From positions 261,082,001 to 261,146,000 of the forward strand of contig CM059425.1 of NCBI GenBank assembly GCA_030390025.1: DNA of 64,000 nt, read 5' to 3'. Position numbers and translations under genes: made by a program. This stretch comes from Squalus acanthias (taxonomy: Eukaryota). A model generated the notes under the pieces. That model was not told the DNA's origin, ran no database searches, and saw only the letters and a program-made list of their open reading frames with translations. Every line of letters starts with the position of its first letter. Positions within the stretch are counted from its first letter, which is position 1. Positions 1 through 64,000 of the stretch are shown piece by piece.

Positions 1-157
1 TCTGAGCCACCTCCCTCCACACTCAACCGTACTCGCGCGGCAAAGGCCTCCTGCCACTCTCAGGGAAGAGTATAGATCTTCTGCGCTCCACCGTGTCAAC
101 CAGAGCATCCAAGGCCCGCTCGCTGAAGCGCTGAGCTCGTTCTCTCAGCCTCTCCAT
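1..157 (-). pseudogene. Myb/SANT-like DNA-binding ORF fragment (Harbinger second gene), disrupted, runs off the window
   Basis: Minus strand from ATG at 157 reads MERLRERAQRFSERALDALVDTVERRRSILFPESGRRP..., the R-x-x-R-F-S...L...V...LF pattern of Myb/SANT (NAIF1/MSANTD-like) proteins of PIF/Harbinger elements. Confidence 0.6.
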
Positions 158-384
158 AGTCCTTGGCTGGAAGATTTAAGCACGGGTCTCTCCAGGCCAA
201 GATTCAAGGCTCCTATGAGCAGGGTGTGGCTGGAGTGCAAGATCGACCCTCCCCTTTAAGAACTGTCCGGCGCCAGTGTGTCTATGTTCCATCGCTAACT
301 GACAGCACCTGCGCTGCGCCTACGCTCTGAGTTAGCACCTCGCTCCTCGGCCTTTGCGCCTTAATACAGGTGTGCAGCGCCTAC

Positions 385-2246
385 ATACCTGTTCCTCTAT
401 CTCCCCCTGACTGTTTGGGGGCCAAAAGTACACGCCCAGCAAAGTGCTTGCCCCCTTTTTGTTTTTAAGTTCTACCCATGTGGCCTCATTAGAGGAACCT
501 GCTGAGATATCATCCCTCCTTACAGCAGTAATTGACTCCTTGATTAATATTGCGACACACCCTCCTCTTTTACACCCCCCTCTGTCTCGCCTGAAGATTC
601 TATACCCCGGAATATTGAGCTGCCAGTCCTGCCCCTCCCTCAACCACGTCTCTGTGATAGCAACAATATCATACTCCCATATGTTCATCAACAATTCAAT
701 TCATCTGCCTTACTCGCAAGACTCCTTGCATTAAAATAAATGCCATCCAGCCTTGCCATACTCCCTTGTGCCGTTACATATTTGCTCTGCCTTCCAGGCT
801 GACTTGTTTTTTCCTCTATATTTGGCTGTGCAACACCCCCTACTATAGCTCCACTCCGTATCCCATCCCCCTGCCAAGTTAGTTTAAACACCCCCCAACA
901 GTACTAGCAAACCTCCCCGCAAGGATGTTGGTCCCGTTCCGGTTCAGGTGCAAACCGTCTGACTTGTACAGGTCCCACCTTCCCCAGAAGCAGACCCAGT
1001 GATCCAGGAAACTAAAGCCCTCCCTCCTGCACCAACTCTTTAGCCACGCATTCATCTGCTCTATCCTCCTATTCCTATACTCACTAGCACGTGGCACCGG
1101 GAGTAATCCAGAGATTACAACCTTTGAGGTCCTACTTTTTATTCTGCTACCTAGCTCCCTAAATTCTTGTTGCAGGACCTCATCCCTCTTTCTACCCATG
1201 TCGTTGGTACCAATGTGAACCACGACCTCTGACTGTTCGCCCTCCCCCTTCAGAATGCCCTGCAGCCGTTCAGTGACATCCTTGACCCTGGCACCAGGGT
1301 GGCAACATATCATCCTGGAGTCACGTCTGCGGCCACAGAAACGTCTATCTGTTCCCCTTACGATAGAATTCCCTATCACTATTGCTCTCCCATTCTTTTT
1401 CCTCCCCTCCTGTGCAGCTGAGCCACGTGTAGTGCCATGGGCTTGGCTCTTGCTGCATTCCCCATCAGTGTCCAAAACGTAAAATCTGTTGGAGAGGGAG
1501 ATGGACCCAGGGAACTCCTGCACTACCTTCCTAGTTCTTTTACTCTGTCTGGCGGTCACCCATTCCCTGTCTGCCTGTGCACTCTTTATCTGTGGTGTGA
1601 CCTCGTTAAACATGCTATCCACGAAGATCTCAGCTTTGCGGATGCTCCACAGTGACTCCAGCCGCAGCTCCAGCTCCGAAATGCAGATTTCGAGTAGCTG
1701 CAGCTGGAGACACTTCCTGCACATGTGTTCACCCTGGACACTGAAAGTGTCCCTGACTTCCCACATAGCACAGGAGGAGCACTCCACGCAGCCGAGCTGC
1801 CTTGCCATGTCCTACCCTTAATTTACTACCTTTACTTCCTTTAAATTAAAGAATATTAAATACACTAGGGACCTTACTTCCCTTTAAACACTACTTACTC
1901 TAAACTAGAGACCTTACTTTTACTTCAACGACTGGACTGTAGAAATACTCACCAGATCCTACTTACCAATCAGCTCCTTCCCTGGTTGTGACGTCACTTT
2001 AGCGGTTTCGCAGTTGTTGTTGTTTGACTGCTTCCGCTCTCGGACTCTTTCCTTGGTGTAAAGTAAGAACCAATTCCCAACTCGCAGCACTCTGTTTAAA
2101 CCGCACTCAGGGCTCCACCCAGGGCCGCTCTCGCTGCAGCTACCGCCGGTGAGTCTGGGCCGCTCTCTCTCTCCCCCGCTCTTTAAATCCTCGGTCTCTG
2201 CGCTCGGTCTCCACCCAGGGCTGCTCTCGCTGCAGCTACCGCCGGG
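385..2246 (-). mobile_element. CR1 LINE, 5' half (5' UTR, ORF1, start of ORF2 endonuclease)
   Basis: ORF1 879-1808; APE motifs YFNARS and YDIVAITETWL at 332-760; GC-rich 5' UTR with a duplicated ~35-bp unit (about 2114-2148 and 2209-2246). Confidence 0.92.
879..1808 (-). CDS. CR1 ORF1p: CxxC..CxxC zinc finger, coiled coil, SGNH esterase; intact 309 aa
   Basis: CSSC/CRKC, heptad LQLLEICISELELRLESL, IGNSIVR (GDS block with D>N), HIGTND, DGLHL. Confidence 0.88.
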   Translation of the reverse strand: MARQLGCVECSSCAMWEVRDTFSVQGEHMCRKCLQLQLLEICISELELRLESLWSIRKAEIFVDSMFNEVTPQIKSAQADREWVTARQSKRTRKVVQEFPGSISLSNRFYVLDTDGECSKSQAHGTTRGSAAQEGRKKNGRAIVIGNSIVRGTDRRFCGRRRDSRMICCHPGARVKDVTERLQGILKGEGEQSEVVVHIGTNDMGRKRDEVLQQEFRELGSRIKSRTSKVVISGLLPVPRASEYRNRRIEQMNAWLKSWCRREGFSFLDHWVCFWGRWDLYKSDGLHLNRNGTNILAGRFASTVGGCLN

Positions 2247-3403
2247 ATAAGGTCCCACACAAGAGGTTGGTGAACAAAATTAGGGCACATGGAATTGGGG
2301 GTAATATACTAGCATGGATTGAGAATTGGTTAACAGACAGAAAACAAAGAGTAGGGATAAACGGGTCTTTTTCAGGATGGCAGGCTGTGACTAGTGAGGT
2401 ACCGCAAGGATCAGTGCTTAGGCCCCAGCTATTCGCCATCTATATCAATGATTTGGATGAGGGGACTAAATGTAACATTTCCAAATTTGCTGATGATACA
2501 AAGCTAGGTGGCAGTGTCAGTTGCGAAGAGGATGTGAAGAGGCTTCAAGGGGATCTCGACAGGCTCAGTGAGTGGGCGAGAACATGGCAGATGGAATATA
2601 ATGTGGATGAATGTGAAGTTATCCACTTTGGTAGAAAAAACAGAAAGGCAGAGTATTTCCTAAATGGTGAAAGATTGGGGAATGCAGATGCTCAAAGGGA
2701 CCTGGGTGTCCTTGTACATGAGTCACTGAAAGTGAATGTGCAGGTGCAGCAAGCCATTAGGAAGGCAAATGGTATGCTGGCCTTCATTACAAGAGGATTT
2801 GAGTACAGGAGTAAAGAAGTCTTACTCCAATTATATGGGGCCTGCACCTGGAGTACTGTGTACAATTTTGGTCTCGTTACCTAAGGAAGGATATACTTGC
2901 CATAGAGGGAGTGCAACGAAGGTTCACGAGATTGATTCCTGGGATGGCAGGACTGTCGTATGAGAAGAAATTGAGTAAACTAGGCCTGTATTCTCTTGAA
3001 TTCAGAAGAATGAGAGGGGACCTCATTGAAACATACAAAATTATTACAGGGCTTGATAGGATGGATGCTGGGAGAATGTTTCCCTTGGCTGGGGAGTCTA
3101 GAACCAGAGGCCACAGCCTCAAGATAAAGGGTAGGCCATTCAGGACTGAGATGAGAAGAAATTTCTTCACACAGAGGGTGGTGAATCTTTGGAATTCTCT
3201 ACCCCAGAGGGCTGTGGAGGCTCAGTCATTGGGTATATTCAAAACAGAAGTCGATAGATTTCTGACACGTAAGGGCATCAAGGGATATGGCGATAGGGCC
3301 GGTGAATGGAGTTGAGGCAGAAGATCAGCCATGATCTCATTGAATGGCGGAGCAGGCTCGAAGGGCCAAATGGCCTAATCCTGCTCCTATTTCTTATGTT
3401 CCT
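2247..3403 (+). mobile_element. CR1 LINE 3' fragment (RT C-terminus and 3' UTR)
   Basis: VPQGSVL, KFADDTKL, RRMRGDLIETYK, FFTQRVVNLWN; 3' stem-loop and TTCTTATGTT tail. Confidence 0.92.
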
Positions 3404-3655
3404 TTCCCCAGTGGCTGCAGCTTGGGAGAAGGAAGGCTGCTGAGCTTCCATTGAGGAAGACACTGCAGATTGCCTTGGAGGATGAACTCGAGCACCACTG
3501 GGTCTCGAGGGCCCGGCTGCAGACTGCACCATGTCAGCCTGGGCTGCAGCATCCTGGGCCAGCTGGCTGACAGCTAACAGCAAGGGCACTGTCAGCGGCA
3601 GGGGTGGGAGCAGGAATGCTGTCACCCTGAGAGGGGATAGCAGGTTCCTCTTCCA

Positions 3656-4541
3656 ATGATGGTACTGGCACTACTCTTGTTAGCAAAGCATTGGAGTCGA
3701 CCTTGGGAAGTGTACCCGTTAAAGTCTATCGAAGTGAGTAAAGACCCTGGAATAGGCCCGATACATAAACAATACGAAGAATACACACGCCATCTGATAA
3801 AGAATGCCGGGACTTGGATAGTACCGGACATAGAGTGCTGCACGCTAAAAGGGACCACTTGAGTTTGTAGGTGTGATGTGCTGCAAAAATATACTAATTC
3901 CAGCTTGCGGGTTCAAAAACAATGAGGAATCACCCAATTGTAAGATGAGTCGAAGACTTTGGGAAGAGGAACCAACTAATATAGCCTACAAAGGGAAGGA
4001 AAGATACTGTGTGACCACCACAGCTGCTTTTCTGACTGCTGGATTAACAAGATGGCCCATATCGGAACACTGATTCTGTGTGTTTCCAGCTGGGAAAAAC
4101 CCAAATCGGTGATAAAACATTGGTACCGGTACACCATCATAATATGACCCACCTCCAAGTGAGGAGGTTTTGGAGAATGAGACGAATCAAGCAACCTCAC
4201 ACAATGGACATTATATACTCCCTCTATCCCTCAGTTTGAAATCTATAATCTACAGAACTACAACCTCGCAAAAACATACCGTGCATATGCTGCAAGACAA
4301 TAAACAAATCGAACAGACTATTACAAGACTTGGGAATCATGAGTGGTGGGAAGTAGGCACTAGTGTGGAGCTACACCCTTGGGCTAGATTGTTTCCAATG
4401 GGACTGGTGATAGCCCAGATAATAGCGTTAGGGATCCTGGCCATTGCATTATGTCGTGTGAGGAAATCGATGAGGGACATAGAAAATATGGAAAAAGGTA
4501 AGGAGATAGCAAGGGCACTAAGAGGAAGCCAGGATTATTAA
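3656..4541 (+). pseudogene. Decayed envelope/fusion glycoprotein (C-terminal half) of an LTR retroelement
   Basis: Joined frames give a Cys-rich ectodomain (PDIECC..VCRC..ACG..NC..YCVTT..FC), a heptad-like stretch, WW membrane-proximal motif, TM segment LVIAQIIALGILAIALC and a short tail; stops and frameshifts present. Confidence 0.6.
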
Positions 4542-4585
4542 AGACAAAGAAGGGTTTAAAACAGTTTGCTAAGAGGTAACCCATC

Positions 4586-4785
4586 GGGGAAAAAAGAAAA
4601 AAAAAGTAGGACATGTTGGCGTATGGAACTCTGTTAATTCGGCTTCAGCAAGGTGTTCAGTGTTAGTTCATTCAATATAGAGCAAAAATGGTGGGTGGCT
4701 TCATTAGAGAGAGCAAGAGAGAGAGAGATACAGATTGAACTTAGCAACAACCAATGTTCAAGATTGAAGTATGGCCTTGGGATGT
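4586..4785 (+). mobile_element. Polypurine tract and start of a probable 3' LTR
   Basis: GGGGAAAAAAGAAAAAAAAAGTAGGA followed by TGTTGG at 4614, directly after the env-like stop; cut off by a LINE fragment at about 4790. Confidence 0.45.
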
Positions 4786-4789
4786 TTAT

Positions 4790-5385
4790 AGTATTGCCCT
4801 TGAGAAGTTGGTGGTGAGCCGCCATCTTGAACAGCTACAGTTAGTGTGATGAAGGTACTTCCACAGTGCTGTTAGGTAGTGAGTTGCAGGATTTTGACAC
4901 AGCGATGATGAAGGAACGGCGATATATTTCCAAGTCGGGATGGTGTGTGACTTGGAGGGAAACTTGGAGGTGATGGTGTCCCCATGCACCTGCTGCCCTT
5001 GTCCTTCTAGGTGGAAGCGGTCACGGGTTTGGAAGGTGCTGTCAAAGAAACCTTGGCGAGTTAATGCAGTGCATCTTGTAGATGGTACACACTGCAGCCA
5101 CGGTGTGCCGGTGGTGGAGGGAGTGAATGTTTAAGGTGGTTGATGGGATGCCAATCGAGCGGGCTGCGTTGTCTTGGATGGTGTCGAGCCTCTTGAGTGT
5201 TGTTGGAGCTGCACTCATCCAGGCAAGTGGAGAGTATTCCATCACACTCCTGACTTGTGCCTTGTAGATGGTGGAAAGGCTTTGGGGAGTACCTAGCCTC
5301 TGACCTGCTCTTGTAGCTACAGTATTTATTTGGAGGTCCAGTTACGTTTCTGGTCAATGATGACTCCCACGATGTTGATGGTGGG
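4790..5385 (-). mobile_element. Second CR1-clade LINE family, 3' fragment
   Basis: MEYSPLAWMSAAPTTL..LDTIQ..AAR..HSLHHR motif; same family at 9320-9970, 17300-17430, 24342-25270 and 27916-29147. Confidence 0.8.
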
Positions 5386-6875
5386 GGAATTCTTCCTCCT
5401 CTTCTTTATCCTCCTCCACCTCAGCTGGTCGCCGTATGCCTGGTGGCAAGGGCTGTGCCCTCATGATGGTGAGGTTGAGGTGCATGCACGACGCATCTTG
5501 AGACGCTTTCTGGTGAGTACTGCAGGGCTCCTCCAGAGCGATCCAGGCAGCGGAAGAGCTGTTTAAGCACGCCAATGGTCTCTTCTATCAGATTTCGTGC
5601 AGCAGCATAGCTGTCATTGAACACATGCTGGCTACGTGTGGTTGGGTTGTGAAGCGGAGTCATGAGCCATCCTCTGGTTTGTCTTGGTGGCTCAATGACT
5701 GAGGGAACAGCGGACTGGTGCAGAATAAAAGCATCATTTCTGTTGCCAGGACACCGGGTATTCACTATCATGATATCTGGAGCATGGTCACACACCAACT
5801 GAACATTCAGCGAGTGATAACCTTTGCGGTTGCGGTACATCTCAACATTTAGATGCGGCACCTGCAAAGCCACGCACGTGCAGTCGATGGTGCCCTGCAC
5901 CATGGGGAAGCCCAGTATCCTGGCAAAGCCACGTGTACATTCCGCCTGCTTCTCTCTGGTCAGAGAAAGACAATGAAGTCCCCTCTCCTGGCATAAAGAG
6001 CGTCTGTCACCTCTCTTATGCAGCAGTGGACGGTGAACTGGGAGATATTACAGATGTCGCCTGCTCCAGCCTGGAAGGATCCCAATGCAAGGAAGTTCAG
6101 GGCCACGGTCACCTTCACTGCCACTGCCAGCGCTGTCCCTGCCCTGGAGTGAGGCTGGAGGTCTGGTTGTAAGATGTGGAAGAGTTCTGTGAGCACCTCC
6201 TTCATATTGCGCAGATGCCTCACACACTGCTCCTTGCTCAGGCTGAGGTAAGAGAATTGCTCTCGGAATACCCTAGGTGGATAAGCCTCCTGCTGAGAGC
6301 CCTTCTCCCCCTCCTCCTCCTCCCTCTACAAGCAACTTGTCCTCTTCTTTGCTGCCTTTGCTCTATCTCCCTGTCATGCTGCAGGCCAAGGGTGATGACA
6401 GCTAGAGCACCCATGACTGGGAGCAAGTGGTCTGACCAGAACTCTTGAAGTCAGAATGAAGGCCTTCTCCACTTGCAGCACCACTCCCTGTCACCTCACC
6501 AACTTTAAACAACTCTGGAAAGCTCCAAAACTTCCACAAACTTATACAGTCTGTAGAAATTAATCAGCAACTAATCTGAGAGTGGTTGATGATCCCTTTA
6601 AAAATCACTGGTAGGGGGTCCTTGCTGCTGCTGAACACAGGGCGTTACTTCCAGCGTTGAGGACGAAAATGGCAGCGCTGGCGTCAAATCAGCATTGCAC
6701 GCTGAATGATGTCGCGATCTGCCTACTCTACATACTTCTGGCACATGTTCCCAGCGTCGATGCCAACACCCTCACCAAGGTTGCGTTTGGCGCGCCATGC
6801 ACCAGAAGTGTTTGCGGGCAGCGCGGACGCCATTTTTGTCACAAAACGGCACCCGGGAGCCAAATTTTTTGCCCC
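5385..6875 (-). mobile_element. PIF/Harbinger transposon with a decayed HARBI1-like DDE transposase
   Basis: VKVTVALNFLALGSFQ, GTIDCT, NRKGYHSLNVQLVCD, RNLIEETIGVLKQLFRCL across frameshifted ORFs; terminus GGGGCAAAAAATT at about 6875 abuts a CR1. Confidence 0.85.
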
Positions 6876-7238
6876 TTTACTCTTATACTCTAATCCTTTT
6901 GTAATAAAGGCTAACAAACCATTTGCTTTCCTAATTGCCTGCATGTTAACTTTCAGTGATTCGTGTACATGGACACCAAGGTCCCTCTGAACACCAACAT
7001 TTCCCAATCTCTCACCATTTAAAGAATACTCTGCTTTTCTATTTTTCTGACCAAAGTGGATAACTTCACATTTCTCCACATTATATTCCATCTGCCATGT
7101 TCTTGCCCACTCGCTTAGCCTGTCTATATCCCTTTGCAGCCTCTTTGCGCCCTCCGCACAACTTACTTTCCCACCTAGCTTTGTATTGTCAGCAAACTTG
7201 GATACATTACACTCAGCCCCCTCATCTAAGTCATTAAT

Positions 7239-7984
7239 GGCCTGTATTTTCCGATCGCAGGCCTCCCACGTGCGGAGGCCTACGATCTGGAAAATCTACG
7301 CCCTTACCTGAGGGCTCCCAGGACGCACACACTTCCGATCCTGGGCCTCTCCAAACTCCAAGTGCGCAGGGCCCACGTATCCCAGAGGCGCAGGCAATTC
7401 GCAGCGTCCCTGGGATCACGTGGGCCATGGGGAGCCAATCAAAGAAGGGAAACTCCCTTCATACACTTGACAGGAAGACCTGTCAAATATAGGAATGGAG
7501 ATCACCCCAAAAACATAGTAAAACTTTAAATAAATTTTAAAAAAACATCAAATTTTTAAAATAACTTGAAATTACAATAAAGTAAATATTTTAAACAAAA
7601 ATTTAAATTTTTGAAAAAAATAATTCACGTTTTTTATGGGGCTAAAAATAAACTTTTTTAAAAGGTATTTTTAAATGATAAATCAGTGAAAAATTTTTTG
7701 GTTAACTTTTTTCAACTCTTATCCTGGTAAAAGCAGGCCTTACGCCTGCTTTTACCAGGCGTAAGAATTGTAAGGGTTTTCTGCGGGCGGAGGGTCTCCA
7801 AAAAGCGGAACTATCCACCCGCAGAGGCCCTTCTCCAGGGCAGCCGGCGGATCTGTCAAGAGCATTCTTGACAGATCGGAAATGCCAGTTTTCAGCACGT
7901 GCGCTGTGCATGCCTGAAACCGGCATTTCTGACGTCCCTACGGGTACAGCGCGTACCCACCGTAGGGATCAGAATATCTGGGCC
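7239..7984. mobile_element. Non-autonomous DNA transposon (Harbinger-type MITE) with 3-bp TSD
   Basis: Imperfect TIRs GGCCTGTATTTTCCGATC / GATCAGAATATCTGGGCC; TSD AAT (7236-7238, 7985-7987); removing it restores the CR1 sequence. Confidence 0.8.
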
Positions 7985-8254
7985 AATATAGATTTTCAAT
8001 AGCTGAGGCCCAAGCACGGATCTTTGCGGTATCCCACTAGTTACAGCCTGCTAACACAAAAATGAACCGTTTATTCCTACTCTCTGTTTTCTGTCTGTTA
8101 ACCAATCCTCAATCCAAGCTAATATATTACACCCAATCCCATGAGCCCTAATTTTGTGTAATAACCTATTGTGTGGCACCTTATCGAATGTTTGTTGAAA
8201 ATCCAAATATACTGCATCTACTGGTTCCCCCTTATCTACCCTGCTAGATACAAC

Positions 8255-8373
8255 CAGCGTTCCCTCTAAGCTGCACGGCCGCATAGCTCTCTGTTGGTCC
8301 CGCACAGGCCAGGACCGGCTTTTCCAGTGTTAAGTTTCGTGCAAGTGCACCCAAAAAAATTGGGGGCACATTG
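8255..8373. mobile_element. Short hAT-type MITE
   Basis: Ends CAGCGTTCCCTCTAAG ... GGGGGCACATTG; 8-bp TSD GATACAAC/GTTACAAC; related copy at 62842-62995. Confidence 0.75.
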
Positions 8374-9144
8374 GTTACAACCTCAAAAATCTCCAACAGA
8401 TTCGTCAAACACAATTTCCCTTTCATAAATCCTTGTTGACTTTGCCCAATCATATTATAATTTTGCAAGTGCCCTGTTATCACGTCCCTAGGAATAGATT
8501 CTAGCATTTTCCCTACTACTGATGTCAGGCCAACTGGTCTGTAGTTCCCTGTTTTCTCTCTCCCTCCTTTCTTGAACAGCGGGGTTACATTTGCTACTTT
8601 CCAATCCATGGGGACCATTCTAGAATCTAGGGAATTCTGGAAGATCAAAATTAATGCATCCGCTATCTCTGTAGCCATCTCTTTTAGAACCCTAGGATGT
8701 AGGCCAACAGGTCCAGGGAATTTGTTGGCTTTTAGTCCCATTAATTTCTCCAGTACTATTTCTTTACTAATACTAATTTGTTTAAGTTCCTCATTCTCAC
8801 TAGACCTTTGGTTCCCCACTATTTCCAGAATGTTTTTGTGTCTTCTGCCGTGAAGACAGGTACAAAGTATTTGTTTAATGTCTCTGCCATTTCCTTATTC
8901 CCCTATTCCCCATTATAATTTCTCCTGCCTCTGCCTGTAAGGGTCCCACGTTTACTTTCATGTACCGCCCTCCCCATGCCCATTCTCCCCACTAATCAAT
9001 TTAACCCCCATAGAGTTTGATGGACATTCTGACAAATATATTGGAAGCTAATACAGCATCTCTCATTCATAATTGATGCTGTGGTTTATGCCTCTTTATA
9101 GCAGCAGTTATATAAATATCCCTGGTCTGTTAGTCAGCAACACT

Positions 9145-10680
9145 TTCATAGTATCATAGAAAAGTACAGCACAGAAGGAGGCCATTCGGCCCATGGAGTT
9201 TGCGCTGGCTCTTTCAAAGAGCAGTCCAGTTAGTCCCACTCCCCCGCTCTTTCTCCATTTCCCTGCAAATTTTTCTCCTGCAAGTATTTATCCAATTCTC
9301 TTTTGAAGGCTACTATTGAATTTTTTTTTTATTAATTCATGGGATGTGGGCATCGCTGGCAAGGCCAGCATTTATTGCCCATCCCTAATTGCCCTTGAGA
9401 AGGAGGTGGTAAGCCGTCTTCTTGAACCGCTGCTATCCGTGTGGTGAAGGTACTCCCACAGTGCTGTTAGGGAGGGAGTTCCAGGATTTTGACCCAGCGA
9501 CGATGAAGGAACTGCGATATACTTCCAAGTCAGGATGGTGTGTGACTTAGAGGGGAACTTGGTGGTGGTGGTGTTCCCATGCGCCTGCTGCCCTTGTCCT
9601 TCTAGGTGGAAGAGGTCGTGTATTTGGGAGGTGCTGCCGAAGAAGCCTTGGCGAGTTGCTGCAGTGCATCTTGTAAATGGTACACACTGCAGCCACGGTA
9701 CGCCAGTGGTGGAGGGAGCGAATGTTTAAAGTGGTGGATGGGATGCCAATCAAGTGGGCTGCTTTGTCCTGGATGGTGTCGAGCGTCTTGAGTGTTGTTG
9801 GAGCTGCACTCATCCAGGCAAATGGAGAGTATTCCATCACAATCCTGACTTGTGCCTTGTAGATGGTGGAAAGGCTTTGGGAAGTCAGGAGGTGAGAATA
9901 CCATCCTCTGACCTGCTCTTGTTGCCACAGTATTTATGTGGCTGGTCAAGTTAAGTTTCTGGTCCAGTTAACAATCTCCCTCCACCACCCTGTCAGGCAG
10001 TGCATTCAAAATCCTAACCACTCATTGCATAAAAAAGTTTTTCCTCATGTCGCCTCTGGTTCTTTTGCCAATCACCTTAAATCTGTGCCCTCCCGTTATC
10101 GACGCTTCAGCCATTGGAAACAGTCTCTCGTTGTTTACTCTGTCTAAACCCTTCATGATTTTAAACACCTCTATCAAATCTCCTCTTAGCCTTCTCTGCT
10201 CCAAGGAGAACAACCCCAGCTTCTCTAGTCTATCCATGTAACTTTATTCCCTTATCCCTGGAACCGTTGTAGTAAATGTTTTCTGTACCCTCTCCAAAGC
10301 CTTCACGTCCTTCCTAAAGTGTAGTGCCCAGAATTGGACACAATACTCCAGCTGGGGCCGAACTAGTGTTTTATATAGGACTAGCATAACTTCCTGGCTT
10401 TTGTACTCTGTGCCAATATTTTTAAAGCCCAGGATCTCCTATGCTTTATTAACTGCTTTGTTAACCTGTTCTGCCACCTTCAAAGATTTATGCACAAGCA
10501 CCTCCAGGTCTCTCTGTTCTTGCACCCCATTTAAAATTGTACCATTTAGCTTGTATTGTTTCTCCTCATTCTTCCTACCAAAATGTATCACATCATACTT
10601 CTCTGCGTTGAATTTCATCTGCCATGTGTCCACCCATTGCACCAGCCTGTCTATGTCTTGAAGTCTATCACTATCTTTGC
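9145..10680 (-). mobile_element. CR1 3' fragment with a nested LINE fragment (9320-9970)
   Basis: LGLFSLEQRRLRGDLIEVFK, WQMKFNAEK; nested piece ends in a T-run at about 9321. Confidence 0.85.
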
Positions 10681-11649
10681 TCTCCTTTTCTACTTAACAT
10701 AAATGTTCTTCCTGTTACCTACTAAACTCACTTTCGCGGGCTTTTGTTTACAGAGGCTGGTGTCGGGGGCGGAGAGAGCCGAGGCCCAGTGAGTATCTAA
10801 ACTCACTTTCGCGGGCTTTTGTTTGCAGAGGTTTACCAATCTCAGACCGGCGGCGGCGTTCCAGAGCCATGTTACGATTCAAAACGTGACGTGGGCAGGA
10901 GGGACCTGCTGATTGGGTGAGTACGGCAGGTTAGTATTTATACTACTTTATAGTTTGATAGTTAAGGTTCATAGTTTATAAAGTTTCGAAGATCTTAATT
11001 TTGTGATTATAATTTCTAGTGCTCGTAACCAAGGGCCCTTGAGTAATTCATTTAATTGAGTGAAATTGGTGGTATTGATTTGATTTAATTAAAGTTCAAT
11101 TAATTAAAGGGTAAGTCATGGCAGGACAGCCCAGCCCCGTGTTGTGCTCCTCCTGCTCTATGTGGGAAATCAGGGACCCTTCCGGTGTCCCTGACGACCA
11201 TGTGTGCGGGAAGTGTATCCAGCTGCAGCTACTGACAGCCCGCATTGTGGCGCTGGAGCTGCGGCTGGATGCATATTGGAGCATTCGCGATGCTGAGAAC
11301 CTCGTGGATAGCACGTTTAGTGAGTTGGTCACACCGCAGGTGAAGGGTGTACAGGCAGGAAGGGAATGGGTGTCCACCAGGCAGAGTAGGAGGTGCAGGC
11401 AGGTAGTGCAGGGGTCCCCTGTGGCCATCCCCCTCTCAAACAGATATACCGCTTTGGATACTGTTTGGGGGGGATGACTTAGGGGAAGGCAGCAGCAGCC
11501 AACTTCCTGGCACCATGGGCGGCTCTGCTGCACAGGCTGGGAGGAAAAAGAGTGGAAGAGCTATAGTGATAGGGGACTCAATTGTAAGGGGAATACAAAA
11601 ATGAGAAGTCGCACAACACCAGGTTATAGTCCAACAGATTTATTTAATT

Positions 11650-11688
11650 TTACAAGCTTTCGGAGCAGTTCGCTCCTTCGTCAGGTAA
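11650..11688 (-). ncRNA. Minimal hammerhead ribozyme, inverted copy
   Basis: Exact reverse complement of 12456-12494. Confidence 0.72.
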
Positions 11689-12455
11689 GTTTAGCAGTGA
11701 GAGAATCTCCCAGAATTCACAATTTAAACACAGACAAAATATATTCAAATCTTTCCCTACATCAAAGAGCATAGTCAAGACAATGAGATGTGTCCCAGGG
11801 GGTCCAACGTGTCAAACCACCTGCTGGCTGCATATCCTGTCAATCTGTGTAGGTTCTTGTGTTAGCCTTTTTTAAAAAAAAACACCTGGGAAGACCGGCC
11901 ATGATGTCAAGTCACGTTCTGTATCGTGACATGAACCCGATAACGCGATTGAGGCCATCCTCATGAGTGCGGAACTTGGCTATCAGTTTCTGCTCTATGA
12001 TTTTGCGCTGTCGTGTATCTCGAAGGCCGCCTTGGAGAACGCTTACCCGCATATCCGAGGCTTCAGCAGCCAGGGGCATTCAGCCTCGGATATGCGGGTA
12101 AGCGTTCTCCAAGGCGGCCTTCGAGATACACGACAGCGCAAAATCATAGAGCAGAAACTGATAGCCAAGTTCCGCACTCATGAGGATGGCCTCAATCGCG
12201 ATATCGGGTTCATGTCACGATACAGAACGTGACTTGACATCATGGCCGGTCTTCCCAGGTGTTTTTTTTAAAAAAAGGCTAACACAAGAACCTACACAGA
12301 TTGACAGGTTATGCAGCCAGCAGGTGGTTTGACACGTTGGACCCCCTGGGACACATCTCATTGTCTTGACTATGCTCTTTGATGTAGGGAAAGATTTGAA
12401 TATATTTTGTCTGTGTTTAAATTGTGAATTCTGGGAGATTCTCTCACTGCTAAAC

Positions 12456-12494
12456 TTACCTGACGAAGGAGCGAACTGCTCCGAAAGCTTGTAA
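12456..12494 (+). ncRNA. Minimal type I hammerhead ribozyme (Penelope pLTR)
   Basis: TTAC-CTGACGA-A-GGAGC-gaact-GCTCC-GAAA-GCTT-GTAA: CUGANGA and GAAA cores, 5-bp helix II, palindromic AAGCTT helix III, helix I UUAC/GUAA. Confidence 0.75.
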
Positions 12495-15400
12495 AATTAA
12501 ATAAATCTGTTGGACTATAACCTGGTGTTGTGCGACTTCTCATTTTTGTCCACCCCAGTCCAACGCCGGCATCTCCATGTAAGGGGAATAGATAGGCGTT
12601 TCTGCGGCCGCAACCGAGACTCCAGGATGGTGTGTTGCCTCCCTGGTGCAAGGGTCAAGGACGTCTCGGAGCGGCTACAGAACATTTTGGAGGGGGAGGG
12701 CGAACAGCCAGCTGTCGTGGTGCACATAGGCACCAACGATATAGGTAAAAAAGGGGATGAGGTCCTAAAAGCAGAATATAGGGAGTTAGGAGTTAAATTA
12801 AAAAAGAGGACCTCAAAGGTAGTAATCTCAGGATTGCTACCAGTGCCACGTGCTAGTCCGAGTAGAAATAGGAGGATACTTCAAATGAATACGTGGCTAG
12901 AGGAATGGTGCAAGGGGGAGGGATTCAAATTCCTGGGACATTGGAACCGGTTCTGGGGGAGGTGGGACCAGTACAAACCGGACGGTCTGCACCTGGGCAG
13001 GGCCGGGACCGCTGTCCTAGGGGGAATGTTTGCTAGTGCTGTTGGGGAGGATTTAAACTAATGTGGCAGGGGGTTGGGAACCTGAGCAGAGAGACAGAGG
13101 AAAGCATGTCAGGAAGGGACAGAAGGTATGGAGTAAAAGGTAAAGTGTTAAATAAGGAAAAAGCAGGAAGTAAGTGTCGCAAAACACATTTGAAAGTTCT
13201 ATATCTGAATGCACGTAGCATTCGTAACAAAATTGACGAGTTAACGGCACAAATAACTATGTATGGGTATGATCTTGTGGCCATTACAGAAACATGGCTG
13301 CAGGGTGAAAACGTCTGGGAATTAAATATGCCAGGGTATTTAACAATCAGGAAGGACAGGCAGGAAGGAAGGGGAGGGGGGGTGGCTATGTTAATAAAGG
13401 AAGGAATCACTGTAATACAGAGAAATGATATAGGGTCAAAAGATCAGGATAATGAAACAGTTTGGGTAGAGATTAGGAATAATAAGGGGAAAAAACACTG
13501 GTGGGCGTAGTATATAGGCCTCCTAATAGTTGCAACTCTGTTGGAAGAAGTATTAATCAGGAAATAGTTGGGGCATGTAATAAGGGAACAGCTATAATTA
13601 TGGGGGATTTTAACTATCATATATTAACTGGACAAATCAAATTGGGCAGGGCAGCCTTGAGGAAGAGTTTATTGAGTGTCTTAGGGATGGATTTCTTGAG
13701 CAGTATGTAACTGATCCTACAAGGGGGCAAGCAACCTTGGACCTGGTACTGTGTAATGAGTCTGGATTAATTAATAATGTCCTAGTTAAGGATCCCCTTG
13801 GAATGAGTGACCATAACATGGTTGAATTCCATATCCAATTAGAGGGTGAGAAGGTTGGTTCTCAAACAAGCATACAGAGCTTGAATAAAGGAGACTGATG
13901 GCATGAGAGCAGAATTGATTAAAGTGGACTGGGAAAATAGATTAAAGGGTAAGACGGTACATGAGCAGTGGTGTTCATTCAAGGAGTTATTTTACAACTT
14001 TCAAAATAAATATATTCCACTGAGGAAAAAAGGGTGTAAAAGAAATTACAGCCATCCATGGCTAAGTAAAGAAATTAAAGAAAGTATCCAACTAAAAACA
14101 AGGACATATAAGGTAGCCAAAGTTAGTGGGAGGATAGAAGATTGGGAAGTCTTCAAAAGACAACAAAAAGTAACTAAAGGATTGATTAAGAAAGGGAAAA
14201 TAGACTATGAAAATAAATTAGCAAAAAATATAAAAACAGATAGCAAGAGTTTCTATAGTTATATAAAAAGAAAAAGGGTGGTTAAGGCAAACGTAGGTCC
14301 CTTAGACGATGAGACCTGGAAATTAATGGTGGGAAACATGGAGATGGCAAAAATGCTGAACAAATATTTTGTTTCAGTCTTTACGGTAGAGAACACTAAG
14401 AATATCCCAACACTGGACAAACAGGGGGCTCTAGTGGGGGAGGAGCTAAATACGATTAAAATCACAAAGGAATTGGTACTCAGTAAAATAATGGGACTCA
14501 AGGCGGATAAATCACCTGGACTTGATGGCTTACATCCTAGGGTCTTGAGGGAAGTGGCAGTAGGAATTGTGGATGCTTTGCTAATAATTTTCCAAATCTC
14601 CCTGAACTCAGCAAAGGTCCCGGCAGATTGGAAAACTGCTAATGTAACACCCTTATTTAAAAAGGGTTGTAGGCAGAAGGCTGGGAATTATAGACCAGTT
14701 AGCCTAACATCTGTGGTGGGTAAAATTTTGGAGTCTATTATTAAGGAGACAGTAATGGAACATTTAGATAAACATAATTTAATAGGACAAAGTCAGCATG
14801 GCTTTATGAAGGGGAAGTCATGTCTGACAAATTTGCTCGAGTTCTTTGAGGACATAACGCACAGGGTGGATAAAGGGGAACCAGTGGATGTAGTGTATTT
14901 AGACTTCCAGAAGGCATTTGACAAGGTGCCACATAAAAGATTATTACTCAAGATAAAAAATCACTGGATTGGGGGTAATATTCTGGCATGGGTGGAGGAT
15001 TGGTTATCTAACAGGAAGCAGAGAGTTGGGATAAATGGTTCATTCTCGGACTGGCAACCAGTAGCCAGTGGTGTTCCGCAGGGGTCGGTGCTGGGTCCCC
15101 AACTCTTTACAATCTATATTAACGATTTGGAGGAGGGGACCGAGTGTAACATATCAAAGTTTGCTGATGATACAAAGATGGGAGGGAAAGTAGAGAGTGA
15201 GGAGGACATAAAAAACCTACAAGGGCCATATAGACAGGCTGGGTGAGTGGGCAGAGATTTGGCAGATGCAATACAATATTGGAAAATGTGAGGTTATGCA
15301 CTTTGGCAGGAAAAATCAGAGAGCAAGTTATTATCTTAATGGCGAGAAACTGGAAAGTACTGCAGTACAAAGGGATCTGGGGGTCTTGGTGCAAGAAAAT

Positions 15401-16332
15401 CAAAAAGTTAGTATGCAGGTGCAGCAGGTGATCAAGAAAGCCAATGGAATGTTGGCTTTTATTGCTAGGGGGATAGAATATAAAAACAGGGAGGTATTGC
15501 TGCAGTTGTATAGGGTATTGGTGAGACCACATCTGGAGTACTGCATACAGTTTTGGTGTCCATACTTAAGAAAAGACATACTTGCTCTCGAGGCAGTACA
15601 AAGAAGGTTCACTCGGTTAATTCCGGGGATGAGGGAGTGGACATACGAGGAGAGGTTGAGTAGATTGGGACTCTACTCATTGGAGTTCAGAAGAATGAGA
15701 GGCGATCTTATTGAAACATATAAGATTGTGAAGGGGCTTGATCGGGTGGACGCGGTGAGGATGTTCCCAATGATGGGTGAAACTAGAACTAGGGGACAGA
15801 ATCTTAGAATAAGGGGCTCCTCTTTCAAAACTGAGATGAGGAGAAACTTTTTCACTCAGAGGGTAGTGGGTCTGTGGAATTTGCTACCCCAGGAAGCTGT
15901 GGAAGCTACATCATTAAATAAATTTAAAACAGAAATAGACCGTTTCCTAGAAGTAAAGGGAATCAGGGGTTACGGGGAGCGGGCTGGAAATTGGACATGA
16001 GTTTGAGTTCGGATCGTTCAAGGCCCTGTGGGTGGCAGAGCGGGCCCAGGGGCCGAGTGGCCTGGTCCTTCTCCTGCTTCTTGTGTTCTTTAGAGTTGAG
16101 GTTGGATCAGATCAGCCATGATCTCATTGAATGGCGGAGCAGGCTCGAGGGGCCGATTGGTCTACTCCTGCTCCTATTTCTTATGTTGTTATGTTCTTAA
16201 ATTCAGTGAGATTGATCAACAGTTTTCGCGGGTTCCACAGGAACTGAAGAAACACTTCGAGCAACTTCTGTATTTCGGTGTCAAGAGACAAAAAGCAGCG
16301 AGGGAGAAGGACGGAACACCGAAGATCTGGCG

Positions 16333-16393
16333 ATGAATTCTCTCTGCGTTTGGCTTTCCGCAGTCCTGCTGTCGGTCTCGGTGCGGGGTTACA
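16333..16393 (+). CDS. Siglec-15-like receptor, probable signal-peptide exon
   Basis: ATG at 16333 gives MNSLCVWLSAVLLSVSVRGY; donor GTAGGT at 16394 is phase 1, matching the V exon. Alternative: donor at 16381 plus a mini-exon 16469-16502 (GREWVQVQEND). Confidence 0.6.
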
Positions 16394-16554
16394 GTAGGTG
16401 CTTTCCAATAATAACTGTTCAAATTCATTTTGTTGCATAAACTGCTCCTTTTTATCATTTCACCGCAGGGTCGCGAGTGGGTGCAAGTCCAGGAGAACGA
16501 CGGTCAGAGTCAGAGAAACAGGGAGGGGTAGAGTGAGCATCCGGTTTCTAGCGA

Positions 16555-16968
16555 GACACAAGGAACACGGGAACAGGAGAAGGCCATTCAGCCCCTCGAG
16601 CCTGTTCTGCCATCCATTGAGATCATGGCGATCTGTATCTTATCGCCTTGGCTCCATATCCCTTAAAACCCTTGGCTAGCAAAAATCTATCGATCTCAGA
16701 TTTAAAAATATTAATTGAGCTCGCACCTACTGCTTTTTGTGGGAGAGAGTTCCACAGTTCTGCCACCTTTTTAGTGAAGAAGTGTTTCCTAACTTCTCTG
16801 CTGAATGACCTGACTCCAATTGTAAGGTTATGTCCCCTTGTCCTAGACACCCTCACCAGCGGAAAAAGTTTCTCTCTATCTACCCTACCAGTTCTTTCAA
16901 AATCCTAAAAATTTCAATCAAATTACCCCTTAACCTTCTACATTCCAGGGACTACAAGTCTAGTTTAT
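16555..16968 (-). mobile_element. CR1 3' end fragment
   Basis: RTRGHNL..FFTKKVAELWNSLPQ..IDRFL and 3' UTR hairpin. Confidence 0.8.
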
Positions 16969-18262
16969 GTAGGCATAGAAATTCGGAAGCGCGCAAATGG
17001 GGAGGTCCAAGGAGCCCGGGATTGTGGGCCTCAGACCTCATAATGTAGATGGCGCTGAGTTAGGAGCCCGTACAGGTTAGTGCTCCAATTTCCAGGGATA
17101 AGTGCGTAAATAGCGCACTTTAGTAAATGAAGTGGGTAAAGCAGCCTTATAAATTGACTGGCTATCTGAGAATTGAAAGGCTGTCTCCTTGGGTGAATAA
17201 GATGGACAGAATGTTTTTCCTTTTAATTTCTGTGCACCTTTTTCAATGAGTTTTATTCCTCTTGGTAGTTTCTAGCTGCTGGGACTCATCTGGCAATTTT
17301 TTTTTATTCGTTCCTGGGATGTGGGCATCGCTGGCAAGGCCGGCATTTATTGCCCATCCCAAATTGCCCTTGAGAAAGTGGTGGTGAGCCGCCTTCTTGA
17401 ACCGCTGCAGTCTGCGTGGTGAAGGTGCTCCGTTACAGTATCTCCATTGCTATTTCGTGCTGTCGTGATGATCTCTGCCATTCCTTATTGTGCTTTGAAT
17501 CCATCCGAGCCCCTATTTCTTTGAGACCGGTCTCTTCCCAAGTTTCAAAACACTGAAGTTCTTGCAGTTGGCCACGTCCTGCTGTTTGCAATTGGAGCAT
17601 CTGCTCGAGGTCACTTTTTTAGGAATGTTGTGAGTCTCCAAGGAGATGTTGTTCCACAGAGTCAGTTTCTGCAGCATCTAGTCTGAAAACAGTATATTGG
17701 GTTGGATCTCGGTGGGTCTGGAGGAGGAACGGGCGGGCCTCGAAGTCAGTGATCGGAGTGCTGTCGGGGGCCGGGTAGGATGATCGCAGGACTTGGGTGT
17801 ATCGTTGCGGGGTCGGAGTGCTGTTGGGGGTGGGGGCTCGTAGTTCGGGACCCAAATCACTTCTCCCAGACATTGACAGCTGCCGACACCAGCTCTCAGC
17901 TCCCTCTGCCACACCCAATATCTCCGCCATTCTTGATTCCACAGCCATGCAACAGCTTCATGGGAGAGAGAGAGAGAGAGAGAGAGTTCCAGATTTCCAC
18001 CACCCTTTGAGTGAAGAAGTGCTTCCTGACATCACCCCTGAACGGCCTGGCTCTAATTTATGGTTATGCCCCCTTGTTCTGAAATCCCCTACCAGAGGAA
18101 ATAGTCAAATCCTTTAATCATCATAAACACCTCAATTAGATCATCTGTTGTTACAGATATGAACGAGCTGACCCTGTATTAAACCCTGAGGTCATCAGAG
18201 AGCACTGTGTCTGAAGAGCAAGGTCCCACTGTCACTGCATCAGGATCGGATGCTCAATCCCA

Positions 18263-18790
18263 ATATATAAACCACCGAACCCTTGGATTAGATTCCAGCC
18301 TGTAACTCACTCCCGGGTATCTGTTATTCTATATATAAACCACCGAACCCTTGGATTAGATTCCAGCCTGTAACTCACTCCCGGGTATCTGTTATTCTAT
18401 ATACAAACCACCGAACCCCGGGATTAGTTTCCAGCCTGTAACTCACTCCTGGGTATCTGTTATTCTATATATAAACCACCGAACCCTTGGATTAGATTCC
18501 AGCCTGTAACTCACTCCCCGGTATCTGTTATTCTATATATAAACCACCGAACCCCGGGATTAGTTTCCAGCCTGTAACTCACTCCCGGGTATCTGTTATT
18601 CTATATACAAACCACCGAACCCTTGGATTAGATTCCAGCCTGTAACTCACTCCCGGGTATCTGTTATTCTATATACAAACCACCGAACCCTTGGATTAGA
18701 TTCCAGCCTGTAACTCACTCCCAGGTATCCGTTATTCTATATATAAACCACCGAACCCCGGGATTAGTTTCCAGCCTGTAACTCACTCCA
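18263..18790. repeat. 68-bp minisatellite, about 7.6 copies (intronic)
   Basis: Unit AAACCACCGAACCCTTGGATTAGATTCCAGCCTGTAACTCACTCCCGGGTATCTGTTATTCTATATAT; starts at 18269, 18337 and so on. Confidence 0.95.
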
Positions 18791-18947
18791 CACTGTCCGA
18801 TGTCGATGTGTAAACCATCCCAATCTGGCCGTGTGATGTTATATCTGTTGTCACTATATCACAGACTCAGTATATTGTCAGGCAGTGTGTTTTTGAAACA
18901 CTGATGTCTGCCCCCGTGCTGTTCTAATGTTGTCTCTCGCCCCACAG

Positions 18948-19346
18948 AGTTTTCTCGTAATGGTTGGACAATGAGCGGCGCGGATGCAGTGACTGCTGAG
19001 GAAGGGGGGTCCGCTGTCTTGCCGTGCAGTTTCACCCACCCATACCCTGATCGCACGCTCACCGGCAATGTGATATGGATCAAAGATGACCCGGGGTTTT
19101 ACAGGGTTATTTTTAACTGGACATATTCTGGTCAGGGCCATTCACGGGCCGAGCTGTGTGAAAGTGTGATACAGCAGGACGGCGGGAATCGATTCAGATT
19201 CGTGGGGAACCTCAGCAACAAGGATGTCTCGATAATGATGGAGCGGCTGAGCCCGGCGGACAGCGGTGATTATCGGTGTCGGGTGGAGCTCATTTTTGGC
19301 AGTTTTAATACACCGCGGACAACGAGTCTGAGTCTGAGTGTGAGAG
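18948..19346 (+). CDS. Siglec-15-like receptor, V-set Ig domain 1 exon
   Basis: Acceptor ..cccacag, donor GTGAGG, phase 1/1; WTM..VTAEEGGSAVLPCSFTHP..W..ELCES..RFRFVGN..DVSIMMERL..DSGDYRCRVE closely matches the Siglec-15 V domain, including the sialic-acid-binding Arg in CRVE. Confidence 0.88.
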
Positions 19347-19374
19347 GTGAGGAACAATGTTCAGGGGCTGGAGC

Positions 19375-19625
19375 TGCTCCGATAGCTCAATGGGTAAAGG
19401 CTCCACCTGGTCCGGTCCTGAGCCACACGGATCAATAAACTTTCAGCAGCCCCGGGCTATGAAAGGGGTGGAGGGATATTGGCCGGGGTTCCTGCTCCTG
19501 ATCACGCTCCAGTGACTCCTGCTGGAAGCTGTGTTCTTGGACATTGGGCCTGCCTGTGATGCTTTCCACAGTCAAATAGTCCATTGCCACTCATTGACCA
19601 GCCTTGTGCTCTGAGGAAGGCCACA
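19375..19625 (+). mobile_element. Old tRNA-derived SINE
   Basis: Head CCGATAGCTCAATGGGTAA; an inverted homolog lies at about 22050-22340. Confidence 0.55.
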
Positions 19626-19702
19626 GGGAGAGCTCTGAACTAAAATAAATTAAACGTTCTCATCAAGACACTGACTCATTCTGATGTTTGTCCTTTCCTC
19701 AG

Positions 19703-20056
19703 CTGCTAGTGGAAGTGTCTCAGTGGTGAGTGGGACCGAGGGAGCTTCGGTTACACTGCCCTGTATGTTCACAAGGTCCAGCGACTACACCACCCTGAGC
19801 ACTGTTACATGGATGAGGAAGGAGCCCTACCAACACGTAGTCACATTTACAGCCCAATCAAACGGATCTTGGACAACTGTAAACGGTGGAAATCGGTACG
19901 AGCTAGTCGGGAAACCAAAGGAGGGAAACGCCTCAACCAGGATAAACCAGCTGAGCGTGAAGGACAGCCACACTTACCTGTGTCTGGTGGAGTACAAGAA
20001 ATTGCACAATTATCAACATCTGATCCAGAATGAGACACGGCTGGAGGTGATACATG
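19703..20056 (+). CDS. Siglec-15-like receptor, second V-type Ig domain exon
   Basis: Acceptor tcctttcctcag, donor GTAAGA, phase 1/1; VSGTEGASVTLPCMF..VTW..RYELVG..NASTRINQL..DSHTYLCLVE..ETRLEV. Confidence 0.85.
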
Positions 20057-20134
20057 GTAAGAAGCCATTCCCACATTCTCCAGTGTATCGAGGTTGTACA
20101 GTGAGGAGCCAGCGGTGTAACAGAAAACACTCAT

Positions 20135-20997
20135 CAGCCTGGCTCAGTGGGTAGCACTCTCGCCTCTGAGTCAAAAGGTCGAGTTGTCACATCTCACTCC
20201 AGACACTTGACTATAATCTAGGCTGGCATTCCCGGTGCAGTACTGACGTTTTTCAGATGAGACGTTAAAACAGGGCCCCATCTGCCCCCTCAGGTGGATG
20301 TAAAAGATCCCACTGCACTATTCTGAAGAGCAGTGAGTGCTCCCCGGTGTCCTGGCCAGCATTTATCCCTCAAAAAAAAGTAAAAAAGAGATTATCTGCT
20401 CATTTATCACATTAGTGTTTGTGGGAGCTTGCTGTGCGCAAATTGGTGCCCTACATCAAAACAGTGACTAAAAGAAAGACTTGCATTTCTATAGCACCTT
20501 TCATGACCACCAGACGTCCCAAAGCGCTTTACAGTCAATGAAGTACAGTCACTGTTGTAATGTGGGAAACGCGGCAGCCAATTTGCGCACAGCAAGCTCC
20601 CACAAACAGCAATGTGAGAATGACCAGATAATCTGTTTTTGTTATGTTGGCCAGGACACCAGGGAAAACTCCCCTGCTCTTCTTCAAAATAGTGCCATGG
20701 GATCTTTTACATCCACCTGAGAGAGCAGACGGGGCCTCGGTTTAACATCTCACCTGAATGACGGCACCTCCGACAGTGCAGCACTCCCTCAGTACCGCAC
20801 TGGAGCGTCAGCCTAGCTTTATGTGCTCAGGTCCCTGGAGTGGGACTTGAACCCACAACCTTCTGACTCAGAGGCGAGTGTGCTACCCACTGAGCCACAG
20901 CTGACTACACTTCAAAAGATACTTCATTGGCTGTAAAGCGCTTTGTGATGTCCCGAGGTTGTGAAAGGCGCTATATAAATGCAAGCACTTCTTTTTC
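20135..20997 (+). mobile_element. SacSINE1/Deu-SINE with a second copy nested in opposite orientation (20471-20901)
   Basis: tRNA-like head TGGCTCAGTGGGTAGCACTCT..GGTTCAAGTCCC, Deu core, L2-type tail; TSD TGACTA (20465-20470, 20902-20907). Confidence 0.85.
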
Positions 20998-21392
20998 CTA
21001 ACTGACCAAATCCATCAGTTCCTTCCAAACGCTCCCATTTTGGGGACACTGGGGCCTAAAATCCCCCTGGGCTCTATTGAAATGCGCAGCGTCGGTGGGT
21101 GGTCCTCCATTTAAACATGACAGGCGGGTGCCCGCGACACGATGGGGTAAAACCATAGGCGCCCTCCAGCCGAAGGAGACTGCGTAGAGGACCAATGCGC
21201 TGGTTCTGGGTGAGATGCCGGAGCTAACCCCCACCCCACCCGATGAACAATTCCCCCTCTTGGCCCCCTTTATAAGGGCCAGTATAACCGGTGAGGTCCC
21301 CCTTCCACCGGTCGTAGGGTCGGTACATGTGGTCTCACCCAGCGCACCAGCCACCTGCCCAGTAAATAAGAGGCCAGGGATGTATCAACATA

Positions 21393-21720
21393 GTATTTGC
21401 CTCTGTCACTGTGAGTACTCTTGTATTTGCCTCTGTCACTGTGAGTACTCTTGTATTTGCCTCTGTCACTGTGAGTACTCTTGTATTTACCTGTCACTGA
21501 GTACTACAGTATTCACCCCAACACCGAGTACGACAGTATTCACCCGTCACAGTAAGTTTGACAGTATTTAACCGTTTCACTAAGTACTACAGAAATTATT
21601 TATTTCACTATGAGCATTACAATATTTAGCCCTGTGATTGTGATATACTACAGTATTAACCCTAGTCACCGTAAATACTACAGTATTAACCCGTCACTGT
21701 GAGATACTATATTATTAGTA
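21393..21720. repeat. 30-bp tandem repeat (about 3.5 near-perfect units followed by degenerate units)
   Basis: GTATTTGCCTCTGTCACTGTGAGTACTCTT x3, then decayed units. Confidence 0.85.
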
Positions 21721-21909
21721 CTCTCCATTTGTCGTTCTTCATTGACAGTCCATACTCTTTGCCTAGCTCATCTCCATCACCACAATATTTCTGCCTTGCA
21801 GTCGCGATTCACACTTGTCTACAGGCTTTGATTAATTGTCTCTGCATTGTTGGTCTCTCACCTTTGTTTGTCTTCGATTTGATCTCTCTCACTTTCTGTT
21901 CATTTGCAG

Positions 21910-22003
21910 AGGCTTTCCCCATTGCGATATTGTGCATTCCACTTGGACTGAAACTCCTTGCCCTTTTCGTGATGTGCATCATTTTATTCAGGGACAAAAC
22001 CAG
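21910..22003 (+). CDS. Siglec-15-like receptor, transmembrane exon with intramembrane Lys
   Basis: Acceptor catttgcag, donor GTATGT; (E)AFPIAILCIPLGLKLLALFVMCIILFRDKT(R); LGLKLL parallels the LGFKAL motif of Siglec-15. Confidence 0.82.
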
Positions 22004-22719
22004 GTATGTAATTTTGCTGGGAGACTCTTGCCTTTAAATGCCTGAAGCCCGATTCATGGGTGAGCCTTGGTCAGTGTGTGTTGGCAGGTGATTCAAACAC
22101 TGAGCCATCCGAGTCGAGCCAATGACCACACAGTACACGTCCAGCAGGGGTTGCTGGATACGAGCAGGAGCAGGATCCCTGGGCAATGTTTCCTCTCCCT
22201 ATCCCAGTTTCACTTAGACAAACTGGAGAGCCCCTACTGCAGCCCCAGCTAACTCAGCCCAGGCCGGGGATCAAAACTGGCCCCTTCCTGGTCTGCACAA
22301 TTCAGCTCCTCACGGCATGAACTTGCTGAGCTATCGGGGACCTGATTAAATCTCCCAGACCACCTCTATTCACTGCAGCCTAGTTTAATCTACAAGGTTA
22401 ACCCCTCAGGGGATACTGGGATTCAAATCCGATTTAGCTGAATTTCATTCCAGTCCTGGGTTATTAAAAAAACAGATTCCTGTTCACTTTCCAATCTCAG
22501 TCTTTTCCCAATGCTTAATGGTTAACACTGACCTCTCACCTCAACACTAGGAAAAATAGTACACTCTGGGTATTGGCTGCTGTTAAGATGATGAAAATCA
22601 TGGCTATCAGTGTTAAAGAAGTTTTGCAGTTCCCTTTAATGACCAAACGATGTCACGAGAGGGCTTTATAATCTCTCTCTAGAATTTACGTTGCGTGTGG
22701 ATGATGCCTACTACAGAAA

Positions 22720-22930
22720 CACAGATACTGCATCCATGGAAACTGCATCCATAAATACTGCGTCCATGGAGACAACCAATAGATAGTGTAATCATGGATG
22801 CTGTACCCATAGTGCATGCATGAATTCTACCCATAGATAGTGTATCAGTGGAGACTGTTCTCTTAGATACTGTATCCATTGATGCTGTATCCATAGATAC
22901 TGCTCCCATAGATATTATATCCTTGGACAC
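22720..22930. repeat. Degenerate ~20-bp tandem repeat
   Basis: Recurrent ATAGATACTG(C/T)ATCC. Confidence 0.6.
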
Positions 22931-22931
22931 T

Positions 22932-23458
22932 ACCAACAACATGCATTTATATAGCTCCTTTAACATAGTAAAATGACCCAATATGTGTCGCTGGAGCAGA
23001 ATCAAGCAGAATAATGAGAAACTATGACAGGTGGCCAAAAGCTTGGTATAAGAGGTAGGATTTAAGGTGTGTCTTAAAGGAGGGAGAAAGGTAGAGGTGG
23101 ACAGGTTTAGGGAGGGAATTCCAGAGCTCAGGGCCGAGGCAGCTGAAGGCTCAGCCACCAACAGTAGAGCGATAAAATTCAGGAATGCTCAAGAGGCCAG
23201 AATTGAAGGTGCGAAGAGATCTCCGAGGTTTGTAGGTCTGGAGAGGTTATAAAGATAGGAAGGGACGAGACCATGGAAGGAATTGAAAACAAGGATGATC
23301 ATTTTAAAATCGAGGCGTTGCTGTACCGGAAGCCAATGTAGGTCAGCAAGCACAGGGGTGATAGGTGAATGGGACTTGGTGCAAGTTAGGACACAGGCAG
23401 CAAAGTTTTGATGAGCTCAAGTTTACGGAAGGTGCAAGTTGGGAGGCTGGACAGGAGA
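22932..23458 (-). mobile_element. L2 LINE 3' fragment
   Basis: L2-type tail (AAC)n-TGCATTTATATAGC; the same family occurs at 50140-50355, 56930-57340 and 61395-61840. Confidence 0.7.
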
Positions 23459-23911
23459 TAGCCGACCTGAGCGGGAGCAAGAGTGGAGGCGGAGAAAATA
23501 AAGAGCGCAGCAGAGGAAGGCCCGAGAGCGGAGGCAGCGGACCTGAGTGGGAGCAACTCAACAAAGGCAGAATTTGAAAGAGTGACGTCAGAACAAGGGA
23601 AGGAGCTGATTGGTGAGTAGCTGGTAAGTGTTGCTAGTTAAAAGTCTATAAAGTAAATGCATGGCAGGGCAGGGCAGCTCAGTCCCATGGAATGCACATC
23701 CTGTGCAATGTGGGAAGTCCCAGACGCTTCTCGTGTCCTGAATCATGTGCGCAGGAAGTGTCGCCAGCTATAGCAGCTCAAGCTCTGGCTTTTGGAGCTT
23801 GAGCAGCGGCTGGAGTCACTGCAGTGCATCCACGAGGCTGAGAACTTCGTGGACAGCATGTTTCAGGAGGTGGTCACCCCGCAGCTTAGAGTGTGCAGGC
23901 AGAGAGGGAAT

Positions 23912-24213
23912 CACAGAATCCCCACAGTGCAGATAGAGGCCATTTCGGCCCATCGAGCCTGCACCGACACATATCCCACCCTATCCCCACGTATTTAATC
24001 CCCCTAACACTAAGGGTCAATTTATCATAGCCAAATCAACCTAACCCGCACATCTTTGGACTGTGGGAGGAAACCGGAGCACCCGGAGGAAACCCACGCA
24101 GACACGGGGAGAATGTCTGTGTGGAGTTTACACAGTCACCCGAGGCCGGATTCGAATCCGGGTCCCTGGCGCTGTGAGGCAACAGTGCTAACCACTATGC
24201 CACCGTGTTGCCC
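23912..24213 (-). mobile_element. HE1 V-SINE
   Basis: Head GGGCAACACGGTGGCATAGTGGTTAGCACTG, V-domain TCTGCGTGGGTTTCCTCCGGGTGCTCCGGTTTCCTCCCACAGTCC; short TSD GGAAT. Confidence 0.85.
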
Positions 24214-25269
24214 GGAATGGGTGACCACCAGACAGAAGAGGAGGATCAAGCAGGTAGGGCAGGAATCCCCTGAGTGCATCTCGTTCGCTAACCAGTTTTC
24301 AGCTCTGAATACTGGTGGGGGCAATGGTTCCTCTGGGGAGTTATTTTTTAATTTGTTTTTATGGGATCTGGGCGTCGCTGGCTAGGCCAGCATTTATTGC
24401 CCTTGAGAAGGTGGTGGTGAGCCGCCTTCTTGAACCGCTGCAGTCCGTGTGGTGAAGGTATTCCCACAGTGCTGTTAGGTAGGGAGTACCAGGATTTTGA
24501 CCCAGTGACGATGAAGGATCGGCGATATACTTCTAAGTCATGGTGATGTGTGACTTGGAGGTGGTGGTGTTCCTATGCATCTGCTGCCCTTGTCCTTCTA
24601 GGTGGAAGAGGTCGCGGGTTTGGGAGGTGCTGCCGAAGAAGCCTTGGCGAGTTGCTGCAGTGCATCTTGTAGATGGTACACACTGCAGCCACGGTGCGCC
24701 GGTGGTGGAGGGAGTGAATGTTTAAGGTGGTGGATGGGGTGCCAATCAAGCGGGCTGCTTTGTCCTGGATGGTGTCGGACTTCTTGAGTGTTGTTGGAGC
24801 TGCACTCATCCAGGCAAGTGGAGAGTATTTCATCACACTCCTTACTTGTGCCTTGTAGATGGTAGAAAGGCTTTGGGCAGTCAGGAGGTGAGACACTCGC
24901 CGCAGAATACCTAGCCTCTGACCTGCTCTTGTTGCCACAGTATTTATGTGGCTGGTCCAGTTAAGTTTCTGGTCAATGGTGACCCCCAGGATGTTGATGG
25001 TGGGGGATTCGGCGATGGTAATGCCATTGAATGTCAAGGGGCGGTGTTTAAACTCTAGCTTGTTGGAGATAGTCATTGCCTGGCACTTTTGTGGCGCGAA
25101 TTTTACCTGTCACTTATCAGCCCAAGCCTGAACGTCGTCCAGGTCTTGTTGCATGCGGGCATGGACTGCTTCATTATCTGAGGAGTTGTGAATGGCACTG
25201 AACACTGCAGTCATCAGCAAACATCCCCATTTCTGACCTTATGTTGGAGGGAGGGTCATTGATGAAGCA

Positions 25270-25826
25270 GCGATGTCCTGGGGCTGTGATGATTGATCTT
25301 CGGTATTGCAGGCCTTCCTCCCCTTCTTAAACGGGAAGGGCCTTGTGCAGCGCGACCCGGGGCCCAGCTGGGCCACCGGGGATCGGAGTGCCGGCAAAAG
25401 TGCCCGGCACGCAAGAGAAGTGCCGGGCTCATAGAGCGCAGTCGGCACTCCACGTGGGGGCGGGTCAGGAGGCCGGGGACGGCAGCGGAGGCAGGTGCTG
25501 GCAGGCACCTTTAAATAGCACCTCGCCTTTAAATAGCGCCGCCCCGGCCACAGGTAGGCCCCCCTGACTCCGTCGGACATAGCGTCCGGCGGTAAGTTAG
25601 GGGGCGCTACTGAAGATCGCGGCTGGGGCGCTGTGCACGGCGATGAAGTCATCGCCAGCGGTGCAGCGCCGCAGGACGCTAACAGTTATAGCCGCCGCTA
25701 ACCTCCCACTGAATTTCGCGGGAGGCGTTGGTGGCGCCGCGCCCGGGCGCTAGTTCCTTTGCACCCCATTAGCGTCCTCTTAGGGCACTAACAGGAGGTA
25801 CAAAGCAACCGAATTTTTCCCCCCAA
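25270..25826. mobile_element. GC-rich non-autonomous Harbinger-like element
   Basis: CpG-rich; terminus ..CGAATTTTTCCCCC resembles the GGGG..AAATT ends seen at 6875, 16970, 32986 and 62475. Confidence 0.5.
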
Positions 25827-27915
25827 AGGTAGTAATGCTAGTGAGTACAGATATAGGAGGATAGTGGAGATGAATGCATGGCTGGAGAGATGGTGCAGGA
25901 GGGAGGGCTTTAGATTCCTGAGGCATTGGGACCGTGTCTGGGGGAGATGGGACCTGTGCAAGCCGGACGGGTTGCACCTCAACAGGACCAGGACCAATAT
26001 CCTCGCGGGGGGGATTGCTAGTGCTGTTGGGGAGGGTTTAAATTAGCTTGGCAGGGGGATGGGAACCTGAGAGTAGATTCAGAAGGGAGAGAAGCAAAGC
26101 TGGAAATGGAAGGCAGAAAATTAGTAAGCAAGTTTGGAAGGCAGAGGAAACAAAGGCTAGAAAATAGACAACAAGGGAGTTTGGCAGTGCTAAATGGTAT
26201 ATACTTCAACGCAAGGAGTCTGGGGAATAAAGCAGATGAGCTGAGGGCACAGATAGACACGTGGGAGTATGATATTATAGCTATTACTGAGACATGGCTG
26301 AAAGAAGGGCAGGAATGGCAGCTCAACATTCCTGGTTACAGGGTTTTCAGACGAGATAGAGAGGGAGATGAAAAAAGGAGGGAGGAATCACAATATTGAT
26401 TAAAGAAACAATTACAGCTGTGAGGAGGGATGATATCTTAGAAGGATCATCCAACGAGGCCATATGGGTTGAACTGAAAAGCAAAAAAGGGGCAATCACA
26501 CTGCTGGGAGTGTACTATAGACCCCCAAACGGTCAGAGAGAGATAGAAGAGCAAATATGTAGGCAAATTTTTGAGACGTGCAAAAATAGGGCAGTAATAG
26601 TAGGGGACTTCAACTTCCCTAATATTAACTGGGATAAAATTAGTGTGAAAGGTATAGAGGGAGCAGAATTCTTAAAATGCATTCAGGAGAACATTTTTAG
26701 CCAGTACGTAGCAAGCCCAACAAGAGAGGGGGCGGTTCTGGACCTAGTTTTAGGGAATGAAGCTGGGCAGGTGGAAAGGGTATCAGTGGGAGAGCATATT
26801 GGTGGTAGTGATCATAATTCAGTTAGATTTAGCATAGTTATGGAAAAGGACAAGGATAGATCAGGAATAAAAGTTCTCAATTGGAGAAAAGCTAATTTTA
26901 CTAAGCTGAGATGTGAGATAGCCAAAGTGGACTGGAGACAGATACTTGGAGGCAAATCAGTGTCAGAGCAGTGGGAGGCATTCAAAGAGGAGATAGTGAG
27001 GGTTCAGAGCAAGTATGTTCCCTTAAAGATAAAGGGTGGGACTAACAAATCTAGAGCTCCCTGGATGTCAAGGGACATACAGGGAAGGATAAAGAAAAAA
27101 GGGAAGCTTATGACAGATACCAAGCGTTCAATACTGCAGAAACCCTAGAGGCGTATAGAAAGTGCAGGGGTGAAATTAAAAAGGAAATTAGGAAAGCAAA
27201 GAGAGGGCATGAAAAAATATTGGCAAGTAAAATCAAGGAAAACCCAAAGATGTTTTATAAATACATTAAGAGCAAGAGGATAACTAAAGTAAGAGTAGGG
27301 CTGATTAGAGACCATAAAGGTAATCTGTGTGTGGAGGCGGAAGACATGGGTATGGTTCTTAAAGAATACTTTGCGTCTGTTTTTACAAAAGAGAGGGATG
27401 ATGCAGAAATTGCAATCAGGGAGGAGCAGTGTGAAATATTAGATGATATAAAAATAGTGAAAGAGGAAGTATTAAGGGATTTAGCATCTTTGAAAGTGGA
27501 TAAATCCCCAGGCCAGGATGAAAGGTATCCCAGACTGTTAAGAGAAGTAAGAGAGGCCCTGATCATCATTTTCCAATCCTCTCTGGCTACAGGTGTGGTG
27601 CCGGAGGACTGGAGGACTGCTAACATGATACCGTTATTTAAAAAGGGAGAAATGGATAGACTGAGTAATTACAGGCCAGTCAGCCTAACCTCAGTGGTGG
27701 GAAAATTATTGGAAAAAATTCTGATGGACAGGATAAATCTTCATTTAGAAAGACACGGATTAATCAGGGACAGTCAGCATGGATTTGTTAAGGAAAGGTC
27801 GTGTCTGACTAACTTGATTGAATTTTTTGAGGAGGTAACAAGGAGGTTCGGTGTAGTCTATATGGATTTTAGCAAGGCATTTGATAAAGTCCCACATGGC
27901 AGACTGGTCACGAAA

Positions 27916-29147
27916 GTCTACACTCAATCATCAGCAACGTGATGGAAGGTGTCATCGACAGTGCTATCAAGCGGCACTTACTCACCAAAAACCTGCTCAC
28001 TGATGCCCTGTTTGGGTTCCGCCAAGACCACTCGGCTGTCGACCTCATTACAGCCTTCGTCCAAAGATGGACAAAGGAGCTGACTTTCAGCGGTGAGGTG
28101 AGAGTGACTGCCCTTGATATCAAGGCAGCATTTGACCGACTGTGGCACGAAGGAGCACCAGGACATCGCTGCAGGAGTTCCTCAGGGCAGTGTCCTAGGC
28201 CCAACCATCTTCAGCTGCTTCATCAATGACCCTCCCTCCAACATAAGGTCAGAAATGGGGATGTTCGCTGATGACTGCACAGTGTTCAGTACCATTCACA
28301 ACTCCTCAGTTAATGAAGCAGTCCATGCCCACATGCAACAAGACCTGGACAACGTTCAGGCTTGGGCTGATAAGTGGCAGGTAACATTCGGGCCACAGAA
28401 GTGCCAGGCAATGACTATCTCCAACAAGCGAGAGTCTAAACACCGCCCCTTGACATTCAATGGCATTACCATCACCGAATCCCCTACCATCAACATCCTG
28501 GGGGTCACCATTGACCAGAAGCTTAACTGGACCAGCCACGTAAATACTGTGGCAACAAGAGCAGGTCAGAGGCTAGGTATTCTGCAGCGAGTGTCTCACC
28601 TCCTGACTCCCCAAAGCCTTTCCACCATCTACAAGGCACAAGTAAGGAGTGTGATGGAATACTCTCCACTTGCCTGGATGAGTGCAGCTCCAACAACACT
28701 CAAGAAGCTCGACATCATCCAGGACAAAGCAGCCCGCTTGATTGGCACCCCATCAACCACCTTAAACATTCACCGGCATACCGTGGCTGCAGTGTGTACC
28801 ATCTACAAGATGCACTGCAGCAACTCGCCAAGGCTTCTTCGGCAGCACCTCCCAAACCCGCGACCTCTTCCACCTAGAAGGACAAGGGCAACAGACGCAT
28901 GGGAACACCACCACCTCCAAGTCCCCCTCCAAGTCACACACCATTCTGACTTAGAAGTATATCGCCGATCCTTCATCGTCGCTTGGTCAAAATCCTGGAA
29001 CTCCCTCCCTAACAGCACTGTGGGAGTACCTTCACCACACGGACTGCAGCGGTTCAAGAAGGCGGCTCACCACCACCTTCTCAAGGGCAATTAGGGATGG
29101 GCAATAAATGCTGGCCTTGCCAGCGACACCCAAATCCCATAAACGAA
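27916..29147 (+). mobile_element. Second CR1-clade LINE, RT 3' portion (326-aa ORF)
   Basis: [31 protein letters not shown]; tail GCAATAAATGCTGGCCTTGCCAGCGAC. Confidence 0.88.
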
Positions 29148-30656
29148 TTTTTTTAAAAACCCATGGGATCCAATGCAAAGTGGCAAGTTGGATCCAAAAT
29201 TGGCTCAGAGACAGGGAACAACGGGTAATGGTCGAAGGGTGTTTTTGTGACTGGAAGGCTGTTTCCAGTGGGGTTCCGCAGGGCTCAGTACTGGGTCCTT
29301 TGTTTTCCGTGGTATATATCAATGATTTGGACTTGAATGTAGGAAGTATGATTAAGAAGTTTGCAGATGAAACAAAAATTGGCCGTGTGGTTGATAATGA
29401 AGAAGAAAGCTGTAGACTGCAGGAAGATATCAATGGACTGGTCAGGTGGGCAGAACAGTGGCAAATGGAATTCAATCCGGAGAAGTGTCAGGTAATGCAT
29501 TTGGGGAGGGCTAACAAGGAAAGGGGATACACAATAAATGGTAGGACACTGAGAAGTTAAGAAGATCAGAGGGACCTTGGAGTGCATGTCCACAGATTCC
29601 TGAAGGTAGCAGGACAGGTAGATAAGGTGGTTAAGAAGGCATACGGGATACTTGCCTTTATTAGCCGAGGCATATAATATAAGAGCAGGGAGGTTATGCT
29701 TGAACTGTATAAAACACTAATTAGGCCGCAGCTAGAATACTGCGTGCAGTTCTGGTCACCACATTACAGGAAGGATGTGATTGCACTAGAGGGGGTGCAG
29801 TGGAGATTTACGAGGATGTTGCCTGGGCTGGGGAATTTTAGCTATGAGGAAAGATTGGATAGGCTGGGGTTGTTTTCTTTGGAACAGAGGAGGCTGAGGG
29901 GAGACCTAATTGAGGTGTATAAAATTATGAGGGGCCTAGATCGAGTGGATAGGAAGGACATATTTCCCTTAGCATAGGGGTCGATAACCAAGGGCATAGA
30001 TTTAAAGTAATTGGTAGGAGGTTTAGAGGGGATTTCAGGAGACCTTTTTTCACCCAGAGGGTGGTGGGGGTCTGGAACTCACTGCCTGAAAGGGTGGTAG
30101 ATGCAGAAACCCTCATCACATTTAAAAAGTACTTGGATGTGCACTTGAAGTGCCATAACCAACAAGGCTACGGATCAAGTGCTGGAAAGTGGGATTAGGC
30201 TGGATAGCTCTTTGTCGGCCGGCACAGACAAGATGAGCAGAATGGCCTCCTTCTGTGCTGTAAATTTCTATGGTTCTATGAGATCATTGGGGTCGTTGAG
30301 TCGAGAGGTAACCAAGGCATGGTGGAGGGTTTCAGCAGCAGATGAGCTGAGTCAGGGCCGGAGAGGAATGATATTAAGTAGGTGAAAGTAGACAGTCTTG
30401 GTGATGGAGAGGATATGGGGTCAGAATCTCAGCTCTGGTCAAATAGGATACCAAGATTGGAATGGTGTGGTTCAGCCTTAGAAATTGCCCAGAGTGAGGG
30501 ATCGAGTTGTTTGCTAGGGAACAAAGTTTGTGGCGGTGTTTGGAGCACAAATCTTCAGCATGACAGCCAGGATGTTGTCGGGTCCCATAGCCTTTGCTGT
30601 ATCCAATGTGCTCAGCCATTTCTTGATATCACGTGGAGTAAATCGAATTGGCTGAA

Positions 30657-32340
30657 TACAAACATACGAATTAGGAGCAGGAGTAGGCCACTCGGCCCTT
30701 CGAGCCTGCTCCGCCATTCAATAAGATCATGGCTGATCCGATTACTCCACATTCCCGCCTACCCCCGATAACTTTTCACCCACTTGCTTACCAAGAATCT
30801 ATCTACCTCTGCCTTAAAAATATTCAAAGACTCTGCTTCTACCGCCCTCTGAGGAAGAGAGTTCCAAAGACTCACGGCCCTCTGTGAGAAAAAATTTCTC
30901 CTCATCTCTGTCTTAAATGGGCGACCCCTTATTTTTAAACAGTGACCCCCTAGTTCTAGATTCTCCCACAAGAGGAAACATCCTCTCCACATCCACCCTG
31001 TCCAGACCCCTCAGGATCTTATATGTTTCAATCAAGTCACCTCTTACTCTTCTAAACTCCAGCGGATACAAGCCTAACCTGTCCAACCTTTCCTCATAAG
31101 ACAACCCGCCCATTCCAGGTATTAGTCTGGTAAACCTTCTCTGAACTGCTTCCAGCGCATTTACATCCTTCCTTAAATAAGGAGACCAATACTGTACACA
31201 GTACTCCAGATATGGTCTCACCAATGCCCTGTATAACTGAAGCATAACCTCCCTACTTTTGTATTCAATTCCCCTCGCAATAAGCGATAACATTCTATTA
31301 GCTTTCCTAATTACTTGCTGTACCTGCATAGTAACCTTTTGCGATTCATGCACTAGGACACCCAGATTCCTCTGCATCTCAGAGCTCTGCAATCTCTCAC
31401 CATTTAGATAATATGCTTCTTTTTTATTCTTCCTGCCAAAATGGACAACTTCACATTTTCCCACATTATACTCCATTTGCCAGATCTTTGCCCACTCACT
31501 TAACTTATCTGTATCCCTTTGTAACCTCCTTATGTCCTCTTCACAATTTACTTTCCTACCTATCTTTGTGTCATCAGTAAATTTAGCAACCATACCTTCG
31601 GTCCCTTCATCCAAGTCATTTATATAAATTGTAGAAAGTTGAGGCCCCAGCACTAATCCCTGTGGCACACCACTTGTTACATCTTGCCAATCAGAAAATG
31701 ACCCATTTATGCCTACTCTCTGTTTCCTGTTAGCAAGCCAATCTTCTATCCATGCCAATATGTTACCCCCTACACCATGAGCTTTTATTTCCCGCAATAA
31801 CCTTTGATGTGGCACCTTATCAAATGCCTTCTGGAAATCTAAGTACAGTACATCCACCGGTTCCCCTTTATCCACAGCACATGTTACTTCCTCAAAGAAC
31901 TCCAATAAATTGGTTGAACATGATTTCCCTTTCACAAAACCATGTTGACTCTGCCTGATTACTTTGAACTTTTCTAAGTGCCCTGCTATAATGTCTTTAA
32001 TAATAGCTTCTAACATCTTCCCTAGGACTGATGTTAAGCTAACTGGCCTGTAGTTTCCTGCTTTCTGTTTCCCTCCCTTTTTGAATAAAGGAGTTACATT
32101 CACTATTTTCCAATCTAATGGAACCTTCCCCGAATCTAGGGAATTTTGGAAAATTAAAACCAACACGTCAACTATCTCACTAGCCACTTCTTTTAAGACC
32201 CTAGGATGAAGTCCATCAGGACCCGAGGACTTGTCAGCCCGCAGCTCCAACAATTTGCTCAGTACCACTTCCCTGGTGATTGTAATTTTCTTGAGTTCCT
32301 CCCTCCCTTCCATTTCCTGACTTACAGCTATTTCTGGGAT
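30657..32340 (-). mobile_element. 5'-truncated CR1 with an open RT frame (ORF 30913-32379)
   Basis: [39 protein letters not shown]. Confidence 0.92.
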
Positions 32341-32731
32341 GATAGGAGATATCGGTTTCAGTGGGACAGTAACACACAACAGTTGCAGGTTATTGGGGGT
32401 CTATTGTCGTGTGTTCGATTCCATCGAGTGGGAGATGAGTGTTGGAAAGCCACCACATTCTCGATGGGATCAGTGCGAGGTCAGACCTGACTTCATGGCC
32501 GTGACTCAACAACAACAACACTGTACTGCAGCGTCAGCCTAGATTCTGCGCTCAAGTCTCTGGAGTGGGACTTAAACCCATGACCTTAACACTGCTACTG
32601 ACAATCAAATCTATTTTGAAATGCGCAGGGAATCCTATTTAAACAGCCGCTGGTTGTGTATGGAGGTGCTGAAAGTGCTCTTATTTTATAGTTCACACGG
32701 CTCATTTTAATTGGTCTTGTTTTGTCCACAG

Positions 32732-32747
32732 AAAGGAGCAGGACTGA
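32732..32747 (+). CDS. Candidate terminal coding exon of the Siglec-like gene
   Basis: Good acceptor ttggtcttgttttgtccacag in unique sequence; phase 2 after the TM exon gives ..RDKTRKEQD*. Confidence 0.3.
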
Positions 32748-33682
32748 TCCATCCCAGGAGGCTGAGAAACCTAATGTACAAACCGCAATATAAACCTGTT
32801 CCGCTCTCCCAGCACTGAATCTCATCCAGCGATTCAAGCTGTACTTGCTATAGTGATCCTTCGCTGAGTCATCCTGGACCGCAGTGCAAAATTCTTCCTG
32901 TTAATCAGCTATTCGGCACGGCTCTGCTTCACACTGTCATTTCAAATGGAATCCGCGTAGGATCATTCCCAATATAATTCTGTATAGGCTAGAAATTCGG
33001 GCACATCCATTGCGGGGGCGGGGGTGGGGGGGGGGGGCCTTCGGTTCACTGCTCTGCGCCTGAATCATGAGGCCTGAGGCTCCCCCAATATTGGGCCTCA
33101 TTATAATGGAACAGGCGAGACGCGAACAGCAGCCGGTGAGGAGGCGACCAAGATCGGACTGCTGCTCACCTCACAGCGACCCTCAGGTAAGTGAAGCTCG
33201 GGGGAGGGTATCGGAGTGGAGGCCTGGAGTCAAGATTGGAGGCTACGGAGTGAATATAGGAAGTTTTGAGGGGGGGAATAAGCGGATAGGAAAAATACAG
33301 TGCCTTGGCAGGGTGTCGGCAGTGGGGCAAAGCAGGGTTCGGAATCGGAGTGGTGGCGATGGTGGACATTGGGATCAGGGTGTTGTGAGCGGGGCGATCA
33401 AGAGGGGTTGGGAGTGGTTGTGATTGGGGGCATCGGGCGTGGAGGCGATCGAGGTGTTCGGGAGTTGGGGCCGAGCTTTCGTTAAATGTGGGGTCGGGAG
33501 GAGCCCTCCTGATCCTCCAGGCTCCACATTCCACCAAGTAGATTTCACAACTTACCTTGTAGGACGCAGGCGGTCCGAAGGTCGGTTTTACTGAGTGTCG
33601 GCACTGGCTGCCTCGGGGCAAGCCAGTCTTGCAGTGGGGCCGCAAACAGGCGTTTGGCCCCTTATTTCCCTACCAACAGTGC

Positions 33683-34152
33683 CAGCTGTGGCTCAGTGGG
33701 TAGTACACTCGCCTCTGAGTCAGAATGGTTGTGGGCTCAAGTCCCACTCCAGGGACTTGAGCACATAAAGCTAGGCTGACACTCCCAGTGCAGTGCTGAG
33801 GGAGTGCTGCACTGTCGGAGGTGCCGTCTTTCGGATGAGACATTAAACCGAGGCCCCGTCTGCCCTCTCAGGTGGACATAAAAGATCCCATGACACTATT
33901 TCGAAGAAGAGCAGGGGAGTTATCCCTGGTGTCCTGGCCAATATTTATCCCTCAACCAACATAACAAAAACAGATTATCTGGTCATTATCACATTGCTGT
34001 TTGTGGGAGCTTGCTGTGCGCAAATTGGCTGCCATGTTTCCCACATTATAACAGTGACTATACTTCAAAAAGTACTTTGTTGGCTGTAAAGCGCTTTGAG
34101 ACGTCCAGTGGTCGTGAAAGGCACTATAGAAATGCAAGTCTTTCTTTCTTTC
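33683..34152 (+). mobile_element. SacSINE1/Deu-SINE, full length
   Basis: tRNA head, Deu core and L2 tail (CTTT)n; further copies at about 43842-44155, 46445-46672, 53056-53235 and 54515-54778. Confidence 0.88.
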
Positions 34153-35258
34153 TATGCAAAGGGCCTAACACCTGTTTTATCCTTCACCAAATATGGTGGG
34201 TGATGCACTTCCGGCCGGAAATGTGAACCACCTTCCTGCCTGCCATATTGGGGGCTTAGTATGCTTGTTATTGCTCGAAAAAGGGGCGCTGCGCGGATCA
34301 ATTCACAGGTCACAGGCTTTATCTATGATGTGAATAAAGGGCGAGGTCAAGGAGCAGAGGTGACTGTGAATAAGACTGTTTTGAAACTCCAGTTAATCCA
34401 ACTCATCGGCTGTGACGGGAGATTCTGCTGGAGGTCAGCCAGCTCTCAGTAGCTGATCTCAGAGTGAATCTGTGCTTTTACTGCCAGTGTATCAAAGTTA
34501 CATGGTGGAGCTGCAATGATTGTGAACAGTGCTCTAAATAAACGATTGTGTGTGTATGAACATTGGCTCCTCCTTAGCATCGACTGGCACTACATTTGAA
34601 ATTGTTTCTTCCAATTATCATATTCCCTTTCAAAATATAGACTGAGATAGTAACAGTGTAAAGGGCAAAGAGGGGGAGGAATGCATGAAATGTGCACAAG
34701 AGAACCTTCCAGCCCAACAAGGAAGGTAGTGGCGCTGGATCTAGTTCTGGGGAATAAAGTGGAGTATGTTTCAGTGGGGGAGCACTTGGGGAACAGTGAT
34801 CATAATATCAACAGGTTTAGAGTAGTCAGGGAAAATGACAAAGAACATTCAGGTGTGGAAATACTTAACTGGAGGAGGGCTAATTTCAGTGAGTTGAAAG
34901 GGAATGTGGCCCAGGTGGTTTGGAATCAAAGATTGGCAGGTGAAACAGTGGAAGGCTTTCAAAGAGAAGATAGTTCAGGTATAGACTAGACCAATTCCCA
35001 TGAGGGGGACAGGAAGGACATCCAAAGCCAGAGCTCCCTGGATGACTAAAGAAATTGAGCTTAAAGTGAAAAAGAAAAAGGAGGCTTATGATAAATGTCA
35101 GGTTCACGATACAGTAGAGAGAACACCAAGCTAAATACAGAGGAGATGTGTAAAAGGAAATAAGAGGGGCAAAGAGAGACTATGAGAAAAGATTAGGGGC
35201 TAACATAAAAGGAAACCAAAAGCCCTTTTATGAACATATAAATAGAAAAAAGATAGTT

Positions 35259-38200
35259 CAACGTGTCATAGAGTTATACAGCACAGAAAGAGGCCCTTCG
35301 GCCCATCGTGTCCACGCCAGCCATCAAGCCCTGTCTATTCTAATCCCATTTTCCAGCACTTGGTCCGTAGCCTTATATGCTATGTCGATTCAAGTGCTCA
35401 TCTAAATGCTTCTTGAATGTTGTGAGGGTTCCTGCCTCTACCACCCTTTCAGGCAATGAGTTCCAGATTCCAACCACCCTCTGGGTGAAAAAGCTTTTCC
35501 TCAAATCCCCTCTAAACCTCCTGCCCCTTACCTTGAAACTATGCCCCCTGGTTATTGATCCCTCTACTAAGGGGAAAAGTTCCTTTCTATCTACCCTATC
35601 TATGCCCCTCATAATTTTGTACACCTTAATCGGGTCCCCCCTCAGCCTTCTCTGCTCTAAGGAAAACAACCCCAGCCTGTCCAGTCTATCTTCATAGCTG
35701 AAGTGCTCCAGCCCAGGTAACATCCTGGTGAATCTCCTCTGCACCCTCTCCAATGCAATCACATCCTTCCTATAGTGTGGCGACCAGAACTGCACGCAGT
35801 ATTCCAGCTGTGGCCTAACTAGCGTTTTGTACAGCTCCATCATAACCTCCCTGCTCTTATATTCAATGCCTCGGCTAATGAAGGCAAGTATCCCATATGC
35901 CTTTTTAACCACCTTATCTACCTGTCCTGCTGCCTTCAGGGATCTATGTACATGCACACCAAGGTCCCTCTGTCCTTCCTAGGGTCCTGCCATTCATTGT
36001 GTATTCCCTGTCCTTGTTACTCCTCTCAAAATGCATCACCTCACACTTTTCATGGTTAAATTCCATTTGCCACTGTTCTGCCCATCTGACCAACCCGTCT
36101 ACATCATCCTGTAGCCTGAGGCTTCCCTCCTCGCTATTTACCACTCCACTAATTTTGTGTCATCTGCGAACTTACTGATCATACCTCCTACATTCATATC
36201 TAAATCATTAATGTACATTACAAACAGCAAATACCCAGCACCGATCTCTGTGGTACACCACTGGACACAGGCTTCCAATCACAAAAACAACCTTTGACCA
36301 TCGCTCTCTGCCTCCAGCCACTAAGCCAATTTTGGATCCAATGTGCCAAATTGCCCTGGATCCCATGGTACTCTTACCTTCTTGACCAGTCTTCCATGCG
36401 GGACTTTATCAAAAGCCTTACTGAAGTTCATGTAGACTACATCAACTACACTACCCTCATCCATACACCTAGTCACCCCCTTGAAAAATTCAATCAAATT
36501 GGTTAGACATGATCTCCCCCTGACACAGCCATGCTGACTATCCTTGATTAATCCTTGCCTCTCCAAGTGGCCCTCAGAATTTTTTCCAATAATTTCCCTA
36601 CCACTGATGTTAGGCTCACTGGCCTGTAATTCCCTGGTTTATCCCTACTACCCTTCTTGAATAATGGTACTACGTTAGCTGTCCTCCAGTCCTCTGGCAC
36701 CTACCCTGTGGCCAGAGAGGTTCTGAAAATTTGTGTCAGAGCCCCTGCAATCTCCTCCCTTGCCTCACACAGCAGCCTGGGATACATCTCATCTGGGCCT
36801 GGGGATTTATCCACTTTTAAGCCCGCTAAAACCGCTAGTACCTCCTCCCTCTCAATATTAATTTATTCGAGTATATCACAATCCCCCTGCCTGATTTCTA
36901 TGCTTACATCGTCCTTCTCCATAGTGAACACAGATGCAAAATATTCATTGAAAACCTCACCTACATCTTCCGGCTCTACACACAGATTGTCACTTTGGTC
37001 ACCAATGGGCCCTACTCTTTCCCTGGTTATCCTCTTGCCCTTAATATACTTATAATACACCTTGGGATTTTCCTTTATTTTGCCGGCCAGTGTTTTTTCA
37101 TGCCCCCTCTTCGCTCTCCTAATTTCTTTTTTAAGTACCCCCCTGCACTTTCTATACTCCTCTAGGGCTTCCACTGTTTTTAGTCCTTTGTATCTGCCAA
37201 AAGCCTCCCTTTTTTTCTTAATCCATTCTTGTATATCCCTTGACATCCAGGGTTCCCTGGGTTTGTTGGTCCCACCCTTGACCTTTACGGGAACATGTTG
37301 GCATTGTACTCTCTCTATTTCCTTTCTGAAAGACTCCCACTGCTCTGATGTGGATTTTCCTATAAGTAGCTGATCCCAGTCCACTTTGGCCAGATCCTGC
37401 CTTAACATATTAAAATCGGCCTTCCCCCAATTTAGAACCTTTATTTCCGGTCCATCTTTGTCCTTTTCCATGACTACCTTAAATCTCACCGAATTATGGT
37501 CACTGTCACCAAATTGCTCTCCTACTGACACTTCTACCACTTGCCCGGCAACATTCCCTAGAATTAGGTCCAGTACCGCCCCCTCTCTTGTAGGACTTTC
37601 TACATGCTGGCTCAAAAAGCTCTCTTGGATGCACTTTAAGAATTCCGCACCCTCTAAGCCTTTCACACTCTGACTATCCCAGTTAATATTGGGGATGTTG
37701 AAATCCCCTCCTATTATTATCCTATTATTTCTACACTTCTCTGAGATTTGCCTACATATCTGTTCCTCTATCTCCCCCTGACTGTTTGGGGGCCTATAGT
37801 ACACTCCCAGCAAAGTGCTTGCCCCCTTTTTGTTTTTAAGTTCTACCCATATGGCCTCATTAGAGGAACCTGCTAAGATATCATCCCTCCTTACTGTAGT
37901 AATTGACTCCTTGATTAATATTGCGACACCCACTCTTTTACACCCCCCTCTGTCTCGCCTGAAGATTCTATTCCCTGGAATATTAAGCTGCCCCTCCCTC
38001 AACCATGTCTCTGTGATAGCAACAATATCATACTCCCATGTGTTCATCAACACCTTCAATTCATCTGCCTTACTCGCAAGACTCCTTGCATTAAAATAAA
38101 TGCCATCCAGCCTTGCCATACTCCCTTGTGCCGTTACATATTTGCTCTGCCTTCCAGGCTGACTTGTTTTTTCCTCTATATTTGGCTGTGCATCACCCCC

Positions 38201-38425
38201 TACTATAGCTCCACTCCTTATCCCATCCCCCTGCCAAGTTAGTTTAAACCCCCCTCCCCAACAGTACTAGCAAACCTCCCCGCAAGGATGTTGGTCCCGT
38301 TCCGGTTCGGATGCAACCCGTCCGACTTGTACAGGTCCCATCTTCCCCAGAAGCAGACCCAGTGATCCAGGAAACTAAAGCTTTCCCTCCTGCACCAACT
38401 CTTTAGCCGCGCATTCATCTGCTCT
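35259..38425 (-). mobile_element. CR1 (end of ORF1 plus ORF2) inserted into an older + strand CR1 (34640-39050)
   Basis: 418-aa APE ORF 36863-38119 and RT pieces; TSD ATAGTT (35253-35258, 38426-38431); nearly identical to 385-1060. Confidence 0.9.
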
Positions 38426-39615
38426 ATAGTTAGAGGAAGAGGGGCTGATTAGGGACCAAAAAGGAAGTCGTCTTGTGGAGGCCAAGGGCATGGCTGAGGT
38501 ACTAAATGAGTGTTTTGCATCTGTCTTCACTAGAGAAGAGGATGCTGCCAATGTCACAGTGAAGGAGGAGTTAGTAGCGATATTGGATAGGATAAAAATA
38601 GAGAAAGAGGAGGTAATTAAAAAGTTGGCAGTACTGGAACTAGAAAAGACACCCATCCAGATGGGATGTATCCTAGGTTGCTGAGGGAAGTAAGGGTGGA
38701 ATTAGCGGAGGCTCTGACCATAAACTTTAATCCTCCTTGGATATGGGGGTGGTGTCAGAGGACTGGAGGGTTGTAAATGTTACACCCCTGTTCAAAAAAG
38801 GGGAGAGGGAATAAACCCGGCAACTACAGGCCAGTCAGCCTAACGTCGGTGGTGGGGAAACTTTTAGAGACAATAATCCGGGACAAAATTATTTGACACT
38901 TGGAAAAGTATGGGCTAATAAATGAAAGCCAGCATGGATTTTTTGAATTCAAATCGTATTTGACTAACTTGATTGAGTTATTTGATGAAGTAAAGGCAAG
39001 GGTTGATGAGGGTTGTGCGGTTGGTGTTGTGTATACGGACTTTCAAAAAAAAAAATTACACAGCAAGTTGTTGTGATCTGGAATGTGCTGCCTGAAAGCA
39101 CGGAGGAAGCAGATTCAATATTAACTTTCAAAAGGGATTTGGATAAATACTTGAAGGGTAAAAATTTGCAGGGCTATGGGTAAAGAGCAGGGGAGTGGGA
39201 TTAATTAGATAGCTCTTCCAAAGAGCTGGCACATACACGATGGGCCAAATTGCCTCCTTCTGTGCTGTATCATTCCATGAAAATCCCAGCTTTTCTTACA
39301 AATATTGAATAACTATCTGAGGAGAGTTCACAAGAGATTAAGCTCAAGGCATCCAAGGTTCCATCCAGCGAGCCTCCTGCAGGCAAATATGCAGATGTGT
39401 ATCACTTGTGTGTTTACTGTGATTGATACATCAATATACAGAGCACATAAAATCTACTAAATCTTGTGTATCTTTATAAAGTATTAAAGTTGCTGACACT
39501 AGATTCTTGGACCTATTAAAAAATGAGATAAGACAGAAGCAAAAATCTTACACCAGTGCTGAGCTGGACGAAGTTGTGATTCATCCAGGACTTGCTATCA
39601 GGTAAGTCTGACAGC

Positions 39616-40895
39616 AGAGAGGTGGTGGAGGGGCGGAGAGAGGTGGTGGAGGAGTGAGAGAGGTGGTGGAGGAGTGAAGAGAGGTGGTGGAGGGTGAAGA
39701 GAGGTGGTGGAGGGGCAGAGAGAGGTGGTGGAGGAGTGAAGAGAGGTGGCAGAGGAGTGAAGAGAGGTGGTGGAGGGTGGAGAGAGGTGGTGGAGGGGCA
39801 GAGAGGTGGTGGAGGGGTGGAGAGAGGTGGTGGAGGAGTGAAGAGAGGTGGTGGAGGGGTGGAGAGAGGTGGTGGAGGGTGAAGAGAGGTGGTGGAGGGT
39901 GAAGAGAGGTGGTGGAGGGGCGGAGAGAGGTGGTGGAGGGTGAAGAGAGGTGGTGGAGGGTGAAGAGAGAGGTGGTGGAGGGGCGGAGAGAGGTGGTGGA
40001 GGGGCGGAGAGAGGTGGTGGAGGGGTGGAGAGAGGTGGTGGAGGGTGAAGAGAGGTGGTGGAGGGGCAGAGAGGTGGTGGAGGGGTGGAGAGGTGGTGGA
40101 GAGAGGTGGTGGAGGGGCGGAGAGGTGGTGGAGGGGCAGAGAGAGGTGGTGGAGGGGCAGAGAGAGGTGGTGGAGGGGCTGAGAGAGGTGGTGGAGGGGT
40201 GGTGAGAGGTGATGGAGGGGTGAAGAGAGGTGGTGGAGGGTGAAGAGAGGTGGTGGAGGGTGAAGAGAGAGGTGGTGGAGGGGCAGAGAGAGGTGGTGGA
40301 GGGGCAGAGAGGTGGTGGAGGGGCAGAGAGGTGGTGGAGGGGTGGAGAGAGGTGGTGGAGGGGCGGAGAGGTGGTGGAGGGGCGGAGAGGTGGTGGAGGG
40401 GCAGAGAGAGGTGGTGGAGGGGCAGAGAGAGGTGGTGGAGGGGCAGAGAGAGGTGGTGGAGGGGCGGAGAGAGGTGGTGGAGGGGCGGAGAGAGGTGGTG
40501 GAGGGGTGGTGAGAGGTGATGGAGGGGCGGAGAGAGGTGGTGGAGGGGTGAAGAGAGGTGGTGGAGGAGTGGAGAGGTGGTGGAGGAGTGGAGAGGTGGT
40601 GGAGGAGTGGAGAGGTGGTGGAGGAGTGGAGAGGTGGTGGAGGGGCAAGGAGAGGTGGTGGAGGGGCAGAGAGGTGGTGGAGGAGTGGAGAGAGGTGGTG
40701 GAGGGGTGGAGAGTTGGTAGAGGGGTGAAGAGAGGTGGTGGAGGGGCGGAGAGGTGGTGGAGAGATGAAGAGAGGTGGTGGAGGAGTGAAGAGGCGGTGG
40801 AGGGGCGGAGAGTTGGTAGAGGGGTGAAGGGAGGTGGTGGAGAGATGAAGAAAGGTGGTGGAGGTGCGAAGAGAGTCGGTGGAGGAGTGAAGAGG
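39616..40895. repeat. G-rich minisatellite (GAGAGGTGGTGGAGGGGY)n, 19-21-bp units, inside an L2 remnant
   Basis: Direct inspection; flanked by minus-strand L2-like sequence (about 39540-41900). Confidence 0.95.
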
Positions 40896-42535
40896 AGTTG
40901 TTGCTAGGAAGGGAACAGAAGTCATTGCTGATACATTTCCAGTTAGGTAGGAGCAGAACCATGTTAGAGCAGTCTTATGGAGCTGGATGATGGATAGAGG
41001 CAGTGGAGGAGGATGGTGGGGTCAACTGTTTTCAAACACTGCAAAAGAGGTGAAGGAGAGAAAATGCACTGCAGTCACAGAGGATGTCACTTGTGACTTT
41101 GGGTAGGGGCAACTCTGTACTGTGGGTGGGTCTGGAAACCAAACTGGACAGATTCAGACAGTGAGTCACTGGGCATGGAGCTGGGAGGCGAAAAAACATT
41201 TGAGGGCATTAGGGAGGTTGGAGAAGAGGCGGTTGTTGGAGAGGATGTGTTGAGGGTGTTTTTTTGAGGGGTTGTGATGTTGGCAGTTTTGAAGGGGAGG
41301 GGGCAACACTTGAGAAAAGGAAACCGTTTATGATGCCAACTCGCACGTGGTCCAGGAACGGGAGTAGAGTGGTCAGGGGTTGAGTGGGGAGGGGAACAAG
41401 GGAACAAAAGGTGCATCTCATGGACGAGATGATATTGGAGAGATGGAGAAGCAATAAGACGGGGGTTTCTTGTCTATCATCAGTGGGACACCAGAGGAGG
41501 TTAGGGGGTTCTGATGGGAGGAAGTAAAGGAGGGGCAAAGCAACCCATGAACTCTTTGCATTTAGTGCTTGAGGTGATGGTGGAGGGAGTGGGGGAGAGG
41601 GTTCTAAGGAAGCAGTTGGTCATGGAATAAAGGAGTCTGGTGTTGTCCTCGCCCTCCAGGATGAGCTTGAAGTAATAGGCAGTTTTGGCTGAGGAGAGGC
41701 TGAGAAGTATGGGAGTGCGTGACATGTCAACCCAATGCTTCCAATTGATGAATTGGCCAATTATGCACCAGGTACACTCAAGGTGTGAATTGAGGTGGCA
41801 AAAGATGGGGGTCATACTGGGGAACCACAGGAGCGGGAAAAGTGACCGAATTACAAGGATGTCAAAAGCAAGAAAGAAGTTTGTGCACTGAACGGTCAGC
41901 CTAGATTAAAGGCTCTGCTCTTGCCTTGAACCTACGTCTTTCAGATTCAGAGGCAAGAGTGCTACCAACTGAGCCAAGCTGCCATTACAAAGAGGACACA
42001 TTGCTATAATTTTTCTTCATTGTTCCTTCCTCTGACATTCGGGATCAGTCTAGTGCCTCTTCTCTGCACTGCGTCCAGGACTTAAATGTCCTCCTGTGTG
42101 ACCAGAACTGGACATGGTGCTCAGGATGTCTTGGGTAATGGTTGACAGGTGTTTTTGTGACCGGAAGGCTGTTTCCAGTGGGGTTCTGCAGGGCTCTGTA
42201 CTAGGTCCCTTGCCTTTTGTGGTATATATCAATGATTTAGACTCCAATGTAGGGGGCATGATTTAAGAAGTTTGCAGATGATACAAAAATTAGCCGTGTG
42301 GTTGATAGTGAGGAAGGAAGCTGTAGACTGCAGGAAGATATCAATGGACTGGTCAGGTGGGCAGAAAAGTGGCAAATGGAATTCAATCTGGAGAAGTGTG
42401 AAGTAATGCATTTGGAGAGAGCTAACAAGGCAAGGGAATACACAATAACTGGTAGGATATTGAGAAGCATAGAGGAACAGAGGGACCTTGGAGTGCATGT
42501 CCACAGATCAGGTAACTAAGGTGGTTAAGAAGGCA

Positions 42536-43202
42536 ACAGAAAACGCTGGAAAAACTCAGCAGGCCAGGCAGCATCTGTGGAGAGAGAAAGAGAGTTAACG
42601 TTTCAGGTCGATGACCTTTCGTCAGAACTGTGAAGAGCCGGAAATCAAATAGATTTAAGGCCAGAGTAAAGCTGGGAAAAGGGGGAGGGGATAAAAGAAC
42701 AAAGGGGGAGATGAAGAGACATTAAGAGACATTAAGAGATATGCAAGGCTAGAGGTGGCGTTAATGTGACAGATTAAGGCTGAAAGAAGTGTGAAATCCA
42801 CTGGCAGAATGAAGGACAGCTGCCAGCTTCTAGGAGGAAAAAAAAGGGGGGGGGGAGCAAATAAAAGGGTGGAAAAAATAAAATATAAATGTGATTGGAG
42901 CTGAGGTTATGATCTAAAATTGTTGAACTCGATATTGAGTCCAGAGGGCTGTAGCGTGCCTAAACGAAAGATGAGGTGCTGTTCCTCGAGCTTACGCTGC
43001 GCTTCCGTGGAACAGTGTAATAGGCCGAGGACGGTGAGGTCAGAGTGGGAGTGAAGCGGTGAATTAAAGTGACAGGCCACCGGGAGCTCGGGGTCCCCCT
43101 TACGGACTGAACGGAGGTGTTCCGCAAAGCGGTCACCCAATCTGCGTTTGGTCTCCCCAATGTAGAGGAGACCACATCGTGAGCAGCGAATACAGTATAC
43201 TA
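42536..43202 (-). mobile_element. Penelope-like element 3' end (GIY-YIG endonuclease and pLTR)
   Basis: LVYCIRCSRCGLLYIGETKRRLGDRFAEH..PVACHF..RKLEEQHLIFRLGTLQPSGLN; TSD AAGAAGGCA (42527-42535, 43203-43211). Confidence 0.92.
42593..42629 (-). ncRNA. Minimal type I hammerhead ribozyme
   Basis: Minus strand AGTT-CTGACGA-A-AGGTC-atc-GACCT-GAAA-CGTT-AACT: both cores, helix II, palindromic AACGTT helix III, helix I AGUU/AACU. Confidence 0.75.
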
Positions 43203-43845
43203 AAGAAGGCATATGGGATACTCCCTGTTATTATCCGAGGCATAGAATATAAGAGCAGGGAGGTTATGCTTGAACTGTATGCAACACTAGTTAGGCCACA
43301 GCTAGAGTATTGTGTACAGTTCTGGTCACCACATTACAGGAAGATGTGATTGCACTAGACAGGGTACAGAGGAGATTTACGAGACTGTTGGCAGGACTGG
43401 AGAATTTTAGCTATGATGAAAGATTGGATAGGCTGTAGTTGTTTTCTTTGGAACAGAGGAGGCTAAGGGGAGATTTAATTGAGGTGTATAAAATTATGAT
43501 CACATTTAAAAAGTACTTGGATATACACTTGAATCCCATAACCTACAAGGCTACAAACCAAGAGCTGGAAAGTGGGATTGGGCTGGATAGCTCTTTTTCG
43601 GTTGTCACAGACACGATGGGCCAAAATGGCCTCCTTCTGTGCCGTAAATTTCTATGATTCAATGATTCTATGTGACCAGACCAGAGTACCGTACAGTCTG
43701 AGCATCACTGCCTCTGATTTGTAGCTGATTGGTGCTCCACTGTGAATGAACATGATAAGCATCAAACCCATTAATGTACCGAGATATCTTTCAACTTAAT
43801 CCTTAACCATTTGAAGACCATTTGTGGTGTATTCACTTTGGTCAG

Positions 43846-43879
<34 letters not shown>

Positions 43880-44455
43880 GCAGAAGGTTGTGGGTTCAAG
43901 ATACACTCCAGAGACTTTGATCACATAATCTAGGCTGACACCCCAGTGCAGTACTGAGGGAGTGCTGCACTGTCGGAGGTGCCGTCCTTTGGATGAGACG
44001 TTAAACCAAGACCCCGTCTGCCCTCTCAGGTGGATATAAAAGATCCCATGGCACTCGTTCGAAGAAGAGCAGGGGAGTTATCATCAGTGTCCTGGTCAAC
44101 ATTTATCCCTCAATCAACATAACTAAAACAGATTAATTGGTCATTTATCTCATTACTTCGAGGGAGATGGTGAGGGAATCGCTGATCAAATTGGACCTAT
44201 CCAACGAGGCCCAGATACCAATTGCTAATTCTACTTATATATTCATTCTGCATGGCCAGTTGTATGCCTTAATAGGGCCTCATTAAATTGTCCCTAAACA
44301 GAACTCTGCCAGTTAATTTGCGGGAACTCTTCTCTCATTTCTTAAAGTTGCCCTTTCTAATAATGAGGGGGGAGTGGGGTATTGGAAAACCCCAATTATT
44401 TCAGCCGTGGCTCATTTGGCAGCACAATTTGCGCACAGCAAGATCCCACAGACAG

Positions 44456-46441
44456 CACGTTGGAGAACGTTACTTAAAGGGTTGACGGTGGATAGGCAAT
44501 GGCAAACATTTAAAGATCGTATGGATGAACTGCAGAATTTGTTCATCCCTGTCTGGCATAAAAATAAAACAAAAAAGGTGGCACAACCATGGCTAACAAG
44601 GGAAATTGGGGATAGCATAAGATCCAAGGAGAGGGCATATAAATTGGCCAGAAAAAGCAGCAAACCTGAGATTGGGAGCAGTTTAGGATTCAGCAAAGGA
44701 GGACAAAAGGATTAATTAAGAGGGGTAAAATAGAGTATGAGAGTAAGCTTTCAGGGAACATAAAAACTGACTGTAAAAGCTTCTATAGATATGTGAAGAG
44801 AAAAAGATTGGTGAAGTCAAGCGTAGGTCCCTTGCAGTCAGAATCAGGGGAATTTATAATGGGGAACAAAGAAATGGCTGACCAATTAAATACATACTTT
44901 GGTTCTATCTTCACAAAGGAGGACACAAATAACCTCCCAGAGATGTCTGGGAACATAGGATCTAATGAGAGGGAGTTCCCCTAGATTGGAGGGTAGCTAA
45001 TGTAACCCCACTATTTAAAAAAGGTGGTAGAGAGAAAATGGGGAATTATAGACCCGTAAGCCTGACATCGGTAGTGGGGAAAATGCTAGAGTCCATTGTA
45101 AAAGATGTAATAGCAGAGCACTTGGAAAACAGTGACAGGATCGGACAAAGTCAACATGGATTTACAAAACGTAAATCATGCTCGACTAATCTACTGGAAT
45201 TTTTTGAGGATGTAACTGGTAGAATAGATAAGGGAAACCAGTGGATGTGGTATATTTGGACTTTCAGAAGGCTTTCGATAAGGTCCCGCATAAGAGATTA
45301 GCGTGCAAAGTTAAAACACATGGGATTGGGGGTAAGGTACTGACTTGGATAGAGAACTGGTTGGCAGACAGGAAGCAAAGAGTTGGAACAAACAGGTCTT
45401 TTTCCGGGTGGCAGGCAGTGACTTGTGGAGTACCGCAGGGATCGGTGCTAGGACCCCAGCTATTCACAATATATATTAATGATCTAGACGAGGGAACTAG
45501 ATGTAATATCTCCACGTTTGCAGACGACACAAAGCTGGGTGGGCGTGTGTGCTGTGAGGAGGATGCAGAGAAACTCCAGTATGATTTGGACAGGTTGGGT
45601 GATTGGGCAGATGCATGGCAGATGCAGTATAATGTGGATAAATGCGAGGTTATCCACTTTGGTGGCAAAAACAGGAAGGCAGATTATTATCTGAACGGCA
45701 ATAGATTGGGAGAAGGGGAAGTGCAACGAGACCTGGGTGTCCTTGTGCACCAGTCGCTGAAGGTAAGCATGCAGGTGCAGCAGGCGGTTAAGAAGGCAAA
45801 TGGTATGTTGGCCTTCATAGCGAGAGGATTCAAGTACAGGAGCAAGGATGTCTTGCTGCAGTTGTACAGGGCCTTGGTGAGACCACACCTTGAGTATTGT
45901 GTGCAGCTTTGGTCGCCTTATCTGAGGAAGGATGTTCTTGCCATGGAGGGAGTGCAGCGAAGATTCACCAGACTGATACCTGGGATGGCAGGAATGACGT
46001 ATGAAGAGAGATTGGGTCGATTGGGCTTGGATTCGCTAGAGTTTAGAAGAATGAGAGGGGATCTCATTGAAACTTATAAAATTCTAACAGGACTAGACAG
46101 ACTAGATGCAGGAAGGATGTTCCCGATGGCGGGGGAGTCCAGAACCAGGGGTCACAGTCTAAGGATAAGGGGTAAGCCATTTAGGACTGAGATGAGGAGG
46201 AATTTCTTCACCCAGAGAGTGGTGAACCTGTGGAATTCTCTACCACAGAAGGCAGTTGAGGCCAATTCATTAAATATATTCAAGAAGGAGTTAGATATAT
46301 ATCTTAAGGCTAAAGGGATCAAGGGATATGGGGAGAAAGCAGGGACAGGGTACTGAATTTGGATGATCAGCCATGATCGCATTAAATGGCGGAACAGGCT
46401 CGAGGGGCCGAATGGCCTACTCCTGCTCCTATCTTCTATGT
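44456..46441 (+). mobile_element. Young 5'-truncated CR1
   Basis: 371-aa RT ORF 45241-46356; same subfamily as 59433-61358 (inverted). Confidence 0.92.
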
Positions 46442-46769
46442 AATCCGGTTTAGCAAAATTGGTTGAGGGATAAATATTGGCCAGGACACCGGGGAGAACT
46501 CCTCTAGCTCTTATTTTGTGGGAGCTTGCTGTGCGCAAATTGGCTGCCCCGTTTCCTACATCACAACAGTGACTACACTTCAAAAAGGCTGTAAAGCCCT
46601 TCATTGGCTGTAAAGCGCTTTGGGACGTCCTGAGGTGGTGAAAGGCGCTGTAGAAATGCAAGACTTTCTTTCTTGGATCTGGGGACAATGGGGTTTATTC
46701 AGACTGAATTTCAATCTTTGTTTCCTTCCTCTGACAGTGAGGCAAGTTTCAGTTTGGTCTGTAGTCCTA

Positions 46770-47170
46770 TTGACTGATGCGCAGCCCGGGCAGGCTGTGC
46801 TTGTGTCCCGCAGGCGGCGCCCAGTGCCTCTGTGACCCGGGCAAGGAAGGCTTTTGTGGGGCGGGAGCATCCGAGCGAGCGCCGCCTCCTCTCCAGCCTC
46901 TCCGGCCGCCCTGCTTCCACATAAGGCAAGGCGGAGTGTCAACAGCACCAGAGAGAGAGAGAGAGAGCGAGCGAGCAATCCGGAATAACACCGGCAGTGA
47001 TGTGTGCAAAGCAGCGATCACACCCGGAGCGCCAACAACCCGGAGCCGGAGCCCAGCCGGAGCTCGGCGCTTCCCGGCTGCGGCAGTGAGCGGAGCCGAG
47101 ACCCGGAGCGGCTGCAAAAACCAGAGGCAGGAATGGGAGCGGAAACATTGTAATTCTCGAACGCAGCCGG
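46770..47170 (+). promoter_or_regulatory. CpG island, probable TESK1 promoter and 5' UTR
   Basis: Non-TE GC/CpG-rich stretch with a GGGGCGGG box, about 1.8 kb upstream of the TESK1 ATG. Confidence 0.55.
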
Positions 47171-48165
47171 GAACCGGGATCAGACCCGGAGCAGGTGGAG
47201 GGGAAACCGGAATCAGATCCTGAGCAGTCAGAGAGGAAACCGGGATCAGAGCCAGAGCTGGGTGAGGGGAACCGGGATCAGACCCGGAGCAGGTGGAGGG
47301 GAAATCGGAATCAGATCCTGAACAGCTAGAGAGGAAACCGGGATCAGAGCCAGAGCTGGGTGAGGGAATCCGGGATCAGACCAGGAGCAGTTAGAGGGAA
47401 AACCGGGATCAGACTCGGAGCAGTTAGAGAGGAAACTGGGATCAGACCTGGAACAGGGGGAGAGGGGAAACCAGGATCAGATCTGGAGCAGTTAAAGGGG
47501 GAACCGGGATCAGATCTGGAGCAGGGTGAGAGGGGAACCGGGATCAGACCCGGAGTGGCGTGAGGGGAACCGGGATCAGACCCGGAGTGGCGTGAGGGGA
47601 ACCGGGATCAGCGTGAGAGGGGAACCAGGATCAGACCCGGAGCAGCGTGAGGGGAACTGGGATCAGATCCGGAGTGGCGTGAGGGGAACCGGGATCAGCG
47701 TGAGAGGGGAACCAGGATCAGACCCGGAGCAGCGTGAGGGGAACTGGGATCAGATCTGGAGTGGCGTGAGGGGAACCGGGATCAGCGTGAGAGGGGAACC
47801 AGGATCAGACCCGGAGTAGCGTGAGGGGAACTGGGATCAGATCCGGAGTGGCGTGAGGGGAACCAGGATCAGACCCGGAGCAGCGTGAGGGGAACTGGGA
47901 TCAGATCCGGAGTGGCGTGAGGGAGACCGGGATCAGTGTGAGAGGGGAACCAGGATCAGACACGGAGCAGCGTGAGGGGAACTGGGATCAGACCTGGAGC
48001 AGGGTGCGAGGGGAACTGGGATCAAACACGGAGCAGGGTGCGAGGGGAACTGGGATCAGACCCGGAGCAGGGTGAGAGGACCGTGATCAGACCCGGAGCA
48101 GGGTGAGAGGACCGTGATCAGACCCGGAGCAGGGTGAGAGGACCGTGATCAGACCCGGAGCGGGG
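47165..48165. repeat. Complex ~31-34-bp minisatellite (GGAACCGGGATCAGACCCGGAGCAG..)
   Basis: About 30 variant units with higher-order duplications. Confidence 0.92.
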
Positions 48166-48429
48166 TAAAGTCTGCTCAGTATCATCTTGCAATACTTTAT
48201 TTGATACATTGAGTGGACGGGAACGGCTCCTGTCAGTGCAGACTGTCTCTCGGGATCATTGGCTGCTTCACGCTGCCCAGATTCTGCTCTGTTTTAGGGT
48301 TACGGTCAACATTAGGAGCAGGGTGAGGATTCATTCCTGAGTGTACATTCCTGCCACTTCCCTATTGAAAGGGCTGCAGTCATCCCGAGCTGGTGATTAT
48401 TGATCAACGACCCCAATCAGAGGTTAGAT

Positions 48430-48640
48430 TGTTGACTAATTGGAAATTATCGATTGATCGGTGCTTGATTATTGACTGATGGATCATTGATTACTCGTTG
48501 CTTTATCGATTGATCGTTGCTGGATTATCGATTGATTGGAACCAGATTATCGATTGGTCGGTGCTGAATTATTGATTTATTGATAGATCATTGATTAATC
48601 GTTGTCGGATTATCGATTGATCATTACTGGATTATTGATT
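48430..48640. repeat. Degenerate ATTATCGATTGAT repeat
   Basis: Recurrent ATCGATTG units, with a duplicated ~110-bp block. Confidence 0.7.
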
Positions 48641-48899
48641 TATTTGCAAACTCTTATCCAGGCCAGTCCTGGGTTATTAATTCCCGCTGATCATTCCTCA
48701 TTTATTAATCGGTTTGCTGGTATATGCGATCGTCCGCAGAGGCCACAACTCTGAGTTTGGTGGTGTGAAGCCCTCCCTCTAAATCCCGGAAGCCTTCATC
48801 TCCCTCCCACCACCCCATCAGCAAGAGTCTCCTGATCCGGGAAAGATGTGAATCAGATTTCGGAGGGGTGGGGGTGGGTGGGGTTCATCTGCGAGGGAG

Positions 48900-49118
48900 A
48901 TGGCGAGGGAGTCGACGCTCAGATTGGACCTATCCAGCGATGTCCTGATACCCGACCCTGGACCGTACTCTGCCCCTGTGCCAGGTTGGATGCCCGGGTG
49001 TAGCCGTCTCCGACCCTCTTCGTACAGGGCCCTGCGCAGCGCCGTCTCCACCTTGGCCAGGATCGACGACTTCTACTGCGAGAAAATTGGGTCGGGGTTC
49101 TTCTCGGAGGTATTCAAG
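48900..49118 (+). CDS. TESK1: Testis-associated actin remodelling kinase 1, first coding exon
   Basis: [36 protein letters not shown] (kinase Gly-rich loop); phase-0 donor AAG|GTAGGT; lacks the N-terminal RNSI motif of TESK2; exon 2 not found in the window. Confidence 0.88.
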
Positions 49119-50730
49119 GTAGGTGGTTGTTAATGGTACTCGTGTTACTGGAGACCTGGTGTCAGGGTGGAGGCACAGCAGAGTACTTGAGGAAATGACT
49201 GATCCCTGAGACACTGTCTACACCTGAGGATTCTGTCTGTAACTGAGGATTCTGTCTACACCTGTGGAGCTTTCTGTTACCTGAGGGTACCGCCTGTACC
49301 TGAGGGTTATAGAATCATAGAATGGTTACAGCACGGAAGAAGTCCATTCGGCCCGTCGAGCCCGTGCCGACTCTTGGGCAGTCCCACTGCCCCGCCCTTT
49401 CCCCGTAGCCCTGCAAATTCTTTTCTTTCAAGATACTTATCCAACTCCCTTTTGAAAGATAAGATTGAATCTGCCTACACCACCCTTTCAGGCAGTGCAT
49501 TCCAGATCCTAACCACTCGCTGCGTAAAAACATTTTTTTTTCTTGCGTCGCCTTTGGTTCTTTTGCCAATCACTTTAAATCTGTGCCCTCTGGTTCTCGA
49601 CCCTTCTGCCAATGGGAATGGGTTCCGTCAGTACCTGAGGGTTCTGTCTATACCTGAGGAGCTCTTTGTTACTGTGTCTCTGTGATTTGGATGTAGGGAG
49701 TGGTGTTGGGAATTTGCAGGTGATAGCATAATTGGAGGTATAGTTAATTCTTTAGAAGATTAAAGGAAGCTGAAAAGAGACATTGATAAGTTGGGGGAAT
49801 GGGCTAAAAAGTGCCAGAAGGAATTCAGTGTTAGTAAGTGTGAGGTGATAACATTAGTAATTATACCCTGAATGGAAGTAGGCTCGGTGCTGCGAAAGAG
49901 CAGGGGGAGTTGGGGGGGTTCACAGCACATTAAAGGCAGAATCTCGGGTAGATCAAACAAGTAAAAAAAAAACTAATAGGATTCTAGGTTTTAAATCGCA
50001 AGAAGAAATGTAAAAGCCAAGAGGTAATGATGAGCCGATATAAAACCTTCAGACTTTATTTAGAGTAGTGTGTGTAGTATTGGACTCCACACTATAGGAA
50101 GGATATTGAGTTTTTGCGAAGGATTCAACAGATATTCACTACAACAACAACTTGCATTTGTATAGCACCTTTAACGTTGTAAAACGTCCCAAGACGTTTC
50201 ACAGGAGCGATTATCAAACAAAAATTTGACACCGAGCCATAGAAGGAGATATTGGGACAGGTGACCAGAAGCTTGGTCAAAGAGGTAGGTTTTAAGGAGC
50301 GTCTTGAAGGAGAGAGATGCAGAGAGGCGGAGAGGTTTAGGGAGGGAATTCTAGGGTACTTAGTATGAAGAAATACAAATATGAAGAAAATCATAAACAT
50401 TGGGTCTTGCTGTGGGTTTCCAGGTATACAAGTAACTAAAAGCTTGTGAACAGCTACAAAAATGTAATGGTGGCCTTTATCTCAAGGGGTTTGAATACAA
50501 AAGTGAGGAAGTGATGCTTCAGTTGTAGAGAGCCTTGGTCAGACCCCACCTGGAGTAACTGCGTGCAGTGCTGGGCACCGCACCTCAGGAAGGATAGACT
50601 GGCCTTGGAAGGGGGTAAATCGCAGATTCACCAGAATGATACTGGGGCTAAAAGAGTTATCAGGACAGGCTGCATAAACTTGGCTTGAGTTTAGAAGGTT
50701 GAGAGGTGATTAAAATGATTCGATAGGGTA

Positions 50731-52477
50731 TATACATAGATACATAGATACATAGAAGATAGGAGCAGGAGTAGGCCATCCGGCCCTTCGAGCCTGCTCC
50801 GCCATTTAATGAGATCATGGCTGATCCTCCAATTCAGTATCCCGTCCCCGCCTTCTCTCCGTAACCCTTAACCCCTTTTGCCTGTAGAAATATATCTAAT
50901 TCCCTCTTAAATATATTTAATGAGCTGGCGTACACTGCCCTCTGTGGCAATGAGTTCCACAGGTTCACCACCCTCTGAGTGAAGAAATTCCCCCTCATTT
51001 CTGTCCTAAATGGTTTAGCCCTTATCCTTAAATTATGTCCTCTAGTTCTGTTCTCACCCGCCAAGGGAAACATTCCTTCTGCATCTAGTCTGTCTAGACC
51101 TGTCAGAATTTTATACACTTCTATGAGGTCCCCTCTCAATCTTCTAAACTCCAGTGTGTACATCCCTAAACTACATAGTCTCTCCTCATAGGTCAATCCC
51201 GCCATTCCTGGTATCAGCCTGGTGAATCGCCGCTGCACCCCCTCCATGGCAAGAACATCTTTCCTCAGATGAGGCGACCAAAACTGTACACAGTACTCGA
51301 GGTGTGGTCTCACCAGTGCCCTGTACAGCTGCAGCAAGGTATCCCTGTTCCTGTATTCCAACCCTTTTGCTATGAAGGCCAGCATACCGTTTGCCTTCTT
51401 GACCGCCTGTTGCACCTGCATGCTCGCCTTCAGTGACTGGTGTACTAGAACACCCAGGTCTCTCTGTACTTCCCCCTCTCCCAATTTATTGCCATTTAAA
51501 TAATAATTTGCCCTCCCGTTCCTGCACCCAAGGTGGATAACTTCGCACTTGTCCACATTATAGTGCATCTGCCATTTATCCGCCCAATCACCCAGTCTGT
51601 CCAAATCGCTCTGGAGCTTCCTGGTCTCCTCCTCTGAGCCCACCCCCCCTCCTAGTTTAGTGTCGTCTGCAAATTTGGAAATGCTGCATCCGACTCCCTG
51701 ATCCAGGTCATTAATGTAAATTGTGAACAGCTGGGGACCCAGGACAGATCCCTGTGGTACCCCACTTGTTACTGCCTGCCATTCAGAAAATGAGCCGTTT
51801 ATTCCAACTCTTTGTTTTCTATCTGACAGCCAGTTTTCTATCCACGTCAATACTTTCCCCTTTATCCCATGAGCTTCAATTTTCCGTGCTAATCTTTTAT
51901 GTGGGACCTTATCGAAGGCCTTTTGGAAGTCCAGGTACACCACATCTACTGGCTCTCCCCCATCTATTTTACCAGTTACTCCCTCAAAAAATTCCAATAG
52001 ATTAGTCAAGCACGATTTACCCTTTGTAAATCCATGTTGACTCTGTCCTATCCTGTCCCCATTTGCTAAGTGCTCCGCTATTTCATCCTTAATGATGGAC
52101 TCCAGCATTTTGCCCACAACTGATGTAAGGCTTACAGGTCTGTAATTACCTGCTTTTTCCCTACCCCCCTTTTTGAATAGTGGGGTAATGTTAGCTACCC
52201 TCCAATCCATGGGCACTGTTCCCGAGTCTAATGAATTCTGAAAAATCATACTTAGTGCATCCGCTATCTCTAGGGCCACCTCCTTCAGTACCCTAGGATG
52301 CATGTTATCAGGCCCTGGGGATTTGTCCGCCTTCAATCCCTTTAGCTTCCTTAACACCATATCCTTAGAGATATTGATTTGCGTCAGTTCCTCCTTTGCC
52401 AATGTCCCTATTTTTCCCGATATCCCAGGGAGGTTTTTTGTGTCTTCCTTCGTAAAGACTGACCCAAAGTATGCATA
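50731..52477 (-). mobile_element. Young CR1 with an uninterrupted RT reading frame (TESK1 intron 1)
   Basis: ORF 50834-52552 (572 aa) contains all RT motifs; (CTATGTAT)n tail. Confidence 0.93.
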
Positions 52478-52564
52478 TACAGGGAAACTATTTCCTCTGG
52501 TGGGGAAATCCAGAACTGGGGGATGGGGGGGGGCGTCAATTGAAATGTTCAAGACTGAGATCGA

Positions 52565-53055
52565 TATTCAATATATACCTGAGGTAGTGTCCAGTTTTCA
52601 ATATATACCTGAGGTAGTGTCCAGTTTTCAATATATTCCTGAGGTAGTGTCCAGTTTTCAATATATACCTGAGGTAGTGTCCAGTATTCAAGATATACCT
52701 GAGGTCGTGTCCAGTTTTCAATATATACCTGAGGTAGTGTCCAGTATTCAATATATACCTGAGGTAGTGTCCAGTTTTCAATATATACCTGAGGTAGTGT
52801 CCAGTATTCAATATATACCTGAGGTAGTGTCCAGTATTCAATATATACCTGAGGTAGTGTCCAGTATTCAATATATACCTGAGGTAGTGTCCAGTATTCA
52901 ATATATACCTGAGGTCGTGTCCAGTTTTCAATATATACCTGAGGTAGTGTCCAGTATTCAATATATACCTGAGGTAGTCTCCAGTATTCAACATATACCT
53001 GAGGTAGTCTCCAGTATTCAATATATACCTGAGGTAGTGTCCAGTATTCAATATA
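52565..53055. repeat. 30-bp minisatellite, about 16 copies, with outliers at 53236-53260 and 54158-54218
   Basis: Unit TTCAATATATACCTGAGGTAGTGTCCAGT(A/T). Confidence 0.95.
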
Positions 53056-53261
53056 GAAAGAAAGAAAGATTTGCATTCATATAGCGCCTTTCATGACCAC
53101 CGGACGTCTCAAAGCGCTTTACAGCCAATTAAGTACTTTTTGAAGTGGAGTCACTGTTGTAATGTGGGAAGCGCAGCAGCCAATTTGCGCACAGCAAGCT
53201 CCCACAAACAACAATGTGATAATGACCAGATAATCTACCTGAGGTATTGTCCAGTATTCAC

Positions 53262-54157
53262 TTGGGGTGTGGCAAACAGAGAGGATGATACCAATCAACT
53301 GCAATAGGACATAGAAAGGCTAGCAGAATGGGCAAACAAGTGGCCGATGGAATTTAATACAGAGAAGTGTGAGGTGATGCATTTTGGCAGAAGGAACAGG
53401 GAAAGGCAATATACACTTAATGGCACAGTTTTAAAGAGTATGCAGGGACAGGGGGACCTGGGAGTTAATGTGCATAGGTCCCTGAAGGTGGTGGGACATA
53501 TTGAGAGAGTGGTTAGCAAAGCATATGGGATCTTGGGCTTCATAAATAGAGGTATTGAGTACAAAAGTAGAGAAGTTATGCTGAATCTTTATAAAGCGCT
53601 GGTTAGGCCACAACTGGAGTATTGCATCCAGTTCTGGTCACCACACTTTAGGAAGGATGTGAAGTCCCTTGAGAGGGTGCAGAGGAGATTTACCAGAATG
53701 GTTCCGGGGATGGGGGATCTTAGCTACAAGGACAGGTTGGAGAAGCTGGATTTGTTTTCATTAGAGCAAAGGAGATTGAGGGGTGATTTGATAGAGGTGT
53801 ACAAGATTATGACGGGTTTGGATAGGGTAGACAGAGAAAGGCTGTTCCCACTAGTTGATGGTACAAGGACTAGGGGGACACAGATTTAAGGTTTTGGCCA
53901 AGAGATACAGGGGGGATGTGAGGGAAAAACATTTTTACGCAGCGAGTGGTGATGACTGGAATTCGCTGCCGACGGAAGTGGTGGAAGCGGAGACACTCAA
54001 TATTTTCAAGGGGAGACTAGATAGGCACTTGAGGGAAATAAACTTGCAAGGCTACGGGGAATAGAGCGGGGGAATGGGACTGACTGGATTGCTCTACAGA
54101 GAGCCGGAATGACTCGATGGGCCAAATGGCCTCCTTCTGTGGCGTATGACTATGACT
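53262..54157 (+). mobile_element. CR1 3' fragment
   Basis: MEFNTEKCEVMHFG..RPQLEYCIQFWSP; (TATGAC)n tail. Confidence 0.88.
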
Positions 54158-54778
54158 CTATATACCTGAGGTATTGTCCAGTATTCAATATATACCTGAG
54201 GTAGTGTCCAATATTCAAGGTACATCATATGGCTGAGCTACAGGTGGGTAAATAGAGTTAAGATGCAGATCAGCCATAATGTAATTGAATGGCAGAACAG
54301 GCTCGAGGGGCCGAATGGCCTCCTCCTGTTCCTATCTTTCCTATAAATTAATGGATGGATAAACACAAGCTGGGGTGTGCGATTTGCAGTTGTGCACTCG
54401 CAGCATGCTACTGGAGTATAGGAGTGGAAAACATACCCGTCAGTGCACTGTTACATTCTTGCTGAATGAATTTCCATCATCAACACTCGAGTCCATGGTA
54501 TACACCATTAGTGTCAGCTGTGGCTCAGTTGGTAGCACCCTTGCCTCTGAGTCAGAATGTTGTGGGTTCAAGTCTCACTCCAGGGACAATATTATCCCTC
54601 AATTCTACCTCGCTAAAACAGATTATCTGATCATTACCACATTGCTGTTTGTGGGAGCTTGCTGTGTATAAATTGGCTGCTGCACCTTTTACATTACAAC
54701 AGTGACTACACTTCAAAAAGTAATTCATTGGTTATAAAGTGCTTTGGGATGTCTGGTGGTCGTGAAAGGCGCTATAGT

Positions 54779-55363
54779 CTTGCTACAACTGTACAGGGCG
54801 TTGGTGAGACACACCTGGAGTACTGCGTACAGTTTTGGTCTCCTTATTTAAGGAGGGATATACTTGCATTGGAGGCAGTTCAGAGAAGGTTCACTAGGTT
54901 GATTCCTGAGTTGAAGGGGTTGTCTTATGAGGAAAGGTTGGGCCTATACTCATTGGAGTTTAGAAGAATGAGAGGTGATCTTATTGAAACATAAGATTCT
55001 GAAGGGGCTTGACAGGGTAGATGCAAAGAGGATGTTTCCCCTCGTGGGGGAATCTAGAACTAGGGGGCATGGTTTCAGAATAAGGGGTCGCCCATTTAAA
55101 ACGGAGATGAGGAGGAATTTCTTCTCTGCGGGTTGTGAATCTTTGGAATTCTCTACCCCAGAGAGCTGTGGAGGCTGGGTCAGTGAATATATTCAAGGCG
55201 GAGATAGACAGATTTTTGAAAAACAGGGGAATCAAGGGTTATGGGGAGTGGGCAGGAAAGTGAAGTTGAGGCCAAGATCAGATCAGCCATGATCTCATTG
55301 AATGGCGGAGCAGGCTCGAGGGGCCGAATGGCCAACTCCTGCTCCTATTTCTTATGTTCTTAT
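54779..55363 (+). mobile_element. CR1 3' fragment inserted into a SINE tail
   Basis: [16 protein letters not shown]..; TTCTTATGTTCTTAT tail. Confidence 0.85.
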
Positions 55364-57729
55364 AGTAATGCAAGTCTTTTTTTCTAACTTTTTATTTGAA
55401 AAATATCTTTCCATTCCTCAAAAATGGTTCAGAAGAGACAGATTTATAAACTGAATGTTCCACAGATATAACTGTAAAAACAAATCTATTCTTTGATAAA
55501 CAATCTTTGTTTTCTTTTCTAACTGTCAACAAAGAAACCTCAGGTACTGCAGATCAAAGGTGTTGTCTATCTGTGAGCTGTTCATAACAGAGATTGCACA
55601 ATCTATATATTAAAAAGAAAATTGTGTATGGTGGTGCACTTACTGTTCACAAACCCTATTTCCTGTTGTCATGATTTCTGGTCATACTTTTCTGTCAACA
55701 TTTCCCACACCATTGTCTTGTGTCAACTGTCACAGTGTAGTTGCAGAGCTTGGCCATTAGGTGGCAAGTTTTCTGAAGGCCCAACTCTGTCGCTATCTTG
55801 CACCTAAACATTTTATATTCATCGTCTGAACACGGACAATTTGATAGCGTTTATGTAATTTTATTACTGGCCATCACTTACCTGAATTCACAGTCCGTGT
55901 TGTTTTGAAGTCTTTTGGGGAGGAAAATCTCAACTCCTCACAGGATGAAGAGGCGTCAAGGCATGGTGACGCACAGATTGCAGGCTGGGAATTTCTGCAC
56001 ATGCTAAGAACGCACGCATGTGGCTGAGAGCCCTCTCTGACTGCAATGTGTGAAAATTACTCAGTCGAGACCCAGGCTTTTGGGAAAGGCTGAGGCCTTC
56101 CATTGAAAACTTCAATGAAAGTAGTAGTAAGAGGTGCAGAAGATAATTTGGTGCGTAAGTATAGCCATGCTGTCGTAAAATATGTATTTTATTTTGTTTA
56201 GAACCGTTTATTTTAAAATTTGAGGTACCGAGAAAACATAAAATATTTTTCCATAAAGATTTTTGAGTGATTCTCTTAGTTCATCAACAAACCTGTGATA
56301 AAAATCTGTGTCGTGGCACCTTTTAGCGTAAGAAAGAAAGAACATAAGAATTTGCATTTATATAGCGCCTTTCACGTTCTCCAGGCATCCCATTGTGCTG
56401 GACTGAACTTTTTTTACCTTTCAATCTAAGTTTAACTCGTGAGGAGAAAGATCTTATGCTTTGAGAGTTCTGTGACAGCACAGTCTTACACTGCTTTAAT
56501 CACATGGCCCTGAGGACGATTAGAATTAAAAGGGGATTTTACAGGGAGCAGGTTGTGGGGCTCACACCTCCTGGCCAAAACTCTGCTGCCCGTATCCTAA
56601 CTCACACCAAGCCCCGTTCACCCATCACCCCTGTGTGTGCTGACCTACACTCGAACGGTAGCATGGTGGTTATGTTACTGGACTAGTAATCCAGAGGCCT
56701 GAACTAATGATCAGCTAGTATCAGTAATGGTGACCATGAAACTATTGGATTGTCGTAAAAACCCAGGAAATCTGCCGTCCTTACCTGGTCTGGCCTACAT
56801 GTGACGCCAGACCCACAGCAAGGTAGTTGACTCTTAACTGCCCTCTAGACGGCTCACCACTACCTTCTCCAAGGCAATAAATGCTGGCCTTGCCAGTGAC
56901 ACCCACATCCCATGAACAGAAAAAAATAAGGTCTAGCAGCGCCTTGATTTAAAAATTCTCATCATTTTCAATCCCTCCATGGCCTTGCCCTTCCCTATCT
57001 CTGTAACTTTCTCCAGCCCTATAACCTGCCAAGATCTCTGCGCTCCTCCAATTCTGGCCTCTTGCTCATCCACGATTATAATCGCTCCACCATTGACGGC
57101 CGTGCCTTCAGCTGCCAAGGCCCTAAACTCTGGAAATCCCTCCCTAAACCTCTCCACCTCTCTACCTTTCTTTTCTCCTTTGAAGACTCTCCTCAGAACC
57201 TACCGTTTTGACCAAGCCTTTGGTCACCTGTCCTATCTCCTTATGTGGCTCAGTGTCAGGATTTTGACTGATAACGATCCTGTGAAGCGCCTTGGGATGT
57301 TTAAGGTGCTATATAAATGCAAGTTGTTGTTGTTGTATTAGTGCTCCCCTCGACTCACCACATTCTCGTCCACTGTGTGAGCCTTCGATGATGTCTAGCC
57401 TGGACCCTTACCTCTTGACAGGACTGTGTGGAACACAGAGCAGCTAAACTCTTCCACGGGGAGGGGCTGACCGTTTTTTTTGAGCCAATGTTGTGAAATT
57501 CTAATTGCGATTTTTAAGACGAGGCATTAAACTCAGTGTTTAATCCAAAACTCAACAGACTGCAGGCTGTGTATGGTGATTTACTTGTGATTTAGTTCCA
57601 TGTAATCCCTTTTAACTCAGAGCTGCAATCTGCCCCACAGTCTGAGATAGAAGCAGGGGTCATTCGAGTTCATTTCAGGAATTCTCTGGAAAAGGAATGC
57701 TGTAAACCTCAAAAAATTATCTTAGCCTT

Positions 57730-57935
57730 ATTAATCCATAAATTACAACACACTGCACCAGCATACAGGCAGAGGAGAGGAGCCATTAACCCTGAATTAT
57801 AACACACTGCACCAGGGTATAGACAGAGAGGAGAGGAGCCATTAACCCTGAATTATAACACACTGCACCAGGGTATAGACAGAGAGGAGAGGAGCCATTA
57901 ACCCTGAATTATAACACACTGCACCAGGGTAACAC
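57730..57935. repeat. 56-bp tandem repeat, about 3.5 copies
   Basis: AATTATAACACACTGCACCAGGGTATAGACAGAGAGGAGAGGAGCCATTAACCCTG. Confidence 0.9.
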
Positions 57936-58254
57936 AGAAGGAGCCCATTAAGCCTGTGCCGGATTAGACCCACTCCCCCCTGCTCTTTCCCCATAGCCCT
58001 GCAAATTGTTTCTTTTCCAGTATATATCCAGTTCCCTTTTTTGAAAGTTACTATTGAATCTGCTTCTAATGCGCTTTCAGGCAGTGCAGTGCAGATAGAC
58101 GACTAGGTGTAGATGTGTTGATATTGTTACGCCATTGACTCCCTCCCCCTTTGCACATACCTGCATGTTAGAAACCGTCTGCTCTTATTGGGTGGCGGAG
58201 GAGCACTGGACACATGTCGGAGACTGAACGTATCCTAACTCGCACCCCTGTGCT

Positions 58255-61200
58255 TGGAATCATAGAATAGAATCATAGCACGGTTACAGCACAGCAGGAC
58301 GCCATTTGGCTTGTCGAGCTCATGCCAGCTCTCTGCAAGAGCACTTCAGCTAGTCCCACTCCCCTGCCCTTTCCCTGTAGCCCTGCAATTTTTTTTCCTT
58401 CAGGTACTTATCCAATTCCCTTTTGAAAGCCATGATTGAGTCTGCCTCTACCACCCTTTTCAGGCCGTGCATTCCAGATCCTAACCACTTGCTGCGTAAA
58501 AGAGATTTTCCTCATGTCGCCTTTGGTTCTTCTGCCAATCACCTTAAATCTGTGTCCTCTGGTTCTCGACCCTTCCATCAATGGGAACAGTTTCTCTCTA
58601 TCTACTCTGTCTAGACCCCTCATGATTTTGAACACCTCTATCAAATCTCCTCTCAATCTTCTCTGCTCTAAGGAGAACAACCCCAGCTTCTCCAGTCTAT
58701 CCACGTAACTGAAGTCCCTCATCCCTGGAACCATTCTTGTAAATCTTTTCTACACCATCTCTAAGGCCTTTACATCCTTCCTAAAGTGCGGCGCCCAGAA
58801 TTGGACACAATACTCCAATTGAGGCCGAACCAGTGTTTTATAAAGGTTCATCATAACTTCCTTGCTCTATTTGAACTCTATGCCGCTATTTATGAAGCCC
58901 AGGATCCCATATGCTTTTTTAACCGCTTTCTCAACCTGCCCTGCCAACTTCAACGATTTGCGCACATATACCCCCAGGTCTCTCTGTTCATGCACCACCT
59001 TTAGAATTGTACCCTTTAGCTTATATTCCTACCAAAATGTATCACTTCGCACTTTTCTGTGTTAAATTTCATCTGCCACGTGTCCACACATTTCACCAGC
59101 CTGTCTATGTCCTCTTAAAGTCTATCACTATCCTCCTCACTGTTCACTATACTTCCAAGTTTTGTGTCATCTGCAGATTGTGAAATTGTGCCCTGTACAC
59201 CCAAGGCCAAGTCATTAATATATATCAAGAAAAGCAGTGGTCCTAGTACTGACCCCTGGGGAACACCACTGTATACCTTCCTCCAGTCCGATAAACAACC
59301 GTTCACCACTACTCTGTTTCCTGTCACTTAGCCAATTTTGTATCCGTGCTGCCACTGTCCATTTTATTCCATGGGCTTCAACTTTGCTGGCAAGCCTATT
59401 ATGTGGCACTTTATCAAACGCTTTTTGGAAGTCATAGAAACATAGACGATAGGAGCAGGAGTAGGCCATTCGGCCCCTCGAGCCTGCTCCGCCATTTAAT
59501 GAGATCATGGCTGATCATCCAAATTCAGTACCCTGTCCCTGCTTTCTCCCCATATCCCTTGATCCCTTTAGCCTTAAGAAATATATCTAACTCTTTCTTG
59601 AATATATTTAATGAATTGGCCTCAACTGCCTTCTGTGATAGAGAATTCCACAGGTTCACCACTCTCTGGGTAAAGAAATTCCTCCTCATCTCAGTCCTAA
59701 ATGGCTTACCCCTTATCCTTAGACTGTGACCCCTGGTTCTGGACTCCCCCACCATCGGGAACATCCTTCCTGCATCTAGTCTGTCTAGTCCTGTTAGAAT
59801 TTTATAAGTTTCAATGAGATCCCCTCTCATTCTTCTAAACTCGAGCGAATACAAGCCCAATCGACCCAATCTCTCCTCATACGTCATTCCTGCCATCCCA
59901 GGTATCAGTCTGGTGAATCTTCACTGCACTCCCTCCATGGCAAGAACATCCTTCCTCAGATAAGGCGACCAAAACTGCACACAATACTCAAGGTGTGGTC
60001 TCTCCAAGGCCCTGTACAACTGCAGCAAGACATCCTTGCTCCTGTACTCGAATCCTCTCACTATGAAGGCCAACATACCATTTGCCTTCTTAACCACCTG
60101 CTACACCTGCATGCTTACCTTCAGCGACTGGTGCACAAGGACACCCAGGTCTCGTTGCACTTCCCCTTCTCCAATCTATTGCCGTTCAGATAATAATCTG
60201 CCTTCCTGTTTTTGCCACCAAAGTGGATAACCTCGCATTTATCCACATTATACTGCATCTGCCATGCATCTGCCCAATCACCCAACCTGTCCAAATCATA
60301 CTGGAGTTTCTCTGTATCCTCCTCACAGCACACACGCCCACCCAGCTTTGTGTCGTCTGCAAACTTGGAGATATTACATCTAGTTCCCTCGTCTAGATCA
60401 TTTATATATATTGTGAATAACTGGGGTCCTAGCACCGATCCCTGCGGTACCCCACTAGTCACTGCCTGCCACTCGGAAAAAGACCCGTTTATTCCAACTC
60501 TTTGCTTCCTGTCTGCCAACCAGTTCTCTATCCAAGTCAGTACCTTACCCCAATCCCATGTGCTTTTACTTTGCACGCTAATCTCTTATGCGGGACCTTA
60601 TCGAAAGCCTTCTGAAAGTCAAAATACACCACATCCACTGGTTCTCCCTTATCTATTCTACCAGTTACATCCTCAAAAAATTCCAGTAGATTAGTCAAGC
60701 ATGATTTACCTTTTGTAAATCCATGTTGACTTTGTCCGACCTTGTCACTGTTTTCCAAGTGCTCTGCTATTACATCTTTTATAATGGACTCTAGCATTTT
60801 CCCCACTACCAATGTCAGGCTTACCTGTCTATAATTCCCCATTTTCTCTCTACCACCTTTTTTGAATAGTGGCGTTACATTAGCTACCCTCCAATCCATG
60901 GGAACTGTTCCAGAGTCTGTAGAATTTTGGAAAATGACCAGCAATGCATCTACTATTTCTAGGGCCACTTCCTTAAGTACCCTAGGATGCAGATTATCAG
61001 GCCCTGGGGATTTATCGGCCTTCAATCCCATCAATTTCCCTAACACCATTTCCCTACAAATACTGATTTCATTCAGTTCCTCCCTCTCATTAGACCCTAT
61101 GTTCCCCGACATCTCTGGGAGGTTATTTGTGTCCTCCTTTGTGAAGACAGAACCAAAGTATGTATTTAATTGGTCTGCCATTTCTTTGTTCCCCATTATA

Positions 61201-61395
61201 AATTCCCGTGATTCTGACTGCAAGGGATCTATGCTTGACTTCACCAATCTTTTTCTCTTTACATATCTATAGAAGCTTTTACAGTCAGTTTTTATGTTCC
61301 CTGCAAGCTTACTCTCATACTCTATTTTCCCCCTCTTAATTAATCCCTTTGTCCTCCATGTACACCACGTCAACCGCATTGCCCTCATCAACCCT
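58255..61395 (-). mobile_element. CR1 fragment with a younger CR1 nested at 59433-61358
   Basis: Two RT 3' ends in tandem; the host resumes at CATGTACACCACG. Confidence 0.88.
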
Positions 61396-62841
61396 CTCTT
61401 ACCTACATTGGCTCCTGGTCCAGCAATGTTTCAATTTTAAAATTCTCATCCTTGTTTTCAAATCCCTCTATGTCCTCACCACTCCCTATCTCTGTAACCT
61501 CTTCCAACCCTACAACCCTCTGAGATCTCTGTGCTCCTCCAATTCTGGCCTCTTGCACATCCCTCCGATTTTCATCGCTCCACCATTGGCGGCCGTGCCT
61601 TCAGCTGCCAGGGCCCTAAGCTCTGGAATTCCCTCCCTAAACCTCTCCGCCTCTCTACCTCTCTCTCCTCCTTTTTAAGACGCTCCTTAAAACCTATCTC
61701 TTTGACCAAGCTTTTGGTCATCTGCCCTAATATCTTATGTGGCTCGGTGTCAAATTTTGTTTAATAATCGCTCCTGTGAAGCGCCTTGGGACATTTTACT
61801 ACGTTAAAGGCCCTATTTAAATGCAAGTTGTTGTTGTTGTAAACGGGATGGAGATTATGGGTATCCAAGAGTGTTGTTTGGGGGGTGACTGGGAAGGACC
61901 ACATCCTCACTCCAACAGAGTTGAGCTGTGGCTGGAGGCTGTCAGGACACGTTCTCCTGTTGACCGCCGGGTGGGCTGAGCGGTTTAACAGTACGGACAG
62001 GTGGTTTACAATGCCCTTTGAACCCTTGACGAGAATTCCTGGAAGTGACAGTCCCTTTAATACCACGGAGGTGGAGATGGTCGTGTTGGAGTGTCGGATA
62101 CTCTGGGATGAGAGGGTGGAGAACTGTTCCAGTTTGTTTGCTAAACCAGGTCCAGCGGGTCCTCTGAAGCTGGTTCTTTCGCCCCGCTCCCTATTGTCCT
62201 TTTTGATGTGAATGTTGCTGAAACCGGATCCTATCCTTGGAATTCCCCATTCCACCTGCTCATTAAGGTCTGAATGTCCTTGGAGAATGGGGGTGGAAGC
62301 GCACCTGAGCGTTGGCTGTCCGTTAATAATTCAGCACTCTCGTGGGGAAGGAGAATAGAAGAAAATTAATAAGTAAATAGCTGGAGGGAGCGAGAGTGCA
62401 GGCACATCATCCAGTCACGCAGAGAGAGACAGACAGCACGCAGGCACAGACAGCAAGTCAGATAGAGACACAGAGGGGTAGAAATTGAATCTCTTTGCTC
62501 CTGTTTTATGGGCGTAAAATGGGCTCAACAAAGGGCAATTTCAGGGTCCAACTGGTTCACTATGTCCCTTAGGGAGGGAAACCTGCCGTCCTTCCCCAGT
62601 CTGGGCCTATATGTGACTCCAGTCACACACCAACGTGGTTGACTCTGAACTGCCCTCATATTAAAGAACATGAGTGAACAAGTAGGGTTTCTACAAAAAT
62701 CGGACAGCTTCATGGTCACTTTTACTGATACCAGCTTTTTATTTCCAGGTTTTGTTTTAACTGAATTAAAAATTCTCAAACTGGGTGGGATTTGAACTCA
62801 CGTTCTCTGGATTAATTAGTCCAGTAACATAACCACTACAC

Positions 62842-62995
62842 CAGTGTTCCCTGTGAGCTGTGCTTTGTTCTGCGTGGCCTGTTTCTTTTAGTTCACGGTC
62901 CCTTTAAATTTTCGCGCAAACGCGGTATTTACTATGAAAAAAGCCGGTGAGCTTCTCCCAATACTGCGCAGCCGCCCAGCTTAGAGGGAACATTG
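62842..62995. mobile_element. hAT-type MITE
   Basis: TIR CAGTGTTCCCTGTGAGCTG / CAGCTTAGAGGGAACATTG; 8-bp TSD CACTACAC/CAGTACAC. Confidence 0.8.
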
Positions 62996-63868
62996 CAGTA
63001 CACCACAGCCCCCTGGATTTACAAACTTTGGGACATCCTGAGGATGAGAAAGGCCGCTGTATAAACGCATGTTGTAGGAACATAGGAACAGGAGGAGGCC
63101 ACTCAGCCCCTCGAGCCTGTTCCGCCATTCAGTGAGATCATGACTGATCTGTATCTTAACTCCATCCACCCGCCTTGGCTCCATATCCTGGACTCGACAG
63201 GCCAAATGGCCATCTTCTGTGCTGTAACCATTCTATGATTCTATCCCTTAATCCCCATGGCTAGCAAAGATCTGTCGATCTCAGATTTAAAATTGTTAAT
63301 TGAGCTAGCATCGACTGCTTTTTCTGGGAGAGGGGTCCACACTTCTACCACCCTTTCCTAACTTCTCTACTGAATGACCTGGTTCTAATTGTAATGTTAT
63401 GTCCTCTTGTCCGAGACTCCCCCCACCCACGGAAAAAGTTTCTCTCTATCTACCCCATCAACTCGTTTCAAAATCGTATAAGCCCCTTAACCCCTTAATC
63501 TTCGGTCTGGCTATGTAAGGAGTATTGAGATAAAAAGGGAAATTCAGCATGGTCTCAGAAGCTGCAGGCCGTGGCTCATGGGATGGATTTTAACAGCCAG
63601 CGGGTTTCCAGCGAGATAACCGATGGTTCGCGGCAGAATGAGAACATGGCGCTTTTCACCACCTCAGGACATCCCTACTGCCACGGTGGGATTTGAACTC
63701 GTGTCCTCTGGATTATCAGTGCATTTAAATGTTTTTTTTCTATCCTGGCAAGGCAGAGTGTCTGGTCTGTGCCACACTGGGAGAAGTGGGATGTAGGCTC
63801 ACGCGCTGCTTTGAGCGTACGGCACCTCCTCACAACTGAACTGAGTGCAGGCTAGAGGCAGGCCAATT

Positions 63869-64000
63869 CAGCCTGGGGAGGGGGCCAGCCTCCAGTACCT
63901 GCCAGCCTGGGGAGGAGGCCAGCCTCCAGTACCTGCCAGCCTGGGGAGGGGGCCAGCCTCCAGTACCTGCCAGCCTGGGGAGGGGGCCAGCCTCCAGTAC
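63869..64000. repeat. 34-bp tandem repeat running off the window
   Basis: CAGCCTGGGGAGGGGGCCAGCCTCCAGTACCTGC x about 4. Confidence 0.9.

Follow-up and report, generated by a model that had tools for sequence, protein, structure and literature searches.

A probable -1 ribosomal frameshift site at the ORF1/ORF2 junction of esterase-type CR1 retrotransposons

Our analysis suggests that CR1 retrotransposons with an esterase-type ORF1 make the product of their second reading frame by -1 ribosomal frameshifting. The reading of the junction sequences that we favor, and to which we give a probability of roughly 0.8, is that a minority of ribosomes slips by -1 at the heptamer T TTA AAC and that an ORF1p-ORF2p fusion would be the result. 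The DNA-cutting enzyme of these elements is likely made by such a slip, because the heptamer is shared and because some intact young families contain no start codon until most of the endonuclease domain has been passed. The slipped ribosomes would read on through ..L-N-L-x.. into ORF2, with ...L-N-L-x-W-Q-G... as the expected transframe product in the clade studied here, and the fusion would carry the endonuclease together with the reverse transcriptase; most ribosomes would stop at the ORF1 stop codon and release free ORF1p. The elements are assigned, as probable members, to CR1 on the grounds of their architecture.

The starting point was a stretch of 64,000 nucleotides from Squalus acanthias, referred to below as the window, in which tblastn located four ends of ORF1 and four starts of the endonuclease, and no more. 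An earlier note on this DNA had claimed that at all four junctions ORF1 ends with T TTA AAY and a stop codon and that ORF2 lies in the -1 frame, and a check of the sequence bore this out. The flagged junction has the heptamer T TTA AAC at 13052..13058 (+), in the ORF1 frame and abutting the stop codon TAA at 13059-13061 (+). The second is T TTA AAT TAG at 26037..26046 (+; heptamer 26037-26043). The third, T TTA AAC TAA at 879..888 (-; heptamer 882-888), closes an ORF1 frame that is open for 310 codons (879-1811), and the fourth, T TTA AAC TAA at 38239..38248 (-; heptamer 38242-38248), has a -1 frame open for 461 codons. At each of the four the -1 frame is open into the endonuclease motif Y[LF]NARS, and the six further TTTAAAN+stop strings of the window do not stand at ORF1 ends. 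The copy at 13052 is the only one with TAATG, and other AUGs are remote, as had also been stated: the first in-frame Met is codon 24 at the 26037 junction and codon 44 at the 882 and 38242 junctions. Contigs from four runs of four other organisms carry variants at window positions 13051 and 13061-13063 and none at 13052-13060 (among 40 of 67 rows), an observation to which we give no weight as evidence. Other features of the window, judged by eye, are a fragment of a Harbinger-like transposase at 5421-6325 (-) and, at 18905-20154 (+), two ORFs that resemble V-type immunoglobulin exons belonging to a host gene.

The flagged element itself is dead, since its ORF1 is split by an insertion and its ORF2 is interrupted by a stop. 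Comparison with sister copies (tblastn and blastn) placed the 5' part of ORF1, with a zinc-finger/coiled-coil start and a frameshift near 11461, at 11118..11595 (+), and the 3' part, an SGNH esterase domain ending ...EDLN (Pfam PF13472, E 1e-12), at 12578..13061 (+). Between them lies a secondary insertion of about 980 bp (11596..12577), missing from the sister copies L002, L011 and L013; within it lie a short ORF (11930-12232), which presumably resembles the end of a Penelope-type element, and, near 12020-12140, an inverted repeat. The -1 frame, shut by a stop five codons upstream of the heptamer, continues through a charged and variable linker of 50 codons (13052..13201, +) into ORF2, which runs from the endonuclease (YLNARS) to the reverse transcriptase (13202..16000, +) and is first interrupted by a stop at codon 153, counted from the heptamer. 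In the sister copy L315, ORF2 is open for 982/982 codons, and the subfamily is young, with at least 29 other loci at 99% identity among the matches listed. The 3' UTR region of the flagged copy (16001..16200, +) consists of two successive tail-like units, and two such units after ORF2 were also observed in L315, L330 and L372. Several junction types have 3' UTR types in common. Compared with L110/L317 over 13052-13500, the flagged subfamily combines an ORF1 tail of the first clade with an endonuclease and a linker end that closely resemble their counterparts in an element of the second clade, so that module swapping in the linker is likely.

Pfam identified the window ORF1 as an SGNH esterase (PF13472, best E-value 5.9e-15, besides the copy named above), the APE endonuclease (PF03372) in two window copies, and both PF03372 and the reverse transcriptase PF00078 in the intact relatives L348 and L341. 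The 3' UTR ends in short tandem repeats and dispersed copies are 5'-truncated. An esterase ORF1, an ORF2 with APE and RT, and a repeat tail are likewise described for canonical vertebrate CR1 in the passages available to us (PMC13343379, PMC4120745, PMC3905857). One CR1-type ORF1 protein, P0011, is 58% identical to that of the window and bears the source label Pseudomonas aeruginosa, which is probably due to host contamination.

One line of evidence comes from silent sites. We gathered 85 distinct ORF1 tails without using the heptamer and sorted them into 27 groups, of which 25 with a 26-codon tail could be aligned; L272 and one window copy, whose tails are one codon longer, were left out. Flank patterns, or resemblance to the window, guided the choice of part of the sample, and many groups consist of a single copy. 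The 85 tails carried TTTAAAC (77), TTTAAAT (3), TTTCAAC (2), GTTAAAC (1), TTTAAAG (1) and TTTAAAA (1). The third base of codon -3 was T in 25/25 groups, with A, G, D, H, S or C as the encoded residue, and the first two bases of this codon changed 4 and 6 times on the tree. The Leu at codon -2 was TTA in 25/25 groups, compared with 9/123 of the upstream Leu codons. Thus the two silent positions of the heptamer showed 0 parsimony changes against 1 to 10 (mean 6.0) at 23 control third positions. The earlier note had proposed looking for conservation at precisely these synonymous sites, and no synonymous variation was found across the 25 lineage groups. As a separate observation, the ORF1 stop was TAA or TAG in 25/25 groups and TGA in 1/85 tails, though TGA would preserve Leu in the -1 frame.

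The same picture was obtained on the genome scale. A pattern that fixed only the flanks matched 10,364 copies at normal spacing, and 8,921 of these have an intact heptamer and stop. Just 135 of the 10,364 still encode Leu-Asn-stop but do not begin the heptamer with T, and the 100 of these that were listed belong to several different subfamily types, the distribution to be expected if copies decayed once inserted. Spacing one base longer (14 nt) occurs in 51 copies; many of them have lengthened runs of T or A inside the heptamer, which suggests slippage of a polymerase or reverse transcriptase on it. A second ORF1 clade of the same genome, 47% identical and represented by 3,864 pattern matches, keeps the heptamer.

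Beyond the shark, 40 loci were found in metagenome contigs and 18 of them were examined. In 9/18, namely L271 and eight others, ORF1 ends in NNT TTA AAC plus stop, and 8/18 are broken or end too early. We take the eight other loci to be amniote- or bird-type. L271 has an ORF1 tail almost identical to a cluster in which some proteins are labelled as sturgeon. The junction of the more distant element L272 reads G TTA AAC TAG. The heptamer is therefore common to shark-like, sturgeon-like and bird-type CR1 copies. One old group of 3 copies, each with a different one-base change in the heptamer, counts against the slip reading.

A further indication is given by the C-termini of ORF1 proteins. We fetched 345 proteins, 277 of which have the esterase motif near the C-terminus; they fall into 84 clusters, which are related to one another, so the following counts should be read with this in mind. 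The C-terminal residue is Asn in 43/84 clusters, and in 38 of these 43 it is preceded by L, G, K or P (background 0.24), the four residues that a codon of the form XXA can encode. The residue before LN is never Q, K, E, M or W, which have no codon ending in T (0/25), and the residue before GN is Q in 9/11; residues with a purine-only third base thus precede 9/11 GN ends and 0/25 LN ends (Fisher p 6e-7). The ORF1 ends LN, QGN and SKN would accordingly match the heptamers T TTA AAC, G GGA AAC and A AAA AAC, the GN and KN heptamers being deduced from protein. All three are among the most shifty heptamers in mammalian ribosomes according to the part of the literature consulted (PMC5009743). Distant LINEs with an esterase do not all have this site, since 41/84 C-terminal clusters do not end in N. 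A search for DNA of a GN-ending family gave nothing relevant in viral contigs and three weak loci without a junction in genome contigs, and a weak search for natural in-frame ORF1-ORF2 fusions among longer proteins found none. Four distant ORF1 proteins (P0110, P0130, P0171 and P0260) end in FFR or FFH, where a U-rich slippery site could be hidden.

A slip at the heptamer requires a fixed frame for ORF2, and the earlier note had pointed to other ORF2 frames as evidence against it. The distance from the stop to the endonuclease is 2 mod 3 in 85/112 distinct copies, and the -1 frame was found in 12/13 multi-copy groups, whose modal lengths range from 128 to 200 nt; it is open in 11/13, the two exceptions being old copies with indels. 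At 46/51 junctions a stop closes the -1 frame 1-7 codons before the heptamer is reached, and a Met within the overlap is found at 0/51. ORF2 is open from the heptamer, the -1 frame is closed just upstream and the overlap holds no Met; therefore the coding region of ORF2 starts at the heptamer. The linker in six copies examined comprises 38-60 charged and variable residues, as would be expected of a tether between domains.

The positions of AUG codons were surveyed in 34 full-length colinear copies. In L347-L349, 983/983 codons counted from the heptamer are open and the first Met is codon 256, and the Pfam endonuclease occupies codons 55-254, i.e. lies before it. The first Met is at codon 167 in L341/L342 and at codon 179 in L354, in all cases beyond the N-terminal NARS motif, and the sturgeon-like L271 has no Met before YLNARS. 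Intact young subfamilies thus reach their first in-frame AUG at codons 167-256, either within the endonuclease domain or beyond it, and since this holds for L347-L349, L341, L342 and L354, no AUG can start ORF2 there. Dependence of ORF2 on a downstream AUG, the other objection that had been raised in advance, is consequently impossible in several intact subfamilies. Some subfamilies, the flagged one included, do carry TAATG and several have an AUG in the linker. An overlapping UAAUG occurs in a minority of subfamilies and is not a conserved stop-start, since there is wide variation in the two to three bases that follow TA.

The main rival reading is that ORF2 is translated by AUG-independent termination-reinitiation as in L1, with ribosomes restarting in the -1 frame beside the ORF1 stop, aided by the G-rich element, and yielding a free ORF2p. 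The absence of an AUG alone does not exclude this, since production of ORF2p from mammalian L1 does not require the ORF2 AUG and any sense codon is tolerated at the L1 ORF2 start, as the parts of PMC1965478 available to us report. The stop always adjoins the heptamer, TAATG is present in some subfamilies, an open linker and a fixed frame are equally expected from reinitiation, and SART1 is described in the passages seen as requiring a downstream element along with an overlapping stop-start (PMC5972666, PMC3708506). However, reinitiation leaves unexplained the invariant wobble T and the TTA upstream of the stop, as well as the LN/QGN/SKN pattern of the proteins. The codon after CTA is free (AAA, AAG, GCT, AGT, ATT, ATG, ACT, ATA and GTT among 100 copies listed), and in several subfamilies the AUG nearest to the stop is in the +1 frame. 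Thus it is unlikely, in our opinion, that reinitiation rather than a slip accounts for ORF2 translation.

As to what would stimulate the slip, the earlier note had suggested a G-rich element and described a 16-mer conserved 5 nt downstream. The 16-mer (13064..13079, +, in the flagged copy) is indeed present at 4/4 window junctions, but the second ORF1 clade and the non-shark loci keep the heptamer without it and have the G-run only. The 16-mer was therefore rejected as a universal stimulator and the suggestion narrowed to the G-run, which in the flagged copy is the G5 at 13069-13073 (heptamer+11), the part common to distant lineages and our candidate. A run of at least four G starting 8-11 nt after the heptamer is present in 25/27 groups and is the only general downstream feature. 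The classical arrangement, a 3' stem-loop or pseudoknot 5-9 nt downstream, was not supported either: in nested folds, 9/10 windows of downstream sequence were no better than shuffles (z -0.39 to +1.04; one at -2.50), and Rfam gave no match at the junction. In 15/18 junction types the G4Hunter score exceeds the 96th percentile for the element, and the canonical four-tract quadruplex pattern is found in just 3/18. Pairing with the 3' UTR was evaluated in 34 of 51 colinear full-length copies representing 18 junction types. The own 3' UTR is often among the best partners, yet it is no better than the UTRs of other subfamilies (mean difference -0.09 kcal/mol, permutation p 0.39), and no covariation between junction and 3' UTR was seen in this set. 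At one umbravirus frameshift site, the proximity of a stop codon is reported to be important (PMC5009743, in part). It could be that the proposed frameshift in CR1 is stimulated by the adjacent stop and a bound G-run: slow termination and an unstructured G-run, probably covered by a protein, would create the pause, rather than a local hairpin or pseudoknot.

The 5' ends of truncated copies tend to fall at the junction. Of 70 copies chosen by the endonuclease motif only (L201-L270), 17 have their start between -24 and +22 nt relative to the heptamer and 26 between -850 and -31; another 17 start farther upstream and 10 start downstream, four of the last being placed there for lack of a reference. 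This gives 17/60 ends at the junction against 3.7 expected from the upstream rate (p 7.5e-8), for an interval that was set with the data already in view. A second sample, chosen by downstream sequence (L376-L459), gave 7/64 against 2.1 expected (p 0.005), and 3/29 against 1.7 in the window's own subfamily, which is not significant (p 0.23). Inspection of wider flanks attributed 1/17 junction ends to a secondary insertion; for several others the flanks, judged by eye, continue across the element. Most truncated ends keep the G-run, which would be less well explained by stalling of the reverse transcriptase at the G-run than by RNA 5' ends made where a ribosome has stalled or is terminating. We tentatively propose, at somewhat less than even odds, that the same ribosome roadblock has left a fossil record as a genomic 5'-truncation hotspot; microhomology or internal starts may instead be the source of such a cluster.

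This clustering (17/60) also bears on the notion that the conserved bases are an RNA or DNA signal unrelated to decoding, such as an internal promoter, an RNA cleavage site or a splice signal, which would give rise to a separate ORF2 RNA. We take TTTAAA to be TATA-like and AACTAAC to be branch-point-like, and count both resemblances in its favor. Nevertheless, the ends scatter from -24 to +22 instead of falling at one base, the motif is always in ORF1 phase, and the switch to QGN at the protein level fits slipperiness and not a fixed motif. Moreover, an RNA with ORF2 only would have no AUG before the endonuclease in the L347 and L341 subfamilies, so we regard such a signal as very improbable. 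Least credible of all is a protein constraint on the C-terminal Leu-Asn combined with shared ancestry and an ORF2 started from a downstream AUG: Leu-Asn is invariant in an alignment of 21 ORF1 sequences and a linker AUG exists in several subfamilies, but the synonymous positions do not vary although the codons beside them do, and intact copies have their first AUG past the endonuclease domain.

The proposed -1 slip at T TTA AAC has counterparts in other systems, which we compared as far as the cited sources were accessible to us in part. The IBV site U_UUA_AAC, at the ORF1a/1b junction of nidoviruses, is the same heptamer, and G_UU(A) of equine arteritis virus is the variant of L272 (PMC5009743). 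CR1 differs from them in having no predicted downstream hairpin or pseudoknot and in having the stop directly adjacent. The protein-stimulated -1/-2 site of arterivirus nsp2 uses an unstructured C-rich motif 11 nt downstream (PMC7939443), a spacing close to that of the CR1 G-run at +8 to +11; the nsp2 motif is C-rich and protein-bound, that of CR1 is G-rich and its binding protein hypothetical. L1 and SART1 are, like CR1, bicistronic LINE RNAs with ORF2 translated beside the ORF1 stop, but they yield a separate ORF2p, and SART1 uses a UAAUG stop-start that most CR1 subfamilies analysed here are without. Among APE-type non-LTR elements, TRE5-A and TRE3-A of Dictyostelium need a -1 frameshift for ORF2 according to a figure legend (PMC5911963); they belong to a different clade and have a different type of ORF1.

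How LINE ORF2 is translated is described as an open question in the parts of PMC5009743 and PMC1965478 that we consulted. The word frameshift is absent from the main text of PMC13343379, PMC4120745, PMC3905857 and PMC4316615 and from the accessible text of bioRxiv 10.64898/2026.01.13.699120, a preprint whose journal version is among these papers, and the relevant passages of the first three leave the mode of ORF2 translation unstated. CR1 goes unmentioned in the portion seen of a review on frameshifting. We found no report of frameshifting in CR1 in the literature searched; the original CR1 descriptions, which lie beyond that search, may mention an overlap or a frameshift.

Elements of the CR1 group are the dominant retrotransposons of most vertebrates and make up 22-34% of shark and ray genomes, as stated in the available part of bioRxiv 10.64898/2026.01.13.699120. 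If the -1 slip indeed takes place, the enzyme that replicates CR1 would be an ORF1p fusion made at a fixed ratio, and the annotated starts of ORF2 would be wrong. It would also follow that a -1 site does not always need a local RNA fold to function, and the candidate site in CR1 is about 30 nt long.
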